From Promethearchaeota archaeon (lineage in GTDB: Archaea > Asgardarchaeota > Lokiarchaeia > Sigyniarchaeales > SOKP01): a stretch of DNA of 64,000 bases. Positions 1-64,000 of this stretch are shown piece by piece. Both the position numbers and the translations under genes were made by a program. The stretch covers positions 32,001 through 96,000 of the forward strand of contig JAHPZJ010000010.1 in assembly GCA_019058245.1 (NCBI GenBank). The letters are read 5' to 3'. Numbering within the stretch: position 1 is the first letter of the stretch; every line of letters starts with the position of its first letter. Under the pieces are notes generated by a model that saw only the letters and a program-made list of their open reading frames with translations, searched no databases and was not told the origin of the DNA.

Positions 1-1955
1 CTAAAGCAGGATCAGGATGTTTTGCTGATCAAATTAGATTCGTTGAACAACTTCCAAATTTCTTTGATTTTGACATTAAGACTCCTTATAAGGATTTACC
101 ACAAGAAATTAAGGATTTATATATATATGGGAGTAAAGGTAAAAAGTTTAAGTTTTCGTGGGAATCAAAAACATTTCAAGGAGAATTAGAAAGAGTATTT
201 GAAGGGATAATCCCCCATATGAAACGTGCAATTACAGAAGGTAAGAGTGCATATAGAAAAACTAAAATTACTAAAGAATATATGTCCAAGAAGAAATGCG
301 ATGAGTGTCAAGGATTTCGAATAAATGAAGAAGCAAGGGAAATAAAAATTGCAGATAGACATATAGGTGAACTTGCAACAATGACAATTGATGAACTCAA
401 AAATTTCTTTGACAATTTAACTGATGAAGATATTCGAAGTCCACAAGGAAGATCGATGCTCGAAAATGTTAAACAAGGTTTGAACCGAATGATTTATGTT
501 GGATTATCTTATTTACATTTACATCGTTCATTACCTACATTAAGCGGAGGAGAATTACAAAGACTCTCCCTGATGACTCATTTAGATGGAGGATTGGATT
601 CCTTGGTTTATATTTTAGATGAACCCAGTATGAGTTTGCATGAGAAAGAAAAAGATTCTTTGGTTCATATTTTACAACAATTAAAGGAATTAGGTAATAC
701 TGTTATTGTTGTAGAGCATGACAAACGATTCATAGATATAGCAGATGAAATAATTGATATAGGTCCGGGTGCAGGTGTTGATGGAGGTAATATTGTTTAT
801 CAAGGAACAATTGAAGGGATTAAAAAGATTAAGGAATCATATACAGGACAATTTCTTGCTGCAACCATCTCCTTGCTTGAAAAAGATTCTAGTATTGTTA
901 GGAAAACTGGAGGTGGTACAAAATATCTAACACTTAAGAATGCAAATACGAACAATTTGAAAAATGTGACTATTAAATTTCCTTTAGGATTAATGGTGGG
1001 TATTGCTGGTGTATCTGGTTCTGGAAAAAGTTCTCTTATATTAGATACATTAGTTCCGTTATTAAAACCATATTTTAAAAGAGGAATAAAAAATAAGAAT
1101 AATAAAAAGGGAGAAAATGGTGAAGAAGAAGAAAATGGAGGAAATTTATTAGAGTATTCTGGACAAGTAGAAGGGTGGGAGAATATTGATGGAGTAGTTG
1201 TTGTTAATCAAAAACCCATATCACGAGTTCGTACTTCAACCCCTTGTTCCTTTATAGGGATATGGGATAAGATTAGAAACTTATTTGCAAAGACTGGTGA
1301 AGCTAAAAAACGAAAGTATACCGCGGGACATTTTTCTTATAATTCTGATCTTGGTCGTTGTCCCGCTTGTAAAGGACAGGGTGTTCAAGACCTACAAGTA
1401 TCTTTTCTTACTAGTTTTGAAATTCCATGCAAAGAGTGCAAGGGATTAAGGTACAGACCAGAAATTTTAGAAGTTAAATATAAAGGAAAATCAATATCAG
1501 ATGTACTTGAAATGACTGTTAATGAGGCAGCAGAATTGTTTAAATCGCAGGAAGGTATCTCAAAAGTACTTAAGATATTGGATGAGATTGGAATGGGTTA
1601 TATTGAGCTTGGACAACCTGCTCCAACGCTTAGCGGAGGAGAAGCACAACGAGTAAAACTGGCTAAAGAATTAGGGAAAATCAGAAAAGGATCATCTCTA
1701 TACATTTTAGATGAACCTACTGTTGGGTTATCGTTTTATGATACAATTAAATTAATGGATCTACTTGAGAAATTAGTTCAAGAGGGCAATACTATTATAA
1801 TTATTGAGCATGATCCGGAAATTCTCTCATATTGTGATTATATAATAGAGTTAGGACCTGAAGGAGGGCCAAAAGGAGGAGAAGTCATTACAGAAGGCAC
1901 TCCAATTGAAATTAAAATGAACAAAAAGTCTAAAACTGGTCCCTATCTTAATTAA
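1..1955 (+). CDS. uvrA: UvrA-like excinuclease ABC ATPase (5'-truncated by window edge)
   Basis: The frame is open from position 3 into the called ATG at 219. Motifs: LSGGE signature, ILDEP Walker B, GVSGSGKSS Walker A, CxxC zinc fingers, second LSGGEAQRVKLA. Confidence 0.9.
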   Translation, partial: KAGSGCFADQIRFVEQLPNFFDFDIKTPYKDLPQEIKDLYIYGSKGKKFKFSWESKTFQGELERVFEGIIPHMKRAITEGKSAYRKTKITKEYMSKKKCDECQGFRINEEAREIKIADRHIGELATMTIDELKNFFDNLTDEDIRSPQGRSMLENVKQGLNRMIYVGLSYLHLHRSLPTLSGGELQRLSLMTHLDGGLDSLVYILDEPSMSLHEKEKDSLVHILQQLKELGNTVIVVEHDKRFIDIADEIIDIGPGAGVDGGNIVYQGTIEGIKKIKESYTGQFLAATISLLEKDSSIVRKTGGGTKYLTLKNANTNNLKNVTIKFPLGLMVGIAGVSGSGKSSLILDTLVPLLKPYFKRGIKNKNNKKGENGEEEENGGNLLEYSGQVEGWENIDGVVVVNQKPISRVRTSTPCSFIGIWDKIRNLFAKTGEAKKRKYTAGHFSYNSDLGRCPACKGQGVQDLQVSFLTSFEIPCKECKGLRYRPEILEVKYKGKSISDVLEMTVNEAAELFKSQEGISKVLKILDEIGMGYIELGQPAPTLSGGEAQRVKLAKELGKIRKGSSLYILDEPTVGLSFYDTIKLMDLLEKLVQEGNTIIIIEHDPEILSYCDYIIELGPEGGPKGGEVITEGTPIEIKMNKKSKTGPYLN

Positions 1956-1971
1956 AGATTATTTAATAGCT

Positions 1972-4900
1972 ATGGAAATAAAAATTCAAGGTGCAAAAGA
2001 AAACAACTTAAAAGATGTTAATGTAACCATCAAAGATGGACATACTGTGGTAACAGGTGTTTCTGGATCGGGGAAAACATCACTCATTTTTGATACATTA
2101 TATAAGGAAGCTAGACGTAGATTTTTAGAAGCATTTTCAGTCAGTAAAGAAGAAATAAAACTTAATCCTGCAAATGTGAGGTCAATCACTGGTCTAGGGC
2201 CTACTATCGCACTTAGTCAAAATGTGCTTAATCGAAATCCTAATTCTATTTTAGCATCGGCGATAGGTCTCATACCTTTATTAAAAATTCTATATGCTAG
2301 ATTTGGCGACAGGACATGTCATGTTTGTGGTTCTAAATTATCTGTATTAAAAGAAGATGAAATAATCGCGAAAATTGAGGGATTAAGGCATATCGAGCCC
2401 ATTACAATATCAGCTCTTTTAGTAAAAAAATCAAAAGGGAGTCATCAAACCTTAATTAGCCTTTTGAAAAAGAAATTCAGTTCTGAAACTCTCTTGGTAG
2501 ATGGAAAACCCATAATTTCAAAATTAAATCCAAAAAAACCTCATGATATTCAGATTCAAATTGGTCAAATAACAACTAGCACTGATATTAGTGAGATTAG
2601 AGATATAGTTGAAACTATCTCTTCATTAGGAGCAAATTCATTAATAATTAAGGGAAAAACATCTAATTTTCGAATTTCTCGAGTACCTGTATGTATGGAA
2701 TGCGGTACTTGGTACGGAGAGCTTGAACCAATGCATTTTAAGAAAAATTGTCCTTATTGTAAAGGAAAAGGGTGCAAGCAATGTAATCAAACAGGATATC
2801 ACCCCCTTGCATCTAATGTTACTTGGGAGGGTATGTTATTTCCCGAGATTCTAACAAAATCAGTTGGAGAACTAGTAACTTATTTCTCTAAAGAAGAACT
2901 CACAATTACAGCTAGGCTAATACAAGAAATAAAAAGGCGATTAATATCATTAAATTCTGTAGGATTAGAATATTTAGAATTAGATCGTGTTTCACCAACA
3001 TTATCTAGAGGAGAATCTCAAAGAGTTCGACTAGCTATAGCTTTATTGAGTGAACTAGAAGATATTACTCATATCCTTGATGAACCAACGATTGGTCAAC
3101 ATCCATCTGACGTCGCTCGATTACTGCCTATATTTCAGAATCTTGCTGGTCCGATAATTTATATTGAACATGATCGGCAAGCTGTTACGTATGCAGACAA
3201 TGTTATTGATATTGGTCCAGGAGCTGGAAGAGAAGGAGGTGAAATTATATTTACTGGAACTCCTGCAGAGTTATGGAAATCAGATACGTCTACAGGTAAG
3301 TTTTTTAGCTTGAGAGAACGGGTTATAATTCCCCAACATAGAGCTAAACCTCAACTTTTTTTAATAATTGAGAAAGCTTATAGGCATAATTTGAAAAATA
3401 TTAATGTTAAAATTCCCTTAAACCGACTAACAGTTATCACAGGTGTATCTGGTTCTGGAAAAAGTACATTGGTAGAAGATGTTTTATTTAGTTCATTAAA
3501 AAAAAAAGAACCAATAGGTTGTAATAAAATTACTGGGGTAAAGGTGATACCTATCATGGTAGATCAAGGACCTATAGGGAAAAATCCAAGATCAAATCCA
3601 GCTACTTACACTAAAATTGCTGATGTTATTAGAAAGCTATTTGCTAAAGCTACTGAATTTAAAGCTACGTTCTTTTCATTCAATACTCCAGAAGGCCAAT
3701 GTCCAACATGTAGTGGGATGGGTTCCCTCGAAATTAAGATGAGATACTTACCCTCTAATTGGATCACCTGTCCAGACTGTAATGGTCAGAGGTTTTCTGA
3801 AGAGATACTCGAGGAAAAAGTTCAGTTTGAAGATGATGAGTATTCTATTGCAGAATTCTATGATCTACCAATTTCAGAAGTTGAAAAAATTTTTGATAAA
3901 GAAAGAAGATTGACTGTTGGAGATCTTAATTCAGCAAGACAAATGTTGAAAGCGCTTAATGATATAGGATTAGGATATCTCTCCTTAGGGCAACCTTCTC
4001 CAACATTATCTGGGGGTGAAGCTCAGCGAATTAAATTATCAAAATATCTTGGAAAAAAAAATTTAAAAGATCATTTAATAATTCTTGATGAACCTTCAAC
4101 AGGATTACACTCTCAAGATTTAGCGGGGTTATTGACAATTTTAGATAGATTACTCCACATTGGAGCAACAATTGTGATCGTAGAACATAATATTGATATA
4201 ATTAGGGCTGCTGATTGGATTATAGACCTTGGTCAAGGTTCAGGACCAAATGGTGGTAAAGTTATGTATCAAGGTCCTTTAGATAAGTTCATGGAAACTG
4301 AAGAATCTCTTACTGCTCAAGCTTTAAAATTGGAAGAAAGTGTTACTCCATTAATCAAGAAAAAAAAGAAAATAAGAAAGAGTTCAGAACACATTATCAT
4401 TCAAAATGCTCACGTTCATAATCTTAAGAATGTAAATGTCAAAATCCCAAAAAAGAAATTTACTGTAGTCACAGGAGTTTCAGGGTCGGGGAAATCTAGC
4501 CTAATAATGGATACACTTGAAATGGAAGCAAGACGCAGAAATTTAGAAACTTTATCAATGTATGAAAGACAAAGTACCAAAGAAACTACCGAAGCGTTAG
4601 TAGAAAATATTCAAGGGTTAGGGATAACAGCATCAATAATACCAGAAAAGATTATCCATGGTTGGTTTTTAAACCTTCGAAATACCATAGGGAGGGTTAC
4701 AGATATAACACTCCATTTAGCGAATATATTTTCATATATGGGAGAATTATCGTGTCCTAAATGTAGTCAGAAAATGAAAAGAGAGGAAAAATGGTATTGT
4801 AAAAAGTGTAATATCTCATTACCTCTTGCTAAACCACGACATTTTATTTCTACAAATTATTCAGCAGCTTGCCTTAAATGTCATGGTGTTGGTTCATTTC

Positions 4901-6843
4901 AAGTTCCTAATCCTAATAAATTAATAGTGCACCCCAACAAACCTTTATGTAACGGTGCCATGTACTCTCCAGGTTTTTTTCCAAAAGGATATTTATGTAA
5001 ACCATATAATGGTGGATATTATATAGTTCAAGCTTTAGCAACTCGTTATGGTTTTGATCCTTTTTCAAAACCTTGGAATGAAATATCAAAAGAAGCAAAA
5101 GATGCATTTTTATTTGGAGATAAAGAAGTTTTAGATGTTGAATTTGAGAATAAGAAAGGTCAAATCTCTAGAAAATTAATTCAGTACCAAGGCTTTTATG
5201 GACACTGGTTAAGAGATTGGGATGTTGGAGGTACATATACAGATAATAAAACTTGTGATGAATGTAATGGTTTGAAATTACGTCCCCAATATCTTGCTAT
5301 CTCATTGGAAGGTTATAATTTACCTCAGATGTGCAATATTTCTTTGAACAAATTATATGGAATATTAAAAGAAGTAAAGATGGCAGATAATATTGCCGAT
5401 TTTGTAAAGAACAGTTATGAGATTATTTTAACACGTTTGAAATTTTTACTTAAAATTGGATTAGGTTATATTACTCTAAATCGTGTTTCTGAAAGTTTAT
5501 CTGCAGGAGAAGCTCAGAGAGTTCGGTTAGCTGGATTATTGGGTAGTGATTTGACATCTTTAACAATTTTACTTGATGAGCCCAGTAGAGGTTTATCTCC
5601 TCCAGAAATTGAAAATTTATTAGACATATTAAAAGAATTAAGGGATAACGGAAATACAGTCATAGTTATTGAACATGATCCTTTAATTATTAATAATGCT
5701 GATTATATAATAGATATGGGCCCTGGAGCGGGTGTAAATGGTGGAAAAATTGTTGCAAAAGGAACTATAGAGGATATAATAAAAGCAAAAACTATTACGG
5801 GAGACTGGATGAGTGGAAAAAAAAAATTTGAAGTATCTAAAAAACACCGAGAACCTAAAAAATGGCTAAAGATCTATGGTGCAAAAGAAAACAATTTAAA
5901 GGGGGAATTAATTGAGATTCCTCATAAATTATTAGTAGGATTATGTGGGGTTTCTGGTTCAGGAAAAAGTACTCTAATAATTGATACTTTGGGAAGAGCC
6001 TTGGTACCTATTAAGCATACAACATCAGTATCTCGAGAACCTATTGACCCGGGAGAATATGAGAAGATTGAAGGTACCTTACCTCAGACAATATTAATCG
6101 ATCAAACAAAAACTAAAATCGGAAGTCCTCTTAAATTTTTAGGATTAGAATCTCCAATAATAAAAATATTTTCTGAGACTGAAGATGCCAAAATTTTAGG
6201 TTTAGATGAAAAAAAACTAAAAAAGAGATGCTCTGTTTGTAAAGGGAGAGGTTATATCAAGATAGATATGAAATTTCTTCCCAATATTATTGAGACTTGT
6301 GAAACTTGTAATGGATCGGGGTATCAAATTGAAGCATGGCAAGTTCATTTTAAAGGAATTTCCTTGCCTGATATTAATAATTTAACTATTGAGGAAGCCT
6401 ATGAATTATTTGAAGAATATGAATCCATTTCTACTAAATTAAATTATGCTAAAAAAGTAGGACTACAATATTTACAACTAAATCAGCCTGCTCGCACTCT
6501 TTCTGGAGGTGAAGCTCAAAGACTTAAGATAGTAAAAGAATTATCTAAAAATTCTAAAAAAGAAACACTATATATCTTAGATGAACCGACTATCGGTCAA
6601 CACTTAGAAGATGTTTCTAAGCTAATTAATACTCTACATTTATTAATCGATAATGGCAATAGTGTAGTTGTTATTGAACATCATCCATATGTATTGGCTT
6701 CTTGTGATTGGCTATTAGAGTTAGGGCCAGGAGCAGGACCAGAAGGAGGCCATATAATTGCACAAGGACCACCTAGTGAAATAGCTAAATTAAACACTCC
6801 AACAGCACCATATTTAAAAGAAGTATTAGAGGGAGGAAAATGA
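1972..6843 (+). CDS. uvrA: Double-length UvrA-like protein (four ABC ATPase domains)
   Basis: 1623 aa with four GVSGSGK(S/T) Walker A motifs, four LS(G/R/A)GE(S/A)QR signatures with LDEP, and multiple CxxC pairs. Confidence 0.88.
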   Translation: MEIKIQGAKENNLKDVNVTIKDGHTVVTGVSGSGKTSLIFDTLYKEARRRFLEAFSVSKEEIKLNPANVRSITGLGPTIALSQNVLNRNPNSILASAIGLIPLLKILYARFGDRTCHVCGSKLSVLKEDEIIAKIEGLRHIEPITISALLVKKSKGSHQTLISLLKKKFSSETLLVDGKPIISKLNPKKPHDIQIQIGQITTSTDISEIRDIVETISSLGANSLIIKGKTSNFRISRVPVCMECGTWYGELEPMHFKKNCPYCKGKGCKQCNQTGYHPLASNVTWEGMLFPEILTKSVGELVTYFSKEELTITARLIQEIKRRLISLNSVGLEYLELDRVSPTLSRGESQRVRLAIALLSELEDITHILDEPTIGQHPSDVARLLPIFQNLAGPIIYIEHDRQAVTYADNVIDIGPGAGREGGEIIFTGTPAELWKSDTSTGKFFSLRERVIIPQHRAKPQLFLIIEKAYRHNLKNINVKIPLNRLTVITGVSGSGKSTLVEDVLFSSLKKKEPIGCNKITGVKVIPIMVDQGPIGKNPRSNPATYTKIADVIRKLFAKATEFKATFFSFNTPEGQCPTCSGMGSLEIKMRYLPSNWITCPDCNGQRFSEEILEEKVQFEDDEYSIAEFYDLPISEVEKIFDKERRLTVGDLNSARQMLKALNDIGLGYLSLGQPSPTLSGGEAQRIKLSKYLGKKNLKDHLIILDEPSTGLHSQDLAGLLTILDRLLHIGATIVIVEHNIDIIRAADWIIDLGQGSGPNGGKVMYQGPLDKFMETEESLTAQALKLEESVTPLIKKKKKIRKSSEHIIIQNAHVHNLKNVNVKIPKKKFTVVTGVSGSGKSSLIMDTLEMEARRRNLETLSMYERQSTKETTEALVENIQGLGITASIIPEKIIHGWFLNLRNTIGRVTDITLHLANIFSYMGELSCPKCSQKMKREEKWYCKKCNISLPLAKPRHFISTNYSAACLKCHGVGSFQVPNPNKLIVHPNKPLCNGAMYSPGFFPKGYLCKPYNGGYYIVQALATRYGFDPFSKPWNEISKEAKDAFLFGDKEVLDVEFENKKGQISRKLIQYQGFYGHWLRDWDVGGTYTDNKTCDECNGLKLRPQYLAISLEGYNLPQMCNISLNKLYGILKEVKMADNIADFVKNSYEIILTRLKFLLKIGLGYITLNRVSESLSAGEAQRVRLAGLLGSDLTSLTILLDEPSRGLSPPEIENLLDILKELRDNGNTVIVIEHDPLIINNADYIIDMGPGAGVNGGKIVAKGTIEDIIKAKTITGDWMSGKKKFEVSKKHREPKKWLKIYGAKENNLKGELIEIPHKLLVGLCGVSGSGKSTLIIDTLGRALVPIKHTTSVSREPIDPGEYEKIEGTLPQTILIDQTKTKIGSPLKFLGLESPIIKIFSETEDAKILGLDEKKLKKRCSVCKGRGYIKIDMKFLPNIIETCETCNGSGYQIEAWQVHFKGISLPDINNLTIEEAYELFEEYESISTKLNYAKKVGLQYLQLNQPARTLSGGEAQRLKIVKELSKNSKKETLYILDEPTIGQHLEDVSKLINTLHLLIDNGNSVVVIEHHPYVLASCDWLLELGPGAGPEGGHIIAQGPPSEIAKLNTPTAPYLKEVLEGGK

Positions 6844-7874
6844 CCTGGATTCCACTTTTATTGACAGATCCATCATATTGTTTACGATTTTTGGTCTTAA
6901 CTGAATTGTTACACTTACCTCAAGATGATAATGAAGTCATTGAATTGTCAGAGATGCGGGAATCAGATCCACTTGTTAATGAATTATTCAAGCTCCAAAA
7001 AACTAATGGAGCATGGGATTCTTTTGGTGTAAATCGAATATCTTCAAGCGACAACCTTCAAATAACTTCTATGGCATTACAGAGATTAGGTTACTTCGGA
7101 TTTGATTCAACTCATCCAATGGTGCAGAAAGCAGCAGATTTTCTCTTTTCAAAACAGCTTGAAGATGGTTCTTGGCCAATGCCAGGCAAAAAACTACTTA
7201 CTGATGAAGAAATTGGATATCAGATGATGCCTGTTCAAACAGCAATTCCTCTTTTAGGTTTAGTTATGTGTGGATACTATACAGATCAAAGAGTTAAGAA
7301 TGCATTTGATTGGCTAATGAAACAACGTTTAGAAGACGGTGCATGGCCAGTAGGGATATCTGCAGGTAATTATGGAGGTATTGCGGGATACCGCCGTCTT
7401 GCCCATTCAAGATGGGGATGTCGATCAAATACTACAGCTGTGCTTACTTGTCTTGCTTATCATCCAAAATATAGCAAAAGTAATGAAGCTAAGAGAGCAC
7501 TTGATTTAATACTTGGAACTGATTCAAAGTTAAGAAGTAATCTTGGTTTTATAATAGCACGGCTAATTGGATTAGAAAGAAACCTTGGAAATATTACATT
7601 TATGGCAAAATTTGATATAGCCCATATATTAAATTTATGTTGGAGAGTTGGAGGAAGTAAAAATGATGAAAGGATTTCTGATTTGATCAACTTTGTAAAA
7701 TCTGAACAAGGAGAATATGGTCTATGGGATTATATAGCACATCCAAAAGCCACACGCTGGTTAACTTTTGATCTTTTATGTTCATTATCTAAATTAGAAA
7801 CTCAAGAAGACTGGATAAGTTTAGAACCACATACTCCTTTTAGAGCATATCCTAAGAAAATTAAACGGTTTTAA
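6840..7874 (+). CDS. Prenyltransferase/squalene-oxidase repeat (alpha/alpha barrel) protein
   Basis: QW-like repeats (LQKTNGAW, KQLEDGSW, QRLEDGAW, EQGEYGLW). The start overlaps the uvrA stop (ATGA), implying translational coupling. Confidence 0.7.
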   Translation: MTWIPLLLTDPSYCLRFLVLTELLHLPQDDNEVIELSEMRESDPLVNELFKLQKTNGAWDSFGVNRISSSDNLQITSMALQRLGYFGFDSTHPMVQKAADFLFSKQLEDGSWPMPGKKLLTDEEIGYQMMPVQTAIPLLGLVMCGYYTDQRVKNAFDWLMKQRLEDGAWPVGISAGNYGGIAGYRRLAHSRWGCRSNTTAVLTCLAYHPKYSKSNEAKRALDLILGTDSKLRSNLGFIIARLIGLERNLGNITFMAKFDIAHILNLCWRVGGSKNDERISDLINFVKSEQGEYGLWDYIAHPKATRWLTFDLLCSLSKLETQEDWISLEPHTPFRAYPKKIKRF

Positions 7875-7891
7875 AAATTAAAAAAAAAAAA

Positions 7892-8464
7892 TTATATATA
7901 GGTATAAACAATCAATAATCCATCCTCAACTCTACCCGCTCCTTGTTCTGCATATGCATTAGCTTGGACTTTAAGTTCATAAGTTCCTGCAGTTAGACCC
8001 TTGATGATAAAATGTGTCGTTATGCTCTCAGCAACAGTAGGCCATGGGAAGTTAGAGGAGTCAGTAATGAAGAACCTTTCAGATTCTGGTATTGCAACGT
8101 TATCCCTCATTATTCTTACTCCTCCTGTAAGCCATCCTTTACCTCCAGTAGCACCATTTGAAATCTGAGCATTGAACATGACATAAACGGTTTCTCCTGC
8201 ATTCACAGTTATGGTAACATCCATATCCGTCATGTCACTATAACTACTTCCAGTATAAAAAGCCCCTGCTTGTTCAACAGTCCATATTTGAACGATTTCA
8301 GTTGGATTTTTATTATCATCTATTAATGTTTCAGTATTATCTGAAGCATTTTCAATAATTATATTCGGAAGAAAAATTACTCCATAAACTCCCATTCCAA
8401 CTCCTCCGATTGCAATTATTATAGCCAATATTGCTAGACCACTACCTTTTCCCATATTTTTCAC
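7892..8464 (-). CDS. Hypothetical membrane-anchored protein (N-terminal TM helix, beta-rich ectodomain)
   Basis: Hydrophobic LAILAIIIAIGGVGMGVYGVIF segment followed by beta-strand-rich sequence. A T-run follows on the minus strand (A-run at about 7880-7891). Confidence 0.6.
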   Translation of the reverse strand: MKNMGKGSGLAILAIIIAIGGVGMGVYGVIFLPNIIIENASDNTETLIDDNKNPTEIVQIWTVEQAGAFYTGSSYSDMTDMDVTITVNAGETVYVMFNAQISNGATGGKGWLTGGVRIMRDNVAIPESERFFITDSSNFPWPTVAESITTHFIIKGLTAGTYELKVQANAYAEQGAGRVEDGLLIVYTYI

Positions 8465-8848
8465 AAAATTTTCTGTTTTTAATAAATTTAGAATTAAATT
8501 ATATTACATTATATTTACAAAAATTTAAATGTAATTTTAAGAGATAAAAATTGTAAGAAAATGTCCAAATTTATCTCGTTAACAAATTTGAATGAATTTT
8601 ACGAGATTAAATTTGAACGGATATAATTATGAAAACATCACTCCATCATATACATTAATCTGCTTCTAATCTTAATAAAGATTTCAAGGTTTATCAAATT
8701 ATGTTTAAAGTGATAGTTTTATTTAATTTGAAAATAATAGGAGCTCGAAATGTAATGATTTTAATTGGAAAATCAAAAATTAATTTATTCGATCAAGCAT
8801 CTAAGGAGGAGGAGATATTCATACTTTGGGTATTAAAACCTAATTCAG

Positions 8849-8863
8849 AGAAAAATTTATAAA
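8849..8863 (+). promoter_or_regulatory. Putative BRE/TATA promoter of the leu leader/operon
   Basis: AGAAAAA-TTTATAAA about 50 nt upstream of the leader ATG. The background is AT-rich, so this is tentative. Confidence 0.45.
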
Positions 8864-8914
8864 GTTATAATCAATCTATTTTTATAATCATAAATTCTAA
8901 TAGGATTATAAATT

Positions 8915-9016
8915 ATGAAAGCTACTCAAAGTCTACTTATTTCTAGTAATAAAATAAGTTTGAGAGGTTTATTTCCATTAGAATTATTGAGTTTGTTATT
9001 ACTCTTATTATTATAG
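8915..9016 (+). CDS. Putative leu operon leader peptide (33 aa, MKATQSLLISSNKISLRGLFPLELLSLLLLLLL)
   Basis: Hand translation: 14 of 33 residues are Leu, with 7 consecutive Leu codons just before TAG. TAGGA lies upstream, and the ORF ends 87 nt before leuA. Confidence 0.75.
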   Translation: MKATQSLLISSNKISLRGLFPLELLSLLLLLLL

Positions 9017-9019
9017 AGC

Positions 9020-9095
9020 GCCCTATTCCTTTCTAGAGCGTATTTTTCTTCTTGAAAGTATAAGGGCTATATATTTTAAACAAAATTATAATAGG
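9020..9095 (+). promoter_or_regulatory. Putative attenuator structure
   Basis: An imperfect stem GCCCT..CTTTC / GAAAG..AGGGC (9020-9067) encloses the U-rich tract TATTTTTCTTCTT. CCTATT (9022-9027) is also complementary to AATAGG (9090-9095), the likely leuA RBS. Confidence 0.5.
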
Positions 9096-9103
9096 TTAAA
9101 AAC

Positions 9104-10726
9104 ATGGTTGGTAAAAACGATATTGCGGTTTCCGAAATGATGGAAAAAATTAGAGGATCCCTTATCCTCCCTGAGAGAGCATATTTTTTTGATACAACGC
9201 TCCGTGATGGGGAACAAACTCCAGGTATAAGTTTCACTCATAAAGAAAAGCTATCTATTGCTCAAGCTCTTAATGAGTTGGGAATTGATATCATAGAAGC
9301 GGGATTTCCTATTACATCTCAGGGAGATTTTGAAGCTTGTAGAGATATTGCGAAAATGGGTTTAGATTCTGAAGTGATGGGTTTAGCTAGAACAGCAAAG
9401 CCTGATATAGATAAAGTTATAGAGGCAGATATGGATAGTATACACCTATTTTGTGCCACTTCAGAATTGCATATGAGAGAAAAACTTCAATTAACTAGAG
9501 ATGAAGTCATAGAAAGAATAAGAGAAACCGTCTCATACGCTAAAGAACATTATTCTATTGTACTATTTTCAGCTGAGGATGCAACTAGATCAGATTTAGA
9601 TTTTTTAATTAAAGCTAACTTAACTGCTGTTGAGAGTGGGGCTACACGAATAAATATACCTGATACTGTAGGTACTATTTCTCCAGTAGCTTTTGGATAT
9701 ATTATACGGAAAAATTATGACGCCTTACCTAAAAATATTCGTATTGCGGCTCATTGTCATAATGATTTTGGTCTTGCTGTAGCAAATACTATTGCTGGGT
9801 TTGAAAATGGTGTTTCAGAAGCTCAAACAACAATTTTAGGCTTGGGTGAACGAGCAGGAAATGCATCTTTTGAAGAAACTTGTATGTCTCTTTATGCTCT
9901 ATATCAAATACCTATGAATATTAAAACAACAAAGATTTTTCCTACAGCTAAATTAGTAGAAAGTTTTTGTGGTGGGAAAGTCAGAATTGGTCGATTACAA
10001 CCCCTTATAGGGCAGAATGCATTTGCTCACGAAGCAGGTATTCACGCACACGCGATGCTACAACATGCGCGAACATATGAACCCATTACACCAGAATTAA
10101 TAGGAATTCACCGTACCGATGATGTGGAAGCAATTATAAAGCAATCAATAAAACTTGGAAAACACACAGGTGGTCATGCTCTTAAGGCTAAAATTAATGA
10201 CTTAGGTATTAGCCCTACTGATGAACAATTTACGAAAATAAGGCAACATGTAAAAAGTCTTGGTGATAAGGGGCATGAAGTTTCTGAAGAGGATTTTTTA
10301 GCAATTGTTAAAGATGTCATGGGGGAAATACCAAAAGAAGAACAATATGTTACTCTTGAAGAGTTAACTGTTTTGACTGGATCAGTTACACCTACATCAA
10401 CAGTTCGATTAAACATCAAAAATAATGGAGATATATTGCAAAAAGTAGCATCAGCAACGGGAGTAGGGCCTGTAGATGCCTCATGTAATGCAATTGTTAA
10501 ATGCTTTAAACCGATGAGTAAGATTGTACTTTTAAATTTTCAAATTGATGCTATTACTGGTGGAACTGAAGCATTAGGTCATGTTACCCTTGAAATCATG
10601 GATGTTGATAGTAATATAGTAGTCAAAGCTAGTGCGATTCATGAAGATATTGTTATGTGCTCTGTTCTATCTTTGATAAAAGGATTAAATCTAATTGTCA
10701 AGAAAAAGAGCATAACCTTAAATTAA
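9104..10726 (+). CDS. leuA: 2-isopropylmalate synthase (LeuA/CimA family)
   Basis: DTTLRDGEQ, HCHND and GLGERAGN motifs, a C-terminal regulatory domain (GVGPVDA), and first position in the leuCDB cluster. Confidence 0.85.
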   Translation: MVGKNDIAVSEMMEKIRGSLILPERAYFFDTTLRDGEQTPGISFTHKEKLSIAQALNELGIDIIEAGFPITSQGDFEACRDIAKMGLDSEVMGLARTAKPDIDKVIEADMDSIHLFCATSELHMREKLQLTRDEVIERIRETVSYAKEHYSIVLFSAEDATRSDLDFLIKANLTAVESGATRINIPDTVGTISPVAFGYIIRKNYDALPKNIRIAAHCHNDFGLAVANTIAGFENGVSEAQTTILGLGERAGNASFEETCMSLYALYQIPMNIKTTKIFPTAKLVESFCGGKVRIGRLQPLIGQNAFAHEAGIHAHAMLQHARTYEPITPELIGIHRTDDVEAIIKQSIKLGKHTGGHALKAKINDLGISPTDEQFTKIRQHVKSLGDKGHEVSEEDFLAIVKDVMGEIPKEEQYVTLEELTVLTGSVTPTSTVRLNIKNNGDILQKVASATGVGPVDASCNAIVKCFKPMSKIVLLNFQIDAITGGTEALGHVTLEIMDVDSNIVVKASAIHEDIVMCSVLSLIKGLNLIVKKKSITLN

Positions 10727-10760
10727 TTAAATTCAATAAAAAACACGAATTTTAGGAATT

Positions 10761-12032
10761 ATGGATTTAACAATTAGTGAAAAAATCATAAGAGATCATT
10801 GTGAGCAAAAGGATCTTTCTGCTGGAGATTTTGTTTTAGTAAAAATTGATAAATGTTTAGGTAATGATATAACTGCACCAAAAGCTATAGAAGTTTTCGA
10901 AGAAATTGTTGAGGGAACTGAAAGAAGTGTTTTTGATCCAAGTAAGATAATACTTACACCAGATCATTTTACACCAAATAAGGATATTGCTTCGGCAATA
11001 CAGTGCAAAATTTTAAAAGATTTTGCAAGGAAGTACCACATTCAACACTATTATGAAGTAGGAAAAGTAGGAATTGAACATTGTCTTCTTCCCGAACAAG
11101 GATTAATTGCTCCGAGTGAGTTAATTATCGGTGCTGATTCTCATACTTGTACATATGGGGCATTAGGTGCTTTTTCTACTGGTGTTGGCTCAACTGATCT
11201 AGGTGTGGCAATGGCTCTTGGAGAATGTTGGCTTCAAGTACCTGAAACCTTGAGATTCAAATATACAGGTCAGTTAAATAAATGGGTTTCAGGTAAAGAT
11301 TTAATCTTGTATACTATTGGTAAAATTGGAGTTGATGGGGCAACATATAAGGTTATGGAATTTACAGGTGAAATTATCAACAACCTTTCTATGGCAAACC
11401 GTTTTACTATGTGTAATATGGCTATAGAAGCAGGCGCAAAAACAGGGTTCATTTTTCCAGATAAGATTACTGAACAATATCTAAAAAGTGTAGGAATTTC
11501 TAAATTTAAAACCTATGAGAATAATAATACAAAATATCATGAAAGTATTGAGATTGATTGTAATACTATTGAACCTCAAATAGCTCTTCCACATTTACCA
11601 AGCAATACAAAACCAATATCTGAAGTACAGGATATGCATATTGAAATTGATCAAGCTGTAATTGGATCTTGTACCAATGGACGAATAGAAGATTTACGGA
11701 TAGCAGCAAAAATAATGAAAGACAACAAGATTCACCCTAGTGTAAGATGTATTATCATTCCAGGAACTCCTACCATTCAATTTGATGCTCTTAAAGAAGG
11801 ATTAATTGAAATTTTTCTTAAAGCTGGAGCGATTGTATCTCCACCCACATGCGGTCCATGTTTAGGAGGTCATATGGGAATCCTTGCTCCTGGTGAAAGA
11901 GCAATTTCAACAACAAATAGAAATTTTATGGGAAGGATGGGACATAAAGATAGTGAAGTCTATTTATCAAATCCAGCGATTGCAGCAACTTCTGCCTTAA
12001 AAGGTTTTATTGCATCTCCAGAAAGTATGTAA
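10761..12032 (+). CDS. leuC: 3-isopropylmalate dehydratase large subunit
   Basis: GADSHTCTYG, IGSCTNGR, CGPCLG and STTNRNF motifs. Confidence 0.92.
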   Translation: MDLTISEKIIRDHCEQKDLSAGDFVLVKIDKCLGNDITAPKAIEVFEEIVEGTERSVFDPSKIILTPDHFTPNKDIASAIQCKILKDFARKYHIQHYYEVGKVGIEHCLLPEQGLIAPSELIIGADSHTCTYGALGAFSTGVGSTDLGVAMALGECWLQVPETLRFKYTGQLNKWVSGKDLILYTIGKIGVDGATYKVMEFTGEIINNLSMANRFTMCNMAIEAGAKTGFIFPDKITEQYLKSVGISKFKTYENNNTKYHESIEIDCNTIEPQIALPHLPSNTKPISEVQDMHIEIDQAVIGSCTNGRIEDLRIAAKIMKDNKIHPSVRCIIIPGTPTIQFDALKEGLIEIFLKAGAIVSPPTCGPCLGGHMGILAPGERAISTTNRNFMGRMGHKDSEVYLSNPAIAATSALKGFIASPESM

Positions 12033-12050
12033 AAGAATATAATTTAGAAG

Positions 12051-12569
12051 GTGAAAAAAATGAAAGGTAAAGTAATTAAATATCCTCAAGAGAATATTAA
12101 TACTGATTTGATAATTCCTGCTCGATACTTAGTAGATATAAATCCTCAATTTTTAGCGGAGCACTGTATGGAAGATTTAGATATGGAATTTCATAAGAAT
12201 AAAAATAATCTTCAAGCAACAATTCTCGTCTCAGGTTCTAATTTCGGTTGCGGATCAAGCCGAGAACAAGCACCAATAGCCTTGAAAGCTACGGGAATAG
12301 AATTAATAATCGCTCCCAGTTTTGCACGTATATTTTTCAGAAATGCTATTAATATTGGTCTTCCAATTCTTCAATTTTCTGATATTGATGCTTTTAATAG
12401 TGGAGATCTGCTAGATATTGATTTTGGAAAAGGAGTTATAGAAAATATAACTACTAGTAAATCATATTCTTTTAGCAAATTTCCAGCTTTTTTACAGAAA
12501 ATAATTAAAGTTCACGGCTTAATAAATTTTGCAAGAGAACAAATTGCTAATTCAGAAGAGGGATCATAA
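12051..12569 (+). CDS. leuD: 3-isopropylmalate dehydratase small subunit
   Basis: NINTDLIIP, NFGCGSSREQA and SFARIFFRNAINIG motifs. The true start is probably ATG 12060 because the called GTG lies inside the RBS. Confidence 0.92.
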   Translation: MKKMKGKVIKYPQENINTDLIIPARYLVDINPQFLAEHCMEDLDMEFHKNKNNLQATILVSGSNFGCGSSREQAPIALKATGIELIIAPSFARIFFRNAINIGLPILQFSDIDAFNSGDLLDIDFGKGVIENITTSKSYSFSKFPAFLQKIIKVHGLINFAREQIANSEEGS

Positions 12570-13633
12570 TGAAAAAAATAATTGCAGTCACTCATGGTGA
12601 TGGATGTGGATTAGAAGTAGTAGAAGAAGGGATAAAGATTCTAAAAGCTATTTCTGAATATAGTGATTTTGATTTTGAATTTATAAACGCTCCAGCTGGA
12701 GGTAAAGTTTGGAAAGATTGTGGTGAAAGTCTTCCAGAGAAAACATTTGAAATTATTAAGAATTCTGATGCTTTATTATTTGGTGCTATTGGGCTTCCTG
12801 ATTTACCCCCTGGAATTGCTGAAACTGCAATCTTAAAGATAAGACAAGATTTAGATCTATACGTGAATATGAGGCCAATTAAGTTATATAATCCTCTACG
12901 TGATAGATGCCCACTTAGAGATGAATTTATAGGAAAAGGTATTGATTTCACTATTATTAGAGAAAATACAGAGGGAATATATAAAGGAATAGGAGAAATA
13001 TCAGATGAGAGGGCTGAAAGTGTGATGCTTTATACTAAAAAAGGGTGTGAAAGAATTATGCGATATGCTTGTGAATTTGCAAAAAAGAATGGTCATAAAA
13101 AAATTACATCTGTAGATAAAGCAAATGTTATAAAAGCAAGTCAATTTTGGCGCAATATCTTTCATAAAATTGGGGAAGATTATCCCGATTTAGAGAAAGA
13201 GGATGTCTATATTGATGCTTTTTGTCAATGGTTAATTCGTGCTCCTTATTCTTACGAAACAGTAGTTACAGGCAATATGTTTGGTGATATTACTAGTGAT
13301 GAAGGTGCTTTTCTGATTGGTAGTTTAGGAATGGCCGCCAGTGGAAACATAAATCCAGGAAATGTTTCAATGTATGAACCAATACATGGTTCGGCTCCTG
13401 ATATTGCTGGAAAAAATATAGCTAATCCAATAGGTACTATTTTAAGTATAAAATTGATGATGCAGGAATCGTTTAATTCGCCAGAAATAGGATTTTTAAT
13501 TGAAAAATCTGTAGAAGAAGCCCTTAACGAAGGAAGAACCATAGATATTGAGAATAAAGCTTTTAAGACTCTAACTACGAGAGAAATGGGGGATCTAATA
13601 GTAAAAAAGTTGATAAACTTGCTTAAAAAGTAG
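12569..13633 (+). CDS. leuB: 3-isopropylmalate dehydrogenase
   Basis: IRENTEG, VDKANV, NMFGDITSD and YEPIHGSAPDIAG motifs. Confidence 0.9.
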   Translation: MKKIIAVTHGDGCGLEVVEEGIKILKAISEYSDFDFEFINAPAGGKVWKDCGESLPEKTFEIIKNSDALLFGAIGLPDLPPGIAETAILKIRQDLDLYVNMRPIKLYNPLRDRCPLRDEFIGKGIDFTIIRENTEGIYKGIGEISDERAESVMLYTKKGCERIMRYACEFAKKNGHKKITSVDKANVIKASQFWRNIFHKIGEDYPDLEKEDVYIDAFCQWLIRAPYSYETVVTGNMFGDITSDEGAFLIGSLGMAASGNINPGNVSMYEPIHGSAPDIAGKNIANPIGTILSIKLMMQESFNSPEIGFLIEKSVEEALNEGRTIDIENKAFKTLTTREMGDLIVKKLINLLKK

Positions 13634-13660
13634 TTTTTTATTTAATTTTAATCTTTTTTT

Positions 13661-14083
13661 CTAAGAATTATTATTATTTTTATCTAACAACTCATTTTTA
13701 AATTTCTTAATTTCCTTAGCTAAATTTGAGTTCAAACCGGGGTGATCTTCTACGGGAAGATCAATTCCCATTATTGGTGCTAAGATCTCTCCTTTCTCGT
13801 TAATTACATCATAATCTTTTAAAATTTTTTTTTTTGTTTCTATTTTTTCATCATTAGATATCCAAAGCATCCCTTTAGGACAATTAATTAAGATCTTTGT
13901 GACTAAATGTATTTGTTTCATACAATTTGGACATTCATAATAGTATTTATCATCAAGAAATTTTTGAATTAACTCTGGATTTAACCACGTATTAATTGAT
14001 GCTTCCCAGATAACCCGAAACGAGTATTTACAGTGAGGACAAATTATTTCAGTACTAGTTAAATGTGTCATAATTCTTTTCAA
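13661..14083 (-). CDS. CpXC-type zinc-binding protein
   Basis: CPHC...SINT...CPNC pattern. Confidence 0.6.
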   Translation of the reverse strand: MKRIMTHLTSTEIICPHCKYSFRVIWEASINTWLNPELIQKFLDDKYYYECPNCMKQIHLVTKILINCPKGMLWISNDEKIETKKKILKDYDVINEKGEILAPIMGIDLPVEDHPGLNSNLAKEIKKFKNELLDKNNNNS

Positions 14084-14164
14084 TCTATTTAAAGAATTTA
14101 TATGTTAATTAAATTCCATCTTTTTTTTGTTGTTTATGATCCATAACATGAGTGTCACCATATT

Positions 14165-15382
14165 GTGACAATATTTAAATATTATCGTTTTTATTTTAAC
14201 TATAAATTAATATTAAAAAAAAGAGGTGGTTTTAAAATTTCAGTCAACGGGGATTTTAAAAATAATAGACCCATTGTTATAGATAATGGGACTGGTATAT
14301 CAAAAAATGGATTTGGAGGAGAAGATCAGCCACGCTCGGTTTTTCCAACTGTCATTGGTAAACCAAAGTATGGAAACATCATGCCTGATGTAAAGAATTA
14401 CAGCCGAGAATGGTATGTTGGGGAAGAAGCAATGGAATTAAAAGGGATCATGAATCTACAATTTCCTATTGAACATGGAGTTGTTGAAGATTGGCCAGCA
14501 ATGGAAAGGATATACCATTATACATTCTATACAGATTTAAGAATAGATCCTTCAGAATTTCCTGTATTGTTAACAGAAGCTCCATTGAATCCTAGATCAA
14601 ATAGAGAAAAAATGGCAGAAATAATGTTCGAAACATTCAATGTTCCTGCTCTTTATATCGCAACACAAGCAGTTTTATCACTATACGCTTCTGGTCGAAC
14701 TACTGGGTGTGTAGTAGATATAGGGGATGGAGTTGCACATATTGTGCCAATTTTTGAGGGTTTTGCTCTAAGTCATGCGATACAGAGAATAGATCTAGCG
14801 GGAAGAGATGTTACAACATATTTACAGAGATTATTACGTCAAAATGGATATTCATTTTATACATCAGCAGAGAAACAGATTGTTAGAGATATTAAGGAAA
14901 AATTATGCTATGTTGCTCTTGATCCTGAAAAAGAGATTATGCTCTCAAATAAAGTATCAGGGATGGCAAAAAATTATATGCTTCCAGATGGAGAGACTAT
15001 TACAATTGGACTTGAAAGATTCCTAGCTCCAGAAAGTCTATTCAATCCTTCTGTAGTAGGAAAGGAATTGCCTCCTTTAGATGAAGTAATCGTTGGTGCG
15101 ATTTCTGATTGTGATGTTGATCTTCGAAGAGATTTATATAGTAATATTGTACTCTCAGGTGGTTCCACCATGTTTCCGGGTATTAAAGAGAGATTAACTA
15201 GAGAGTTAAAAGAACAACTTCCTGAATCCATTGATGTAAAGATTATAGCACCGCCAGAAAGAATGTATTCTGTATGGATTGGTGGATCTATTTTGAGTTC
15301 CTTAAAGACTTTTAGTAGAATGTGGGTAAGTCGAAGAGATTACAAGGAAATGGGACCTCAAGTTATCCATCGATGTTTTTAA
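14165..15382 (+). CDS. Actin / actin-related protein (Asgard type)
   Basis: [80 protein letters not shown] and C-terminal IHRCF. The real start is probably downstream of 14165 (ATT at 14237 after GAGGTGG). Confidence 0.95.
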
Positions 15383-15616
15383 ATGGCTTTATTTAAAATA
15401 AATTATAAAGTGACAATAATTGTGAGAATTAAAATAATTGATGGAATAGCTTGTATTGAACTAGATGATGGAATAATTTTATCTACAAAGGATTTAAAAA
15501 GTGAATTCAAGAAATTGATTATGCCAGACAATTTCACTGATATTCAGGAATCTAAAGAAAGCAAATATTATAATAAGGTTTTGGAAGAAATTAAAAAGAA
15601 ATTTGGAGAAAAATAA
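15383..15616 (+). CDS. Small hypothetical protein
   Basis: Begins immediately after the actin stop; no recognisable motif. Confidence 0.5.
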   Translation: MALFKINYKVTIIVRIKIIDGIACIELDDGIILSTKDLKSEFKKLIMPDNFTDIQESKESKYYNKVLEEIKKKFGEK

Positions 15617-15673
15617 ATAATTATAATTTTTTTTTATTAAAATAAAGATTAGTCAAGGAGAGGATTCAATAAT

Positions 15674-16912
15674 ATGGAAAAAATGACACAAGCTCTAAAT
15701 GAATTAATAAAGTCAGAATCAAAGACTATTGCTGCCACAATCATTAAAGGTGAAAATGATATTGAGTATTCAACAGAGAATTGGGATATTAGCAATGATA
15801 TTGATGAGATTAATTTAGCTTGGGAATCAGAAGAATATAAAACACTTATTATTTCTAATATTAAATATGTAATTATCCAGCGTACTCCTGAAAGACTTGT
15901 TGGAATTGATCCTTCTAATAAAGGAGGAATTTTAGGCTTTAAAGATGAAGAGAGAAAAGTAATATGTAAGATTGCTCCTGATGGATTAAAGCGATTAGGG
16001 ATGATGGAAGTTTCTCGTATTTTAGGTAAGCTCAGTTCAAAAAAACCATATATTGATTTCGATACCCAATTAGGTAAAGTAGAAGAATTGAAATGGGCAA
16101 CTCCAAGAATTCTTCTTGATGATACAAATAATTTGCAGGAACTAGGATTACTAAAATTTGGATTAAGTATTGAAGAAGCTAAAGTATATTTGACATTGTT
16201 AAAGAGAGGTAAAGAGGGAGCAAAAGTTGGTGAATTAAATGAAGATCTCTCCATTAAAAGAACAACGATCTATCGTATAATTGATCGTTTAATCAGTAAG
16301 AGTTGGGTTATAAAATTACCATTGATGCCCAAAAGTGCGCAAAATTTTATAGCAAGACCCCTAAACGATATTCTCGATGAGAGAATTCAGAAAAAGGAAG
16401 AAGAATTAAAGATTCTAAAGAGTTTTCGCTATATCATGGGTGAGATACTAGAGAATGGATGGATAGATATCTCAGAAATTAAAAAAGATTTTCAATTATA
16501 TAGTAAAAAGGCTTTTGATTTTAACACTCTTGGAATTATGGGGGAGGAAAAGGATTGTGGTCTTATAATCTTTGAATACAATAAAAAAATAAAAGAAGAA
16601 GTAATAATTAAAGCGGCCCTACAACTATCATCCGAAAAAATGAGAGAACCAATACAACCCGATCTTGATAAAAAAAAATTTACAATCCCCGATCTTGAAG
16701 ATATAAAAATAGAAGATACCAAAATTCAAGATTATTTTGGCATGACAATGTATTTCAAATTTAAAGAAGGAACTGAAACGGGAAATAATGTTGGGTTGGG
16801 TTGGATAGTAGCAGCTAGGCATGTAGCTGTTCCTATTAAGAATAAGATCTATGTTGTTTGGGGATCCGAAGAACAATTTCCAATTTTATTAAGTATTATT
16901 TTAAAATTATAA
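15674..16912 (+). CDS. Profilin-like domain fused to TrmB-type winged HTH and a C-terminal domain of unknown function
   Basis: The N-terminal ~120 aa (YSTENWDISND, ISNIKYVIIQRTPERLVG..NKGGI) resembles Loki profilins as I recall them. Residues ~155-220 (FGLSIEEAKVYLTLL...RTTIYRIIDRLISKSWV) match a TrmB HTH. A strong GGAGAGG RBS precedes the ATG. Confidence 0.75.
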   Translation: MEKMTQALNELIKSESKTIAATIIKGENDIEYSTENWDISNDIDEINLAWESEEYKTLIISNIKYVIIQRTPERLVGIDPSNKGGILGFKDEERKVICKIAPDGLKRLGMMEVSRILGKLSSKKPYIDFDTQLGKVEELKWATPRILLDDTNNLQELGLLKFGLSIEEAKVYLTLLKRGKEGAKVGELNEDLSIKRTTIYRIIDRLISKSWVIKLPLMPKSAQNFIARPLNDILDERIQKKEEELKILKSFRYIMGEILENGWIDISEIKKDFQLYSKKAFDFNTLGIMGEEKDCGLIIFEYNKKIKEEVIIKAALQLSSEKMREPIQPDLDKKKFTIPDLEDIKIEDTKIQDYFGMTMYFKFKEGTETGNNVGLGWIVAARHVAVPIKNKIYVVWGSEEQFPILLSIILKL

Positions 16913-16922
16913 GATTTTTACA

Positions 16923-17471
16923 ATGACAGCACAAATTCCAGATGAGTTTATTTTGAATGGTGAATCTTTTTCGTTGGTAGGATTAAAGGGTAAAGGGTTA
17001 GTAGAACCTGAGGATTTAGGGATATCACCATATTCCAGTTGCACTGCTTGTTGGCGAGGGTATGTTATGAAATATAATTTTACGAAAAACAAATTAATCC
17101 TTGATGAATTACAGGTTAATGTTGATGATCCTCCAAAAATCAATGGTGTTGAAGCTCAGCAAGAGAGTTCTTTATTTAAATATCATTATAAGAATTTGAA
17201 GCTTCAAACAAACTTTACTGGGAGTATTCTTCTTGCAAAAGACTTTATACAATCTATGTATGTCCATATGGGATTTCAGAGACCCATGGCTTTTAAGACA
17301 GTTGTTGAAATAGATATAAAGAATGGAGAAATCATCTCATTAAAAGATCTGTCTAAAAAGATGGAAAATTTAAGGAAAAAAGATCTATATAAAGGAGCAC
17401 AACCTCAATCTGACTCAAAGAGAGACATTGAAGAATGGGTTAAGCAAACCTTTTCCCTTGATTATGATTGA
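16923..17471 (+). CDS. Conserved hypothetical protein (MTAQIPD...STACWRGY type)
   Basis: Clean 182-aa ORF in operon arrangement; carries a CTACWRGY motif. Confidence 0.65.
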   Translation: MTAQIPDEFILNGESFSLVGLKGKGLVEPEDLGISPYSSCTACWRGYVMKYNFTKNKLILDELQVNVDDPPKINGVEAQQESSLFKYHYKNLKLQTNFTGSILLAKDFIQSMYVHMGFQRPMAFKTVVEIDIKNGEIISLKDLSKKMENLRKKDLYKGAQPQSDSKRDIEEWVKQTFSLDYD

Positions 17472-17579
17472 TAATAAGAAAAATTTTAATCTTAAAACTG
17501 ATAAGTATTTTTATTATATTTTTCACAATTCTTTTTTAATTTAGAAATTTACAAATACTTTTTTTCATAAGTATATGAA

Positions 17580-18140
17580 GTGGAAATTCTCATGGAAGAA
17601 TGGATAAATTCAAAGGGAGAAAGTATACTTAGAGATTATGGGATAAAAAGTGGACAAAACATATTAGATTTTGGATGTGGTTCAGGTGTATATTCTATAA
17701 TTGCTTCAAAAATTGTTGGAGATAAAGGTAAAATTTATGCTCTTGATTACGATGAGAATCCTTTGGAGGAATTATCTGATAAAATTAAAAATCAAAATAT
17801 TTCTAATATTGAAATCATAAAAACTTCTAAAGAGATATCAGTTCCTTTGAATTCTAATTCTATTGATGTAGTATTAATGTACGATGTTTACCATTTACTT
17901 GATAAGGATGAACGAGTTAATTTATTGAATGAAATATATAGGATTTTAAAAATTAACTATGTTATTCTATCTTATTTTGCTATTCATATAGGGTCTTATG
18001 GAATACAATTAAATAAAGTTCAAATATTAATAAAAAAGACTGGTTTTGAATTAATTGAGCAATTTAAACGTCCGATGTTTCATTGGAGCTGGATTGAAGA
18101 AGCAATTGTTTTAAATTATAGAAAAGTAGAAAAAAAATGA
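17580..18140 (+). CDS. Class I SAM-dependent methyltransferase
   Basis: ILDFGCGSG motif I. Confidence 0.85.
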   Translation: MEILMEEWINSKGESILRDYGIKSGQNILDFGCGSGVYSIIASKIVGDKGKIYALDYDENPLEELSDKIKNQNISNIEIIKTSKEISVPLNSNSIDVVLMYDVYHLLDKDERVNLLNEIYRILKINYVILSYFAIHIGSYGIQLNKVQILIKKTGFELIEQFKRPMFHWSWIEEAIVLNYRKVEKK

Positions 18141-18198
18141 TTTGGCATTCCCACAGTAAATATCTCGATTAAAGGGAATTTCTCAAATTTTGCATTTT

Positions 18199-18729
18199 TT
18201 AAATTTTAATAAAATTGTATTGTTTATCATTACTATAAGCTAATTTAAAGAGTCCTTTGGAAGTAATTAAATCAATTATTTGATCTTCATTATAATGATG
18301 GTCATCAAGACTGAGTATCGAATTTGGCTTTAGAATTCTATAGAATTCTTTTATAATGTTATTTTTATTAGAGATTCCATGAAGTACATCAAAACAAATT
18401 ATTCGATCAATACTCTCATCATCCAATTTGGTATCACAATCTGTCTGAATTGTTTCAATAATGTTATAACCCATTTTTTTTGCTTTCTTTCTCACCTTTT
18501 TCAATGCTAATGGATGAATATCTGCTGCGATAAGTTTTCCCGTTGTCCCTATTTTTTCAGCAGCAGCTAGGGAATAACTTCCTGGACCACATCCATAATC
18601 TAATACTGTTTCTCCTTGTCTAATATCAGCATTTTTAATTTTTATTATAGGATTATGAAATATATCTCGAATTTTAAAGAAAAAGGACATACACTTGAAA
18701 TCTAAATTTGATTGTTTTTTATTCTTCAT
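18199..18729 (-). CDS. Class I SAM-dependent methyltransferase
   Basis: VLDYGCGPG motif I; overlaps the end of the upstream AbrB-like gene. Confidence 0.85.
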   Translation of the reverse strand: MKNKKQSNLDFKCMSFFFKIRDIFHNPIIKIKNADIRQGETVLDYGCGPGSYSLAAAEKIGTTGKLIAADIHPLALKKVRKKAKKMGYNIIETIQTDCDTKLDDESIDRIICFDVLHGISNKNNIIKEFYRILKPNSILSLDDHHYNEDQIIDLITSKGLFKLAYSNDKQYNFIKI

Positions 18730-19177
18730 TATTTAAATCACCTTTATCATTTTCCTGAATTTCCCCTAAACCACTTCCAAATCCTTGAAATAGTTTTGAA
18801 GCAAAATTTTTCAATCTTGTGGCTTTCATTAGACCAAGTCCTTTATTAAGATCCCCAAATACGAGGATTAAATCTCCAGGATTTATTCTAAAAGACTCCC
18901 GAGCGTCTTGTGGAATTACAATCTGCCCTCTTTCGCCCACTTTAGCAGTGCCAAAATAGTATTCATGCTTTTCAATTTCATTTTTATCGATTTCCAAAAT
19001 TTTTGTAAGACCTAATCCTTTATTTAATTCTCCAAATATATGTATGTCATCTTTAGCATTTATCCCAAAAATCTCTCTTGCTTTAAGAGGTATAACAATT
19101 TGGCCACGTTCACCAACCTTTACTGAACCAAAAAAGTAGTTTCCTTTTTTACCGGGAAATTCAGTTATTTTAATCAC
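18719..19177 (-). CDS. Tandem AbrB/MazE/SpoVT-domain DNA-binding protein
   Basis: Two internal repeats of FG(S/T)(V/A)KVGERGQIVIP..ARE.F.I. Confidence 0.85.
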   Translation of the reverse strand: MIKITEFPGKKGNYFFGSVKVGERGQIVIPLKAREIFGINAKDDIHIFGELNKGLGLTKILEIDKNEIEKHEYYFGTAKVGERGQIVIPQDARESFRINPGDLILVFGDLNKGLGLMKATRLKNFASKLFQGFGSGLGEIQENDKGDLNNEE

Positions 19178-19186
19178 CTTTTATAA

Positions 19187-19229
19187 ATCATATTGATATG
19201 ATCATATTCGTATGATCATACGAATCATA
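19187..19229. promoter_or_regulatory. Palindromic operator array upstream of the AbrB-like gene
   Basis: Perfect 20-bp palindrome ATTCGTATGATCATACGAAT (19206-19225), an overlapping ATATGATCATAT (19196-19207), and four ATCATA copies. Confidence 0.65.
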
Positions 19230-19252
19230 CTATTTAAAAGTTTTGCTTTTTT

Positions 19253-19720
19253 TCATTCAAAAATTTCAATTTCAGGATGTTCTTTTGCTTCCTTAAATAT
19301 TGGTCCTTTTGCGATAAATCCGATCGCCAAATGACTACCTCTTCCAGAAAGTAAGAGATCATTTTCATTAATTTCAAATGCATTTAAAGTTCTTTCTGGC
19401 AGAATTATACTTTTATCTTCTTGGATTTTTAACCAACAATATTTTTTATTTTTGAATTCGATAATTTCACCCTCAGGTATTTCATAATTAGCTAATGAAG
19501 GATTTTTTTCTATCACTTCATTCATAATTGAATTTCTTAAGATCCTCATGGAACTTAATCCAAATCCACCTGAAGTTTTACTACCTGAAAATAAGATAGC
19601 AGATTTATCAAGTGATAAATTGTACTCTTGAAAAGCTTCGAGAGGAATCTTAATTTTGCCTTGATTTCCTATTATTGACCATCCAAATACATACTTTCCT
19701 CCTTTTACAATTTGAGGCAT
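19253..19720 (-). CDS. AbrB-like duplicated-domain protein
   Basis: MPQIVKGGKYVFGWSIIGNQGKIKIP swapped-hairpin-like start, with a second degenerate repeat. Confidence 0.55.
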   Translation of the reverse strand: MPQIVKGGKYVFGWSIIGNQGKIKIPLEAFQEYNLSLDKSAILFSGSKTSGGFGLSSMRILRNSIMNEVIEKNPSLANYEIPEGEIIEFKNKKYCWLKIQEDKSIILPERTLNAFEINENDLLLSGRGSHLAIGFIAKGPIFKEAKEHPEIEIFE

Positions 19721-19912
19721 TATTTATTTTCCAATTTTTTATTAAGTCTTATTATATACCATTATATCAAAAAAATCGTTATTTAATTCATATTTTTTTT
19801 AATACATTGTGAGTATAAAGCTTTCAAATTTTAAAATATCATTAGTGATACTGAAAAAATTCTACAAAGAGTAATAGCTAAGTTGATTCCAGGATGATTC
19901 ATTTCTTCAAAT

Positions 19913-20503
19913 TTAAATTTCATCTTTAATTTCTTTATAAAAATCTATTATTATCTTCTGTCTTTCTTTAGCTATTTCTTTTGTAGCGTCAAGATATAAT
20001 TGGTCTTTCAATTTTAATATTTTATTCTGAAGATGTTTAATTACCTCCTTTATACCACCTTTATTCATTGTTGTAAATGCAATTGTTCTATATAAACCAA
20101 TAGCACCAAGAGCATCCAATTTATCTGCATCAGATAATATTTTTGCTTCAAGTGTCTGAGGATTTGAATTATTTGAAAATGAATGTGACCTAATACTGTG
20201 AATTATATTCTTAAAATCTTCTTGAGACAATCCAATGTCATATGAATTTAAGAATTTTGAAGCCATCTTAGAGGATATTTCAGCATGATTCTTATTAGAA
20301 GTTTTTCTAGTCTTATCTTTTCTTCCAATATCATGAAGTAGTGCAGCAATCTTTAGTATCAGTAAATTAGCGTCTAATTTCTTTCCTAAGTGAAGACATA
20401 ACTTTAGAACACGTTCAGTATGGAAGAACCCATGAATATCATCAGGTTCAGAATTATCAAGAGCGAACTTCCTTACTTTTGATATAATATTCTTATCTAT
20501 CAT
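19913..20503 (-). CDS. HD-domain phosphohydrolase
   Basis: H...H, ALLHDIG and DADKLDALG motifs. Confidence 0.9.
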   Translation of the reverse strand: MIDKNIISKVRKFALDNSEPDDIHGFFHTERVLKLCLHLGKKLDANLLILKIAALLHDIGRKDKTRKTSNKNHAEISSKMASKFLNSYDIGLSQEDFKNIIHSIRSHSFSNNSNPQTLEAKILSDADKLDALGAIGLYRTIAFTTMNKGGIKEVIKHLQNKILKLKDQLYLDATKEIAKERQKIIIDFYKEIKDEI

Positions 20504-20742
20504 TGAATAATATTGTTTATTTATACTATTAAATCAATGATAAAATTATAAACAATTGGTCCAAAGATATTAACAGTAAATTAAATAAAATGGGATTAAT
20601 AATTCCGATAAAACACCCTTAAAATTTTTAATAGTCTATTTGATAGTTTCTGAGCTTTTAATATATCATAAAAAAAAGCCTAAGATATACTACAAATGAT
20701 TAAAATCTGAACTTTTATAATAATTAATATTAAATAGATGAT

Positions 20743-21501
20743 TTGTTTCATAAATATACATTAAAGGACATATATAATGTAAATTTAATGATTAATATGA
20801 TAGAACAATCCCTAATCTTGAATAACGTGAGTAAAATTTATACTATGGGTGAAAATAAAGTTATTGCATTGGATAATATAAATTTAAAAATCAACTCAGG
20901 TGAATTAATAACGCTATTAGGTCCATCTGGAGCAGGTAAAACAACCCTACTAAATTTATTGGGCGGAATTGATTCCCCCACATCTGGTGAAATAAATGTT
21001 TTTAACGAAGTCGTAAGCAATTTGTCTCCTAAGCAGCTTTCAGATTATAGAAAAAAAAAAGTCGGATTTGTCTTCCAATTCTTCAATTTATTACCTTCCT
21101 TGACGGCATTGGAAAATGTAGAAATCGCAATTGAAACTTTTGGAAAAAAAGAAGAGATTCGAAAAATTGCTTTAAAATATCTTGAAGCGGTCGGACTGAG
21201 TGATCGATTAGATCACCTTCCTTCCGAACTTAGTGGAGGTCAACAGCAAAGAGTTACTATAGCTCGGGCTTTAGCGAAGGAAGAGTTTGCAGAAGGTAAT
21301 CTCCTCATTCTGATGGATGAACCTACTGGAAATATCGATGAGACGACAGGTGATCAAATTCTTGAATTAATTAAGAAAATAGTAGCAGATTATAATGCGA
21401 CTTTTATAGTTGTTACCCATAATCCTTTACTTACAGAAAAATTACAATCAAGAGAAATTCATATACGGAATGGTAAAATTATAACTGATTCGAAAAAATA
21501 A
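20743..21501 (+). CDS. ABC transporter ATP-binding protein (LolD/MacB type)
   Basis: GPSGAGKTT, LSGGQQQRV and MDEPTGN motifs. The true start is probably an internal ATG near 20788-20797. Confidence 0.92.
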   Translation: MFHKYTLKDIYNVNLMINMIEQSLILNNVSKIYTMGENKVIALDNINLKINSGELITLLGPSGAGKTTLLNLLGGIDSPTSGEINVFNEVVSNLSPKQLSDYRKKKVGFVFQFFNLLPSLTALENVEIAIETFGKKEEIRKIALKYLEAVGLSDRLDHLPSELSGGQQQRVTIARALAKEEFAEGNLLILMDEPTGNIDETTGDQILELIKKIVADYNATFIVVTHNPLLTEKLQSREIHIRNGKIITDSKK

Positions 21502-21526
21502 CTGAAATTAAAAAGAGGCTTTTGAA

Positions 21527-23983
21527 ACGAAATTAATTAATAAAAAACCTTGGAAAGATTTAAAAAGCTTAGGTAAGCGAAGGATAATTTTAATTATTAT
21601 ATTATCTCTATGTATTGGTTTTTCCGTTGGAATCCTTCAAATCTTTTCTTCTATTAAACCACTGTTTGGAAATCTCTACAGAGATGCAGATAGAGCAGAC
21701 TATGAGTATATTACTTCTGGATTTAATTCGACTGTCGCATCTGAGATTAAATCAATACCTGGAGTAAAAGATATTGTACCTCGACTTGTATTTCAATTCC
21801 CGATTAAGATAAAGGATGACCCACAAACATATCTAATACGATTAATCGGAATTAATGTGTCATCATCTTTTTCTGACACAGAAAATTTACCGATATATCA
21901 TTATAAATTACAATCTGGAAGTAATCTGCAGCCTGTTGATTATCATAAGATATTACTTTCAAAAGAATTTTTTAAAGCACGAAATCTTAAAAATTCAGAG
22001 AATATTACTATTGAATCATTAGGAAATGCAAACTTTACGATCAAAGGTGTCTTTTGGAGCATTGAATTTACGATGACCAATACTGCACCTGAAGTTTTAT
22101 TTCCTATAAAAGGGTCATTGGGTATTGGATTTGTAGATGTAAACGATTTAATCCAAATGGTTAATGCATCTAATCCCTTATTATTTTTTCCATATGCGTC
22201 ATATCAATTTAACCAATTACAGGTTATATTTGATGCAAATGCTAATCAAGATGATATAAATAGGGATATAGAAAATAAATTTGGAAGTCTGGGTATTCAA
22301 TTAATCTCAAGCATTCCTTTTGAAAAGAGTTATACATGGAATTATGTAATGAGTGATCTGAAAGGAAGTACGCAAGTCTTTTTTATAATTTTAATTCTTG
22401 CGCTTATAATGGCGCTAACATCGAATATATCGATCTATAGACAATTTATTACTTCCCAACAAAAACAAATCGGCATTCTTGGTTGCTTGGGGTTCTCCAA
22501 GAAAAAAATATCCAAATCTTTTATTGTATTATCACTTCAAATTACGCTGATATCAACTGTAATTAGTATAGTTTTTGCTTATGCCCTTATTGAAGAGATG
22601 ATGTTTGAAATGAGTTCACAAATTATAGGAACCACAACTCTTTTTCCATTCTCATTTGCCTTAATTATTGAGGCTTTCTTATTTAGTTTAGCAATCGGCT
22701 TGTTATCGATGATTCCTCCCGTTTATAAAATGATGAAGAAAAATATGGTTGATTTAGTTTATAGAAAACAGGGATCTAAAGGATTTAAACATCATACAAA
22801 AAGATTTAAATTAGTAAAAAGAGAAAAAACCAAGATACGTCCATCAACCAAACTATTTTGGAGGAATTTTAGGAAAAATCCACGCAATACAGCTCTTATG
22901 ATGATAGGAATCACATTTTCCATAGTAATTGTGAGCTCGATGCTTTTAATGTGGGATAGCGTACACTATACAACCAGTAATGCTATAAGATTAACAGAAA
23001 AATGGGATATGAGTGTAACTTCTTCAATCGGAATGGATGATATGGGATCTGAGATGCAAGATATCAGTAGTTTACCAGATATTGAAAAAACAGAATCAGC
23101 ACTTAAATTAACTCTGCTATTTGAGAATCCCCAAAATGAAGTTGACAATCAAACGGGAATTTTATTGGGGCTTAAATTGGATCAATCATTACATAAATTC
23201 AACTTTATTAATAAGAACGGAGAATCCAGTCGACTTTATCAAAATAATGACGAAATCATAATTTCAGACCATATTTCACGTAAATTGGGATTAGATATTG
23301 GAGAGAACATCACAATTTATAACCCTTTAGGAAACAAGAAACAATTCATAATTGTTGGAATTACCAAAGAAATTATGACAACATGTTATGCTTTATTGGA
23401 TTCTGCTCAGCACTTTTCAAATCAGCTTGAAAAAATAAATATCCTCTTCATATCCTATTCCTCTACTCCTAATGATGAATCAGAACTTATCAATGATATA
23501 TATAATGAATCTGATGAGATCTCATTAGTTCAACCAATGGCAGATTTAATAAACCAAATAAAGATATACGGAGATCTATTAATCCCATTTATCGGTATTG
23601 TCGTGGGATTTGCAGGAATTGTTGAATTATTTATATTGATCAATTCTACACTAATGAAGATTACAGAGCATGAAAATGAATATGGAGTATTGAGAAGCCT
23701 TGGTTTCAAGAAAAAGAAAATATTTATGCAAATATTATTCGAAAATCTTATCTGGACCGTTATTGCAGTGACAATTGCACTTTTATTAATACCACTTGTA
23801 GCAGACTATATGATTATGGCATATCAAGATGAATTCGCGATCTTTCCGAGATTTACAATGTTTACATATCTCGGGACAATTCTGATCCCTATTTTAATAA
23901 TCTTTATTGCAGCTAGGTCTGGAGTGAAAGTTATTTATAAGAAGAACCTATATGAACAAGTCCAAACACAGTTTACTGGATAA
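21527..23983 (+). CDS. FtsX/LolE-type ABC permease (N-terminus extends upstream of the called 21857 start)
   Basis: The frame is open from 21512 and encodes KLINKKPWKDLKSLGKRRIILIIILSLCIG (first TM helix). Two permease halves carry IGILGCLGF and YGVLRSLGF. The best start candidate after the GAGG RBS is ACG at 21527. Confidence 0.8.
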   Translation, partial: TKLINKKPWKDLKSLGKRRIILIIILSLCIGFSVGILQIFSSIKPLFGNLYRDADRADYEYITSGFNSTVASEIKSIPGVKDIVPRLVFQFPIKIKDDPQTYLIRLIGINVSSSFSDTENLPIYHYKLQSGSNLQPVDYHKILLSKEFFKARNLKNSENITIESLGNANFTIKGVFWSIEFTMTNTAPEVLFPIKGSLGIGFVDVNDLIQMVNASNPLLFFPYASYQFNQLQVIFDANANQDDINRDIENKFGSLGIQLISSIPFEKSYTWNYVMSDLKGSTQVFFIILILALIMALTSNISIYRQFITSQQKQIGILGCLGFSKKKISKSFIVLSLQITLISTVISIVFAYALIEEMMFEMSSQIIGTTTLFPFSFALIIEAFLFSLAIGLLSMIPPVYKMMKKNMVDLVYRKQGSKGFKHHTKRFKLVKREKTKIRPSTKLFWRNFRKNPRNTALMMIGITFSIVIVSSMLLMWDSVHYTTSNAIRLTEKWDMSVTSSIGMDDMGSEMQDISSLPDIEKTESALKLTLLFENPQNEVDNQTGILLGLKLDQSLHKFNFINKNGESSRLYQNNDEIIISDHISRKLGLDIGENITIYNPLGNKKQFIIVGITKEIMTTCYALLDSAQHFSNQLEKINILFISYSSTPNDESELINDIYNESDEISLVQPMADLINQIKIYGDLLIPFIGIVVGFAGIVELFILINSTLMKITEHENEYGVLRSLGFKKKKIFMQILFENLIWTVIAVTIALLLIPLVADYMIMAYQDEFAIFPRFTMFTYLGTILIPILIIFIAARSGVKVIYKKNLYEQVQTQFTG

Positions 23984-24026
23984 ATTAACATAATTTTGAT
24001 TAATTCAGACGAAAAATAGACTTTAT

Positions 24027-25436
24027 TTATGCTATTATATCTACTATAAAATTATAGACAAGTGGTCCTACATATATTAATAACAAAATAAATACAATAG
24101 GAGTAATAATTCCCAATAAACCCCATAAAATTTTTGATAATTTACTTGGTGACTTCCAATCCTTATATTTTATTTTATTTTTTGATATTCTTTGAGCCTC
24201 TTTAGAAAGAGCTTTATAATAATGTCGTTTTCCTTTACCTGTAAGATATAATTTATCATCTTTCTGATAAATTATTCCCTTTTTTTTCATAAGGTGGACA
24301 ATCTTAAGAATATTAAAAGTCTCAATATTAGAAAGTCCAAATATTGCCCAAATTCCAAAAATTTCATAACCTTTTTTGATAGCTTCATTAAATTTTTCAT
24401 TCAATTGGGATTCAGAAAGAGTTTCTTCTTCTGTAATAACTAATATCCAATGTGCTATTTTAAATTCAAAAGCTTTATCTATATTTAATTTGAAACTATC
24501 AATATCGAGGTCATCTCCTGATTTAATTAATTCAACCAAGGTTTCTCCTCCATCAAGTATAAGCAAAAAAGCAATAAAAATACCAATGATTGAGTCTATT
24601 ACATATATTCCAAATAATGCAAAAATTAATCCCGTTATAACTCCTAATGATAATCTGATATTATTTACATTATCTTTAGCATCAGAGAGTAAAGCAAAAT
24701 TACCACGTAATTTTCCAACAAAATTTTTTAAAAATAACAGCATCAAGTTTATTAAAATCGATATAAACATTAATAAGAATGAAAAATAAGAGGGGTTTAC
24801 AGTACTAACTTGAATTAACGAAAATATTGAAGTAATTATTAAATTTATTCCAGTTATAACCATTAAAAGGATAATTATAATTGCCCCTAATCTATCTTTC
24901 TTTAATTTAATACTTATAGTTATTATTAGAATTTTGATAATATCTGTGAAATTCTCAATTCCCTCATTAAATAAAGCATCACTTCCTAAATTCAACCCCG
25001 TTATAATTTTCAATGAACTCATAAATATCAAGCAAACCAAAGAGAAAATTAAGACAACTTTTTCACTAAAAAAAAATGTAATTGCTTTATTTGTGATTAA
25101 ATTAACGTTTTTAGATTTAAGTAAAACATTATTTCCTTTTTCTGTTAGAGAATAATTATCATTTTCTTGTTGAATTAATTCTTTATTAATTCCTTTTAAA
25201 AGAATTTCATCTAACTGAGTTTTGTTTAATTTTATACAAGCAAATTCGTTGACATAGAAATATTTAAAATAATTATAAAGCAATTCTCGAGTTATTACTC
25301 CCTTATCAATTACGTACATTAAAGCATATAAAGGAGATCCATTAGGGTCATCTTCTAATATCTGTGTAACCTCGTAAGAAAGTTTTGTGATTCCTTTATG
25401 AGTTTTACGAAATTCTTTTAATTTTACACTTTCCAT
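24027..25436 (-). CDS. Cation diffusion facilitator (CDF) TM domain flanked by winged-helix-like domains
   Basis: GSDALFNEGIENFTD and ALLSDAKDNVNN match CDF-like motifs. YSLTEKG and LYLTGKG are wHTH wing motifs on either side. Confidence 0.6.
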   Translation of the reverse strand: MESVKLKEFRKTHKGITKLSYEVTQILEDDPNGSPLYALMYVIDKGVITRELLYNYFKYFYVNEFACIKLNKTQLDEILLKGINKELIQQENDNYSLTEKGNNVLLKSKNVNLITNKAITFFFSEKVVLIFSLVCLIFMSSLKIITGLNLGSDALFNEGIENFTDIIKILIITISIKLKKDRLGAIIIILLMVITGINLIITSIFSLIQVSTVNPSYFSFLLMFISILINLMLLFLKNFVGKLRGNFALLSDAKDNVNNIRLSLGVITGLIFALFGIYVIDSIIGIFIAFLLILDGGETLVELIKSGDDLDIDSFKLNIDKAFEFKIAHWILVITEEETLSESQLNEKFNEAIKKGYEIFGIWAIFGLSNIETFNILKIVHLMKKKGIIYQKDDKLYLTGKGKRHYYKALSKEAQRISKNKIKYKDWKSPSKLSKILWGLLGIITPIVFILLLIYVGPLVYNFIVDIIA

Positions 25437-25742
25437 GGCTAATTAAAAATAGAATTAATGAATAGATATATTATATTAATAGAAATATTTATACCAATAA
25501 AAATTGCTTCTACTATTTCTAGAACAATCTGATATAATTCTGTAAGAAGAAAATATTCCTTATTTTTAAATGTAATATTAATTAATTTCTATATTTCTAC
25601 ATAATCACTTAAGCTTAGCTTAATAATAGATTTAATAGTTTATTATAACACATAGTTTTAGGGATATTAATTAGGCAAAATTTTGAGGATTTACAATGAA
25701 TTTTCGTAAAAAATAAACTATAATATTTTTTAGTACTTCAAT

Positions 25743-26174
25743 TTAGTTCATTAATCCTCTTTCTTTTAACCATTCTTTTATTTTCTCATGAATTTGATCC
25801 CTAATTTCACGAAATTTATTTAGTTTTTCCTCATCAGTGCTTTCAAAGGTAGTAGGGTCTTCAAATGGCCAAAATAATCGAGTACCTACCCCTGGAATAG
25901 TTGGACATTTTTCTTCTGCTTTAGCGCATACAGTAATCACGACTCAAAAATGTATTTTTCCCAAATACTGCTTTAACTCTTTAGAAGTATGGTTACTTAA
26001 ATCATATCCTATTTCTTCCATCATTTTTATTGTTAAAGGATTAATCCCTTTTGGTTCAAAACCAGCACTATAAACTTCAAAATGATCTCCTGCATATTTC
26101 CTCAGAAATGTTTCTGCTATTTGGCTCCTTGCAGAATTTTTAGTACATAAAAAGATAGCTTTTGTTTTTTTCAT
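25743..26174 (-). pseudogene. arsC: Thioredoxin-dependent arsenate reductase (LMW-PTP fold) interrupted by one in-frame TGA
   Basis: The two ORFs are in the same frame: CTKNSARSQ...KIHF-TGA(25946-25944)-VVITVCAKAEEKCP...WPFEDP...FREIRDQI. Confidence 0.8.
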
Positions 26175-26235
26175 AATAATTCTCCTTTTTTGAACTATAT
26201 TTTGGCAGATTTTTAATTGTTATTTATATAAAATA

Positions 26236-26294
26236 TATAGGAGGCAATCCTCTTGTCAATCTTTTACTAACATTTATTAAAAGATCTCATCCAA
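26236..26294 (-). ncRNA. SECIS-like element, copy 1
   Basis: Minus strand reads TTGG-ATGA-G-ATCTTTTAAT-AAATGTT-AGTAAAAGAT-T-GA-CAA. This gives an AUGA/GA core, a ~10-bp helix and apical AAA. It is 57/59 identical to copy 2. Confidence 0.8.
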
Positions 26295-26781
26295 TACTAT
26301 TTGAATATTCAGATTTAAAGTAGTGGGCAAAAATTTCATTGTCTTTTCCATATTTCTTTCTAATAATGCTTTTAAATTCACCGATATCCAGTCTTTTTTT
26401 CACTTTTTCTCATCAACATCCAGAATCTGGTTGTAAATCTATTACACTATTAGGATATAATACAAAATTTATATCATCCCGAAGCGGCATAAATTTTCTT
26501 AGATTACCATGCTCATCAGGACCATAAGACATTAATCCTATATCATCATAAATTGCATTTTCTTCTGGATTCCATATTAATTGTAAATAATTATGGATAT
26601 AACCATCAAATAAAGGAAATATAGATTCATCTGGATTTTCATAAATAAATTTATCTATGAGAGCTAAAGCTTCAACAAAAGTAGCATTGTCTCTGACTTC
26701 TATAGTAAAATTTTTACCATGTTGTAAACCACTTGACGGAATACTAATTTTAAATGTAATTTTTTTAATTTTAAAAATCAC
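26287..26781 (-). CDS. Candidate selenoprotein A, beta-grasp (MoaD/ThiS-like) fold, C-U-U motif, 164 aa
   Basis: ...QPDSGC-TGA-TGA-EKVKKRLDIGEFKSIIRKKYGKDNEIFAHYF... The post-UGA segment is conserved with paralog B and a SECIS-like element follows. The fold call is inference. Confidence 0.75.
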
Positions 26782-26977
26782 CTCTTATTAATAAAAAAGA
26801 ATAAATTTTTAAACATTAAGATAGTCCTTTAGCTTTAAGTATTTTTAGGAGTTCTTTCTTAAGTATAACTGTTGGTATTTATTCTATATATATAATATTT
26901 ATACAAAATAATAAAAATACTTTAGAACAATGATATTTATCTTCATTCTTAAATAGAAATTATTATTAACATTTCTT

Positions 26978-27976
26978 TTACCAATCTTTGTTTTCCCATT
27001 TCTTAAAAGAACCAAATCCTTCAGTTTTTGAAATTACTTCTTTTAAACTTTTATCAAAAAGAATTGAGATATAATAAGAGGAAACTTCTCGTTTAAATGA
27101 TTTATACCGGATAGATTGTGAAAAACTTTCAGCTAAGATCAAAACAACTTTAACTGAATCCTTATTTTCATGAATAAAAGGAAGAATATAATTCCATTTA
27201 TGATAAAATCTATATTCCTGACTAATTTGTTTAGCTAATTCAAAAAAAATGAATTCATCTGAAACATTTGAAATTGTTTGATTTATTAAATCTTGTTTTT
27301 TGGATGAAAAAATAAATTTTTTTTTTAAAGTAAAAGTGATAAATTTATTCGTTAAAATTTTTTCATAAATTAAATAATAAAATGGAAGAAGACCAGGAAT
27401 GTATTTCTGATTTTTAGGAATTTTTAGTTGTATTATAATTCTTGAAAAACCCCTAATCCCAAAATATGCTAGATAAACATAGAGATAAAAGAAAGCAAGA
27501 TTCATAAGTATTTGATAATAAGGTAATGCAAAATAAAATGCTATTAAAACCAGAAGATTTATACAAGAAAAAGTCATCAATAATGGGTTCACTGCTCTAT
27601 CAGCAATTAGTCTATACTCTTTTTTAGAGATCGGATAAAATATTGGTATTTTTGAAGCAGCAAAAAAATCTAGAGAGACATGGATACTGTATCCTATGAA
27701 TCCAGCAAACCAAATCTCAATGAAAAAAACATTTCTAAATATAGATATAAAAAAACTAACAATTCCACTAATTATTAATCCGATAATATAAGAATGAGAA
27801 CCAGCTTTATGAGAAAGAAAGTACATTTTTCTGATTTTTTGGAGCGGTCCTAAGAAAACGTCCAAATCTGGTAAAAATGTCATAATCCACATTAGGATAA
27901 TAGCTTCTGGACTTAACTTGGTTAATGAAAATAGACCTGCTAAAACCCCTATAAACATATGTGTGAAAAAATCCAT
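26978..27976 (-). CDS. Membrane-bound metal-dependent hydrolase (YdjM-like)
   Basis: MDFFTH, LPDLD, SHKAGSHS and SIHVSLD motifs with multiple TM segments. Confidence 0.75.
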   Translation of the reverse strand: MDFFTHMFIGVLAGLFSLTKLSPEAIILMWIMTFLPDLDVFLGPLQKIRKMYFLSHKAGSHSYIIGLIISGIVSFFISIFRNVFFIEIWFAGFIGYSIHVSLDFFAASKIPIFYPISKKEYRLIADRAVNPLLMTFSCINLLVLIAFYFALPYYQILMNLAFFYLYVYLAYFGIRGFSRIIIQLKIPKNQKYIPGLLPFYYLIYEKILTNKFITFTLKKKFIFSSKKQDLINQTISNVSDEFIFFELAKQISQEYRFYHKWNYILPFIHENKDSVKVVLILAESFSQSIRYKSFKREVSSYYISILFDKSLKEVISKTEGFGSFKKWENKDW

Positions 27977-28030
27977 ATATGTTTTAAAAATAAGACAGCT
28001 TATTTATACAATTCGATTAAAATTTATATT

Positions 28031-28089
28031 TATAGGAAGCAATCCTCTTGTCAATCTTTTACTAACATTTATTAAAAGATTTCATCCAA
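28031..28089 (-). ncRNA. SECIS-like element, copy 2
   Basis: Minus strand reads TTGG-ATGA-A-ATCTTTTAAT-AAATGTT-AGTAAAAGAT-T-GA-CAA, starting 13 nt after the TAA of candidate selenoprotein B. Confidence 0.8.
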
Positions 28090-28102
28090 ATTAATGAATT
28101 TT

Positions 28103-28567
28103 TTATAAATTAAAATAATGGGTGAAACTCTTATGATCTTTTCCATATTTTTTCATAATAATCCTTTTAAATGTCCCATAATCTAATCTCTCTTTCATTA
28201 CATCAGCTCATCAATCAGCATGGACAGCGATAGTTATTTCACTATTAGGATATAGGTTAAAGTTAATGTCTTCATGTAGAGGCATAAATTCTTTTTGAGG
28301 CCCATAAGCGTTTACAGCACAATCCTCATAAATAATATTATCCTCAGCATCCCAAATTAACTGAAGATAACTTTTGATTAAGCCTTTATAAATTGGAAAT
28401 ATGTTATCTTCGATATTTTCATAAACTTTTTTATCTAATATGCTTAATGCATCAACAAGAGTTCCATTATCCTTTATATCCAAATCAAAATCAATTCCAT
28501 TTGACAATTTCCTTTCAGGATCCGGTGCAAATATTGTTATTTTTATTTTCTTAATTTCCAAAATCAC
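28103..28567 (-). CDS. Candidate selenoprotein B, paralog of A, U-U motif, 154 aa
   Basis: ...AVHAD-TGA-TGA-ADVMKERLDYGTFKRIIMKKYGKDHKSFTHYFNL-TAA. The first TGA aligns without gaps to the Cys of paralog A. Confidence 0.78.
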
Positions 28568-28598
28568 CTCTAATAAAAAAGAAATAAATTTATAAAAT

Positions 28599-28889
28599 CT
28601 AAATTAATCCTTTTGCCTTCAGAAGGATTGGTAGTTCTCTCTTGAGATTAAAAGAGGAAGAGATTTTTTTCTTTCCATCTATTATTATGCATTTATTATA
28701 GATATTTAATTGCCTTGCTTCCTCTGAATTTAGATTTTTAGTGTCATAATCAATGTATTTTATATAAGGTGTAAGTTCAACAAATACTCGGTTCATGAAT
28801 TTATCCCATTCACACGCACAGGCATCTAACGGAACATAAATATCAACCTTTAATTTTTCTATAGTTTTATCATTAATTATTTTTATCAC
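28599..28889 (-). CDS. Small thioredoxin-like protein with CxC motif
   Basis: VDIYVPLDACAC beta-strand plus Cys motif and a C-terminal CIIIDGK; lies directly upstream of selenoprotein B. Confidence 0.55.
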   Translation of the reverse strand: MIKIINDKTIEKLKVDIYVPLDACACEWDKFMNRVFVELTPYIKYIDYDTKNLNSEEARQLNIYNKCIIIDGKKKISSSFNLKRELPILLKAKGLI

Positions 28890-28903
28890 CCCTTAAAAGT
28901 ATT

Positions 28904-29083
28904 TTAAACCATTTTATGAAGTCCTTTGTATCTATCGGTACCACAATGAATAAGCTTTGGTTGATAATCTGGATCATCCTTCTTACAATGTGATTCTGAG
29001 TCCTTACAACTCAAACGTGAAATTTGTTCAATGGCTTCACTTAATATTTTTGCAATTTGATTTTCCAATTCTTCCTCATTCAT
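28904..29083 (-). CDS. Uncalled 59-aa Cys/His-containing protein
   Basis: Hand translation: MNEEELENQIAKILSEAIEQISRLSCKDSESHCKKDDPDYQPKLIHCGTDRYKGLHKMV. It ends 14 nt before the next gene's start. Confidence 0.6.
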   Translation of the reverse strand: MNEEELENQIAKILSEAIEQISRLSCKDSESHCKKDDPDYQPKLIHCGTDRYKGLHKMV

Positions 29084-29326
29084 TTCTATTTAGTAAAGTT
29101 TTTGCTAACTTTTCAAGATTTCTAATCTCTAAATAATAGTCTATTTTTAAATTAAAAAGACTAGGAACTCTAAAAATAGATTTTCAAAATTACGTTCTAG
29201 TGCTACGAACAATTAGAAATCACTAAAAAATAAAAGAAAAAACCACGATGTTATCTTCACATTCCAATTCATTTTAAACTATTATTTATTTTATAAAGTA
29301 AGAAAAAATTTTTGAGGTTTTGAAGA

Positions 29327-30139
29327 ATGATTGAGTTTCCTACTGAATTACTTATCATAATAATGCCCATAACGCTTGTAATTCTTTTCATATTATATAA
29401 GTTTAAATTTAAATTATCTCGAGGATCTGTAGCATTTAACAATATCGCACATGTATTAGCTTCTTTAGGTGTTATGTTAGTAATCGTCATTGTTTCTATG
29501 GGATATATGAATAACAATATTATTTTTGTATTGAGCGTAATGCCCCCAGGTACTGCTTATATGTTATATGTTTTATATAGGATTGTTAAATCTGTTCAAC
29601 AACAAGAAAAAACGATTCAAGACATCATCGATTCAAGTTCTCAAACATCAATAGCAGTTGCTAATATTGCTACAGAATTAGCTTCAAGTGCTAGTGAAAT
29701 AAACACGTCTGCTGAAGAAATTTCCACGACAACACAGCAAATTGTAGAATATAGTCGTACATCAATGAAATCTTCTAATGAAATTGAAAATATCATGAAA
29801 TTAATCACTAATATTTCAGATCAAACAAATCTTTTAGCACTCAACGCAAGTATAGAAGCGGGAAGAGCAGGAGAAAAAGGTAAAGGATTTGGGGTTGTGG
29901 CAGACGAAGTTAGAAAGTTAGCTGAAGAATCTAAAAATGCTGTTAGTGATTCTGGCAATAAAATCAGAGAAATTTTAGACAATATAAGATTAACATCCAC
30001 TTCTATGGAAGGTATAAGTGCATCAACAGAACAACAGACTGCTTCAATGCAAGAAATTACTTCTACGGCGCATAAATTAGAAAACTTAGCAGAAGAACTA
30101 AAAGAAAAATTAACTAAAATATCTATAAAATTATCTTAA
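29327..30139 (+). CDS. Methyl-accepting chemotaxis-like protein
   Basis: [40 protein letters not shown] hairpin signature, with three N-terminal TM helices. Confidence 0.9.
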
Positions 30140-30433
30140 TTTGATTTTTTAAATCAAATATTAATAAAATATCTCTTTTTTTTATTTTTAGGATAAATTT
30201 CCAATTTGTATCAATGTCTCATAAAATCTCGTAAATATTGTTGATTTTATTATTTCTTATAGTTATTATTCAGGAATCCTATTCTGAAAATAATCTATTA
30301 GGCTTTTTCACTTCTTTCCTTATATAAAAATATTTTAATTAGATATTTTTTGAGAAAATTAAATTTCTCAGATAAACCTTTTTTAAAAATTTAAAATTAT
30401 GAAAAAAAAAGGATATTAATATACTATTATACT

Positions 30434-31477
30434 TTATTTTCTGAATTTGAATATTTTAAGTGGAGTACAGAATTTGAGTTTAGAAAAACCTACCTGTTTT
30501 GCTTGTTTTATAAATTCCTCCTTGGTAAAAAATCCTTGAACACCATCTATAGTATGCAACATTATATTTAAATAAGAATTTGCTCGGGGAAATAGTAAAT
30601 TTGAACCAAAATAAATACCTCCAGTTTTTAAACACCGAAAAATTTCATCTAAAGACAATTTCAACTTTGACCAGTGTAATACATTTGCAGTATAAATATA
30701 ATCAAAATAATTATCGGGGTATGGTATCTGGGTAGTTGTTCCCGTTTTAAATTCAGGATGGTAAGGTTTAAGATCTATATAAGCATCCTCTGATAATTCT
30801 AAATATTTTTTTACGCTATAATAAAACTCATTGCTTGCAATATTCATAAAATCTTCATTGATATCAACACCTATTAATTTAAAATCATTTATTGGTTTGA
30901 AATTATGTTTCTTCATCACTCGAGCCCAGAAATCAGCTGTGCTAGTTCCACTTCCACAACCTAAATCTAAAAATTTTCCAGGATATTTTATAAAATCAGG
31001 AGCATATGATATTGTTGTATGTCGCATATATCCATACACTTTTTGAGCTAAAGCATCATCTAAAGTAAATAGATTAGATCCAGAGGATACATCAAAGAAT
31101 TTATTAGATAATCGATCAAATACAGCATTTGCCATGTTTTCCGAAAATTGACAAAGTGATTTATCAAATCCTTCTGGAGGTATTACTTCAATATCTAGGG
31201 TTTTATTTAATAAGAATCCAGTACTGGTTTTTTCAATTGTATTATCACTTAAAAGGGTTTCTAATAAAAGAGAAAGAAATTTATCATCAATTACATTAAA
31301 TTCTTCTTTAATTTCTGAGAATGTATGTGGTTGCTGAAGAAAGCTAAGAAAATTGTCCTTTAACCCTAAAACAACAAGATTCCGATAAAATTCACTCATT
31401 GAATCTGAAAATTTCACATATTTACTTAATTTAATTACATTTTTCCATGCTTTAATACGATTAACCAAAATTGTCAT
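30434..31477 (-). CDS. SAM-dependent methyltransferase with N-terminal wHTH/dimerisation domain
   Basis: FLDLGCGSG and FDYIYTANVLHW motifs. Confidence 0.8.
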   Translation of the reverse strand: MTILVNRIKAWKNVIKLSKYVKFSDSMSEFYRNLVVLGLKDNFLSFLQQPHTFSEIKEEFNVIDDKFLSLLLETLLSDNTIEKTSTGFLLNKTLDIEVIPPEGFDKSLCQFSENMANAVFDRLSNKFFDVSSGSNLFTLDDALAQKVYGYMRHTTISYAPDFIKYPGKFLDLGCGSGTSTADFWARVMKKHNFKPINDFKLIGVDINEDFMNIASNEFYYSVKKYLELSEDAYIDLKPYHPEFKTGTTTQIPYPDNYFDYIYTANVLHWSKLKLSLDEIFRCLKTGGIYFGSNLLFPRANSYLNIMLHTIDGVQGFFTKEEFIKQAKQVGFSKLKFCTPLKIFKFRK

Positions 31478-31553
31478 TATAAACTATACCTTTCAATTCA
31501 AATTTTTTAAGAGTTTTTTCATTTAATTAATTATAATTCAAACAATTCTACGT

Positions 31554-32255
31554 TTACTTGCATACATTTCTTCTATTTAAAAAATCGATTACTTTAATAA
31601 GTTTATTAAGTGAGTCAGTACTCTCAGTTGTTTTCAAAAATTCGATAGTATTAAGATTTGTATTAAAGTAAGAAACTAAATAATCTTTATCAATAGAAAA
31701 CATTGAACTTACTCTGTCAATCATTTGAGGTATTACGTCTTTAAATTTAATCTCTAACTTCGAATAAAGTAAATCATCAAAAATTAGCCGATCTACTAAA
31801 GTGCCATCTAAATTGTCTATATTTGAGTGATCAAAAAATTCTGGTATTAATAAAATTCTAGGGCTTTTAGCGATTAATTGATTATCAGATTTAATTTTAT
31901 TATTCATGTTAGTAATCACGGAGTTCATCCATGGAATTTTGAAACCATCATTTAAATTAATACATATAAGATTATCACCAGAACTCCAGATATGATAAAT
32001 TTCGTCTAGCAATGAAATTTTAAAGTATTCAGGCTTTTTAGAATATTCTTTTAGGGTTTCTTGTACTTTATTATGAAGTAGAGTTGTTAATTCTAATATA
32101 TCAATCAGAGAGGGTGCTACAAGTTCGAATATCCACTTATTAGTTGTACTAAAGATCAGAAAGATATTAAAGAGGGGATGAGATTCTAATGGTTTTTTAT
32201 CTTCCCTTTTTATTTTATAAAAATTCTTATCAATTATTAAATTTCGATTTATCAT
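31554..32255 (-). CDS. Hypothetical protein
   Basis: 233-aa ORF with no recognised motif. Confidence 0.55.
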   Translation of the reverse strand: MINRNLIIDKNFYKIKREDKKPLESHPLFNIFLIFSTTNKWIFELVAPSLIDILELTTLLHNKVQETLKEYSKKPEYFKISLLDEIYHIWSSGDNLICINLNDGFKIPWMNSVITNMNNKIKSDNQLIAKSPRILLIPEFFDHSNIDNLDGTLVDRLIFDDLLYSKLEIKFKDVIPQMIDRVSSMFSIDKDYLVSYFNTNLNTIEFLKTTESTDSLNKLIKVIDFLNRRNVCK

Positions 32256-32392
32256 AATATCTAACCATTTTTTTGTATATCTTTATATTTATAAAAACCA
32301 TTTGTGGTAAATTATCTGCTATTTGGATCTCAAAATGCTCTAATGGTACAAATTACTAAATGTTGATGTATAAAAATAATCTTCATATTTAT

Positions 32393-32499
32393 ATTTTTGT
32401 GACAAAAATGTAAAATAACTCAAAAATATAACTGGTTTTTGTCAAAATTGTAAAATTGTTCAAAAAAAAAAATCAGTTTTTGTCCCAAATATATTTGGG
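32393..32499. repeat. Cluster of short palindromes and a T-run between acr3 and the next gene
   Basis: ATTTTTGTGACAAAAAT (32393-32409), CCCAAATATATTTGGG (32484-32499), an A11 run (T-run on minus), and repeated TTTTTGT(C/G). Confidence 0.45.
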
Positions 32500-32601
32500 G
32501 ATAAAAAGGCGACAATATATATTATCAGAAAGCTTCCACTAATTAATTTAGAAAAAATAAAAGATTTTAAAAATTTGAATTTTCTATGCCATTAAAACTT
32601 C

Positions 32602-33666
32602 TTAAGTCTTCCAAAATCCTTTTTTCCTCAAATAACGCCCTAAATACACAATCGAAAGCATGACTGGTACTTCCCAGAAGAGCCCCATTGTTGTACCTAA
32701 AGCCGCAATTGAACCAATTCCGTATATAGCAATAGCAGTAGCAATAGCAATTTCAAAATGACTTGAAGAACCAATTATTACTGTAATAATTGCTTCCCTA
32801 TATTTCAATTTAAATATTTTTGTTACAAGAATGTTATATCCAACAACAATAACAAATCCAAGTAATAACGGAATCGACACTAAAAGTAAAAGATCTGGAT
32901 TATTTATTAAAACCTCACCATTCATAGAAAATAGAACTACCAATGTTGTAAGTAGAGCAACTATAGATATTTTTCCAACTATTGGTCTATATCTATTGTT
33001 AAACCAATCCTCACCCTTCGAAGATATGAGAATTCTTTTACTAATAACCCCGAATAGAAGTGGAAGTCCAATGAAAATTAAAATTGAAACCAATAATAAA
33101 ACCCAATCAACAGGTATATTTTGAATTCCAGTTAGTAATGTCACCATAGGGGCATAGCCAAATATTATAGTAATAGTATTAAGACTTGTATTCACTACAT
33201 TCTGTTCTTGATTCCCCCTTGCCATCCATCCCCATACTAAAACCATCGCTGTACAAGGACTTGAGCTTAATAAAATAATTGCAACTATTAATTGTTCATA
33301 CCCTGGTACAAATATACGAGCCATGAGTAAACCAACAAATGGAGCAATTAACCAATTTGAAATAATTGTTAAAATTATTGGTTTAGGATTTTTACCTAAT
33401 TTTTTTAATTCAGAGACTTGTAGGTTCAGCATTGCTGGATACATCATTAGGAATAAGCAGATGCCAATTGGTAATGATATTTGCCCTATACTTAAAGCAT
33501 TTATAGCTTGACTTATTCCAGGAATAACCTGAGATAATATAATCCCAAAAAAGATACATATTGCAACCCAGAGGGTAAGATATTTTTCAAAAAATCCAAG
33601 TTCTTTAGAATCTGTTTCCTTTTTTATAGATATTTCCTCTGTTTCTGAAATACTCATTTTTAACAT
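32602..33666 (-). CDS. acr3: ACR3-family arsenite efflux transporter
   Basis: FFEKYLTLWV, LMMYP, SSPCTAMVLVW, SSHFEIAIA and EVPVML motifs. Confidence 0.92.
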   Translation of the reverse strand: MLKMSISETEEISIKKETDSKELGFFEKYLTLWVAICIFFGIILSQVIPGISQAINALSIGQISLPIGICLFLMMYPAMLNLQVSELKKLGKNPKPIILTIISNWLIAPFVGLLMARIFVPGYEQLIVAIILLSSSPCTAMVLVWGWMARGNQEQNVVNTSLNTITIIFGYAPMVTLLTGIQNIPVDWVLLLVSILIFIGLPLLFGVISKRILISSKGEDWFNNRYRPIVGKISIVALLTTLVVLFSMNGEVLINNPDLLLLVSIPLLLGFVIVVGYNILVTKIFKLKYREAIITVIIGSSSHFEIAIATAIAIYGIGSIAALGTTMGLFWEVPVMLSIVYLGRYLRKKGFWKT

Positions 33667-33862
33667 CCAAATTTTTCATGCTATTTTTAAAATTCAAATT
33701 TAATATATTAATTTTAATTTATGATATTTGAACTATTTATGAAATGGATCAAATAAAAATATTTGGATTTAAAGAAATTAGGAAAATATTTATATAAATA
33801 TATGTGTATTATATATAAAAGCATGATAAATTGTAAATATTTAAATAAAGATCCAAGTATAG

Positions 33863-34303
33863 GTGAATAAGATCAATAGAAAACGTACTAATGAGATAGT
33901 AAATTCCCTTGAAAGCTGTATTGATTTGCAGACAATTGATGTCAATACTTATTTTAAAGATTTACAAGAATTAGGGAATAAATTAGAATATAATAATAAA
34001 TTTAAGCATTTAGTAGATTTTTGTGATACGTTTGGAAATAAAGAGCGTTTAAAAATAGTTATGATATTAAGAAATGATGACCATTGCGTTTGTGAATTAG
34101 AAGCAATCTTAGATAAATCACAACCATCAATATCTCATCATCTTCGGATTCTTGAGAGTACTGGACTTATAAGAAGTTTTAAAAAAGGAAAATTTACGCA
34201 TTATGAATTAGTAAGAGAAAAATTAACGGAATATATTAGGTTATTTTCTGAGATATTTGATTTAGGTTTTATAAAAGAATCTTATTCTATCCTAAAAAAA
34301 TGA
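33863..34303 (+). CDS. arsR: ArsR/SmtB family repressor
   Basis: HCVCELE..SQPSISHHLRIL motif; divergent from acr3. Confidence 0.88.
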   Translation: MNKINRKRTNEIVNSLESCIDLQTIDVNTYFKDLQELGNKLEYNNKFKHLVDFCDTFGNKERLKIVMILRNDDHCVCELEAILDKSQPSISHHLRILESTGLIRSFKKGKFTHYELVREKLTEYIRLFSEIFDLGFIKESYSILKK

Positions 34304-34404
34304 ATTAAAACAGACTTGTCATATAATAAATCATAAATGTAAAAAAGTATAATCAGCAAATTCAATTGAGGATTTAAATTTAAAAAAATTCACTTTTCAA
34401 CATT

Positions 34405-35466
34405 TTAAATCGATATTTTCTCCATTTTTACTTTCTGAATAACTTCATAAGTTCTATGTAATAATTCATATCCGACTTCAGGGGGGGTCCAACCTGACAA
34501 TCCACAATCAGGACCAATAAACTTTAACCTGTCTCCGTAATGATTAAGAGCAGTAAGTAAATTTTTTCGTATTTTTTCCTTTGGATCGATTAAATTCATT
34601 GTACCTTCAAAAGTTTTTATTTCCTCATAGGTTTTTCCTGAATCTAGTATTTCAGCGATAATACTATCAATATTTGTCCGTACAATTCCAACTCGAATAT
34701 ATTTATCGTTTTTTTCTAAATCTTTCTTAGGAAGCTTATTATTTGGATCAGAGGCATATTCACATGTAAGTACATCAATATTTTTTGATTTCATGCAAAT
34801 ATTGGCTTGAAGTAAGCTATGAAGGTGAATTTGAACAGTAGCATTGATGTTTTCTAAAGTTTTATCAAAAATAGTTACAATCTCATCGTCAGAAGTGTTA
34901 ATTAGGTCAATATATCCAAAAGAGGGTTCATCAATGGATATAACAGGTGTCATTATATATTTAGTGTTGTATAGAGAATTTTTAAGAAACGAATTGATTG
35001 ATTTGGCAATATTTAATGCAATATCTAAATAAACTGTAAAACTATGTTTTTTCACATATAATTCAATAGGACCAGTAACACATAATTTTATGTTTAAGGG
35101 TGTACTGGTTCTTTCGTAATACTCTTTAGCATACTTTTTAATTACAAACATTTCTGGTATAATTGCTTTACTTGAGTCAATTAAATCGGGTTGAGTTTCA
35201 TATTCAGAAATAGGTTTTAAAAATTGATTATACATATCCATAAGTTGTGGGTAATTTATGATTTCTACTCCCGCGTTAAGCTTTTGCTGAAAGGATTGCA
35301 AAATAGGATGTTGAAAATAATTTATAATTCCTCTATTTTCGAAAATGTTTTCATTTCTAGTTAAACTATTATAGGCAATCCAATAGAATTTATTGAAGAC
35401 TTCTCTTTCGATATATTCTGGTAAAGGAAAACTTCCTACATCATCATATTGTGGAAAATCTTTCAC
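34405..35466 (-). CDS. Methionine synthase II-like (MetE catalytic domain only) protein
   Basis: DDVGSFP, VTGP, IDEP, HLH and PDCGL zinc-binding motifs. Confidence 0.75.
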   Translation of the reverse strand: MKDFPQYDDVGSFPLPEYIEREVFNKFYWIAYNSLTRNENIFENRGIINYFQHPILQSFQQKLNAGVEIINYPQLMDMYNQFLKPISEYETQPDLIDSSKAIIPEMFVIKKYAKEYYERTSTPLNIKLCVTGPIELYVKKHSFTVYLDIALNIAKSINSFLKNSLYNTKYIMTPVISIDEPSFGYIDLINTSDDEIVTIFDKTLENINATVQIHLHSLLQANICMKSKNIDVLTCEYASDPNNKLPKKDLEKNDKYIRVGIVRTNIDSIIAEILDSGKTYEEIKTFEGTMNLIDPKEKIRKNLLTALNHYGDRLKFIGPDCGLSGWTPPEVGYELLHRTYEVIQKVKMEKISI

Positions 35467-35719
35467 TTGATATGCCTCTGATATTTATTAGCTCTTATTA
35501 CAGAATTTATTTCAAAAATTGAATAAATTAATTTAACCAAAATTATAATAATTATTACTTTTTTCATTGATATCTTTTATTTTATTCATATAATATATAT
35601 ACACCCAAATTTGCTCTTTTTTAACTAAAATAATCAAATCTAACTTAATTGATATTAACTCTTATATGTGCTTATGTTTGAATAAATAACTATATCTCTA
35701 AATATAGTAAAATGGTTTT

Positions 35720-36334
35720 TTAATAGTCAATACCTTTTCGTGCTATTATGCCCTTATTATATGGATGATTAATGGAATTGAAACTTATAACATAGTCAGC
35801 AACATCTCTCAATTTTTTATAAAACATCATTCCTGTAAAAATCAATTCTACATTGTTAGGTTTATTTTTGATTAAATTAATTAAATCATTCAATTCAATC
35901 AAGTGCATTGAGACAGCAGTAACTACTTCATCTAAAGCAACTAAATCATATTTTCCTGAATTGACTGTGTCAATAGCGAACTTAAATCCTTTTCTTATAG
36001 ATTCAATTTCTTTTGTGTTTTTATGCATATTTCCAGTTAAAAATGATCCAGTTCCAAATTGTCTAATTTCAATAAATCGTTTAAGAAAGTGAATTTCACC
36101 CATAAAAAATCCATGCTTTTTATCTTCTTTTACATGTCGCTTTAGAAATTGAATTAAAATGGGATTTAAATTATGCCCCAGTGCTCTAATTATCAATCCA
36201 ATTAGTGTAGTAGTTTTACCCTTTCCATCTCCACAATAATAATGCGTTAATCCTATTTTTAAATGAGATCTATTTGAAAACATTGATTTATAATTTCTTT
36301 TACTAATGGGGTTTTTTTCTATTTCCATAATCAT
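35720..36334 (-). CDS. cobA: Cob(I)yrinic acid a,c-diamide adenosyltransferase (CobA/BtuR)
   Basis: GDGKGKTT, IQFLK, YDLVALDE, ELIFTG and HPY..GI.ARKGIDY motifs. Confidence 0.88.
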   Translation of the reverse strand: MIMEIEKNPISKRNYKSMFSNRSHLKIGLTHYYCGDGKGKTTTLIGLIIRALGHNLNPILIQFLKRHVKEDKKHGFFMGEIHFLKRFIEIRQFGTGSFLTGNMHKNTKEIESIRKGFKFAIDTVNSGKYDLVALDEVVTAVSMHLIELNDLINLIKNKPNNVELIFTGMMFYKKLRDVADYVISFNSINHPYNKGIIARKGIDY

Positions 36335-36352
36335 TATTTTTTTATTTTTAAT

Positions 36353-36655
36353 TCAAATAAAAGCGAAAATTCTACCAGGACAAATATATTTTCCTTTATT
36401 ATTGATATAATCCGACTTTCTTAACTTATAACACTCACAGCAATAAAACTCAATACAATCATTCTGCCATAGATTAATCATATATTCAATTTTGTCTTCA
36501 TTATGCTGAGAACAATAATCCCAGAAATCTAATTTTTTTTGACAATCCCAGCATACTCTTAATTTAATAGAATTTATGGATAAATTATATTTTTTAAAAT
36601 AATCCAATACGGATTTTCTTGGAATATAAATATTTTTTATTAGTTCAATATTCAT
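36353..36655 (-). CDS. Small zinc-finger-like hypothetical protein
   Basis: CWDC...FYCCEC pattern. Confidence 0.55.
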   Translation of the reverse strand: MNIELIKNIYIPRKSVLDYFKKYNLSINSIKLRVCWDCQKKLDFWDYCSQHNEDKIEYMINLWQNDCIEFYCCECYKLRKSDYINNKGKYICPGRIFAFI

Positions 36656-36680
36656 AATTTAAGTTTTTATGATAATTTGT

Positions 36681-37304
36681 TTATAGATTTTTCATTTTAA
36701 CAATTTGATTTATTTCATCAATTTCCATATCCTGAAAAACAATAGGAACTTCTTTTTTAAGAATCTCAAGAATTTTAATAGTCAAATTACGTATTTCCCA
36801 TTGGGCTGATTTTTCACCCCTTAGTTTAATGATATGTCTTAATTCACGAAAGTTAGCTGTCATTATTATTTCACTTTCTATTGCATTTGGTAATATATAA
36901 CGTGCATCCTCCTTTTTTATTCCTAATTTTCGTAAACACATGTACTTCTTCTGAATCTCAAATATAAGATCTAAAAATATTTTGTGTGTTGTATAATTAC
37001 TTCTAATATCACTGGGTTCAATAAAATTAAAATTCTCTTGATTTACATATCTCTGGGATTCTTGAGTAAAAGAACAAAGTCGATGTCGCACTAATTGGTG
37101 TGTTAATGCCCGAGATACACCTGAAATTTTAAAAGATGCTGTTGCATGCTCTAATACAGACTCATGACCTCGTTTTATAAGCATTTTAATAAAAGGTTTA
37201 TAACTTCTATCTGTTTGCTTCTCAAAAGATTGATATGAAGTTCTTGCTGCATTTTCAATATGTCTTTCGGCATTTGGTGTAATGGAAAGTAGTTCAATTT
37301 TCAT
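36681..37304 (-). CDS. thyX: FAD-dependent thymidylate synthase
   Basis: GHESVLEH, QLVRHRLCSFTQESQRY, EDARYILP and AQWEIR motifs. Confidence 0.93.
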   Translation of the reverse strand: MKIELLSITPNAERHIENAARTSYQSFEKQTDRSYKPFIKMLIKRGHESVLEHATASFKISGVSRALTHQLVRHRLCSFTQESQRYVNQENFNFIEPSDIRSNYTTHKIFLDLIFEIQKKYMCLRKLGIKKEDARYILPNAIESEIIMTANFRELRHIIKLRGEKSAQWEIRNLTIKILEILKKEVPIVFQDMEIDEINQIVKMKNL

Positions 37305-37349
37305 TTTAAAGTCATCTCTAATTGTTCCATTAAATAATTTTCATACTTT

Positions 37350-37646
37350 TTAATTATTAATATATTCTGTAGACAAATATTCATCCAATTCTTTTTTTAG
37401 GTAATTCAATTTTAGAGTAAATTCTCTCAGTTTAAGATTTTCACCACTCAAAAATAGATTTTTGAATTTTTGGGTATATTGACTTACATTTTTTATAATC
37501 TCTATTATTTCTAATTGTTTATTAAATGGACGTTGAAGTTTTTCAAAAATAAGTTCATTAAAGAATAAATTAACGTTTTTAAATTCAATATTTTCACAGA
37601 TTTCAAAGAAATGGGCTAGGATTTGAGTTATCTTATCTCCTTTCAA
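37350..37646 (-). CDS. Hypothetical protein
   Basis: 98-aa ORF upstream of thyX. Confidence 0.5.
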   Translation of the reverse strand: MKGDKITQILAHFFEICENIEFKNVNLFFNELIFEKLQRPFNKQLEIIEIIKNVSQYTQKFKNLFLSGENLKLREFTLKLNYLKKELDEYLSTEYINN

Positions 37647-38056
37647 TTTAAACTCACATTATTCTATTTTAAAATGTTATATATTTATAGGATAAGTTTC
37701 CTATAAAATTTAATTATTTGCAAAATTCATCTAAAATTATTTTTAAATCAAGTTCAGACTGAAGATATCTAAGAATTATCAAAATTAATAATAATTTTTT
37801 GTTTAGAAAAACCATGTCATTAACTTATTATTTTTAGTAGTCAAATTATTTTTGATGTTATTCTCCCAAAATAAAATTATATAAATTTTAGGGTTTATGT
37901 CGGAGACCTAATTCTCGCTAACTATGATTACCGCTAAATATTTATATGTGTTAATTTATGTAAATTTTGTTTAAGCAATTTTTTAACAAAACTTTATATA
38001 CTTCAAAATCATTCCAAAGCGATTTTTAATAAAAGAAAATTTATGGAAGATCATCA

Positions 38057-39307
38057 ATGAAAGAATTAAACAATATTCCAGAATTTTTAAAGTATTTTCA
38101 GATAACTTCCCCTTCAGAATTTAATATTAATAAAGAAAATATTTTTTATCGGGATAAATATAATGATATTATTAATTTTATTAAAGCTATGATAACCAAT
38201 CATAACGATCCTAAGTTAAAAAGTTATATTGAACCAAAAGGAGCTATTTTAATTAATGTTAATCCTGGAACGGATATTCTAGATTATTTACAACTAATTT
38301 CAAAAAATTATTACTTAGATCTAATTGAAATTAATGAAGAGGAAATCAATAAAGATCCAAATAATTTTTTAGAAGGTCTTATACAAATTATAGATGCTTT
38401 TGGAAAAGATATTATAAAAGAAAATGACAAGAAAGTTGGTAGTATAGAATCTGATAAAAATAGTGAAAAAAAAATATTATTGATTAATCAGCAAAAGATA
38501 TTTAAAAAGAAATTAGAAGGGAAAAATCTTCTGGAAGAATTTTTGAATAGTAGAAAAAAGAAGAGAGATAATTTTAGTTTTATCAATGGAAATTTAATTC
38601 TAATATGGATAAATTATGATATCCAAGATATTAGCAATTTATCAGACAAGCTATATTCTACATTTGATCTTTTTATTAAAATCCCATTAATAAATAAAAT
38701 AGAACGAGAAACAGTATTGAAGGATTTTTTAGAAAAAAATAGTAAGATTGTCTTTGATATTAATGAGATTGTAAATTACACTGAAAATTGGGAAGTTAAA
38801 GATATACAACAACTATTGAAGGTTGGAATATTTAAACACTTCTTGAATTCAGAATTAAATGAAACAAGTAATGAAATTACGGATATCTTAACTGATTTAA
38901 TAATCTCTGGTGAATACTTACCTAATGTTGTTCCTCCTGATTCAAAAAATAGCCTAAAAGTAGAATTAAATGAAGAAAAAATTCAAAATACACAATCTCT
39001 TGCCTCCCAGATGTCTTTAGATGTTGAAAATTACAAAGATGTAAGCGGATTTGTTAAGGATATTCGTGAATCAAATATTTCAGAATTTATACTAAATCAA
39101 CTATATGAAAATGCTGCTTCGAAAAACTATACTGAACTTGTGTTAATAATTGATAAATTGGCTAAAAAAGAACCTTTGGAAGAAGGTGAAATGAAAATGA
39201 TTGCAAATTATTCATTCATCCTAAACGATTCTCCAAACAGGGCTCAAATAAACTTAGAGAAGGCGAAAAAACGAGTAGATCTTATAAAGCAAGCATTTGG
39301 TAAATGA
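38057..39307 (+). CDS. Degenerate AAA+ ATPase-like protein
   Basis: PKGAILINVNPGTD is a broken Walker A. FDLFIKIPLINKIERETVLK..FDINEIVNYTENWEVKDIQQL resembles the lid of classical AAA proteins. Confidence 0.6.
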   Translation: MKELNNIPEFLKYFQITSPSEFNINKENIFYRDKYNDIINFIKAMITNHNDPKLKSYIEPKGAILINVNPGTDILDYLQLISKNYYLDLIEINEEEINKDPNNFLEGLIQIIDAFGKDIIKENDKKVGSIESDKNSEKKILLINQQKIFKKKLEGKNLLEEFLNSRKKKRDNFSFINGNLILIWINYDIQDISNLSDKLYSTFDLFIKIPLINKIERETVLKDFLEKNSKIVFDINEIVNYTENWEVKDIQQLLKVGIFKHFLNSELNETSNEITDILTDLIISGEYLPNVVPPDSKNSLKVELNEEKIQNTQSLASQMSLDVENYKDVSGFVKDIRESNISEFILNQLYENAASKNYTELVLIIDKLAKKEPLEEGEMKMIANYSFILNDSPNRAQINLEKAKKRVDLIKQAFGK

Positions 39308-39329
39308 TTGATTATAGGAGGACATAAAT

Positions 39330-42300
39330 TTGGCATCTCGAACCCATTCAAATATGAATAAGAATAATATTGCTTCATCAAAAGAAACAAAAATATTTAT
39401 CAGTAAAGTAATTTTGGAAAATTTTCTTTCTTTCCAGAAAGATGAAGTTGATTTCGGAAAATCTAAATTCGTAATTATCGTAGGGCCAAATTGGAGTGGC
39501 AAAACCTCAATATTTCAAGCGATAAAGTTTGTTTTGGGCAGTAATGAACGAGACGAACGATATAAAAAATGGGCAGATTTTATCAGAAATGGACAAAATC
39601 ATGCTATGGTAGAAATTCATATCCAAAATGAAGATGAATTAGTTAAGTTAAGAAGGTATGTTATCAGAGGACAATCACCATACTTTTTACTTAAGAGAAA
39701 AGACGATGTAGAATTTAAAAGAAAAACAGTTCAAGAAATTCAAAAGCTAATTTCTGATTTTAATATTAATCCAGACAATCAATTTGCATTCGTAAGTCAG
39801 GGAAAAATTGATTCAATTAAAAATTTAAAACCGACGCAATTAAGTTCCTTTCTTGAGGAAGGTATCGGTTTAAAGGGTTTGAGAGAAGAGATTTTACAAC
39901 AGAAAAATAATGTTTATGAATTGAATAACGATCTTCATTCATTAAAAAGTAGGAAAAATACATTAAATATTAGTTTGGAACTCTTAAATCCTAAATTAGA
40001 ACGCTTAGAACAAAAAAATAAATTATTAGATGTTAAAAAGAAATTTAATGATGAATTACTATGGGCAAATAAAGATAAACTAGAGAAAGAGATCATCGAT
40101 ATCGAAGAAAAAGTTGAGAATGTTAAATTAAATTTAGAAAGAGTAAAGAAAGTAAAAGAAGGTTCTGATAGAGAAATAAAGGCTCTATTTAGTAAAATCT
40201 TGGATAAAGAACAAGCTATAAATGAGCTTTCAAAACAATTGGGCGAGTTGAATTATAAAAAGCAAGATTTAATTCAAAAAATTCAAAATTGGCAAAAAGA
40301 TAAAGTCCAAGCCAAACAAGAGTTAGACACATTATCAAATAGGATTAATGAAATTCAAGGAATTATCAATAATTTCGAGAACCAGAAGCTTAGTTTGGAT
40401 AATGAAATAAAAATAATAAAAGCTGAAAGTAAAAGTAAAGGATTACAGATAGATAAATTGATATCAAAACAAAATCAATTAATAAAGAAAATAGAGCAAA
40501 ATAAGATTTTACTAGAAAAGTATGATCTAATAAATTCTAAGAAAAAAGAAAGCTTAAACATAATTCAAGAGCATAATAAAGCAATTAAAGCTTATAATAA
40601 TGAAATTAGTCAATTATTTCAAAGTTTTAAAGATATTGAACATAAACTCGAAAAAAATAAATGGTTCTTAGAAAATCCAAGTAAGGATCTGCAAATTCAG
40701 CTTGATAGAGAACTTAGTAAGATATCAACAAAAATTTATGAACTTGACTCTGAATTAAAAAAAACTGAATTTGAAGTCTCAAAAAAATTTAAAAAGTTAA
40801 AATTATTGCAGGCTTCACTTAGAGAACGTCGTGTAATTCTTCCTTCAAATATTACAGTTCTCAAGGACGAGATAAAGAAAAGAGGTTTAAAAGTAAAAGG
40901 TCCAATTATCAATTATTTAAAATATGATGACGATTTGAGCTATGCTATTGAATCTGTTCTTGGTGAGAAATTACTCTATAGTTTTATTGCTGAAGATTGG
41001 GATACGCTAAACTTGTTAAAAAGATTGAAAGATAAGTTTGGTGCGTTTTGTAATATCTACCTTCCTAAAAATATCAATATTAAACCAATGATCAAAATAT
41101 CTGCGAATGGCATCCTGGGTTATTTAGCAGAATTAATTGAAATTGTTAATAAAGATATTGATATTAAAAAGGTTATTTACTCAAAAGTTAAGAATTGTAT
41201 TGTGGCTACTGATTACCATTCTGGAAGAAAGTTTTATAGTACACATGATTTCAAAGGAAAGTGTGTGACCTTAAAAGGAGAACAGATAATTTCTTATAAT
41301 TATGTTTATGAAACACCTTATCTTAAAAGATTAAAAGGATTATTAAGTGCTGGAACACAAAAAGAACAATCGGATGTCTTAGAGTTTGAAATTAAAACAT
41401 TAAATGAAAAAATTTCAGAAATGAGAGTTGAACTAGCACAATTAGACTTAACTCAAAAAGAAATATTTCAAAAGAAGGAATCTTTCAATGATCTTCTCTA
41501 TAATTTTAACCAAAAACAAAGAATTACGACAAAAAAGAATCAATTATATGATCAAATGCATGAATTAGAAAAATCTAATTCAAATATTAAAAATAAGATT
41601 AAAGAATTGGATTTACAAATTAATTCTTTAAAAGTCCAGACTGATCCAGAATTTTTTAAGTGGAATGATAAGTTGACTGAGATTCCGAATGAGTTAGCCT
41701 TTTTAAATGAAGAAAAGAAAAAATGGGATAAAAAATTAAGCGAAAACATTGATCTTGTAAAAGCAGTGAGAGACGAAATAAATAAGCAATCTAATGATAA
41801 AAATCTACTTCAAAAGGATTTCCAATCAAAGAAGGATGTATTTCAAAAAGCTGATAAAACTGCTTTTAATATATATCGCCAATTAGAGAATGTTGAAGAT
41901 AATCTTGAGACTACTGAAAAAGAAATTTCAGAGTTAAAAAGGGAGATATTAGGATTTCAAAATAAAAAAAGTGAATTAGAAAAGAAATCTATTCAAATTA
42001 CATTAAATTTTGAACAAGAGAATATTAAATTAAATTCTTATAATCAAGATCTCGAATCAAAAAAAAATGATTTAATCAGAATTCATTCTGAAATAGGTCC
42101 TTTAATTTCGAAAGAAATTATTAAAATTCGCCCTATTGAAGATATTAAGGGAGATATTTCTGATATAGACAAAGATCTGCTTAGATATTTAGATGTTGAT
42201 GATTCAATTTTAATTGAAAAGGACCAAATTTTGAATTCTCTGAAAGAAATTACTAAAAATCAAACAGACTTAGAAAAAGATATTAAAGCAGCTATTAGAG

Positions 42301-42797
42301 CAGAAAATAAAATGGAAGCAACTTATTACAATAAGTTTAGTACTGTAATTGAAAATCTTCAAGAGAAAGTTAACCAAAAATTTAAGGATTCACAAATTAA
42401 ATCTTATTGTTCTCTTGAATTAACTGGAAATTTTGAAGATTTAGGAGTTAAGATTAAAGCTGCTACTTCAAAAGATCAATTAAAATCTTTTACTGCTCTT
42501 AGTGGTGGTCAAGTTTCACTAGTATCAATCTGCTTAATATTATCTCTTCAGGAGATTAAGCCTTCAGCACTCTCAATGCTTGATGAACCAGGGATGTTTT
42601 TGGATGAAAAGAATTCGGAAGTGGTATATCAATTAATTAAATCAACTTTAGAGAAAAATCCAATCCAATTATTCATGTTTTTACCAAAATCTTCTAATTC
42701 ATTATTTTTATTAGCTGAAAAACTGATTGGAATAGCTAGAGTAGGAAAGAGGGAAATCTCTTCTGTATTTAACCCAAAAATTGTGAAGAAAGAATAA
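39330..42797 (+). CDS. smc: SMC protein, Smc5/6-like head
   Basis: LENFLSF, GPNWSGKTS, NINPDNQFAFVSQGK, a central hinge (VKGPIINYL..YAIESVLG), long coiled coils, LSGGQ and MLDEPGMFLD. AGGAGG RBS before TTG. Confidence 0.88.
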   Translation: MASRTHSNMNKNNIASSKETKIFISKVILENFLSFQKDEVDFGKSKFVIIVGPNWSGKTSIFQAIKFVLGSNERDERYKKWADFIRNGQNHAMVEIHIQNEDELVKLRRYVIRGQSPYFLLKRKDDVEFKRKTVQEIQKLISDFNINPDNQFAFVSQGKIDSIKNLKPTQLSSFLEEGIGLKGLREEILQQKNNVYELNNDLHSLKSRKNTLNISLELLNPKLERLEQKNKLLDVKKKFNDELLWANKDKLEKEIIDIEEKVENVKLNLERVKKVKEGSDREIKALFSKILDKEQAINELSKQLGELNYKKQDLIQKIQNWQKDKVQAKQELDTLSNRINEIQGIINNFENQKLSLDNEIKIIKAESKSKGLQIDKLISKQNQLIKKIEQNKILLEKYDLINSKKKESLNIIQEHNKAIKAYNNEISQLFQSFKDIEHKLEKNKWFLENPSKDLQIQLDRELSKISTKIYELDSELKKTEFEVSKKFKKLKLLQASLRERRVILPSNITVLKDEIKKRGLKVKGPIINYLKYDDDLSYAIESVLGEKLLYSFIAEDWDTLNLLKRLKDKFGAFCNIYLPKNINIKPMIKISANGILGYLAELIEIVNKDIDIKKVIYSKVKNCIVATDYHSGRKFYSTHDFKGKCVTLKGEQIISYNYVYETPYLKRLKGLLSAGTQKEQSDVLEFEIKTLNEKISEMRVELAQLDLTQKEIFQKKESFNDLLYNFNQKQRITTKKNQLYDQMHELEKSNSNIKNKIKELDLQINSLKVQTDPEFFKWNDKLTEIPNELAFLNEEKKKWDKKLSENIDLVKAVRDEINKQSNDKNLLQKDFQSKKDVFQKADKTAFNIYRQLENVEDNLETTEKEISELKREILGFQNKKSELEKKSIQITLNFEQENIKLNSYNQDLESKKNDLIRIHSEIGPLISKEIIKIRPIEDIKGDISDIDKDLLRYLDVDDSILIEKDQILNSLKEITKNQTDLEKDIKAAIRAENKMEATYYNKFSTVIENLQEKVNQKFKDSQIKSYCSLELTGNFEDLGVKIKAATSKDQLKSFTALSGGQVSLVSICLILSLQEIKPSALSMLDEPGMFLDEKNSEVVYQLIKSTLEKNPIQLFMFLPKSSNSLFLLAEKLIGIARVGKREISSVFNPKIVKKE

Positions 42798-42810
42798 ATT
42801 GTGAAGGAGA

Positions 42811-43458
42811 ATGGAATATAAAGACTTTTCTGAAGAAATAAATAATAAGATTGAACTTATTAAAAATAAAGTTCTCTCTGGTGAAATCTCTCTTTTAGAT
42901 ATAGAATTAGCATCGATATTTGAGAATTTAAAAGATTCTCTCACGATTTATAATATCAATAGATATTCAAATACTTATGAAAATGCATTTCAACTACTAA
43001 GTCAAAAATTTGAAGAATTGAAAATCTTCCTGAGTTATTTGGATAATCAAGATAAGTTTTTAAAGTTCTTAAAATCAAATCCAAAAGATCTCGAAATTTA
43101 TCAAGTTTTTGAGGATTGTTGGAGGGAACCTTTTATTATTGATACTCTTTCTTTACAGTTCCTAGAATATTCTAAAGAACGATTAATAAATAATAAATTA
43201 GAATCCTTAAAGATAGAGCCTATTGAAAAAATTAAGTTCAAAGACACTTTTTTATTAGAAATACCAGAAAAAAAATTTACTGACAAGATGATGGCTTTTT
43301 TTAATAATATTAAAAACAAATTACCTTGTTTATATGAACTAATTTTTGAAAAAGAGCTTGATCAAATGAAGATTTTTGAAAATTTTGTATATCTCTTACA
43401 TTTACTTCAATTAGGAAAAATAAAATATGAAAAAAACACTAATACTCTATATTTGTAG
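42811..43458 (+). CDS. ScpA/kleisin-like protein
   Basis: N-terminal GEISLLDIELASIF and C-terminal FENFVYLLHLLQLGKI match kleisin N- and C-domains; directly after smc. Confidence 0.7.
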   Translation: MEYKDFSEEINNKIELIKNKVLSGEISLLDIELASIFENLKDSLTIYNINRYSNTYENAFQLLSQKFEELKIFLSYLDNQDKFLKFLKSNPKDLEIYQVFEDCWREPFIIDTLSLQFLEYSKERLINNKLESLKIEPIEKIKFKDTFLLEIPEKKFTDKMMAFFNNIKNKLPCLYELIFEKELDQMKIFENFVYLLHLLQLGKIKYEKNTNTLYL

Positions 43459-43475
43459 GAAGAAGTGAAAAAAAA

Positions 43476-43991
43476 ATGAATGAAATAACAGTTTTGATGC
43501 ATTTATTAAGTAAAAGAGCAAGTATTTACCAAATTGGAGCTACTAAAGAAGTTATTCTTAAAAATTTAAATATTAAAGATAAGAATAAAGCGATTTACTT
43601 TCAAAATTTAATTAAAAATCTTTCAAATTATCTTGAACCTTTAGGACTTCAAGTCAGATTTAATCCTTTGAATTCTTGTTGGTACATTTCCTTTGATCCA
43701 GAAACAACTGAAATTATTTCAGCAAATCCCTTTGAAGGAAACCCTAGATTAGCTGCTACACTGTATTGTACCATGATATGTTGCTTTAATAGCGCGGGAG
43801 AAACTACTATTCAAAAAATAAAGGAATTACGTAAAAAGAAGGGTGTTTTAGAAGATATTAAAGAATTAGAAAAAAAGGGATTTGTTATAATTGAAAAAGA
43901 TTTGAATAAAATTAGCTTAACTCCTTTAATTGGATATTTACTCAATTTAGAGAAATTATTTTTGAAAATTGCTTTAAAATTAAAAAATTGA
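43476..43991 (+). CDS. ScpB/kite-like tandem winged-helix protein
   Basis: LGLQVRFNP..WYI, RLAATL and TIQKIKELR..IKELEKKGFV segments; last gene of the smc cluster. Confidence 0.65.
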   Translation: MNEITVLMHLLSKRASIYQIGATKEVILKNLNIKDKNKAIYFQNLIKNLSNYLEPLGLQVRFNPLNSCWYISFDPETTEIISANPFEGNPRLAATLYCTMICCFNSAGETTIQKIKELRKKKGVLEDIKELEKKGFVIIEKDLNKISLTPLIGYLLNLEKLFLKIALKLKN

Positions 43992-44033
43992 AATATGATA
44001 GTATTAAATATCTTAAAATAAGAGAAAAAGAAA

Positions 44034-44669
44034 TTAATTCTTAGTAGTAATTTCTAGAATCATTTCTGCAACCTGGTTATTATAAGTTTCCACATCTTCA
44101 AATCCTTCTATTGTCTCACCACATGTTATAAATGTATCATTGATGACTATTTTTCGAGCTTCAAAAAATTCATTTATTTTCTTTTTCACTTCTGTAAGTT
44201 TTTTCTCTTTATCTCCCTCAACCAAGTCGATTTTGTTTATACAGACATAAATTTTATCTGGGAAAAATCTAACATCATTAAAAAATTCAAATTGAGGCTT
44301 AAGGTCTCTATCAAGAGAAAAAACAGCTATGATTTGAGTTGCGATACGAGAAATCGTAATTATTCCCATTTTCACTACTGCACGTGCTCTATCTCCTCCT
44401 GGTGCAAAAATGGTATGTGCTTTATTTGTTGCATCCTCCCTAAATACAATTCTATTTGGATGGATTGTTTTTGTTTCTTTCTCATTTAGAGCATCTTCTT
44501 TTTCTCCTCCTGGAACCGTCGCTTCTCCAGAAAAATCTGCTTTAACAACAGAGCATTTAGTTCCGCCTTTAACCTTTTCAATGTCTCCTTTTTTTAAATA
44601 TCTTACAAATAATCGAAGAATACTAGTTTTACCTACACTAACGTCACCTAAAAGTCCGATGTTTACCAT
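44034..44669 (-). CDS. Small Ras-like/MglA-like GTPase
   Basis: G1 GDVSVGKTS and G4 NKID, with an atypical G3 (FAPGG). Confidence 0.75.
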   Translation of the reverse strand: MVNIGLLGDVSVGKTSILRLFVRYLKKGDIEKVKGGTKCSVVKADFSGEATVPGGEKEDALNEKETKTIHPNRIVFREDATNKAHTIFAPGGDRARAVVKMGIITISRIATQIIAVFSLDRDLKPQFEFFNDVRFFPDKIYVCINKIDLVEGDKEKKLTEVKKKINEFFEARKIVINDTFITCGETIEGFEDVETYNNQVAEMILEITTKN

Positions 44670-44672
44670 TTT

Positions 44673-45485
44673 TTATGCTTCACCCTCTAATAATTTATTT
44701 AATAGTAATTCGTAATCAGGAATCAAGAATTGTTCGAGTAAAGCGTTATTATGCGCATTTATAAGTGCTATTAAGATTTCTTTAACATTTTTTGCCTTTT
44801 GAGAATATTTTATTAAATTTTCTGCCGTAGGATCTTCATTAAATTCTCTTGCATGTTCCTCAAATCCAAATTTACTAAGTTCAGGAAGTGCATTAAAAAA
44901 ACCAAAAGCAGAGTATCCCTGATATTGGTAAAAAACAAAAAATCTTGTTTTAATATTCTTAATAATCTGAGATAAATATGCAGAGGGGTAAATTTCTCCT
45001 AATGTAAGTTCATCATCCTGTTTAATTATAAAATAAGGAGAAATTGGAGATACTTGTGATCCATACATTTCTTTTGGAGGCAATGAAATGAATGGTAATT
45101 TTTCTGAGACTATCGTCCAGAGGTCTTCTCTTTTTTTTTCTAATAAAATATCCTTAATTTCATCATACGCAAAATAAAAATCTGTTTGAAGTGCTAATAA
45201 TGAACTTAAATATACGGATAATGAAGCAAAAGTGGCCTCTAATACAGGCCTTCTCCCACCATTAGCTTCTGATGGCTTAACAGCCCCTTTCCATGCTCTC
45301 AATCCAGAATAAGCGAAAGATTTTACGTCAAAAAAAGCACCTGAAATGAATAAAAACGAGGGGGCTTCACCTTTCTCACCAGTCAAAAATTCTAAAGATT
45401 TTTCAATTAATACACTCTCTAACTTTTCATCATGAAACTTCGAGTGGATTATAGGCATTTGTAGCCAAGTCTTTTTCTTTGCCAA
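44673..45485 (-). CDS. Hypothetical protein co-transcribed with the GTPase
   Basis: Ends 3 nt before the GTPase start; AAGGAG RBS before TTG. Confidence 0.65.
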   Translation of the reverse strand: MAKKKTWLQMPIIHSKFHDEKLESVLIEKSLEFLTGEKGEAPSFLFISGAFFDVKSFAYSGLRAWKGAVKPSEANGGRRPVLEATFASLSVYLSSLLALQTDFYFAYDEIKDILLEKKREDLWTIVSEKLPFISLPPKEMYGSQVSPISPYFIIKQDDELTLGEIYPSAYLSQIIKNIKTRFFVFYQYQGYSAFGFFNALPELSKFGFEEHAREFNEDPTAENLIKYSQKAKNVKEILIALINAHNNALLEQFLIPDYELLLNKLLEGEA

Positions 45486-45656
45486 AATTAAAACACTCCT
45501 TATGATTATGTCGATAACAATTATAAGAATTGGTGTATAATTAATTTTTCTTATTTTAATAAAACAATATATTATCTCAATATAATTTTATGCTTATTAA
45601 TTTAAATTAATCGAAATTAATTCTTCTCGATAATTTTTTAATTTAATTTACAAAAT

Positions 45657-46286
45657 CTAAGTAGTAGAAGTGATTTCTTTAACAAAAAGTTCTCTCATTT
45701 TAGAGGTAATAATATCATACTCATTTATCGTTCTTAATTTATTAATAATAATTTGCTCGATAAATTCGGTATTTTTATAGAGCTCACATTTTAAAGTTAG
45801 CTCTGGATTATTTTCTTTAATCTTAATAAGACCTTCTTTTAAAAAAATATGTATAAAATCTTCAGAAGTTTCTTTTATCGCTCTTTTAATAGGATCAATT
45901 ATTTTTATCTTTACTCTATTGAGATCATAGCAATTTAAGATACATAATAATTCATCATCTTTTCCATTTCTTTTAGAAAAAATCTTTCTTTTTATATTTG
46001 TTCCTTCAACTTTCTTTTTAGGAATTTCTTCTACAAAATATTGGTCTTCATCAGAAATATTTGTTTTTTCGAGAATTTCTTTTGAGTATAGCTCATCTGC
46101 TCTTTGAAATGATTTTCCAGAGATTAGAGACCCTAAGAAATTTATAACTTCTCTTAATTCATTTATTTCCAATTCTAATTCTGTAAGTTGCTCTTTTTTT
46201 TTATAATAGATCTCTTGTAATTTACTAAGCATCTGTGATAATTTCTCAATTTCATTTTCACTGTCTTTAGTAACCATTGATTTCAT
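45657..46286 (-). CDS. Hypothetical protein with N-terminal coiled coil
   Basis: Heptad-rich EIEKLSQMLSKLQEIY..LELEINELRE segment. Confidence 0.6.
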   Translation of the reverse strand: MKSMVTKDSENEIEKLSQMLSKLQEIYYKKKEQLTELELEINELREVINFLGSLISGKSFQRADELYSKEILEKTNISDEDQYFVEEIPKKKVEGTNIKRKIFSKRNGKDDELLCILNCYDLNRVKIKIIDPIKRAIKETSEDFIHIFLKEGLIKIKENNPELTLKCELYKNTEFIEQIIINKLRTINEYDIITSKMRELFVKEITSTT

Positions 46287-46367
46287 ATATGTTTTATAAG
46301 AACTTAAATTTATTTAAAAATTAGTGCTATAGAATAATTAAGTAATTTATTTTTATGTGAAATTAAA

Positions 46368-47240
46368 ATGGAAGTAATGATAATAAGTCCTAATTCAAAG
46401 GATCCTGAAGTTCAAATTCTTTCTAATGAATTTAAAAATCGTGGATATGAAGTTCGCTTTTTTATTCCATCAACAATTAAAGTCGGGATTGGATTCCAAC
46501 CTAAATTTTCCGAACAGTTTGATCTTCTTGAGCCAAGAGCGGGATTAGTAAGAGGCTTTGGTGCTGCAGCTACTCAGAAAATATTTTCTAGACTTGATAT
46601 TTTAAGGGCTATTGAAGAATATGATGTTAAATTAATTAATTCCAGAGAATCATTAGAGATTGCAAGTGATAAATTTTTAAGTTCTATATTTTTGGAAAAA
46701 TATCAAATTCCAACACCAAAAACAATGATTTGTGAAGATTCCCATCAAGCTTTAAAAGCTTTTGATGAATTAGGGGGAGATTGTGTTTTAAAACCCCTAT
46801 ATGGCTCAAAAGGGATTGGTATAACTAGGTTGAATGATAGAGCTTTTGCCGAGAACGTGTTATATTCTCTAGATCAATTAAACCATGTTTTTTATTTACA
46901 AGAATTTATTGAGCATCAAAATCGAGACATTAGGATCTTAGTATTAGGAGATAAGGTTATTGCTGGTATGTATCGAGTAAGTGATAGTTGGAAGTCAAAT
47001 ATTTATGCGGGTGCTAAAGCAGAACCTATTGAATTAACTAATGAATTAAAAAACCTTGCTATCAAAGCAGCAAAAGTAACAAAAACAAAAATAGCAGGTG
47101 TAGATATACTAGAAAGTGAAAAAGGTTTTTCTGTAATTGAAGTAAATTCAATTCCCGGTTTTACAGCTTTACAAAAAGTATCAGATATAAATATTGCTGA
47201 AGAGATAATAAATTTCTTTCTTAATGATGCTAAATCTTGA
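46368..47240 (+). CDS. RimK-family ATP-grasp ligase
   Basis: ASDKF, VLKPLYGSKGIG, YLQEFI, AGVDIL and EVNSIPG motifs. Confidence 0.88.
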   Translation: MEVMIISPNSKDPEVQILSNEFKNRGYEVRFFIPSTIKVGIGFQPKFSEQFDLLEPRAGLVRGFGAAATQKIFSRLDILRAIEEYDVKLINSRESLEIASDKFLSSIFLEKYQIPTPKTMICEDSHQALKAFDELGGDCVLKPLYGSKGIGITRLNDRAFAENVLYSLDQLNHVFYLQEFIEHQNRDIRILVLGDKVIAGMYRVSDSWKSNIYAGAKAEPIELTNELKNLAIKAAKVTKTKIAGVDILESEKGFSVIEVNSIPGFTALQKVSDINIAEEIINFFLNDAKS

Positions 47241-47285
47241 TGTTTTTAATTTAAAAATAAAAAAAAGATATTTTAATGTAGATGT

Positions 47286-47630
47286 TTATAGCTCTTCTAT
47301 TAATGCAACTAAAAACGCAATAACCAATAGGACACATGCCCAAATTCCTGCTCCAAATACTATAAGCAAAATTGCTAAAATGAGAAATGTAAGCCAATGA
47401 AAGGGGATTGGATCATTTGGTCTAAATCCTGTTATAAAGGTTATTATTACAATAACTAAACCAATAATGAAAATAAGGACTCTTTCTAAAGCTACTAAAG
47501 GCGCAACAAATCCATAATCTCGATACCCTGGAAATCCTGCTAGATATAAAATTAGGAATACTAATCCTATGAATGCGCCGAGTATTACCAATATTTGTAT
47601 TAAATTTTCATTTTTGTACTTCCTTGTCAT
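47286..47630 (-). CDS. Small integral membrane protein
   Basis: Three to four hydrophobic helices. Confidence 0.6.
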   Translation of the reverse strand: MTRKYKNENLIQILVILGAFIGLVFLILYLAGFPGYRDYGFVAPLVALERVLIFIIGLVIVIITFITGFRPNDPIPFHWLTFLILAILLIVFGAGIWACVLLVIAFLVALIEEL

Positions 47631-47774
47631 ATTCTATCATCTTTTTTTTAATGAATATTTTTTATTAAGATTCTAAATAATAAAAGCATTTAATATTTTC
47701 TTTTCTGAAATATTGAAAAGTATTATAAATGGGATTATAAATCTTTATTTAACATTTAAGCCAATTTAATAATT

Positions 47775-48719
47775 ATGAGCTTAAAGTACAATCAAACAAA
47801 AAATAAAATTATTGCCCATACATATTCTATTGTTGCCAGAGACCCTAAAACAGGCGAAATGGGTGTTGGAGTACAGAGTCACTGGTTTTCGGTGGGGAGT
47901 GTTGTCTCTTGGGGAGAGGCAGGAATTGGAGTTGTCGCAACACAATCACTTACGAATAAGTCTTTTGGATTACGAGGGCTTGATCTTCTAAAAGAAGGAA
48001 AATCTCCTCAAGAAGCTATAGATATACTACTCTCAGATGATGAAGGGAGAGATGTAAGGCAAGTTTCTATTCTGGATACTAAAGGAAGGGTAGCTACCCA
48101 TACAGGATCAAAGTGTATTAAGCATGCTGGTCACAAATTAGGAAATAATTTTTCTGTTCAAGCAAATTTAATGCTTTCTGACAAGGTATGGCCAGTTATG
48201 GCTGAAGTATATGAAAAAAGTGAGAATCTATCATTACCAGAGCGAATTGTTAAAAGTCTAGAAGCGGCAGAATCAGTTGGAGGAGATATAAGAGGAAAGC
48301 AGTCTGCCGCTTTATTGATTGTTGCTGGTGAATCAACAGAAAATAAATGGGAAGACCTTCTTATCGATCTTAGAGTAGAGGATCATATAGAACCATTAAA
48401 AGAGTTAAACAGATTACTAAAAGTTTATCGCGCATATGAGCATATGAACAATGGGGATCTTGCTATAGAAAAAGGTGATATAGATATTGCATTTAAAGAA
48501 TATGAAACTGCTCAGAAAATGCTCCCAGAAATCCTAGAAATAAAATTTTGGGTAGCTGTCTCTTTAGCTAATCAGAAAAGGATGAATAAGGCGACTGAGT
48601 TGTTTAAAGAAGTTTTCAAGAAAGATAAAAATTGGCGTATTCTTACAGAAAGACTCCCGCATTCAGAATTATTAAATCTAAGTGATGATGATCTAAAAAA
48701 AATTTTATCATTAAAATAG
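47775..48719 (+). CDS. DUF1028 (Ntn-hydrolase-like) protein with C-terminal TPR
   Basis: HTYSIVARD, GVVATQS, GGDIRGKQSAAL and DLRVEDH motifs, followed by a TPR-like tail. Confidence 0.85.
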   Translation: MSLKYNQTKNKIIAHTYSIVARDPKTGEMGVGVQSHWFSVGSVVSWGEAGIGVVATQSLTNKSFGLRGLDLLKEGKSPQEAIDILLSDDEGRDVRQVSILDTKGRVATHTGSKCIKHAGHKLGNNFSVQANLMLSDKVWPVMAEVYEKSENLSLPERIVKSLEAAESVGGDIRGKQSAALLIVAGESTENKWEDLLIDLRVEDHIEPLKELNRLLKVYRAYEHMNNGDLAIEKGDIDIAFKEYETAQKMLPEILEIKFWVAVSLANQKRMNKATELFKEVFKKDKNWRILTERLPHSELLNLSDDDLKKILSLK

Positions 48720-48802
48720 CATTACTGAGGGTTAATCCTTAATTCATTGATATTATCACGATATTTTTTAGTTTTAAATAATATCGTTATTGAAAGAAAA
48801 AT

Positions 48803-48967
48803 GTGATTGAAGAAAAAATTGCACGTTATAAAAATGGAATTATTACTGCAAAAGAGCTATCTAAAGGAAGATATGCTGATCGAACTTACTATGATAATTT
48901 AATTTCTAAATTTGAAAGGATATTAAGGTTCTACGAAGATTTAAAAACTTGGAAAGAATTCACATAA
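48803..48967 (+). CDS. Uncalled 54-aa hypothetical protein
   Basis: Hand translation: MIEEKIARYKNGIITAKELSKGRYADRTYYDNLISKFERILRFYEDLKTWKEFT; fills an otherwise empty gap. Confidence 0.45.
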   Translation: MIEEKIARYKNGIITAKELSKGRYADRTYYDNLISKFERILRFYEDLKTWKEFT

Positions 48968-49092
48968 GTTTAAGTATATAATTATTTCTCAAATCCTTAA
49001 TATTAATCGAATCTATATTATATATAGAATGTAATGTTCATACATCTCTTAGAGTTAAGTTTTCTATTTTTACATTGATTTATTTACTCATA

Positions 49093-49701
49093 TTAAAATA
49101 AATGTAGTCCAAATTCTTTTTTTAAAATTTGATAAATTTTGTGCATAGGTAAACCTAATACATTTGAAGTAGAACCAATTATCTTACTTATAAACAAGTT
49201 TGCTTTATCCATTATTGAATAGGCTCCAGCTCTTCCCTTCCATTCATTAGTTTTGATATATTGCCATATTTCTTCATCAGTGAGTTCAAGGAATTCGACA
49301 ATTGTGGTATCAGTATCAAAGATAATTTTAGAAGTTTGAATATCAGTAATTGCGATTCCTGTAATTAGTTTATGAGATTTTCCTACTAATCTTTTAAGAA
49401 TACTAAATGCTTGTTCCTCATTATGAGCTTTTCCAATAATTTCTCCATTAAGTAATACAATAGTATCTGCAGCAATAATAATTCCGTCTATTTTCTTTTT
49501 TATTAATTCATTTTTTGCATATAACATTTTTGCTTTAGCGAGTTCTTTCACAAGTTCAATTGCATTTGGAAATTTTGTTTTGTATTTCTCTTCTTTAATA
49601 TTAGTGACAAATATTTCAAATGGAATTAGCGCGCGTTTGAGGATTTCACTTCGATCACTTGATTTTGAAGCGAGGATAATTCTTTTCAAAATTATTATCA
49701 C
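49093..49701 (-). CDS. maf: Maf-family nucleoside triphosphate pyrophosphatase
   Basis: IILASKS..R, IIAADTIV, GRAGAY and NVLGLP motifs. Confidence 0.9.
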   Translation of the reverse strand: MIIILKRIILASKSSDRSEILKRALIPFEIFVTNIKEEKYKTKFPNAIELVKELAKAKMLYAKNELIKKKIDGIIIAADTIVLLNGEIIGKAHNEEQAFSILKRLVGKSHKLITGIAITDIQTSKIIFDTDTTIVEFLELTDEEIWQYIKTNEWKGRAGAYSIMDKANLFISKIIGSTSNVLGLPMHKIYQILKKEFGLHLF

Positions 49702-49865
49702 ATTCTTGAAATTTGATATTTGTCTTAGAAAAAGTTCATTATTTTAGTAAATTTTTGTATTTAGTATTATTTAAAATAAACAATTTCATTTGTCTTAGAA
49801 ATAAATTTATTTGACTAATTTTTATACCCAAATATCAACTAATTATTAATTAAATCAATCTAATT

Positions 49866-50969
49866 ATGGAATACTTTTGGATTTGTTATTTATTAATTTT
49901 ATTTTCTTTTTTTTTTATTCTTTTTAGTTATTTGCATTTTGCTTATAAACCAAACGTTCTAAATAACTTACTTGGATTTGGGGCTACCTTTTTTGTTTTT
50001 TTTAATATAGCTATGATGTTGGTATTAATGAATCAGGATCTCGCACTTCGTCCATTTTTTATACCTTTTTGGTTATTTATTTTTGGGATTCCCATACTAA
50101 CTGTAGGTATCTTAATTATTTTCAGTACTGGATTGTCTTTTTTAGCTAAAAACATATCTAATAAAGATTTATCTAAATATAAACAAAAAATAATTAGAAA
50201 AAACGCCAACTTAAGTAAATATAAAAAAGACATCCTTCGAAAGTCTAATCATGTTTTAATTTTTATTTGTTTTCTAATTGCTTGGTATATTGGTTTAGTA
50301 CTTGCCAACCATTTTACTGGAAGCTCAAAAGGAATGATCCCTGAAGAAAATAATATGCTTTTATTATATTTCAAAATTGTAAGTACCCCAAATTCAATTG
50401 CAAATGTTCTTTTTTCACTAGGATGGTTTTATTATCTATTATTTGTTATATTTTATATTTTAAATCTATTTATGCTTGCTAATGAGTTTACAAGAAAATC
50501 TCGTTTTATTTCTTTCCCTTTTAATTTTTTTTCTAAAGTTTATCTTTCAAATGAGGAACAAGAGAATTATGGGACTTATCTTTATTTTACGATTGGTCAG
50601 ATGTTTGCTTCCTTTATTTGTCCTCCAATGGTATTTCTTGCTATTTTAGGTATAAGTTCTATTGGTGATTTGATGACAAGTCAAATAGGTATAAGAATCG
50701 GAAAAAAACATATTTCTTGGAATCAAGATAAAACTTGGGAAGGCGCTCTAGCAGGAATAATTACAACTTTTATTATTAGTTTTTTTTTTATAGGTTTATT
50801 TTGGTCTATAATTTTTTGTATTATTTTTTTTGCGTTTGACATTTTAACAAACAAACCAATCAAAGTATCAGACAATCTCCTAATCCCAATTGGTCTAAGC
50901 ATATCATTTATATTCATCAGATTTTTTTGTAATTTTAATTCTTTTTCTATTATAGTTCAATGGCTTTAA
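49866..50969 (+). CDS. CTP-dependent kinase (dolichol/phytol/DGK1 family), membrane protein
   Basis: DILRKSNH, GDLMTSQIG, KTWEG and SDNLLIP motifs. Confidence 0.75.
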   Translation: MEYFWICYLLILFSFFFILFSYLHFAYKPNVLNNLLGFGATFFVFFNIAMMLVLMNQDLALRPFFIPFWLFIFGIPILTVGILIIFSTGLSFLAKNISNKDLSKYKQKIIRKNANLSKYKKDILRKSNHVLIFICFLIAWYIGLVLANHFTGSSKGMIPEENNMLLLYFKIVSTPNSIANVLFSLGWFYYLLFVIFYILNLFMLANEFTRKSRFISFPFNFFSKVYLSNEEQENYGTYLYFTIGQMFASFICPPMVFLAILGISSIGDLMTSQIGIRIGKKHISWNQDKTWEGALAGIITTFIISFFFIGLFWSIIFCIIFFAFDILTNKPIKVSDNLLIPIGLSISFIFIRFFCNFNSFSIIVQWL

Positions 50970-51021
50970 ATCCTATAATCCTATTTTAAGGCAGTAAAAA
51001 TTTTTAAATCATTCAGCTTTA

Positions 51022-52065
51022 ATGGTTAACAGTATGTACTTTTTACCTACAAGCATAATTTTCATTGGATATTTTATTTTAACCTTAATTTATACCTTAA
51101 AAAATAGGAAGGAAAAGATCAAAAATCACTTATTTAGTAATGAACTAGTAATCGCTTCATTATTTTTATTAGCAGGAATTTTATATCCCTATATCTATAG
51201 CTTTCATTCACCAAATTTAAGTCAAAATTCATTAAATTATTTATGGTTATTTACATCCACCATTTTTCTAGTTGAAATGGGTGTTTGGTTTCTTACCTTA
51301 ATATATAATACTATTATTTCAAAAAGAAATCCTAAAATTATGGCTGAACGGGATTATAATAAATTTTGTGAAGACTTTAATAATAATTGGCAAGATAATT
51401 TAAAATCTGAAGTTGGTCGTAAATTATTACACTTATTTACATGTTTTGTGATTTTTTTTTTTTGGACATTAGGAACTATCCTTGATAATTTGGGTATTTT
51501 ATCTCAATGGGGATTAGATTATTATAGTTTTTCTTACTGGTTAATAGTCACTGTAGGATTTGGATTTGTCATAATGTTTCAAGTCGCTGACTTGACACGA
51601 TTAAATAAATTTTATATGCTCCCTAATTGGGCTAAGCGTTGGTATCGAGACATGAAACAAAGTGAACTAAATACATTTATAGCCTCTACTCCCTTAGTAT
51701 TATCTTTTATTCCATTTCTTTTTGCACCCTTTCCTATTTTCGCTTCAGTAGCATTAATCACAACAGGTGCAGATGCTGTAGCATGTTTAATCGGTAAAAA
51801 ATATGGAAAACACTATCTAAAAACAAATTCTAAAAAAACAATTGAGGGTTTTATTGCAGGAGGGTTTACTACTTTTATGATAGTAATTTTCATTTCTATA
51901 ATATATAATCCTTGGTTACAAGTAGGTTTTGAAAAAATAATTTTTATGAGCTTGATTGCTACTTCTTTATTTTTATTAGTTGATGCATTTGCCAAAAATA
52001 TATCTGATAATATTTTAAATCCATTATTAACCGGATTTGGAATGTGGATAATATTTTTGATTTAA
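51022..52065 (+). CDS. CTP-dependent kinase (dolichol/phytol/DGK1 family), paralog
   Basis: EVGRKLLH, ADAVACLIGKKYG, KKTIEG and SDNILNP motifs. Confidence 0.78.
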   Translation: MVNSMYFLPTSIIFIGYFILTLIYTLKNRKEKIKNHLFSNELVIASLFLLAGILYPYIYSFHSPNLSQNSLNYLWLFTSTIFLVEMGVWFLTLIYNTIISKRNPKIMAERDYNKFCEDFNNNWQDNLKSEVGRKLLHLFTCFVIFFFWTLGTILDNLGILSQWGLDYYSFSYWLIVTVGFGFVIMFQVADLTRLNKFYMLPNWAKRWYRDMKQSELNTFIASTPLVLSFIPFLFAPFPIFASVALITTGADAVACLIGKKYGKHYLKTNSKKTIEGFIAGGFTTFMIVIFISIIYNPWLQVGFEKIIFMSLIATSLFLLVDAFAKNISDNILNPLLTGFGMWIIFLI

Positions 52066-52108
52066 AATTATTAAATATTAAAAAATACCAATAAGAAGTT
52101 AATAATTT

Positions 52109-52399
52109 TTATCCTCCAAAATAAATATAAATGAAAACAACTTGATCTTCATCCTTTAGTAATGTTTCCAAGAATTTATCGTGACGATAGCTCCTCCCAT
52201 TGATAATAATTGAAAGAAGTTTGTTAAAAACACCCCTTTCTCCTTTTTCCCAGATTAAGTCAATAAATTTATTACCATATTTTTGTCCAAAGTAATCAAT
52301 TAATTCATTTAAAGTCAATTCTTTATCAAATTCAAGAACTTCGAACACATTTTTAGTAATTTCATTAAAAGGCGGAGAAAATTCGAGATTTAACTTCAT
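52109..52399 (-). CDS. MoaD/ThiS/SAMP-type ubiquitin-like protein
   Basis: IIINGR, LKDEDQV and a C-terminal GG. Confidence 0.82.
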   Translation of the reverse strand: MKLNLEFSPPFNEITKNVFEVLEFDKELTLNELIDYFGQKYGNKFIDLIWEKGERGVFNKLLSIIINGRSYRHDKFLETLLKDEDQVVFIYIYFGG

Positions 52400-52519
52400 T
52401 TTTAATGATAATGCTTTCTTTTTATATTTTCTATAAATTAAATATTAACAACTGATTAAAAAGTTGATTATAATAAAAAATAAAAAATTTAGAGAAGAAT
52501 TTTTATATTCAATTTTGAA

Positions 52520-52720
52520 TTAATCATCTTCTTTTGCTTCTTTCATCCCTTTCTTTATCCCTTTCTTCAAGCTTCCAGATTTAACAGCTTTTTTCGCACC
52601 TTTACCAGCTGCTTCTGAACCTGTTACTCCTTCTACTAATTTTCCTAAACCTTTTGCGAAACCTTTCTTTATTTTCTTTCCCATTTTACTTTTCTTCTTT
52701 TTTTCTTCGTCGTCACCCAT
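52520..52720 (-). CDS. Small Lys/Gly-rich protein
   Basis: 66 aa with an AGAGG RBS and repeated KKIKKG/KKGIKKG. Confidence 0.6.
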   Translation of the reverse strand: MGDDEEKKKKSKMGKKIKKGFAKGLGKLVEGVTGSEAAGKGAKKAVKSGSLKKGIKKGMKEAKEDD

Positions 52721-53012
52721 TATATTTCAACCTCTTGTCTATTTATAAGTTTATACGTCTTTTTTTTTTTCTTTAAAATCAATTCAGTTATAAAAAAAGT
52801 AAATTCATATATTAAGATAATGTCAATTCTGATATAATAAATGTTTTGAAAATCTAAAATAATGTACCTTTAAAAGAAACGATTTAAATGAATTAATAAT
52901 TCAATGAACTCAATAATTTTTTTATTAAAATTTTAACAAATATATTCTAATATTGTAAATAGTAAATATCCCTATCAATAAATAACAAATTAATAGTTTT
53001 GTACAGTTCAAA

Positions 53013-54017
53013 ATGGCTAAAGTATTTTTTATTTCAAAAAATAATGTTCGAGATGCTTGGTTGTCTGCTTTAGGTCAAATATTATATAATGGTGATGATA
53101 TTAAAACTGAGTATGATAAGCCAGAAGATCCTCCTTCTAAGGATGCTTCAGTTTTAATAGAAATAAAAGATCCTTTCAGTAGTCCTATAACACGAAAAGA
53201 TAAAACTCTAAAAATAAAATCTAAATTTGGCAACTCTTATGAAATCTATGGCAGTATAGCCGATACTTATTTAATAGGATCGATTCAAAGTGGTTATATT
53301 GAAGAGATTTTGGATGGAATAAATGATCATTATTTATTTGAGTCTGGAGCGAGTTTTCCATATTCTTATCATGATAGAATTTTCAATTATACTCCTTACG
53401 CTCTTGAGGATACTATCCACACCTATTATGATGTAGATTTTGTTGAAAGTGAATTTGTTAAAAAACATCAGAAGTTAATTAAAGCAGAAATGATAAAATT
53501 TTCAGAAGATAAGGTTATATGGAAATTAAAGAATGGTGTGGAATTTGAATTAGATAAAAATATTTCGCAGAGAATGGGAATAAAACAAATACCATTAGGT
53601 ATTCTTAATTTTCCAAGAATCAACCAAATTGAATATATTATAAATAAATTAAAAGAAAAACCATATAGTCGCCGAGCACAAGCAATAACTTGGAGACCAC
53701 TTATAGACCCCTTTCATGTAGATCCTCCTTGTTTGCAACGAATCTATATGCGAATTAAAGAAGGGAAGTTATTAATGCAGACAACATGGAGAAGTAGAGA
53801 TTTATTCAGAGCTTGGGAAGCTAATGTAAATGGAATGATTAGAATCCAAAAATATGTTGCTGAAAAATTAGATGTAGAAATTGGTCATTATTTGGATTTC
53901 AGCAATTCACTTCATATTTATGGAAGAACTATTTCTGAAGTAAAAGATATGCTAGAACGCATGAAAAGTAGAGGAGCATTACCTGAAGAAATTATTAATA
54001 AGATGGAAGGAGAATGA
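53013..54017 (+). CDS. thyA: Archaeal-type thymidylate synthase (ThyA-like) with insertions
   Basis: YSYHDR, INQIEYII, SRRAQAITW, DPPCLQ, WRSRD and SLHIY motifs. Confidence 0.8.
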   Translation: MAKVFFISKNNVRDAWLSALGQILYNGDDIKTEYDKPEDPPSKDASVLIEIKDPFSSPITRKDKTLKIKSKFGNSYEIYGSIADTYLIGSIQSGYIEEILDGINDHYLFESGASFPYSYHDRIFNYTPYALEDTIHTYYDVDFVESEFVKKHQKLIKAEMIKFSEDKVIWKLKNGVEFELDKNISQRMGIKQIPLGILNFPRINQIEYIINKLKEKPYSRRAQAITWRPLIDPFHVDPPCLQRIYMRIKEGKLLMQTTWRSRDLFRAWEANVNGMIRIQKYVAEKLDVEIGHYLDFSNSLHIYGRTISEVKDMLERMKSRGALPEEIINKMEGE

Positions 54018-54048
54018 TATTCACAAAACACGTTTTTTAAATATAGTT

Positions 54049-54720
54049 TTAAGTTTCACGTAAATAATTCAAAGAAAAAATAACTAGGTTTGAAAGAAAA
54101 TCAATTATTTTTTCATCTGTATCAAATAATTCCATTATAGATAAATGATGATATAAAATCGCATTAATAAGATTATAAATAAAGATAAAAGTCTCAACTA
54201 ATTTTTTCTCAGGTATTTGCTTAAAGCTTTCATTTGTCATTCTTAATTCTTGTGCCATATTTTTGAAAAAAATAAAAACTTCCTTTTTCTGTGAATTAAG
54301 TAGGTTTTTATCAGATTGTATAGCAGATCTAAAAGCTATTATGTATCCTTTGTTTTCAAGATGATTCTTATATAATTCTAAAATAAAATGATTGAGGAAT
54401 TCTCTAATGTTTTTATTATTGACACTTATTAAATTAATTCTTTTAAAAAAGTGTTTCATTGATTCCTCAAAATATTTTCTTATTATATCTTCTTTTCCCT
54501 TAGGAAAATATTTATATATAGTACCTATACTAATTTTAGCTGATTTTGCTACATGATTGGTGCTTGTTTTATGATATCCCCTTTTTAAAATTAGTGTGAA
54601 AAATGTTTTATAAATCAAATCTATTTTTTCTTGTTTATTTCGTGAAAATTTTTTAGATGACATAATAATTACAATAAATGAGCAATTACTCATAAAGTTT
54701 ATAAGCGAGTAAATACTCAC
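54049..54720 (-). CDS. TetR/AcrR family regulator
   Basis: GYHKTSTNHVAKSAKISIGTIYKYF; divergent from a methyltransferase gene. Confidence 0.88.
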   Translation of the reverse strand: MSIYSLINFMSNCSFIVIIMSSKKFSRNKQEKIDLIYKTFFTLILKRGYHKTSTNHVAKSAKISIGTIYKYFPKGKEDIIRKYFEESMKHFFKRINLISVNNKNIREFLNHFILELYKNHLENKGYIIAFRSAIQSDKNLLNSQKKEVFIFFKNMAQELRMTNESFKQIPEKKLVETFIFIYNLINAILYHHLSIMELFDTDEKIIDFLSNLVIFSLNYLRET

Positions 54721-54753
54721 TTATTATAATATAATTAAAACAAATATTTAAAC

Positions 54754-55650
54754 ATGATTCAAGAAATTGTTACCGAATTTAATAAATCCAATAATCAAAA
54801 CGATGTTTCTAAAGTAGAAAGTATTATTTCTCCAATATTTTCTGGAAAAGATAAAGAGAGTAAGCAATTTCGCGAAAATATAAAGGGATTATTATTGGAT
54901 GCTATGAAAAATGCAGGAACTAATTCTTTTCAAAGAAATGCTTTTTGGTTTTATGTGAAAAAAACTATTACTAAAGGTTTAAAAAATGGAAAGCCAATAA
55001 TAGAAGTGGAAGAGAGTTTGCGAAATTTTATTAGAAAGCATGTGGATAGAGATAAAGATATTAAGTCTCAAGAATTCAAATTTGCTAAATTGAGGTTTGA
55101 AAATATTAAAAACTACATTGTAGGAGATAAAATACTCGATCTGGGTGCGGGAAATGGTCTTTTAGCTTTAGAAATTAAGAAACAGCTTAAAAAAGAGGTT
55201 TTATTGGTTGATATAATTGATTATAACTATACAGATCTTCCAATTATAATATTTAATCCTAAAGATCCTCTACCTATTGCTAATGAGGAAGTGGATACTA
55301 CTATTCTCTATTGTGTTTTGCATCATGCAAGTAATCCTGAACATTTATTGCATGAAGCAGCGAGAGTTACTAAAAGACGCTTAGTAATTAAAGAAAGCTA
55401 TATTGAGAAAGAGAATATCATGATAACTAATAGTTTTGTTGATTGGTTTTTTAATCGAGTGATTGGTGATGAAGATATAAATGTTCCACTTAATTTTCTT
55501 AAAATTAAATCATGGGAGACTCTTCTCAAATCATATGGTTTTACTGTAATTGAAACTAAATATGTTGGCACAGATGAGCCAGCAGTCCCGGAACATCATG
55601 TATTTATTATTGCTGAAAAATCTAATTCTATATATTCTAATTATCATTAA
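54754..55650 (+). CDS. SAM-dependent methyltransferase
   Basis: ILDLGAGNG and VLHH motifs. Confidence 0.82.
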   Translation: MIQEIVTEFNKSNNQNDVSKVESIISPIFSGKDKESKQFRENIKGLLLDAMKNAGTNSFQRNAFWFYVKKTITKGLKNGKPIIEVEESLRNFIRKHVDRDKDIKSQEFKFAKLRFENIKNYIVGDKILDLGAGNGLLALEIKKQLKKEVLLVDIIDYNYTDLPIIIFNPKDPLPIANEEVDTTILYCVLHHASNPEHLLHEAARVTKRRLVIKESYIEKENIMITNSFVDWFFNRVIGDEDINVPLNFLKIKSWETLLKSYGFTVIETKYVGTDEPAVPEHHVFIIAEKSNSIYSNYH

Positions 55651-55678
55651 GTTGAATTTGAATATGGTTTTAAAGTTG

Positions 55679-56449
55679 TTAAAAAATTTTTGGGAAAATC
55701 TTTTGGGAATTCTTCTCTATTTGTTGTTCTAATTCTTTTGAATCAATGTTCTTTAGTTTAGAGATTGTATTTAAAACTTCTCGAATCATTGCTGGAGTGC
55801 CGATTTTTCCTGAATATTTAACAGGACCATCACTTTCAAGCAAAATAAATTCTTTTTCAACTTTTAAAACGGTATTTTTTACTGCTGGGGAATATGATAT
55901 TGCTGGAGTAATTGAGAAATAATAACCTCTGTCTATTCCCATATTTAAATATTGTTCAGGACCAGAATACCAATGAATATTTATATTAGGAATTGAATAT
56001 GATGGAAGTATATCAAATACAATTTTTTCAGCACCTTTAATATGCAAATTAACCGGTAATTCTAATTCTTGTGCTAGTGAAAGCATTTTTTCAAAAACTT
56101 CCTTTTGAAATGGATATAACTCCTTTTCTTTAATAAAGTGATGATCTAAACCAATTTCCCCTATTACACAAATTTTTTCTTTATTTTTTCTAATTATATC
56201 AATTGCTGAATCCAATTGTTTTTCTAGATCTCTATTCATTTTCACTTCTTCAGGATGGATTCCTAATGCGGGATATATAATATCATATTTATCAGAAATC
56301 TCTAAAATCCGTTCTAGACTAATTACACTCATTCCAACGGAGATTATTTTTCGAACTCCAGCATTTTTTGCTTCCTTAATAATCTCATCAATAACTAAAT
56401 AGAGATTAGCATGACAATGGATATCTATTAACATTCTATAAACCCTCAA
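55679..56449 (-). CDS. tatD: TatD-family deoxyribonuclease
   Basis: DIHCH, GIHP, IGEIGLD and LESDGP motifs. Confidence 0.9.
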   Translation of the reverse strand: MRVYRMLIDIHCHANLYLVIDEIIKEAKNAGVRKIISVGMSVISLERILEISDKYDIIYPALGIHPEEVKMNRDLEKQLDSAIDIIRKNKEKICVIGEIGLDHHFIKEKELYPFQKEVFEKMLSLAQELELPVNLHIKGAEKIVFDILPSYSIPNINIHWYSGPEQYLNMGIDRGYYFSITPAISYSPAVKNTVLKVEKEFILLESDGPVKYSGKIGTPAMIREVLNTISKLKNIDSKELEQQIEKNSQKIFPKIF

Positions 56450-56480
56450 AAAAGCCTTGAAAACGTAAAAAGTAGGAAAG

Positions 56481-56819
56481 CTACATACTATTTACTTGCT
56501 CCCGTAGCAGAGCAATTTTTTTTACTAATTCAAATTTTCTTCTATAATTGTAATCCGCTGAATCTAAATGGTTTTGTAAAGATTCTAATTCCTTTAATAA
56601 TAGATTTTTATAGTCTAGTTTAGTAAAATGCCCTATATGTTCTGGGAGTGGTTCTATTATTGCTGCTCGTTTTGATCTTAAATCTGAAATTGCTTTTGCC
56701 ATTTGTGATTGAAATCCTTTTGCTTGAGTAGGATCTATATGTTCTAATGTATCAAATGAATCTTTCAAACCATCGATGAAAGCTTCTAAATCTTCAATAT
56801 CAATTTTATCTTTTGCCAT
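56481..56819 (-). CDS. Hypothetical helical protein
   Basis: 112-aa ORF with no recognised motif. Confidence 0.55.
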   Translation of the reverse strand: MAKDKIDIEDLEAFIDGLKDSFDTLEHIDPTQAKGFQSQMAKAISDLRSKRAAIIEPLPEHIGHFTKLDYKNLLLKELESLQNHLDSADYNYRRKFELVKKIALLREQVNSM

Positions 56820-57071
56820 ATAAAATCGAGGAAAATCTTATTTTATAAAAATATAAGTTCTAGAAAGAAATTAAATATTTATTATTGTTTATTTATGTCA
56901 AAAATACAATTTGTTCCTACATAAACCAATAGTTACTAATTAAAATTAATGATAAAAATTAAAAAAGAAGATATAATCAATATGTTGATGTTTCTCTCTG
57001 AAATGAATGGTTTATATGGATTAAATAAATATTTAAAATTCTATAAAAAATACGTTAATCAAATTTAAAAT

Positions 57072-58994
57072 TTGTTAGGTGGTCTTTTGTCATATAAATC
57101 TAATCAAGATACTTCTAATTTGTTAAAGCAATATCAAGAGAAAAAGGTATCTTTAGATGATGCAATTAAAAAGTATATTAAGCCAGGTGTTCGGATTTTT
57201 ATCGATTCTGGTTGTTCTGAACCTATCGATCTTACCAAAAAATTAATTGATCTTGGAATAGAACTTCCTGATGTTGAGATATTACACTTTCTTAGTCTAA
57301 GTGATTTAGATTACTATGAAACTGCTGGTAGTATAGAAGATTTGTTCAGACATAATGCATTTTTCATTGGAAAATCATTACGTAAATATGTTGATGCTGG
57401 TCAAGCAGATTATACTCCAATGCTTCTTTCCGAGATTCCAAAATTATTTAAATCTGGAAGAATGCATTTAGATACAGCTTTAATCCAAGTAAGTCCACCA
57501 GATCGTTATGGTTTTTGTAGTTTTGGAATTAATGTTGATATTGTTAAGCCAATTGCAGAATCAGCGGATTATGTGGTGGCAGAGATCAATCCAAAAATGC
57601 CCCGCACTTTGGGTGATTCATTTATTCATATGAATGACATTGATGCATTTGTAGTGAGTAATCATGAAATAATTGAATTTAATTATGGTAAACTTGATGA
57701 TACTTCTACGAGGATTGCTAAATTTGTCGCTTCCTTAGTTGAAGATGAATCTACTATTCAGATGGGAATAGGGCAAATTCCTAATGCAGTTACTCAGCAA
57801 TTAATGGAAAAAAAAGATTTAGGTGTTCACAGTGAAGTATTTTCCGATGGAATTGTAGATTTAGTAGAAAGCGGTGTAGTTACATGTAAAAAAAAGACGT
57901 TACATAAAGATAAGATTATATGCTCATTTGTTATGGGCTCTAAGAAATTATATGATTTTGTTGACGATAACCCTATGGTGGAATTCCATCCATGTGATTA
58001 CACCAATAATCCCTCTATAATAAGTCAAAATAAAAAACAGGTAGCTATAAATGCTGCGTTAAGTGTTGATCTCACTGGACAAGTGAATTCAGATTCTATA
58101 GGTTATCGTTTTTATAGTGGAATTGGAGGTCAAGTGGATTTTATCAGAGGTGCAGGCAGATCGATAGATGGTAAACCAATTATGACTTTACCTTCTACTG
58201 TGACTTTAAAAGATGGTACTGTGGTGTCTCGAATAGTTCCTTATCTTCAACCAGGTTCAGGAGTAGTAATTACAAGAGGAGATATTCACTATGTAGTAAC
58301 AGAATGGGGTATAGCATCTCTCTATGGAAAAAGTATTAGAGAAAGAGTTCTGGAAATGATAAACATAGCACATCCTGATTTTAGGGAAGAATTACTTGAG
58401 CATGCGAAAAAATGGAAGTATATTTATTCAGACCAAAAATTGCCAATCTCGATTGATGGAAGAATAAGTATTTATCCAGAAAAATATGAAACTACTCTAA
58501 ATCTTAAAAATGGAAAAACAATTAAAATACGACCAGTAAAACCAACAGATGAAAGAATGATTCAAGAACTTCATTATTCTTTGGATGAAAAAGATAGATA
58601 TTTGAGATTTTTCACCCCTATGAAAGATTTTCGACATACAAAAATCCAACCAATGGTAAATATTGATTACTCTACAGATATGATTTTGGTATGTGAATTT
58701 AGTGAAAAGGAAGAAGAACAAATAATTGGGTTAGGTGCATTTTTTAAAACAATTAAGCCTTCTATTGCAGAGTTAGCATTTGTAATTCATAAAAATTGGA
58801 GAAGTTTAGGAATATCTAAGTTTTTATTGAATTATTTGGTACAAATTGGAAAAGAACTTAATTATAGAACATTTACAGGTTCGATTTTACTTGAAAATAA
58901 ACCAATGCTTCATATAATTAATAACTCAGGATATTTACTAAAACTTAAAAGGATTGAGGGGGGAGTTACAAATTTCGCATTTGATCTTTCTTAA
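57072..58994 (+). CDS. Acetyl-CoA hydrolase/4-hydroxybutyrate CoA-transferase fused to a C-terminal GNAT domain
   Basis: TIQMGIG, GVHSE, SGIGGQVDFIRGA and VVTEWG motifs, then GNAT-type IRPVKPTD..YLRFF..AELAFVI..WRSLGI. The start is probably TTG 57087. Confidence 0.88.
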   Translation: MLGGLLSYKSNQDTSNLLKQYQEKKVSLDDAIKKYIKPGVRIFIDSGCSEPIDLTKKLIDLGIELPDVEILHFLSLSDLDYYETAGSIEDLFRHNAFFIGKSLRKYVDAGQADYTPMLLSEIPKLFKSGRMHLDTALIQVSPPDRYGFCSFGINVDIVKPIAESADYVVAEINPKMPRTLGDSFIHMNDIDAFVVSNHEIIEFNYGKLDDTSTRIAKFVASLVEDESTIQMGIGQIPNAVTQQLMEKKDLGVHSEVFSDGIVDLVESGVVTCKKKTLHKDKIICSFVMGSKKLYDFVDDNPMVEFHPCDYTNNPSIISQNKKQVAINAALSVDLTGQVNSDSIGYRFYSGIGGQVDFIRGAGRSIDGKPIMTLPSTVTLKDGTVVSRIVPYLQPGSGVVITRGDIHYVVTEWGIASLYGKSIRERVLEMINIAHPDFREELLEHAKKWKYIYSDQKLPISIDGRISIYPEKYETTLNLKNGKTIKIRPVKPTDERMIQELHYSLDEKDRYLRFFTPMKDFRHTKIQPMVNIDYSTDMILVCEFSEKEEEQIIGLGAFFKTIKPSIAELAFVIHKNWRSLGISKFLLNYLVQIGKELNYRTFTGSILLENKPMLHIINNSGYLLKLKRIEGGVTNFAFDLS

Positions 58995-59088
58995 TCAAAT
59001 ATTTGGAAAAGGAATTATATTATAAAATCAATAAGTTCATTTTTATATTCTTTTTATTGTTAATTACTAAGCAATTCTCCATGATTGT

Positions 59089-59970
59089 ATGTCAAAATTA
59101 AGTGAGAAAATATTTATCAATGATTTTCATAAGGTATATAAAGAAAAAGGTTTAACCTTAGAAATAATTGAATTATTCAAGAAAATTATTTATGATTATT
59201 ATAGAAATCATAAGAGAAAATTTCCTTTTAGGGAAAGAGTTACGCCTTATAATGTTCTTGTTTCTGAAATTATGCTCCAACAGACCCAAACTGGAAGAGT
59301 TGTCGAAAAATTTTTGAAATTCATACAAAAGTTTCCAGATTTTTTAACATTATCTTCAGCTTCGCTTGAAGAAGTTCTCGGAATATGGAAAGGCTTAGGT
59401 TATAATAGAAGAGCAATAGCTTTAAAAAAAATTGCAGAAATTGTTATTAATGATTTCAATGGAAAATTACCCGATTCTCTTGAAATTTTAAAATCTTTTC
59501 CACAAATAGGACATAATACAGCTTCCTCTATATTAGCATTTGCTTTTAATAAAGCTGTGTTTTTTATTGAAACAAATATAAGAAGAGTATACATTTACTT
59601 TTTTTTTCCTGATAAAAATAAAATCGAGGATAAAGAGATAATGAGTATAATAAAAAAGACAATAGACAATAATAATCCTCGTAAGTGGTATTATGCCTTA
59701 ATGGATTATGGTGTTATGTTAAAAAAAACTCATCCTGAAATAAATAAAAGAAGTGTTCTTTATAGAAAACAATCACCATTTAAAGGATCAACAAGGCAAG
59801 TCAGAGGAAAAATCCTAAAACTATTAATTAATGAGGGACCGATGGAAATTACTAAAATTCAAGAGCGTTCTAAAATTTTGGATAAAGAGAGAATAAAAAA
59901 AATACTCGTTCAATTAAAACAAGAAGGATTCATCGAGAGTAGAGATGGTATTGTAAAAATTGCTAAATAA
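59089..59970 (+). CDS. HhH-GPD DNA glycosylase, MutY-like
   Basis: PYNVLVSEIMLQQT, WKGLGYNRRA, FPQIGHNTA and ALMDYG motifs; no Fe-S cysteine motif. Confidence 0.85.
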   Translation: MSKLSEKIFINDFHKVYKEKGLTLEIIELFKKIIYDYYRNHKRKFPFRERVTPYNVLVSEIMLQQTQTGRVVEKFLKFIQKFPDFLTLSSASLEEVLGIWKGLGYNRRAIALKKIAEIVINDFNGKLPDSLEILKSFPQIGHNTASSILAFAFNKAVFFIETNIRRVYIYFFFPDKNKIEDKEIMSIIKKTIDNNNPRKWYYALMDYGVMLKKTHPEINKRSVLYRKQSPFKGSTRQVRGKILKLLINEGPMEITKIQERSKILDKERIKKILVQLKQEGFIESRDGIVKIAK

Positions 59971-59976
59971 ATAGAT

Positions 59977-61293
59977 TTATTTCAATTTCTTAGTTTTTAT
60001 ATAATTAGCTATTTTAATAGCGACACTTTCTTGTCTCTTCCAATCTCCAAATGCATTTCCTTTTGAGATAAGGGAAATGATCTCCTTTTTATAGTGATCT
60101 TTTATTCTACTAACAGATTTCTTTTCAAAGGGTGTCTGAGGTAAGGGAATAAAAGAATGAGCATGTATTCGTGCTCCCATACTTGATAATGATTTCATCA
60201 TTTCTATCGTAAGGTTCATATCTTCTTCATTTTCTCCTGGTAACCCGAAAATGAAGTCAAGATTAATCTTTAAATTATTTTTTAAAGTTAAATCTACAGC
60301 ATGATATATATCTTCTACAGTATGTCCTCTATGACATAAGTTTAAGATCTTTTGACTGCCTGATTGTACACCTATAGTTATATTATCATTATCAGCATAT
60401 TTTAAAACTAAAGCTAATGTATCATTCGTGACATGTTCTGGTCGTACTTCTGAGGGAAATGTGCCTAAAAATAATCTTCCTTTTTTACCAATTACTTTTC
60501 TTACATTAATAAGTAGAGTTTCAAGTCTCTTCAAATTTAAATTCATTCCATCAATAGAACCATATGAAAACGCATTAGGTGTAATAAATCTTATATCCGT
60601 ATTATCCCCATAATAATTTTTTAATTCTTTAACATATCTGCATATAGCATCAATACTTCTATGGCGAGGTGTGGTTCCTAAAATATAAGGTGTTTGACAG
60701 AAATAACATACATAGGGGCATCCTCTCGTGATCTCAATTGCTCCAAACCTAATATTTTTTACAGGAAATGGCGGATAATTATCTAAATTAATAAAATCTC
60801 TTTTACCTGTGAAAATATATTCCTTGTTTTCATTTAAATAAGCAATTCCCTTGATCATAGAATATTCTTCATTGTTGATAATAATTCGCATAAGTTCTAT
60901 TATAGTTTCTTCACCTTCACCAACCACAACAAAATCAAATCCCATTTTTAGAGTCCCATAGGGATCTCCTGTAGGATGAGAACCACCAGCAATAATCAAT
61001 AATCTTTTAGTAAATTTTTTTTTCAATCTTTGAACTAATTCATAGCTTTCAAAAAGTTGAATAGTAGAAAAAGAAATTGCTAACACAATTTGATCATATT
61101 TTTCAAATATTCCTTTAAGTGTCAAGAAAATCTCATTTATAGTCTGAACAAAGTAAAAATCGATACTCTCAAATATTGCATCTGTTTCAAGTGCACCAGC
61201 AATAGCATTTAAACTATAAAAATTTTGCTTATGATAATAAATTAGAAAAGCGATTTTTTTCAAAGAGGAATTACCAAAATAATATATTTCCAA
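59977..61293 (-). CDS. B12-binding domain radical SAM protein
   Basis: AGGSHPT, GEGE, EITRGCPYVCYFCQT (CxxxCxxC) and FPSEVRPE motifs. Confidence 0.9.
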   Translation of the reverse strand: MEIYYFGNSSLKKIAFLIYYHKQNFYSLNAIAGALETDAIFESIDFYFVQTINEIFLTLKGIFEKYDQIVLAISFSTIQLFESYELVQRLKKKFTKRLLIIAGGSHPTGDPYGTLKMGFDFVVVGEGEETIIELMRIIINNEEYSMIKGIAYLNENKEYIFTGKRDFINLDNYPPFPVKNIRFGAIEITRGCPYVCYFCQTPYILGTTPRHRSIDAICRYVKELKNYYGDNTDIRFITPNAFSYGSIDGMNLNLKRLETLLINVRKVIGKKGRLFLGTFPSEVRPEHVTNDTLALVLKYADNDNITIGVQSGSQKILNLCHRGHTVEDIYHAVDLTLKNNLKINLDFIFGLPGENEEDMNLTIEMMKSLSSMGARIHAHSFIPLPQTPFEKKSVSRIKDHYKKEIISLISKGNAFGDWKRQESVAIKIANYIKTKKLK

Positions 61294-61461
61294 TAATTTA
61301 AAATTATATAATAAAATATTTTGTAAATTTTATGTATAATTCATTATTTTAACATTAAATGTATTTTTCACATAAAAGCTAAACTCCGATGATTATTTAA
61401 ATTCATCTTTATATTATTATTTCAAGATTAAATCAAAAAGAAAAGGTAAAGAACGATAATA

Positions 61462-61926
61462 ATGTTATTCAGTGAATTATTTGCCACGCAAATTGATGAA
61501 GTTGGAATTTCATGGTTTGATTTCTATTCTATAGGGCATATTTGTTTAGGAATTGGTCTCTTTCTATTCTGGTCCTTATTTTATACAATTCCAAAAAAAA
61601 AAGGGAGAGTACCAATTTTTTCACTTTTGTTTGTTTTTATTCTTACTGTTATATTCGCAATAATTTGGGAGATCATTGAACATGTTATATTCCTCAATCT
61701 TGGATTGAAATTTGAAGATAGACCTGATAGTTGGCAAAATATGACCACTGACGTAATATTATGCGTAGTTGGCGGTCTTGGAACTTGGCTTTTTGCTTAC
61801 TTAATATTTGAAAAAGATAAAAGTGTAATTGGCTATTACATTTTTGGGATTATTGGATTTGGTGTTTGGATTGGCATTTTCATAATTCTGAGATATTTAA
61901 CTCTACATAACTCACCAATTATATAA
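61462..61926 (+). CDS. Integral membrane protein
   Basis: DFYSIGH, IWEIIE and DSWQNMTTD motifs across about four TM helices. Confidence 0.65.
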   Translation: MLFSELFATQIDEVGISWFDFYSIGHICLGIGLFLFWSLFYTIPKKKGRVPIFSLLFVFILTVIFAIIWEIIEHVIFLNLGLKFEDRPDSWQNMTTDVILCVVGGLGTWLFAYLIFEKDKSVIGYYIFGIIGFGVWIGIFIILRYLTLHNSPII

Positions 61927-61962
61927 TATATTTTTTATTCTATAATTTATATTCCTTATAAA

Positions 61963-62721
61963 ATGTCTGATCTTAGTGAGTTTATTGAATATCAAGAAGG
62001 TAATATACCATTAATTATCTCAGTTCCGCATGGAGGAATATTAGAATGTAATTCTATACCTAATAGAAAATCAGGAGTTTTAGGAATTGATAAAAACACT
62101 ATAGAATTTTCTAGAAATCTTATATCCCAAATCAGTCGAAGATTTAAAGAGAAAAATTTAGAAGAAAAAAATCCTTATTACATTTTTTCATTGATCAGGA
62201 GAAGTAAAATCGATTTAAACCGCTTTAAAAAAGACGCATATAATCAAGAATCATTTCTAGCTAAGGAAATCTATAATTTCTATCACTCCAAAATCAAATA
62301 TTGGGTATTAAATAATATAAAGTGGTATAAACATTCATTCTTGATAGATATTCACGGTTTTGAAAAATATAATCGTCCTCCTGGATTTCGAGATGTTGAT
62401 ATAATTTTAGGTACTAATAATTTAGAATCATTCTTTCCTGAATCAATTCCGAAAAGAAATTGGGGAAATAATATCCGCGGGAAAATTATTCAAAAATTTC
62501 TGGAATTTGACATATCGATTGCTCCAGGTCATCCAAGAAGGAGAGAATATGTTTTAACTGGAGGTTATATAACACAAACTTATGGTGCTTCTCATATTCC
62601 AAAAAGTCAGACAATTCAGATTGAAATCTCTGACAGAATAAGAATACATAATATAGAATTAAGAAAAATTGCTACTAAAATATTAGTTGATATTTTATTT
62701 GAGAATTTAAAGGATTTTTAA
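61963..62721 (+). CDS. N-formylglutamate amidohydrolase-like protein
   Basis: ISVPHGG, DLNR, IDIHG, GGYITQTYG and IQIEI motifs. Confidence 0.78.
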   Translation: MSDLSEFIEYQEGNIPLIISVPHGGILECNSIPNRKSGVLGIDKNTIEFSRNLISQISRRFKEKNLEEKNPYYIFSLIRRSKIDLNRFKKDAYNQESFLAKEIYNFYHSKIKYWVLNNIKWYKHSFLIDIHGFEKYNRPPGFRDVDIILGTNNLESFFPESIPKRNWGNNIRGKIIQKFLEFDISIAPGHPRRREYVLTGGYITQTYGASHIPKSQTIQIEISDRIRIHNIELRKIATKILVDILFENLKDF

Positions 62722-62736
62722 AGCTCTTATTAAGCT

Positions 62737-63336
62737 TTAACTGTGTAGTGATATGATTCTTCTAGCAATTCGATTAATAAATTTACTCTGCTGAATTTTG
62801 CAGATATGGGCAACTTTTTTGTAATTAAAGGATTCTGCTAATGTATCTAGGTATGAGATATTATATAAAATTGAAATATTTCTATCATTTTTCATGAATA
62901 GCATATCTAATTCTTTCTTAATTACAGATTCATGAATATTTAATTTCTTTAAAATCCTTTTTTTTATTTCTCTGATAGCTTCTTCAAAATTAAGATCTCT
63001 TATGCTAGATATAATAGAATTTAATACAAGGGTGTAAATAATAACTGTGTTAATATTTTCAGCCTCCTTTACAGATTCAAATTTAAACTGAAGGTCTTGA
63101 TATATTTCTCTTACAAAATTTTCATCAATCCCTTTTATTTTTCTAAAGAGCTTAAGAAATTCCAAATATTTTCCTTCTAAAAATAAATTTAAATTTTGAT
63201 TGAATATATCCTTAAATTTCCTTATAATTTGTCCTGAGTTACTTATTTTAAGGGATATTTCGGGTGTCCTACCAGTAATGATATCTTTTCCTTTATAGAA
63301 TTGTTGATTTATAAGGTTTTCTGTTCCTTCATACAA
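62737..63336 (-). CDS. Hypothetical protein
   Basis: 199-aa ORF with no recognised motif. Confidence 0.55.
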   Translation of the reverse strand: MYEGTENLINQQFYKGKDIITGRTPEISLKISNSGQIIRKFKDIFNQNLNLFLEGKYLEFLKLFRKIKGIDENFVREIYQDLQFKFESVKEAENINTVIIYTLVLNSIISSIRDLNFEEAIREIKKRILKKLNIHESVIKKELDMLFMKNDRNISILYNISYLDTLAESFNYKKVAHICKIQQSKFINRIARRIISLHS

Positions 63337-63649
63337 TTGTTCTAAGACATTTTTTATGGTATAACACCTATACTAAAATTTGTCAATATTTATCTTAATC
63401 AAATAATAAAAACGCATAGATTTAATTCTTTTCATCATCTTATTAAATTTTTTAAAAATAAATTTTAAGTTGAAATATTATAAGAGTAATACAGTCTCTA
63501 TAAGGTTTTTACTCCACCCTTATATTAAATAACATAGGTTTTTTTAATTTAAACCAAAAAAAAGAATAATTTAAGATTGAAACTGAAAATTAATAAAAAA
63601 AAAGAAGATTTCTTTGAAAGCTTATAGGTTGTGGCTAGATGATGATTAT

Positions 63650-64000
63650 TTAAAGATCTTCTATAAGATCTTCATATGCTTCCAAAGCCAATTCGACAAT
63701 CTCTTGGAAAGCCATGGCGTCTTGAAGATTCCCTTCGACAGTAATATCTCCTGCCATATATGCTGAAGTTGCATCAACTTCTCCCATTAATATTCCAGCT
63801 CCTACTTCGAGAGAGGAAGACATCGTAAATGAAGGATTCTCCACCTCTCCCTCACCAAAATCAAGATTACCTTCTTTAACTGTTAGCCAGACTTTCTTAT
63901 CAATATCAGTTAGAATGCTTTGTATTGCTATGTCCATATCTTCAAGTTCTTCTTTAAGGTCTTCATTCTCTTTAGAGATTTGCTTAATAAATTCATACAT
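63650..64000 (-). CDS. SCP2 sterol-binding domain protein (may extend beyond the window)
   Basis: GEVDATSAYMAGDITVEGNLQDAM matches the SCP2 signature; the ORF touches the window edge. Confidence 0.8.
   Translation of the reverse strand: MYEFIKQISKENEDLKEELEDMDIAIQSILTDIDKKVWLTVKEGNLDFGEGEVENPSFTMSSSLEVGAGILMGEVDATSAYMAGDITVEGNLQDAMAFQEIVELALEAYEDLIEDL

Follow-up and report, generated by a model that had tools for sequence, protein, structure and literature searches.

Organization of the leuACDB locus

The window analyzed here is a 64,000-nucleotide stretch of contig JAHPZJ010000010.1 from a 76%-complete Promethearchaeota genome with a G+C content of 29%. A previous reading of the letters alone (the sequence-only reading) had assigned the DNA to an Asgard lineage. 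This was borne out, as nearly all close relatives of its leuA are labelled Promethearchaeota (Lokiarchaeia) and an actin-family gene (PF00022), an Asgard signature, lies at 14165-15382 (+). Elsewhere in the window, at 1972-7874 (+), a UvrA-like ATPase of double length (1623 aa) overlaps a protein of 344 aa whose repeat domain resembles squalene-hopene cyclase. The leucine biosynthesis operon and the elements upstream of it are as follows.

8847-8863 (+): BRE and TATA box (TTTATAAA at 8856-8863); a box of this kind is present in 48/55 loci
8893-8905 (+): 5' arm of helix P1, containing the leader RBS TAGGA (8901-8905); pairing tests and folding
8915-9016 (+): leader ORF of 33 codons, 14 of them Leu; ORF listing and comparison with related leuA loci
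8974-8985 (+): 3' arm of helix P1, leader codons 20-24; pairing tests and folding
8978-9013 (+): putative sensor codons, with 10 Leu among the last 12 and seven consecutive at 8993-9013
9020-9067 (+): stem-loop P2, beginning 4 nt beyond the leader stop, with a pyrimidine-rich 5' arm and a purine-rich 3' arm
9043-9053 (+): U/C-rich tract within P2, a candidate termination or cleavage signal
9092-9097 (+): leuA RBS, TAGGTT; its AGG is nearly invariant among loci, ~11-13 nt 5' of the start
9104-10726 (+): leuA, 2-isopropylmalate synthase, 540 aa; NF002085 above cut-off
10761-12032 (+): leuC; TIGR02083 above cut-off
12051-12569 (+): leuD; TIGR02087 above cut-off
12569-13633 (+): leuB; TIGR00169 is the best match, just below cut-off, and the operon context agrees

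The uncalled 33-aa ORF with 14 Leu picked out by the sequence-only reading is present as described, ends in TTG TTA TTA CTC TTA TTA TTA TAG and stops 87 nt upstream of leuA. The RBS-like TAGGA and the TATA-like box reported with it were likewise found, at 8901-8905 and, as a BRE/TATA-like element, at 8847-8863.

The leucine-rich leader is conserved among relatives

Recurrence of a Leu-rich uORF upstream of leuA in relatives had been named as a check, and was assessed in 59 distinct leuA loci of at least 64% identity (families f1 and f2). Such an ORF was found in 56 of them, with 6-11 Leu in the last 12 codons; of the three exceptions, two have N gaps or repeats upstream and one (L018) seems to have no leader. 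The 55 complete leaders span 31-39 codons, and their stop lies 86-101 nt upstream of leuA in 53/55 loci. Over its N-terminal two-thirds, the peptide sequence varies freely among loci, and Leu conservation peaks at the last four codons (206/220). Six types of Leu codon are used in the leaders, with TTA dominating the run (71% vs 45% in leuA). When the intergenic uORF candidates of this genome were ranked by terminal single-residue enrichment, the leader ORF came first of 2881. Given this rank and its conservation in 56/59 loci, the leader ORF exceeds chance expectation.

The Leu leader was absent from 45 more distant leuA-like loci (25 from other Lokiarchaeia families, Hadarchaeota, methanogens and two bacteria, and 20 from other Asgard families), some of which may be operon-internal genes. 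The closest non-Asgard matches of this leuA are archaeal, hence there is no sign in the sequences of a recent bacterial origin for leuA and its leader. One 94%-identical relative (L002; G024:C7:560528-562144) has a TAA listed within its leuA match yet a 542-aa open frame; this TAA is probably the terminal stop.

An archaeal promoter and a helix able to bury the leader RBS

The BRE/TATA box is mostly situated 55-64 nt 5' of the leader start in the 48 loci that carry it. Median PWM scores were 14.3 at the leader promoter, a value that scores the training boxes themselves, and -0.5 in the spacer between leader stop and leuA. An internal promoter just before leuA was rejected, as this spacer holds no box comparable to the leader promoter, and a sigma-70 promoter scan was set aside as inapplicable to an archaeon. 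From the position of the box we infer a transcription start near 8884-8890 and therefore a 5' UTR of ~30 nt that bears the RBS. The leader RBS scored -3.7, compared with +0.1 for shuffled sequence. Together, on computational grounds, the start codon, RBS, conserved frame (55/55) and shared upstream promoter indicate that the leader ORF is translatable.

Helix P1, which the sequence-only reading had overlooked, starts where the transcript is predicted to begin and joins the 5' UTR to middle-to-late leader codons (8893-8905 with 8974-8985; z -2.6). Its own partners paired at -13.1 kcal/mol compared with -8.3 kcal/mol after swapping between loci, and beat synonymous recoding in 55/55 loci. On the alignment, 78% of cells could pair, as opposed to 26-52% in slid registers. 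In folding models, P1 can bury the RBS of the leader itself.

A conserved stem-loop follows the leader stop codon

The hairpin enclosing a U-tract that had been proposed at 9020-9067 was confirmed by folding (-14.6 kcal/mol, z -2.2; U-tract at 9043-9053). Across the leuA loci, P2 starts +1 to +5 past the stop in 54/55 cases and ends at about +48 to +61, with a median z of -3.8, and its own arms pair at -12.4 compared with -8.4 for arms swapped across loci. Of the covarying hairpin looked for in relatives, the stem is conserved, and compensation at the level of individual bases is modest, with 9 double changes keeping a pair and 10 breaking one. The permutation tests of pairing overstate the support, as the genomes are related to one another. 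RNAalifold found no consensus on either MAFFT alignment at default settings, and with RIBOSUM settings it recovered P1 (-13.5) and only the base of P2. Alignment-free tests were relied on for this reason, the arms of P2 slipping in register. A TAGAGCG duplication previously noted at 9014 and 9034 does exist here, but occurs in just 4/55 loci.

A P2-like stem followed merely 3/120 and 2/120 ordinary gene ends, which are unstructured and U-rich, while the stem of His, ileS, cimA and argJ leaders begins within ~10 nt of the stop. At +30 to +39, U+C makes up 73%, compared with 53% at ordinary ends, and this stretch is pyrimidine-rich in all six leader sets. P2 encloses a U4 tract in 39/55 loci and has none in 16/55. 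P2 is followed by an A-rich spacer of ~35 nt and then the leuA RBS. No U-tail was present after P2 in the 55 leuA loci (4.5 T in the following 12 nt), 45/55 loci had no U4 tract after +60, no intrinsic terminator was found before leuA on the + strand, and the leader region matched no Rfam leader family. From the sequence, the earlier suggestion that ribosome position governs exposure of the U-tract is plausible. As a separate observation, the purine-rich 3' arm of P2 (9055-9067 in the window, and in relatives) binds the canonical anti-SD at -6.6, compared with -4.4 for the real leuA RBS, which may be a by-product of its C/U-rich 5' arm.

A second branch of the sequence-only reading, in which the P2 5' arm (CCTATT) alternatively sequesters the leuA RBS (AATAGG), did not hold up. 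Both motifs occur where they had been placed (9022-9027 and 9090-9095), but partners from the same locus paired no better than partners from different species (-4.46 vs -4.57 kcal/mol; 5.0 vs 4.8 bp), and their pairing probability in free RNA was 0.005. A duplex between the Leu codons and the leuA RBS was rejected as well (-4.4 vs -4.7 after synonymous recoding, with no gain over shuffled or swapped partners), as was pairing of the leader with the P2 3' arm, which shows no conservation. No conserved, mutually exclusive partner for P2 was found in the leuA loci, though P2 is predicted to respond to ribosome position.

Leaders for other amino acids match the downstream pathway

A look for analogous Trp, His and Thr leaders in this genome had been suggested as a check; those for Trp and His were found, and none stood out for Thr. 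In the same enrichment ranking of 2881 candidates, the Trp leaders of trpD and of a GNAT-methyltransferase gene ranked 7 and 14, a His leader before hisIE ranked 5, an Ile leader before ileS ranked 16 and an Arg leader before argJ ranked 26. An additional Ile leader, before cimA, was seen in another genome. The uORF scan of this 76%-complete genome gave no conspicuous leader for Thr, Phe, Met or Lys, and no leader precedes its own leuS or metS. Comparable leaders were also absent before 30 ilvD-family genes, many of which are operon-internal or maybe encode other dehydratases. Across relatives, Trp leaders are the widest-spread type, with five families, while Ile leaders precede 18/18 close ileS loci and 25/30 cimA loci, His leaders 16/30 hisIE loci and Arg leaders 3/6 argJ loci. 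A scan blind to the downstream gene picked L before leuA in 54/59 loci, W before trpD in 10/16, H before hisIE in 16/30, R before argJ in 3/6, and I before ileS in 16/20 and before cimA in 23/30.

A (TTA)n repeat encodes Leu, Ile or Tyr depending on the frame, which allowed the reading frame itself to be examined. As the loci had been picked by their cognate frame, it is the non-cognate frames that constitute the test. In leuA leaders, an ATG and a stop directly after the run were present in the Leu frame in 55/55 loci and in the other two frames in 0/55 and 0/55. Before ileS (18/18) and cimA (25/25), the same repeat sits in the Ile frame, and there only that frame has both an ATG and a stop adjoining the run. 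This shift of frame argues against a microsatellite, and since a frame that tracks the pathway is predicted neither by a DNA repeat nor by a trans-acting peptide, it counts against both.

Several features particular to the other leaders were also observed. Most Trp leaders upstream of trpD (L044-L060) end W-R-x-stop, with the stop often within a small GC hairpin that is followed by a G-poor spacer of ~90-240 nt. The second Trp leader (L031:6800-8247, - strand; G000:C6:110799-112246) is located downstream of the trp operon, before a 385-aa GNAT and SAM-methyltransferase fusion, which suggests a Trp-linked role for the fusion. The inferred start of ileS appears to be ATT in 11/18 loci and ATA in 2/18, both Ile codons (L041:4874, - strand, G000:C31:10373, and L136-L153), directly preceded by a conserved AGGTGT; L139 has an ATG at that place. 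Such an Ile-codon start is possibly a second layer of control. In L136-L153, a hairpin loop ~30-45 nt past the Ile-leader stop contains CCACATCC with hardly any variation. This motif is complementary to GGATGTGG, located at the leader RBS, and is perhaps the counterpart of P1. In His leaders (L157-L169), a second conserved hairpin ends 1-2 nt 5' of the hisIE RBS (GGGGG).

A probable ribosome-read leucine sensor and its possible readout

Taken together, the comparative sequence evidence argues strongly for a Leu sensor that is read by the ribosome and acts in cis on leuACDB (probability roughly 0.9). It leaves little room for the explanation that the ORF is no sensor at all and either encodes a small, hydrophobic peptide that works in trans or reflects a chance (TTA)n in AT-rich DNA. 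The 29% G+C of the genome, the dominance of TTA in the run and the hydrophobicity of poly-Leu and poly-Ile tails would suit such an origin, but the N-terminal two-thirds of the peptide lacks conservation, six Leu codon types are in use, and the reading frame follows the pathway. Moreover, for five amino acids, His and Arg among them, the enriched residue agrees with the pathway encoded downstream, and comparable leaders do not occur before 30 ilvD-family genes or the genome's own leuS or metS.

The response of the leader RNA to translation was modeled by masking an archaeal-size ribosome footprint in silico and refolding; one Haloferax study gives a coverage of ~11 nt from the A site to the 3' edge (PMC7261190). 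The mean folding energy of Leu leaders was -20.3 when the A site was placed four codons upstream of the stop and -10.3 when the ribosome was placed at the stop, and His leaders responded alike (-19.9 to -8.9). P2 remained intact with the ribosome at least 2 codons 5' of the stop, while a stall at the very last codon reduced it to -12.3, compared with -17.7 one codon earlier. Because a stall at most Leu codons spares P2, it is best read as an ON structure. Termination in archaea depends on U-rich RNA and on aCPSF1, also known as FttA. The genome encodes aCPSF1 (TIGR03675 above cut-off), a homologue of eukaryotic CPSF73 that requires U-rich RNA delivered directly by the polymerase (PMC11616081); that a coupled ribosome would exclude it has been put forward as a hypothesis (PMC11616081, PMC8116511).

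Based on these models, we consider it an even chance that stalling keeps P2 intact and permits read-through, whereas a ribosome at the stop melts P2 and leads to premature termination. The first ribosome would load on the leader before P1 closes, and P1 would then limit re-initiation, restricting the decision to this first ribosome and so making it co-transcriptional. When Leu-tRNA is scarce, the ribosome would stall at the Leu codons, P2 would fold fully and RNA polymerase would reach leuA. When Leu is plentiful, the ribosome would reach the stop and cover the base of the P2 stem, and the pyrimidine-rich RNA, left untranslated, would become a site of premature termination, most likely via aCPSF1/FttA. 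P2 would thus serve as an anti-terminator against the default archaeal termination past a stop codon. Several points weigh against this anti-terminator readout: 16/55 loci have no U4 tract in P2, a ribosome at the stop is predicted to leave the inner stem at this locus standing, and single-strandedness averaged over +13 to +60 rises only from 0.35 to 0.43. In addition, a ribosome that stalls loses its coupling to the polymerase, and this loss could in itself promote termination, and the Trp leaders are laid out otherwise, with the stop inside a small hairpin.

The Trp layout would fit a switch of opposite sign, in which P2 is an OFF signal (an aid to pausing, termination or cleavage) that forms once the ribosome leaves, and a stalled ribosome protects the RNA in a tnaC-like manner. 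The Trp-leader hairpin takes in the last Trp codon, Leu conservation is highest at the last four codons (206/220), and the UUA run is itself U-rich (TTA 71% vs 45% in leuA), all of which this switch would accommodate. Yet P2 is destabilized only by a stall at the last codon (-12.3 vs -17.7) and most Leu codons lie further upstream; P2 also lacks a U-tail (4.5 T in 12 nt), and ordinary gene ends of this genome have no hairpin, which together make the opposite sign quite improbable. Slightly less probable again is an effect on RNA processing or decay, with a stalled ribosome or P1/P2 shielding the message from nucleases and no premature termination. P1 does start at the inferred transcript 5' end, and aCPSF1 has both endonuclease and 5'-3' exonuclease activity (PMC11616081), but no processing site was identifiable and the tight spacing of stop and P2 is equally explained by a co-transcriptional switch.

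Control at the level of translation appears unlikely; here the ribosome position on the leader would set access to the leuA RBS, to which the Leu codons, the 5' arm of P2 or its inner pyrimidine strand would pair, in the manner of the actinobacterial LEU element or the poly-Cys leaders of mycobacteria. No intrinsic terminator is present, and the predicted accessibility of the leuA RBS rises from 0.39-0.44 without a ribosome to 0.62-0.65 with a ribosome on the Leu codons; in four loci of family f2, a ribosome at the stop lowers it to 0.02-0.18. The P2 5' arm also pairs with the RBS region at -4.5, compared with -3.2 for shuffled sequence, but this pairing shows no co-variation, and that of the Leu codons is no better than recoded or swapped controls. 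Accessibility with the ribosome stalled or at the stop is little apart (0.65 vs 0.57), and hardly differs at all for ileS, cimA and argJ leaders, and direct action would reach the first gene only. Simple re-initiation, with ribosomes stopping at the leader and restarting at leuA, was rejected as the sole mechanism because starvation would then lower leuA output.

Comparison with known leader systems

Control by cognate codons in a leader is a textbook bacterial mechanism. On sequence grounds, the Asgard element is a real, conserved and amino-acid-matched leader system that would work like bacterial leader-peptide attenuation. It resembles the enterobacterial attenuators (leuL, trpL, hisL, ilvL) in that a short uORF in which cognate codons are clustered precedes a biosynthetic operon, with one leader per amino acid and a hairpin beside the stop (PMC2965389). 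Unlike these, it has no U-tailed terminator hairpin, no conserved 2:3/3:4 alternative and no Rfam match; it possesses an archaeal BRE/TATA promoter and an extra helix burying the leader RBS, and no sequence likeness was found. The actinobacterial LEU element before leuA (PMC1262725) shares the Leu-run leader and the lack of an obvious terminator, but the base stem between Leu codons and Shine-Dalgarno sequence that defines it is not conserved here. With both the intrinsic terminator and the stem between Leu codons and RBS missing, the Asgard element was assigned neither to the classical attenuators nor to the LEU element.

In E. coli tnaC and Salmonella mgtL, the position of the leader ribosome decides the access of Rho to pyrimidine-rich RNA. 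aCPSF1/FttA is the proposed archaeal counterpart of Rho in such control, an analogue rather than a homologue: the factor is an unrelated nuclease with a putative role here, and the Asgard leader has no conserved arrest peptide. In archaea, the Methanothermobacter trp operon reportedly combines the DNA-binding repressor TrpY with a two-codon Met-Trp minigene, a hint of Trp-codon sensing, whereas the leaders of the Asgard family span 17-54 codons and have conserved helices. The mycobacterial poly-Cys sORF 'ribulon' is likewise a set of cognate-codon sORFs that forms an amino-acid regulon read by ribosome stalling (bioRxiv 10.1101/834739). Those sORFs are leaderless and free a sequestered RBS, in contrast to the RBS-led 5' UTR of the Asgard leader, with a TATA box ~59 nt 5' of the ATG and no co-varying RBS duplex. 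No archaeal example of cognate-codon leader control was found in the literature searched, which took in few subscription journals, and the available text of archaeal Ribo-seq papers (including PMC7261190) mentions uORFs with no cognate-codon leader among them.

Judged from their leaders, these archaea probably use the ribosome to sense how well they are supplied with amino acids. More tentatively, and at somewhat below even odds, Lokiarchaeia may have evolved their own ribosome-read regulon (Leu, Ile, Trp, His and Arg), in which the leader ribosome gates aCPSF1/FttA via the hairpin at the stop codon. If true, such gating would represent attenuation without an intrinsic terminator as well as functional evidence for transcription-translation coupling in Asgard archaea. 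A leader set for five amino acids in close relatives of eukaryotes also provides short natural reporters, both for functional coupling in Asgard archaea and for competition between the ribosome and aCPSF1/FttA for nascent RNA, so far a hypothesis (PMC11616081, PMC8116511). Experimental tests are within reach, as one leader-bearing locus (L015) belongs to the cultured archaeon Ca. Lokiarchaeum ossiferum and Lokiarchaeal aCPSF1 functions in Methanococcus (PMC13675443).

Finally, a full leuA ortholog was present in just 11/36 genomes of the same genus, with trpD and argJ rarer still; the leaders go with patchily retained pathways.

Follow-up and report, generated by a model that had tools for sequence, protein, structure and literature searches.

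Within the window, by which we mean the whole stretch of 64,000 nucleotides that was analysed, an actin gene, a small open reading frame (ORF) and a gene for a 412-aa protein with a profilin domain and a DNA-binding domain follow one another on the forward strand. This locus raises the question of whether the 412-aa protein regulates the actin gene and whether it does so in response to actin itself. A sequence-only reading had listed the three ORFs (actin, 77 aa, and 412 aa) and had divided the largest product into a profilin domain, a TrmB-type winged helix-turn-helix (wHTH), a coil, and a C-terminal domain. All three ORFs were found, co-oriented on the + strand, and the layout was confirmed by sequence and fold searches (Table 1). 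An assembly or frameshift artefact was ruled out as the source of the fusion: 159 homologues were found, most of them full-length, and the fusion ORF was open without internal stops in 45 genomes.

Table 1 Features of the second-actin operon, with positions counted in the window
Feature	Position	Strand	Basis or remark
Perfect palindrome TGTCAC-N6-GTGACA, candidate operator	14153..14170	.	right half over the BRE position
Actin ORF as called	14165-15382	+	ORF list
TATA box	14174..14181	+	sequence; 3 nt past the palindrome
Shine-Dalgarno-like motif	14223-14229	+	sequence
Probable ATT start codon of actin	14237-14239	+	inferred from aligned promoters
Second Lokiactin, cassette type, ~381 aa	14237..15382	+	Pfam Actin
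Conserved small ORF, called with 77 aa, true length probably ~65 aa	15383..15616	+	homologues in cassettes
Run of 9 T upstream of regulator, possible leaky terminator	15627..15635	+	sequence
412-aa regulator ORF	15674-16912	+	
Profilin domain, regulator residues 1-121, without Loki loop	15674..16036	+	sequence, profile, fold
Conserved linker, residues 122-149, with subfamily KxPY motif	16037..16120	+	conservation
TrmB-type wHTH, residues 150-229	16121..16360	+	Pfam PF01978
Long helix, residues 230-254, probable dimerisation coil	16361..16435	+	structure model
C-terminal alpha/beta domain, weakly PsbP/Mog1/DcrB-like	16436..16912	+	model; common to the profilin-less paralogue

The GTG at which the called actin ORF begins was rejected as the start codon; it lies inside the candidate operator and upstream of the TATA box. 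The true start is most likely the ATT that follows the Shine-Dalgarno-like motif. Among the aligned promoters, 16 have ATT at the matching position, 4 have TTG, and 3 have ATG. Such a weak start codon may limit the level of this actin. At another locus (L028), the fusion gene seems to start with ACG. Judged by its orthologues, the small ORF probably starts near 15419-15422. It was present in roughly half of the cassettes (the actin and regulator genes with or without this ORF), and members of four genera have homologues of it in the space separating the actin and regulator genes; neither Pfam nor the Atlas gave a match to it, and an ESM Atlas feature search gave nothing usable. A run of at least 6 T occurred in the gap before the regulator in most loci, where the surrounding DNA is AT-rich, and a role as leaky terminator is possible.

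Among the neighbours, a 182-aa ORF without a Pfam match (16923-17471) starts 10 nt past the regulator, is found at the same position in many loci, and may belong to the operon. A CpXC-family zinc-ribbon gene (13661-14083), present only in some loci, is divergent from the actin promoter. A 1623-aa UvrA-like protein with doubled ATPase modules is encoded at 1972-6843; its neighbours are another UvrA-like ORF and a prenyltransferase/cyclase-repeat-like gene, and many genomes have this block alongside the cassette. Four genes at 9104-13633, which we take to be a leucine biosynthesis operon, were missing from the matching place in close relatives. At 18719-19720, among methyltransferase genes, lie two small proteins that presumably carry repeated AbrB-like motifs.

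The assignment of the N-terminal ~120 aa to the profilins was upheld by sequence, profile, and Foldseek searches alike. Residues 2-121 matched Loki profilin-1 and -2 and the Odin and Thor profilins with sequence E values of 2e-7 to 6e-4, and the family profile matched solved profilins with E values of 5e-16 to 1e-9 (5e-16 to 5YED and 5e-12 to 5ZZA). When the AlphaFold model was searched with Foldseek, the top 36 matches were all profilins, the best being those of Loki and Odin (best E 4e-9), and the TM-scores by target to the Loki and Odin structures were 0.75-0.80. The sheet, the three-strand insert, and the N- and C-terminal helices of profilin were all present in the model. A generic roadblock/PAS/GAF fold was rejected; CodY appeared only at rank 37, with an rmsd of 18. 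The Pfam Profilin model gave no match to the 412-aa protein. The domain does not contain the Loki loop and falls outside the clade of tested, canonical Loki profilins (split 100/99), and the source genome has its own canonical profilin on contig C31.

The wHTH, which is central in the fusion and not N-terminal, matched Pfam TrmB over residues 159-215 with 42 bits (cut-off 25.6), and the recognition-helix residues K195, R196, T197, I199, Y200, and R201 were invariant in 50 sequences. The 25-residue helix that follows it in the AlphaFold model is a probable dimerisation coil; TrmB has a coil in the corresponding place (PMC4158304). The earlier description as a TrmB-type regulator holds for the DNA-binding domain, and the likeness probably ends there: the fusion matched neither the TrmB nor the TrmBL1 equivalog (its paralogue, described below, scores 27 vs 650), and the TrmB sugar-binding domain gave no Pfam or NCBIfam match and no TrmB structure among the fold-search matches. 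Several members of the PsbP/Mog1/DcrB group were among the top fold matches of the C-terminal domain. These matches were weak (best Z 6.0, rmsd 4.7, 100 aligned residues), the rows as a whole (Z 5-6, rmsd 3.8-5.7, 95-105 aligned) lay within the range of common arrangements, and the best Foldseek hit, to PsbP, had a weak E of 0.01. An ESM Atlas feature search with this domain gave nothing usable.

We then turn to the promoter on which the regulator was proposed to act. The palindrome is the sole perfect copy of TGTCAC-N6-GTGACA in the 3.09-Mb genome, where 0.057 would be expected. Of 36 cassette promoters, 31 have its core, TGTC-N10-GACA, as against 0 of 20 canonical actin promoters. The right half-site stands 3-4 nt ahead of the TATA box in 33 of the 36, and some cassette promoters have a second half-site 11 nt further upstream. 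The intergenic DNA around the palindrome and the TATA box has fully diverged, and those two elements have been kept. A family-wide scan for the core with a TATA box gave hits in 29 genomes, and almost all of these lay at a cassette actin or at a locus of the paralogue. A wider regulon was rejected; the genome contained one single-mismatch site (C28:193474), close to where a gene of the opposite strand ends and without a clear target. The palindrome is unlikely to be an element of the CpXC gene, because it persists in loci without that gene.

A paralogue of ~300 aa in 22 genomes consists of the wHTH, coil, and C-terminal domain (~32-35% identity to the fusion over these parts), without the profilin domain or the linker. 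In every case its gene and a class I SAM methyltransferase gene point away from each other, with the palindrome between the two (L033:14893-16644 and L071-L092). The core was found in 22 of 22 of these intergenic regions (shuffled mean 0.034), usually 11 nt from the TATA-like box of the methyltransferase gene, and among spacer lengths from 6 to 14 no other was found there. A more distant paralogue at L130 has the same divergent layout. Since the same core occurs at cassette actin and methyltransferase loci, the motif follows the wHTH family to two unrelated targets; this shared pattern of letters is the strongest evidence that the fusion would bind the actin promoter. The proposed action on that promoter has gained a candidate operator, with the binding itself predicted, and we consider it very probable that the fusion protein binds the palindrome and controls its own operon.

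Of the 135 genomes of the source's own Lokiarchaeia family, 45, from four genera, carry the fusion, at 46 loci in all, one of which ends at a contig end. A sample of 196 genomes from other Asgard families yielded no copy. At 45 of these 46 loci, the regulator immediately follows an actin gene, with or without the small ORF between. The linkage to actin genes on which the earlier proposal depended is conserved across the four genera; the synteny that it looked for in other Asgards did not extend to the other families sampled. Because the genomes are related, these counts represent persistence and not independent origins. The lone exception (L052:3867-5156, G049) is an orphan fusion with a divergent linker and with neither actin nor palindrome upstream. 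At three loci with similar neighbourhoods (L132, L133, and L134 in G102, G077, and G126), a C-terminal-domain remnant is all that is left, the actin, profilin, and wHTH being gone, and no cassette actin was found in these three genomes. Most genomes without the regulator carry a single Lokiactin, which, together with the three remnants, suggests that the cassette was lost as one unit in some genomes. In genome G030, the palindrome and TATA box at L129:183-200 are followed by an ORF start where the contig ends, which may represent a cut-off cassette of a fifth genus.

The best explanation, to which we assign about an even chance, is that the fusion is an autoregulator of the second-actin operon that senses G-actin. 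As the co-occurrence of motif and domain suggests, a dimer of the wHTH would bind the palindrome. Archaeal regulators located inside a promoter block TFB or TBP, and activators sit upstream of the BRE (PMC5937170, PMC4158304). The 3-nt gap to the TATA box puts the site over the BRE, and by these rules the bound regulator would block TFB and repress the operon of actin, small protein, and regulator. The N-terminal profilin domain and its KxPY extension are predicted to hold monomeric actin by the barbed-end face, and as this face is nearly identical in both actins of the genome, the regulator would read the whole pool of free G-actin. Once bound, actin would shift operator occupancy and so set the output of the second isoform; negative feedback is the simplest of the possible forms. 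Such a protein may have arisen when a profilin module joined a pre-existing regulator made of wHTH and C-terminal domain. The orphan copy, which lacks both actin and palindrome upstream, and the three remnant genomes, in which no cassette actin was found, speak for this explanation.

The sensing step requires the profilin domain to bind actin. Complex prediction with the second actin and regulator residues 1-134 gave a score of 0.71, compared with 0.00 for the best of three controls, a value that may reflect memory or likeness only, because profilin-actin pairs have already been solved (5ZZA/5ZZB/5YEE). The mark for such scores was reached by 58 of 80 solved pairs and by 2 of 110 mismatched pairs, and the model runs showed at least 94% contact agreement with a partner pLDDT of at least 79. 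The modelled interface is the canonical profilin-actin face (actin 167-174 and 352-375). The closest contacts include linker residues 125-129, absent from solved stand-alone profilins, which were modelled against actin residues 363-367. The suggested complex with the neighbouring actin is a prediction with a canonical interface, and its score may stem from solved look-alikes.

Enrichment of conserved residues on the actin face of the profilin domain was looked for and was not found. With interface residues taken from the complex model and not from crystal structures, the actin-facing positions of the fusion's domain showed no higher conservation than the remaining ones (0.48 vs 0.60), whereas canonical Loki profilins showed the opposite trend (0.88 vs 0.83). 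The dN/dS of actin-facing positions equalled that of the rest (0.216 vs 0.215), and 14 of the 47 members have Glu in place of K64. As a rule, the interfaces between profilin and actin show little conservation (PMC10907219). The missing Loki loop is not decisive against actin binding, because a stand-alone relative of this domain is closest to Odin profilin, itself solved with actin, and because of the same variability of interfaces. We lean modestly towards the prediction that the profilin domain binds monomeric actin and that this binding alters DNA binding.

These rates bear on a competing explanation, in which the same operator regulates the operon but the C-terminal domain reads the signal, and profilin serves as a tether or is carried along in slow decay. 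The profilin domain, with a dN/dS of 0.215, evolves about 3 times faster than the wHTH (0.074) and the C-terminal domain (0.085), the linker having a value of 0.10. Since the paralogue does without profilin, the sensor may be the C-terminal domain, which both proteins share along with the operator core, and TrmB-type regulators place the effector domain after the coil (PMC4158304). A small molecule or a protein would then be the signal, as presumably in the methyltransferase-linked paralogue. Against it, purifying selection still acts on the profilin domain, regulators that carry profilin nearly always neighbour an actin gene and those that lack it a methyltransferase gene, and the complex prediction with actin favours a sensing role for profilin. 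We consider C-terminal sensing rather unlikely.

The relatives of the profilin domain suggest a further possibility. The closest stand-alone relative is a 205-aa protein of profilin and helical tail (L126:622-1245; G000 C8:138422-139045), which occurs in 54 of 61 genomes of the family and has no family annotation. The subfamily module is also fused to Sir2, an LCM methyltransferase, a Ras-like GTPase, RHH-LRR, and repeat or coiled-coil tails (P0155, P0165, P0172, P0181, P0245, P0256, P0143, and P0154). A module of such wide use might bind a ligand other than actin, either an anionic lipid or a subfamily-wide protein partner, and localise or sequester the regulator, for example at the membrane. 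The subfamily-conserved W50, D91, and R94 lie outside the modelled actin interface, in line with this idea, and Asgard profilins interact with PIP2 (PMC8410842). However, Q69, T71, E73, and R74 and the KxPY motif, all within the modelled interface, are kept across the subfamily, and the fusion's tie to the actin gene would be left unexplained; a non-actin ligand is accordingly held to be unlikely. Linker residues P125, Y126, L133, and G134 were 96-100% conserved, and few parts of the protein vary as little as residues 125-129. The polyproline ligand that had been floated is unlikely by analogy with the Loki and Odin profilins (PMC8410842).

The proposed target is a dispensable, faster-evolving second copy and not the main cytoskeletal actin. 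This Lokiactin (Pfam Actin, 430 bits) is 83% identical to the canonical Lokiactin on contig C6, and in an unrooted tree a 100/99 branch separated cassette from canonical actins. Mean identity was 84% among cassette actins compared with 98% among canonical ones, and a dN/dS of 0.047 indicated purifying selection on the former. The C-terminus of the second actin is intact, the phosphate and adenosine loops of cassette actins were 87-97% identical to canonical actins, and the modelled profilin interface was 94% identical compared with 83% elsewhere. The barbed-end face would stay conserved anyway through its contacts in the filament and with canonical profilin. The fixed changes cluster in subdomain 2 and the D-loop (positions 33-81), and subdomain 2 was 55-59% identical to canonical. 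Extra actins without the regulator in G060 and G030 were rejected as cassette type, as they group with canonical actin in the tree. The extra actin of G103 (L118:1212-2610), 1.6 kb from the canonical one, was likewise rejected; outside the tree sample, it reads by sequence as a near-canonical duplicate and lacks the palindrome. A 69-aa ORF just before it is, we assume from its appearance, similar to archaeal histone.

This pattern of change would also suit an actin that no longer forms filaments and instead joins the DNA-bound regulator as a dedicated nucleotide-binding co-regulator subunit, in the manner of nuclear actin-related proteins, with its nucleotide loops and profilin face kept. We regard this as improbable: 86% of the plug region is unchanged, and as the operator is found at this operon only (one perfect and one single-mismatch site in the genome), such a circuit would have almost no output. 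Mere inheritance of gene order, with another factor reading the palindrome, would agree with the descent of all loci from one ancestral cassette in one family, but is very improbable given the survival of palindrome and TATA box in otherwise diverged intergenic DNA and the recurrence of the motif, along with this DNA-binding family, at another target gene.

The autoregulator preferred here can be compared with known systems. Its first domain resembles the stand-alone Asgard profilins (Loki profilin-1, 5YED/5YEE; Loki profilin-2, 5ZZB; Odin, 5ZZA; Thor, 7PBH) in fold, motifs, and modelled interface, and differs from them in the attached DNA-binding domain, the KxPY extension, the weaker conservation of the actin face, and actin binding that is predicted. 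With TrmB and TrmBL1 (Tgr) it shares the order of wHTH and coil and, as a candidate, a palindromic operator at the BRE/TATA region; autoregulation is known for TrmBL1 (PMC4158304). Unlike these, the fusion has no sugar-binding-domain match and an extra N-terminal input domain, and its candidate operator differs from the TGM and from the TrmB site, the target being actin and not sugar genes. The profilin-less paralogue has the same wHTH, coil, C-terminal domain, and operator core, with a methyltransferase target instead of actin. We class the fusion as an archaeal one-component regulator, neither a TrmB sugar sensor nor a canonical Loki profilin; its parts belong to known families, and the papers searched describe neither their combination nor the actin target.

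In animals, free G-actin controls the transcription of an actin gene through MRTF-SRF, a system of two proteins with RPEL and MADS domains that involves nuclear import. The likeness to MRTF-SRF drawn earlier holds for the proposed logic; the fusion is a single protein of profilin and wHTH without homology to that system, and since the cassette is found in one Loki family, the likeness is an analogy and any resemblance convergent. We see the chances as evenly balanced that the locus is a prokaryotic actin-sensing circuit, a convergent counterpart of MRTF-SRF, with profilin as a modular input domain that these Lokiarchaeia attach to sirtuins, methyltransferases, GTPases, and regulators. In the literature accessible without subscription, we found neither a description of the fusion or of its combination and target nor any prokaryotic transcription factor reported to sense the cytoskeleton.

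The restriction of the cassette to one family means that it has no direct bearing on eukaryote ancestry. For the regulation of cytoskeletal genes in Asgard archaea, this locus offers a candidate sensor, a candidate operator, and a target gene, with the profilin-less paralogue of the same operator core as a natural control; as all of these are specified, the question can be tested in vitro. The cassette is an example, from an archaeal lineage, of specialised actin isoforms and of profilins with several domains, and if actin sensing is true, the circuit would be of a type with no known prokaryotic example.

Follow-up and report, generated by a model that had tools for sequence, protein, structure and literature searches.

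Do the two paralogous genes of this locus, here called A and B, end at a tandem TGA, or does each continue across it as a selenoprotein? A sequence-only reading of the window (the whole stretch of 64,000 nucleotides that was analysed) had favoured the latter, pointing to TGA-TGA in both paralogs with homologous sequence continuing in frame, and this is what is seen when TGA is translated as selenocysteine (Sec, U). The full read-through frame of gene A (26290..26781, minus strand) has 164 codons, with a GTG start at 26781 and a TGA stop at 26287-26289 that doubles as the UGA of a SECIS AUGA core, and that of gene B (28106..28567, minus strand) has 154 codons, with its start at 28567 and a TAA stop at 28103-28105. 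The TGA pair of gene A (26410..26415, minus strand; TGA at 26413-26415, then TGA at 26410-26412) corresponds to codons 123 and 124, and the translation reads DSGC-U-U-EKVKK; the order is a beta-grasp domain, Cys122-Sec123-Sec124 and a conserved basic helical tail. The pair of gene B (28208..28213, minus strand; 28211-28213, then 28208-28210) is translated in the context VHAD-U-U-ADVMK, so that the beta-grasp domain is followed by His-Ala-Asp-Sec-Sec and again by a conserved tail. The coding parts of the two genes share about 70% identity, and both have a same-frame conserved tail of 30-40 residues after TGA-TGA. The Cys of A had been placed opposite the first UGA of B, and an ungapped register running from NS to RLD and a MAFFT alignment agree on this position (Cys122 against the first Sec). 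Judging from the comparative evidence below, the product of A and that of B are very likely single polypeptides of about 155-165 residues, each with two Sec inserted at successive UGA codons; no direct evidence of selenium incorporation is at hand.

The tandem TGA site and its conservation

The homolog set comprises 90 ORFs, from 79 Asgard loci and the window. TGA-TGA is kept in all 90, including 56 of 56 type-A and 30 of 30 type-B homologs, a pattern far beyond chance; in this genome, TGA is the stop of just 14% of long ORFs. TAA or TAG at this site, which had been named beforehand as an outcome that would refute the selenoprotein proposal, is absent from these homologs, while the true stops of the family are TAA in 66 ORFs, TGA in 18 and TAG in 4. 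Five more distant relatives, belonging to other Lokiarchaeia families, also have two TGA each. Internal TGA is essentially limited to the conserved site in the homologs examined, with two or three per gene. The segment after the UGAs, for which a dN/dS comparison had been suggested, evolves like the core (dN/dS of 0.11-0.13 against 0.10-0.14), and the other two frames of the tail are full of stops (+1 closed in 83 of 84 genes, +2 in 84 of 84).

The composition of the cluster differs among subtypes: C-U-U in type A, U-U together with a subtype-specific Cys81 and a His in type B (Cys81 is conserved in this subtype only), and U-G-U-U in a third type. The sequence-only reading had advised a search for CC, CU and UU variants; the C-U-U, U-U and U-G-U-U forms were indeed found, but none of the 56 library matches has Cys at either of the two Sec positions. 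Distant relatives without Sec instead have IT, IS, VS, KS or GD at the position of the pair. As far as these alignments go, the classical Cys/Sec orthologue criterion is satisfied between the paralogs only.

SECIS elements, Sec machinery and the alternatives to read-through

A SECIS-like hairpin had been noticed behind each gene, and both can be assigned to the lokiSECIS type. That of gene A lies at 26251..26294 (minus strand; AUGA at 26287-26290, a 9-bp stem, an 11-nt loop, GA and a short lower helix), and that of gene B at 28046..28089 (minus strand), beginning 20 nt past the TAA stop. Both hairpins have AUGA, a 9-bp stem, an 11-nt A-rich loop ending in AG and then GA, which is the geometry described for lokiSECIS (PMC4989117). 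The two 3' elements (26255-26292 and 28050-28087, minus strand) are identical at all but one of 38 positions, and such a match was found in none of 100 shuffles of the window. Compensatory changes occur in seven of the nine stem pairs, with 93% of cells paired, a result that none of 500 shuffles reaches. The minimum free energy fold of the 3' element is instead a long hairpin whose z-score is unremarkable; it was not preferred, and the lokiSECIS fold was chosen on the basis of the literature geometry and the covariation. An Rfam gathering scan of the window gave neither SECIS nor any other family, and no Rfam model matches lokiSECIS.

The lokiSECIS starts no more than 31 nt from the stop in 78 of the 90 ORFs. 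For four upstream genes of tandem arrangements the only detected SECIS is about 500 nt away, past the next gene, and for three of these the distant element was shown to follow the downstream paralog. A eukaryote-like lokiSECIS located 0-30 nt after the true stop would then direct the decoding of both UGAs, and tandem paralogs would share one SECIS, as in HdrA-VhuD. Genome-wide, only six good lokiSECIS elements were found: those of A and B, three that follow VhuD genes with two Sec, and one behind another UGA-containing ORF, which is small and unverified.

The genome also encodes SepSecS (E = 6e-111), PSTK/KTI12 (E = 2e-32) and an EFSec-like gene (235.7 bits, with a cut-off of 242) located 4.6 kb from SepSecS. 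The Sec machinery that had been listed for confirmation is found in part; SelD and tRNA-Sec were not detected in this 76%-complete MAG: for SelD there are only paralogs of AIR-synthase type under the cut-off, and for tRNA-Sec the Rfam model RF01852 gives only tRNA-Gly and tRNA-Ser. Candidates for tRNA-Sec proposed by ARAGORN at relaxed thresholds have 27-34% GC and were rejected as not credible. Across genomes, SepSecS is present in 133 of 138 carriers, and Asgard families without SepSecS matches have no carriers except for one 66%-complete genome (G130, family f2). The window's own taxonomic family has the gene in 117 of 134 genomes.

These data can be set against an explanation without Sec, namely that each read-through frame consists of two genes: a beta-grasp protein of 118-122 residues closed by a tandem stop, and a basic peptide of 30-40 residues initiated at a GTG or ATG 9-12 nt downstream. 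TGATGA would then be kept as a stop together with a ribosome-binding-like signal, while the role of the hairpin would lie in termination or stability. We regard this as very improbable, although it draws on several observations. A start-capable codon occupies the aligned tail position in 79 of 90 ORFs; type-B genes have ATG there in 29 of 30 cases, and type-A genes have GTG in 47 of 56, although GTG makes up just 11% of the Val codons elsewhere (a seven-fold enrichment). Moreover, a few stand-alone tail ORFs exist in the library (P0120, P0130), and public gene callers annotate the 122-residue form. The sequence-only reading had itself pointed to GTG 26403 and ATG 28198 as alternative starts, and the unusual conservation of these nucleotides remains unexplained. 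Against the two-gene explanation, the codons from the UGAs to the putative start differ between homologs without changing the residue (Ala, for instance, as GCT, GCG, GCC or GCA), and the position of that start is taken by a non-start codon in 11 of the 90 close homologs and, among the five distant members examined, in at least three (GTA, GTT, TTT, CTT, Ile, Phe). The hairpin shows all the published features of a SECIS and, as shown above, occurs elsewhere in the genome only behind UGA-containing ORFs; the genes are almost confined to SepSecS genomes; and tandem stops would be expected to drift to TAA at 29% GC.

A general reassignment of TGA to Trp or Gly, which would turn the pair into ordinary codons, has in its favour that some public calls on short contigs give WW (table 4) and that Gly-Gly would restore a ubiquitin-like GG, but it is rejected and can hardly be entertained further, given that TGA is a working minority stop in 180 of 1268 long ORFs of the genome, that the family itself has TGA as the true stop in 18 ORFs and that in-frame TGA is confined to genes with a SECIS behind them. 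Every element of the selenoprotein proposal that could be tested has held, with the Sec machinery found in part and Cys opposite Sec seen only between the paralogs, and the proposal is supported.

Genomic context, predicted fold and possible function

Genes A and B lie in an arsenic-resistance cluster of this Loki-type Asgard archaeon. Directly downstream of gene A is arsC (25743..26174, minus strand), encoding an arsenate reductase (LMWPc) of the thioredoxin-coupled pI258 type. An in-frame TGA of arsC (25944-25946) was considered as a third Sec codon and rejected, as homologs have Gly, Lys or Glu at this position and no SECIS lies behind it. Between A and B is a YdjM-family membrane protein (26978..27976, minus strand), a recurrent neighbour in 34 of 80 loci. 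Upstream of B lies the gene for N135 (28599..28889, minus strand), a thioredoxin-fold partner with an invariant C-x-C at the position of the thioredoxin active site; it accompanies the Sec gene in 64 of 80 loci, and in the 51 co-oriented adjacent pairs that were measured the distance from its end to the Sec gene is 12-156 nt, mostly 12-70 nt. An identification of N135 as ArsD was not accepted, since it has no profile support and only a generic thioredoxin fold. Farther upstream are an ACR3 arsenite efflux transporter (32602..33666, minus strand; TIGR00832, 287.7 bits, above the cut-off) and, divergent from acr3, an ArsR-family regulator (33863..34303, plus strand). The order in the operon is arsR, acr3, the thioredoxin-fold CxC protein, the Sec gene or genes, and arsC. 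ACR3, ArsR or ArsC occurs within 3 kb in 56 of 80 loci, and the remaining 24 have no ars gene within this distance; taken singly, ACR3 is present in 43 of 80 loci and ArsC in just 12. Relatives without Sec have other neighbours: NifU_N, or HMA-thioredoxin and HxlR.

The scaffold had been described as ubiquitin-like, with a C/U cluster and a basic tail where MoaD and ThiS have their C-terminal GG, and structure prediction agrees with both suggestions. The AF2 model (pLDDT 86.6, pTM 0.83) is a beta-grasp whose tail, at a pLDDT of 94-96, is predicted as confidently as the domain; both belong to a single model of high pTM. Its nearest solved relatives by VIA-align include CysO (Z = 7.7, rmsd 3.1 over 81 residues), SAMP1 (Z = 7.4, rmsd 3.0 over 83 residues) and MoaD (Z = 6.4-6.8), followed by Urm1 (Z = 5.1); the Z-scores do not exceed 7.8 and are middling by the tool's own scale (<8). 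Foldseek against the PDB gave weak matches (best E = 2.5e-3), all of the listed ones being beta-grasp domains. The C-termini of CysO, SAMP1 and MoaD align to model residues 120-125, i.e. the site of the Sec pair, and the reactive residues are located 4-5 residues past the last strand, where the carriers have their C-terminal Gly-Gly. The Sec protein is thus predicted to be a beta-grasp closest to CysO, SAMP and MoaD, with the Sec pair at the carriers' Gly-Gly position. Sequence profiles do not reveal this relationship: neither protein matches a Pfam family at E<=1, ThiS (PF02597) included, or an NCBIfam family at E<=0.01, and the protein atlas returns hypothetical clusters only, with weak ThiS look-alikes.

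The role of the di-Sec family is probably the handling of arsenic-like metalloids. More specifically, we propose, with a confidence that falls just short of even, that the Sec protein uses its selenols to bind As(III)/Sb(III), either buffering the metalloid or passing it on to ACR3. This is inferred from the occurrence of the genes in ars operons and from the three soft S/Se ligands of each subtype; gene neighbourhood and ligand counting are its only basis, and binding data are lacking. The 24 loci without an ars gene nearby and the different neighbours of the non-Sec relatives count against it. The thioredoxin-fold CxC partner may keep the selenols reduced or exchange metalloid with them, and the proposed role would be analogous to that of the vicinal-cysteine metallochaperone ArsD, with another fold and with Sec. 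The more far-reaching idea of an obligate vicinal-diselenol metalloid chaperone, derived from a ubiquitin-like sulfur carrier in which a Cys/Sec cluster has taken the place of the Gly-Gly end, is more tentative still. If true, archaea would have their first selenoprotein family devoted to arsenic/antimony handling and, to our knowledge, an invariant adjacent Sec-Sec pair would be seen for the first time in a natural family.

A real di-Sec protein could also have a redox task, with Sec-Sec or Cys-Sec cycling between diselenide or selenenylsulfide and selenol, for instance as an electron relay that works with the thioredoxin-fold CxC partner towards the thioredoxin-dependent ArsC. The G-C-U of type A is the same triplet as in the redox-active end of mammalian thioredoxin reductase, the invariant neighbour has a thioredoxin fold and the ArsC of the operon is of the thioredoxin-coupled type. 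Most known selenoproteins are, in addition, redox proteins (PMC13188914). However, the partner has C-x-C and not the C-x-x-C of reductases, ArsC is far rarer at these loci than ACR3, and the three S/Se ligands per subtype are, by inference, a better match for As(III) coordination than for a two-electron couple. We therefore consider a redox role unlikely, without dismissing it.

There is less to recommend a selenium or sulfur carrier like ThiS, MoaD or CysO, which would form a persulfide or perselenide on the Cys/Sec cluster and might serve Fe-S clusters, cofactors or selenium trafficking, the ars context being secondary. The predicted fold and the position of the reactive residues speak for it, as do the NifU_N scaffold gene adjoining one non-Sec relative and the ThiS clusters among the weaker look-alikes of the protein atlas. 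It nevertheless seems improbable, as the recurrent neighbours (3 kb, 80 loci) include no E1-like adenylating enzyme, MoaE, ThiF/ThiG or cysteine desulfurase, a free Gly-Gly carboxylate is missing, Pfam ThiS is not matched even at the permissive threshold given above, and the conserved neighbours are ars genes.

Comparison with known systems

The di-Sec genes of the arsenic cluster almost certainly define a widespread selenoprotein family of Asgard archaea. The suspicion that it had not been described is borne out by the published catalogues searched, for it is absent from Pfam, NCBIfam, the Asgard selenoproteome papers and a 2026 review. A and B have no Pfam or NCBIfam match that would place them in one of the published Asgard families SelD, FrhA/VhuU, HdrA, FrhD/VhuD, PrxL, AhpF-N and DsbA-like. 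For SelD, FrhA/VhuU, HdrA and FrhD/VhuD the exclusion rests on these absent matches alone, whereas PrxL and DsbA-like proteins are thioredoxin-like and AhpF-N is described as Grx-like, in contrast to the predicted beta-grasp of A and B. The family would be the eighth on the Asgard list, and a very common one. In the absence of Cys orthologues it escapes pipelines based on homology or on Cys/Sec pairs, and public annotation cuts these genes at 118-122 residues in hundreds of Asgard genomes. Its existence would imply that reading two or three UGA in a row is routine for the Loki-type Sec machinery, and would offer a simple gene in which to test the processivity of eukaryote-like Sec insertion. 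It would also tie selenium use to arsenic resistance and provide a natural example of a ubiquitin-fold protein with a reactive tail remodelled from selenols.

The lokiSECIS genes known in Lokiarchaeia are HdrA-VhuD, VhuU/FrhA, PrxL and SelD (Mariotti 2016, PMC4989117; Huang 2024, PMC11227280). Genes A and B resemble them in the in-frame UGA, the SECIS with GA/AA in the 3'-UTR near the stop, the presence of several Sec, the taxa concerned and the use of one SECIS by two tandem genes. They differ in belonging to an unrelated beta-grasp family with an adjacent, invariant Sec pair, in lacking Cys orthologues at the Sec positions and in their ars context, which takes the place of a hydrogenase or heterodisulfide reductase context. 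With MoaD, ThiS, CysO, SAMP and Urm1 the Sec protein shares the predicted fold and the position of the reactive residues. However, it has no Gly-Gly, no free C-terminus, no ThiS sequence match and no E1-like partner, its tail adds 30-40 residues, and its domain has about 120 residues compared with 70-100 in the carriers.

ArsD binds As(III)/Sb(III) by vicinal chalcogen pairs and a third ligand and passes them to an efflux system. The Sec protein is likewise a small protein of ars operons, and the likeness is a functional analogy without binding data. ArsD combines a thioredoxin fold with cysteines and the ArsA ATPase, whereas the Sec protein combines a beta-grasp with Sec, ACR3 and a separate thioredoxin-fold CxC partner. 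Mammalian thioredoxin reductase, a high-affinity target of As(III), has a redox-active C-terminal Gly-Cys-Sec-Gly (GCUG). Type A has a similar adjacent Cys-Sec (G-C-U) on a flexible segment, but without a flavoprotein domain; the second Sec replaces the final Gly, and the segment is not C-terminal. Finally, arsenic-linked selenoproteins are known from bacteria, where arsenite methyltransferase is combined with DUF2284 or AhpD and arsenate-reductase-like proteins carry UxxC (NCBIfam; PMC13188914). These use bacterial SECIS elements and are enzymes of other folds with separated Sec (UxxG, CxxU), but they offer a precedent for Sec in arsenic handling.

Tandem UGA codons and their lokiSECIS elements

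Genes A (26781 down to 26290, minus strand) and B (28567 down to 28106, minus strand), translated with TGA as selenocysteine (Sec, U), carry TGA-TGA at codons 123 and 124, immediately 3' of a Cys codon, and at codons 119 and 120, preceded by His-Ala-Asp, respectively. Past these codons the same frame remains open for 30-40 clearly homologous codons with the motifs RLD-x-G-x-FK, KYGK and HYF, and aligning the two without gaps places Cys122 of A opposite the first Sec of B, both as the sequence-only reading had claimed. Gene B stops at TAA. Gene A lacks the usual TAA and ends at a TGA (26287-26289, minus strand) that doubles as the UGA of the AUGA core in its own 3' hairpin, a layout also observed in the homologous loci L039, L050 and L066.

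A word-indexed search returned 86 related proteins, nearly all ending at about 122 residues, and the few longer annotated relatives (table 4 gene calls) have WW at the TGA-TGA site. Scanning the GTDB species genomes gave 79 loci. Almost all of their record titles name an Asgard group (Promethearchaeota, Hermod-, Hod- and Odinarchaeota); the others read 'uncultured archaeon' or, in one case, 'Candidatus Nanopelagicaceae bacterium'. The latter contig (L012, DATKTW010000027.1) holds an Asgard tandem A-B pair with lokiSECIS and is probably mis-binned. TGA-TGA was retained in 90/90 homologous ORFs, with TAA (66), TGA (18) or TAG (4) as the real stops; TGA terminates 14% of long ORFs in the window's genome. 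Three subtypes are distinguished: A with G-C-U-U, B with A-D-U-U plus invariant Cys81 and His119, and C with three Sec (U-G-U-U). Each subtype C gene (L026:2425-2895, L027:2432-2896, L030:2439-2906 and L039:2445-2918) forms a tandem with a type A gene and is the upstream member of the two. C-U-U is also present in five more remote members that belong to other families of the same class.

In the segment after the UGAs, where a dN/dS test had been proposed, the Nei-Gojobori ratio is 0.11 for A and 0.13 for B, and the 30 codons preceding the UGAs give 0.14 and 0.11, respectively; these values are rough because synonymous sites are near saturation. Stop codons interrupt the tail's alternative frames in 83/84 (+1) and 84/84 (+2) genes. 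At one aligned tail position (26403-26405 in A and 28196-28198 in B, minus strand; homologs in L009-L087), GTG or ATG is enriched, which would fit a separately initiated peptide. Three codons past the last Sec, 47 of the 56 type A genes have GTG, a codon that accounts for just 11% of the remaining Val codons; four codons past it, ATG is present in 29 of the 30 type B genes. However, the codons that separate the UGAs from this position keep their residue while changing synonymously, no start-capable codon occupies it in at least 14 members (11 close and at least three distant), and a SECIS requires UGA as its substrate, and hence this codon does not rescue a two-gene model. It remains unexplained, and may serve as back-up re-initiation after UGA-UGA termination or exert a context effect on Sec decoding.

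The published Lokiarchaeial SECIS comprises AUGA, a 9-bp stem, an 11-nt apical loop with an A-rich start and (A)G end, and then GA (or AA), close behind the stop codon (Mariotti et al., PMC4989117). Both 3' elements (26255-26292 and 28050-28087) match this description position by position, and the SECIS-like hairpin noticed behind each gene is thus the lokiSECIS. They show one mismatch in 38 positions; the coding parts are about 70% identical. For 78 of the 90 ORFs, a lokiSECIS begins no more than 31 nt past the stop; the upstream member of a tandem pair lacks a separate one and shares the element about 500 nt downstream. Across 74 aligned elements, compensatory changes occur in 7/9 stem pairs and 93% of cells are paired, with shuffles and slid registers all far below; the covariation weighs more than the pairing figure, because the set was selected for pairing. 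A pattern scan of the assembly (3.09 Mb, 29% GC, 31 contigs) detected only six lokiSECIS with full specifics: three behind VhuD genes that contain both known Sec positions of VhuD, two behind A and B, and one behind a small membrane ORF. At the level of sequence, these comparisons demonstrate tandem UGA recoding directed by lokiSECIS in A and B.

The small ORF, outside the window (contig C13 of the same genome, ~146.2 kb, minus strand), is membrane-anchored, contains G-G-U-G-C with the lokiSECIS 15 nt past its stop, and may represent another unlisted selenoprotein.

Selenocysteine machinery, distribution and non-Sec relatives

Of the Sec machinery expected in the genome, the MAG encodes SepSecS, KTI12/PSTK and, 4.6 kb from SepSecS, an EFSec-like GTPase; SelD and tRNA-Sec were not found in this MAG (completeness 76%). 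The family is carried by 138 of 400 genomes of the phylum, among them 117 of the 134 that belong to the window's family; all strong matches in this survey have two or three TGA, and 133 of the 138 carriers also possess SepSecS. Among Asgard families without SepSecS matches, the sole carrier is a 66%-complete genome (G130, family f2).

A profile search of 1.84 billion representatives yielded only 56 proteins. Distant members have a shorter tail and keep the Cys, with IT, IS, VS, KS or GD replacing the Sec pair (VS or IT in L089:1274-1747 and L090:6001-6393). One non-Sec relative adjoins NifU_N, and another has glyoxalase-like, HxlR and HMA-thioredoxin genes nearby. From this retention of Cys without the pair, the Cys looks ancestral and the Sec pair seems to be an addition of the ars-linked clade.

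The ars gene neighbourhood

Clustering the ORFs of 80 loci (79 found plus the window) revealed a usual order of divergent arsR, acr3, a protein of ~100-135 residues, in some loci an HgcB-like ferredoxin carrying vicinal Cys along with another copy of the small protein, the Sec gene(s), and then arsC, YdjM or an HD protein. ACR3, ArsR or ArsC lies within 3 kb in 56/80 loci. The small upstream protein occurs in 64/80, and its C-terminal domain has a predicted thioredoxin fold (pLDDT >90) in which the active-site position holds an invariant C-x-C. The window has the same gene set: ArsR (33863-34303), ACR3 (32602-33666, exceeding the NCBIfam cut-off), the Trx-fold gene (28599-28889, minus strand), YdjM between B and A, and thioredoxin-type ArsC (25743-26174, minus strand).

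The window's Trx-fold ORF has 96 residues, and a 59-residue Cys-containing ORF (28904-29083) occupies another frame of the same minus-strand region (28599-29083). In homologs such as the one at L085:2570-2974 there is a single 135-residue protein with a Cys-rich N-terminus; the window's ORF could reflect a frameshift or a genuinely shorter form. Within the operon (L030:1628-1948 and 28 other loci) we also observed a ferredoxin that has two clusters and vicinal Cys at each end; its best NCBIfam match, HgcB, scores 52.6 bits, under the cut-off of 99. A SAM methyltransferase (30434-31477, minus strand) lies between the Sec genes and acr3; its ArsM-type matches are weak and stay under the threshold (E 5e-6, 26.5 bits). 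The in-frame TGA at arsC codon 77 (25944-25946, minus strand) was rejected as Sec: in 12 homologs located downstream of Sec genes the residue is Gly, Lys or Glu, and no SECIS follows. GGA to TGA is one change, and a nonsense mutation or assembly error is most likely.

Predicted fold, proposed function and known selenoproteins

An AlphaFold2 model built from a 54-sequence alignment (pLDDT 86.6, pTM 0.83) has a beta-beta-alpha-beta-beta-beta topology to residue 118, followed by three short tail helices. The top VIA-align scores went to the transcobalamin beta domain (Z 7.8), CysO (7.7) and SAMP1 (7.4), followed by MoaD-type proteins (6.4-6.8) and Urm1 (5.1). The C-termini of the matched proteins fall at model residues 120-125 and the Sec pair at 123-124, which bears out the earlier proposal of a ubiquitin-like scaffold with Sec at the carrier's C-terminal site. 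A ThiS profile did not match the Sec proteins. As the Z values are middling, the fold assignment is sound, but close kinship is not demonstrated.

As(III) favours three-coordinate sites built from S or Se, and Cys-Sec pairs are among its targets. Each subtype would offer three soft ligands, namely C-U-U (A), U-U plus Cys81 (B) and U-x-U-U (C), and for these reasons the role we tentatively prefer is that of a chaperone or buffer that binds As(III)/Sb(III) and acts alongside the Trx-fold partner and ACR3, the binding itself being inferred. A redox relay ranks second and seems rather unlikely, and a persulfide/perselenide carrier comes third as a quite improbable role.

A full-text literature search for adjacent or tandem Sec returned nothing relevant. 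The family was already suspected to be undescribed, and it is indeed absent from the Asgard selenoproteome papers and a 2026 review, where the selenoproteins comprise only SelD, FrhA/VhuU, HdrA, FrhD/VhuD, PrxL, AhpF-N and DsbA-like proteins.
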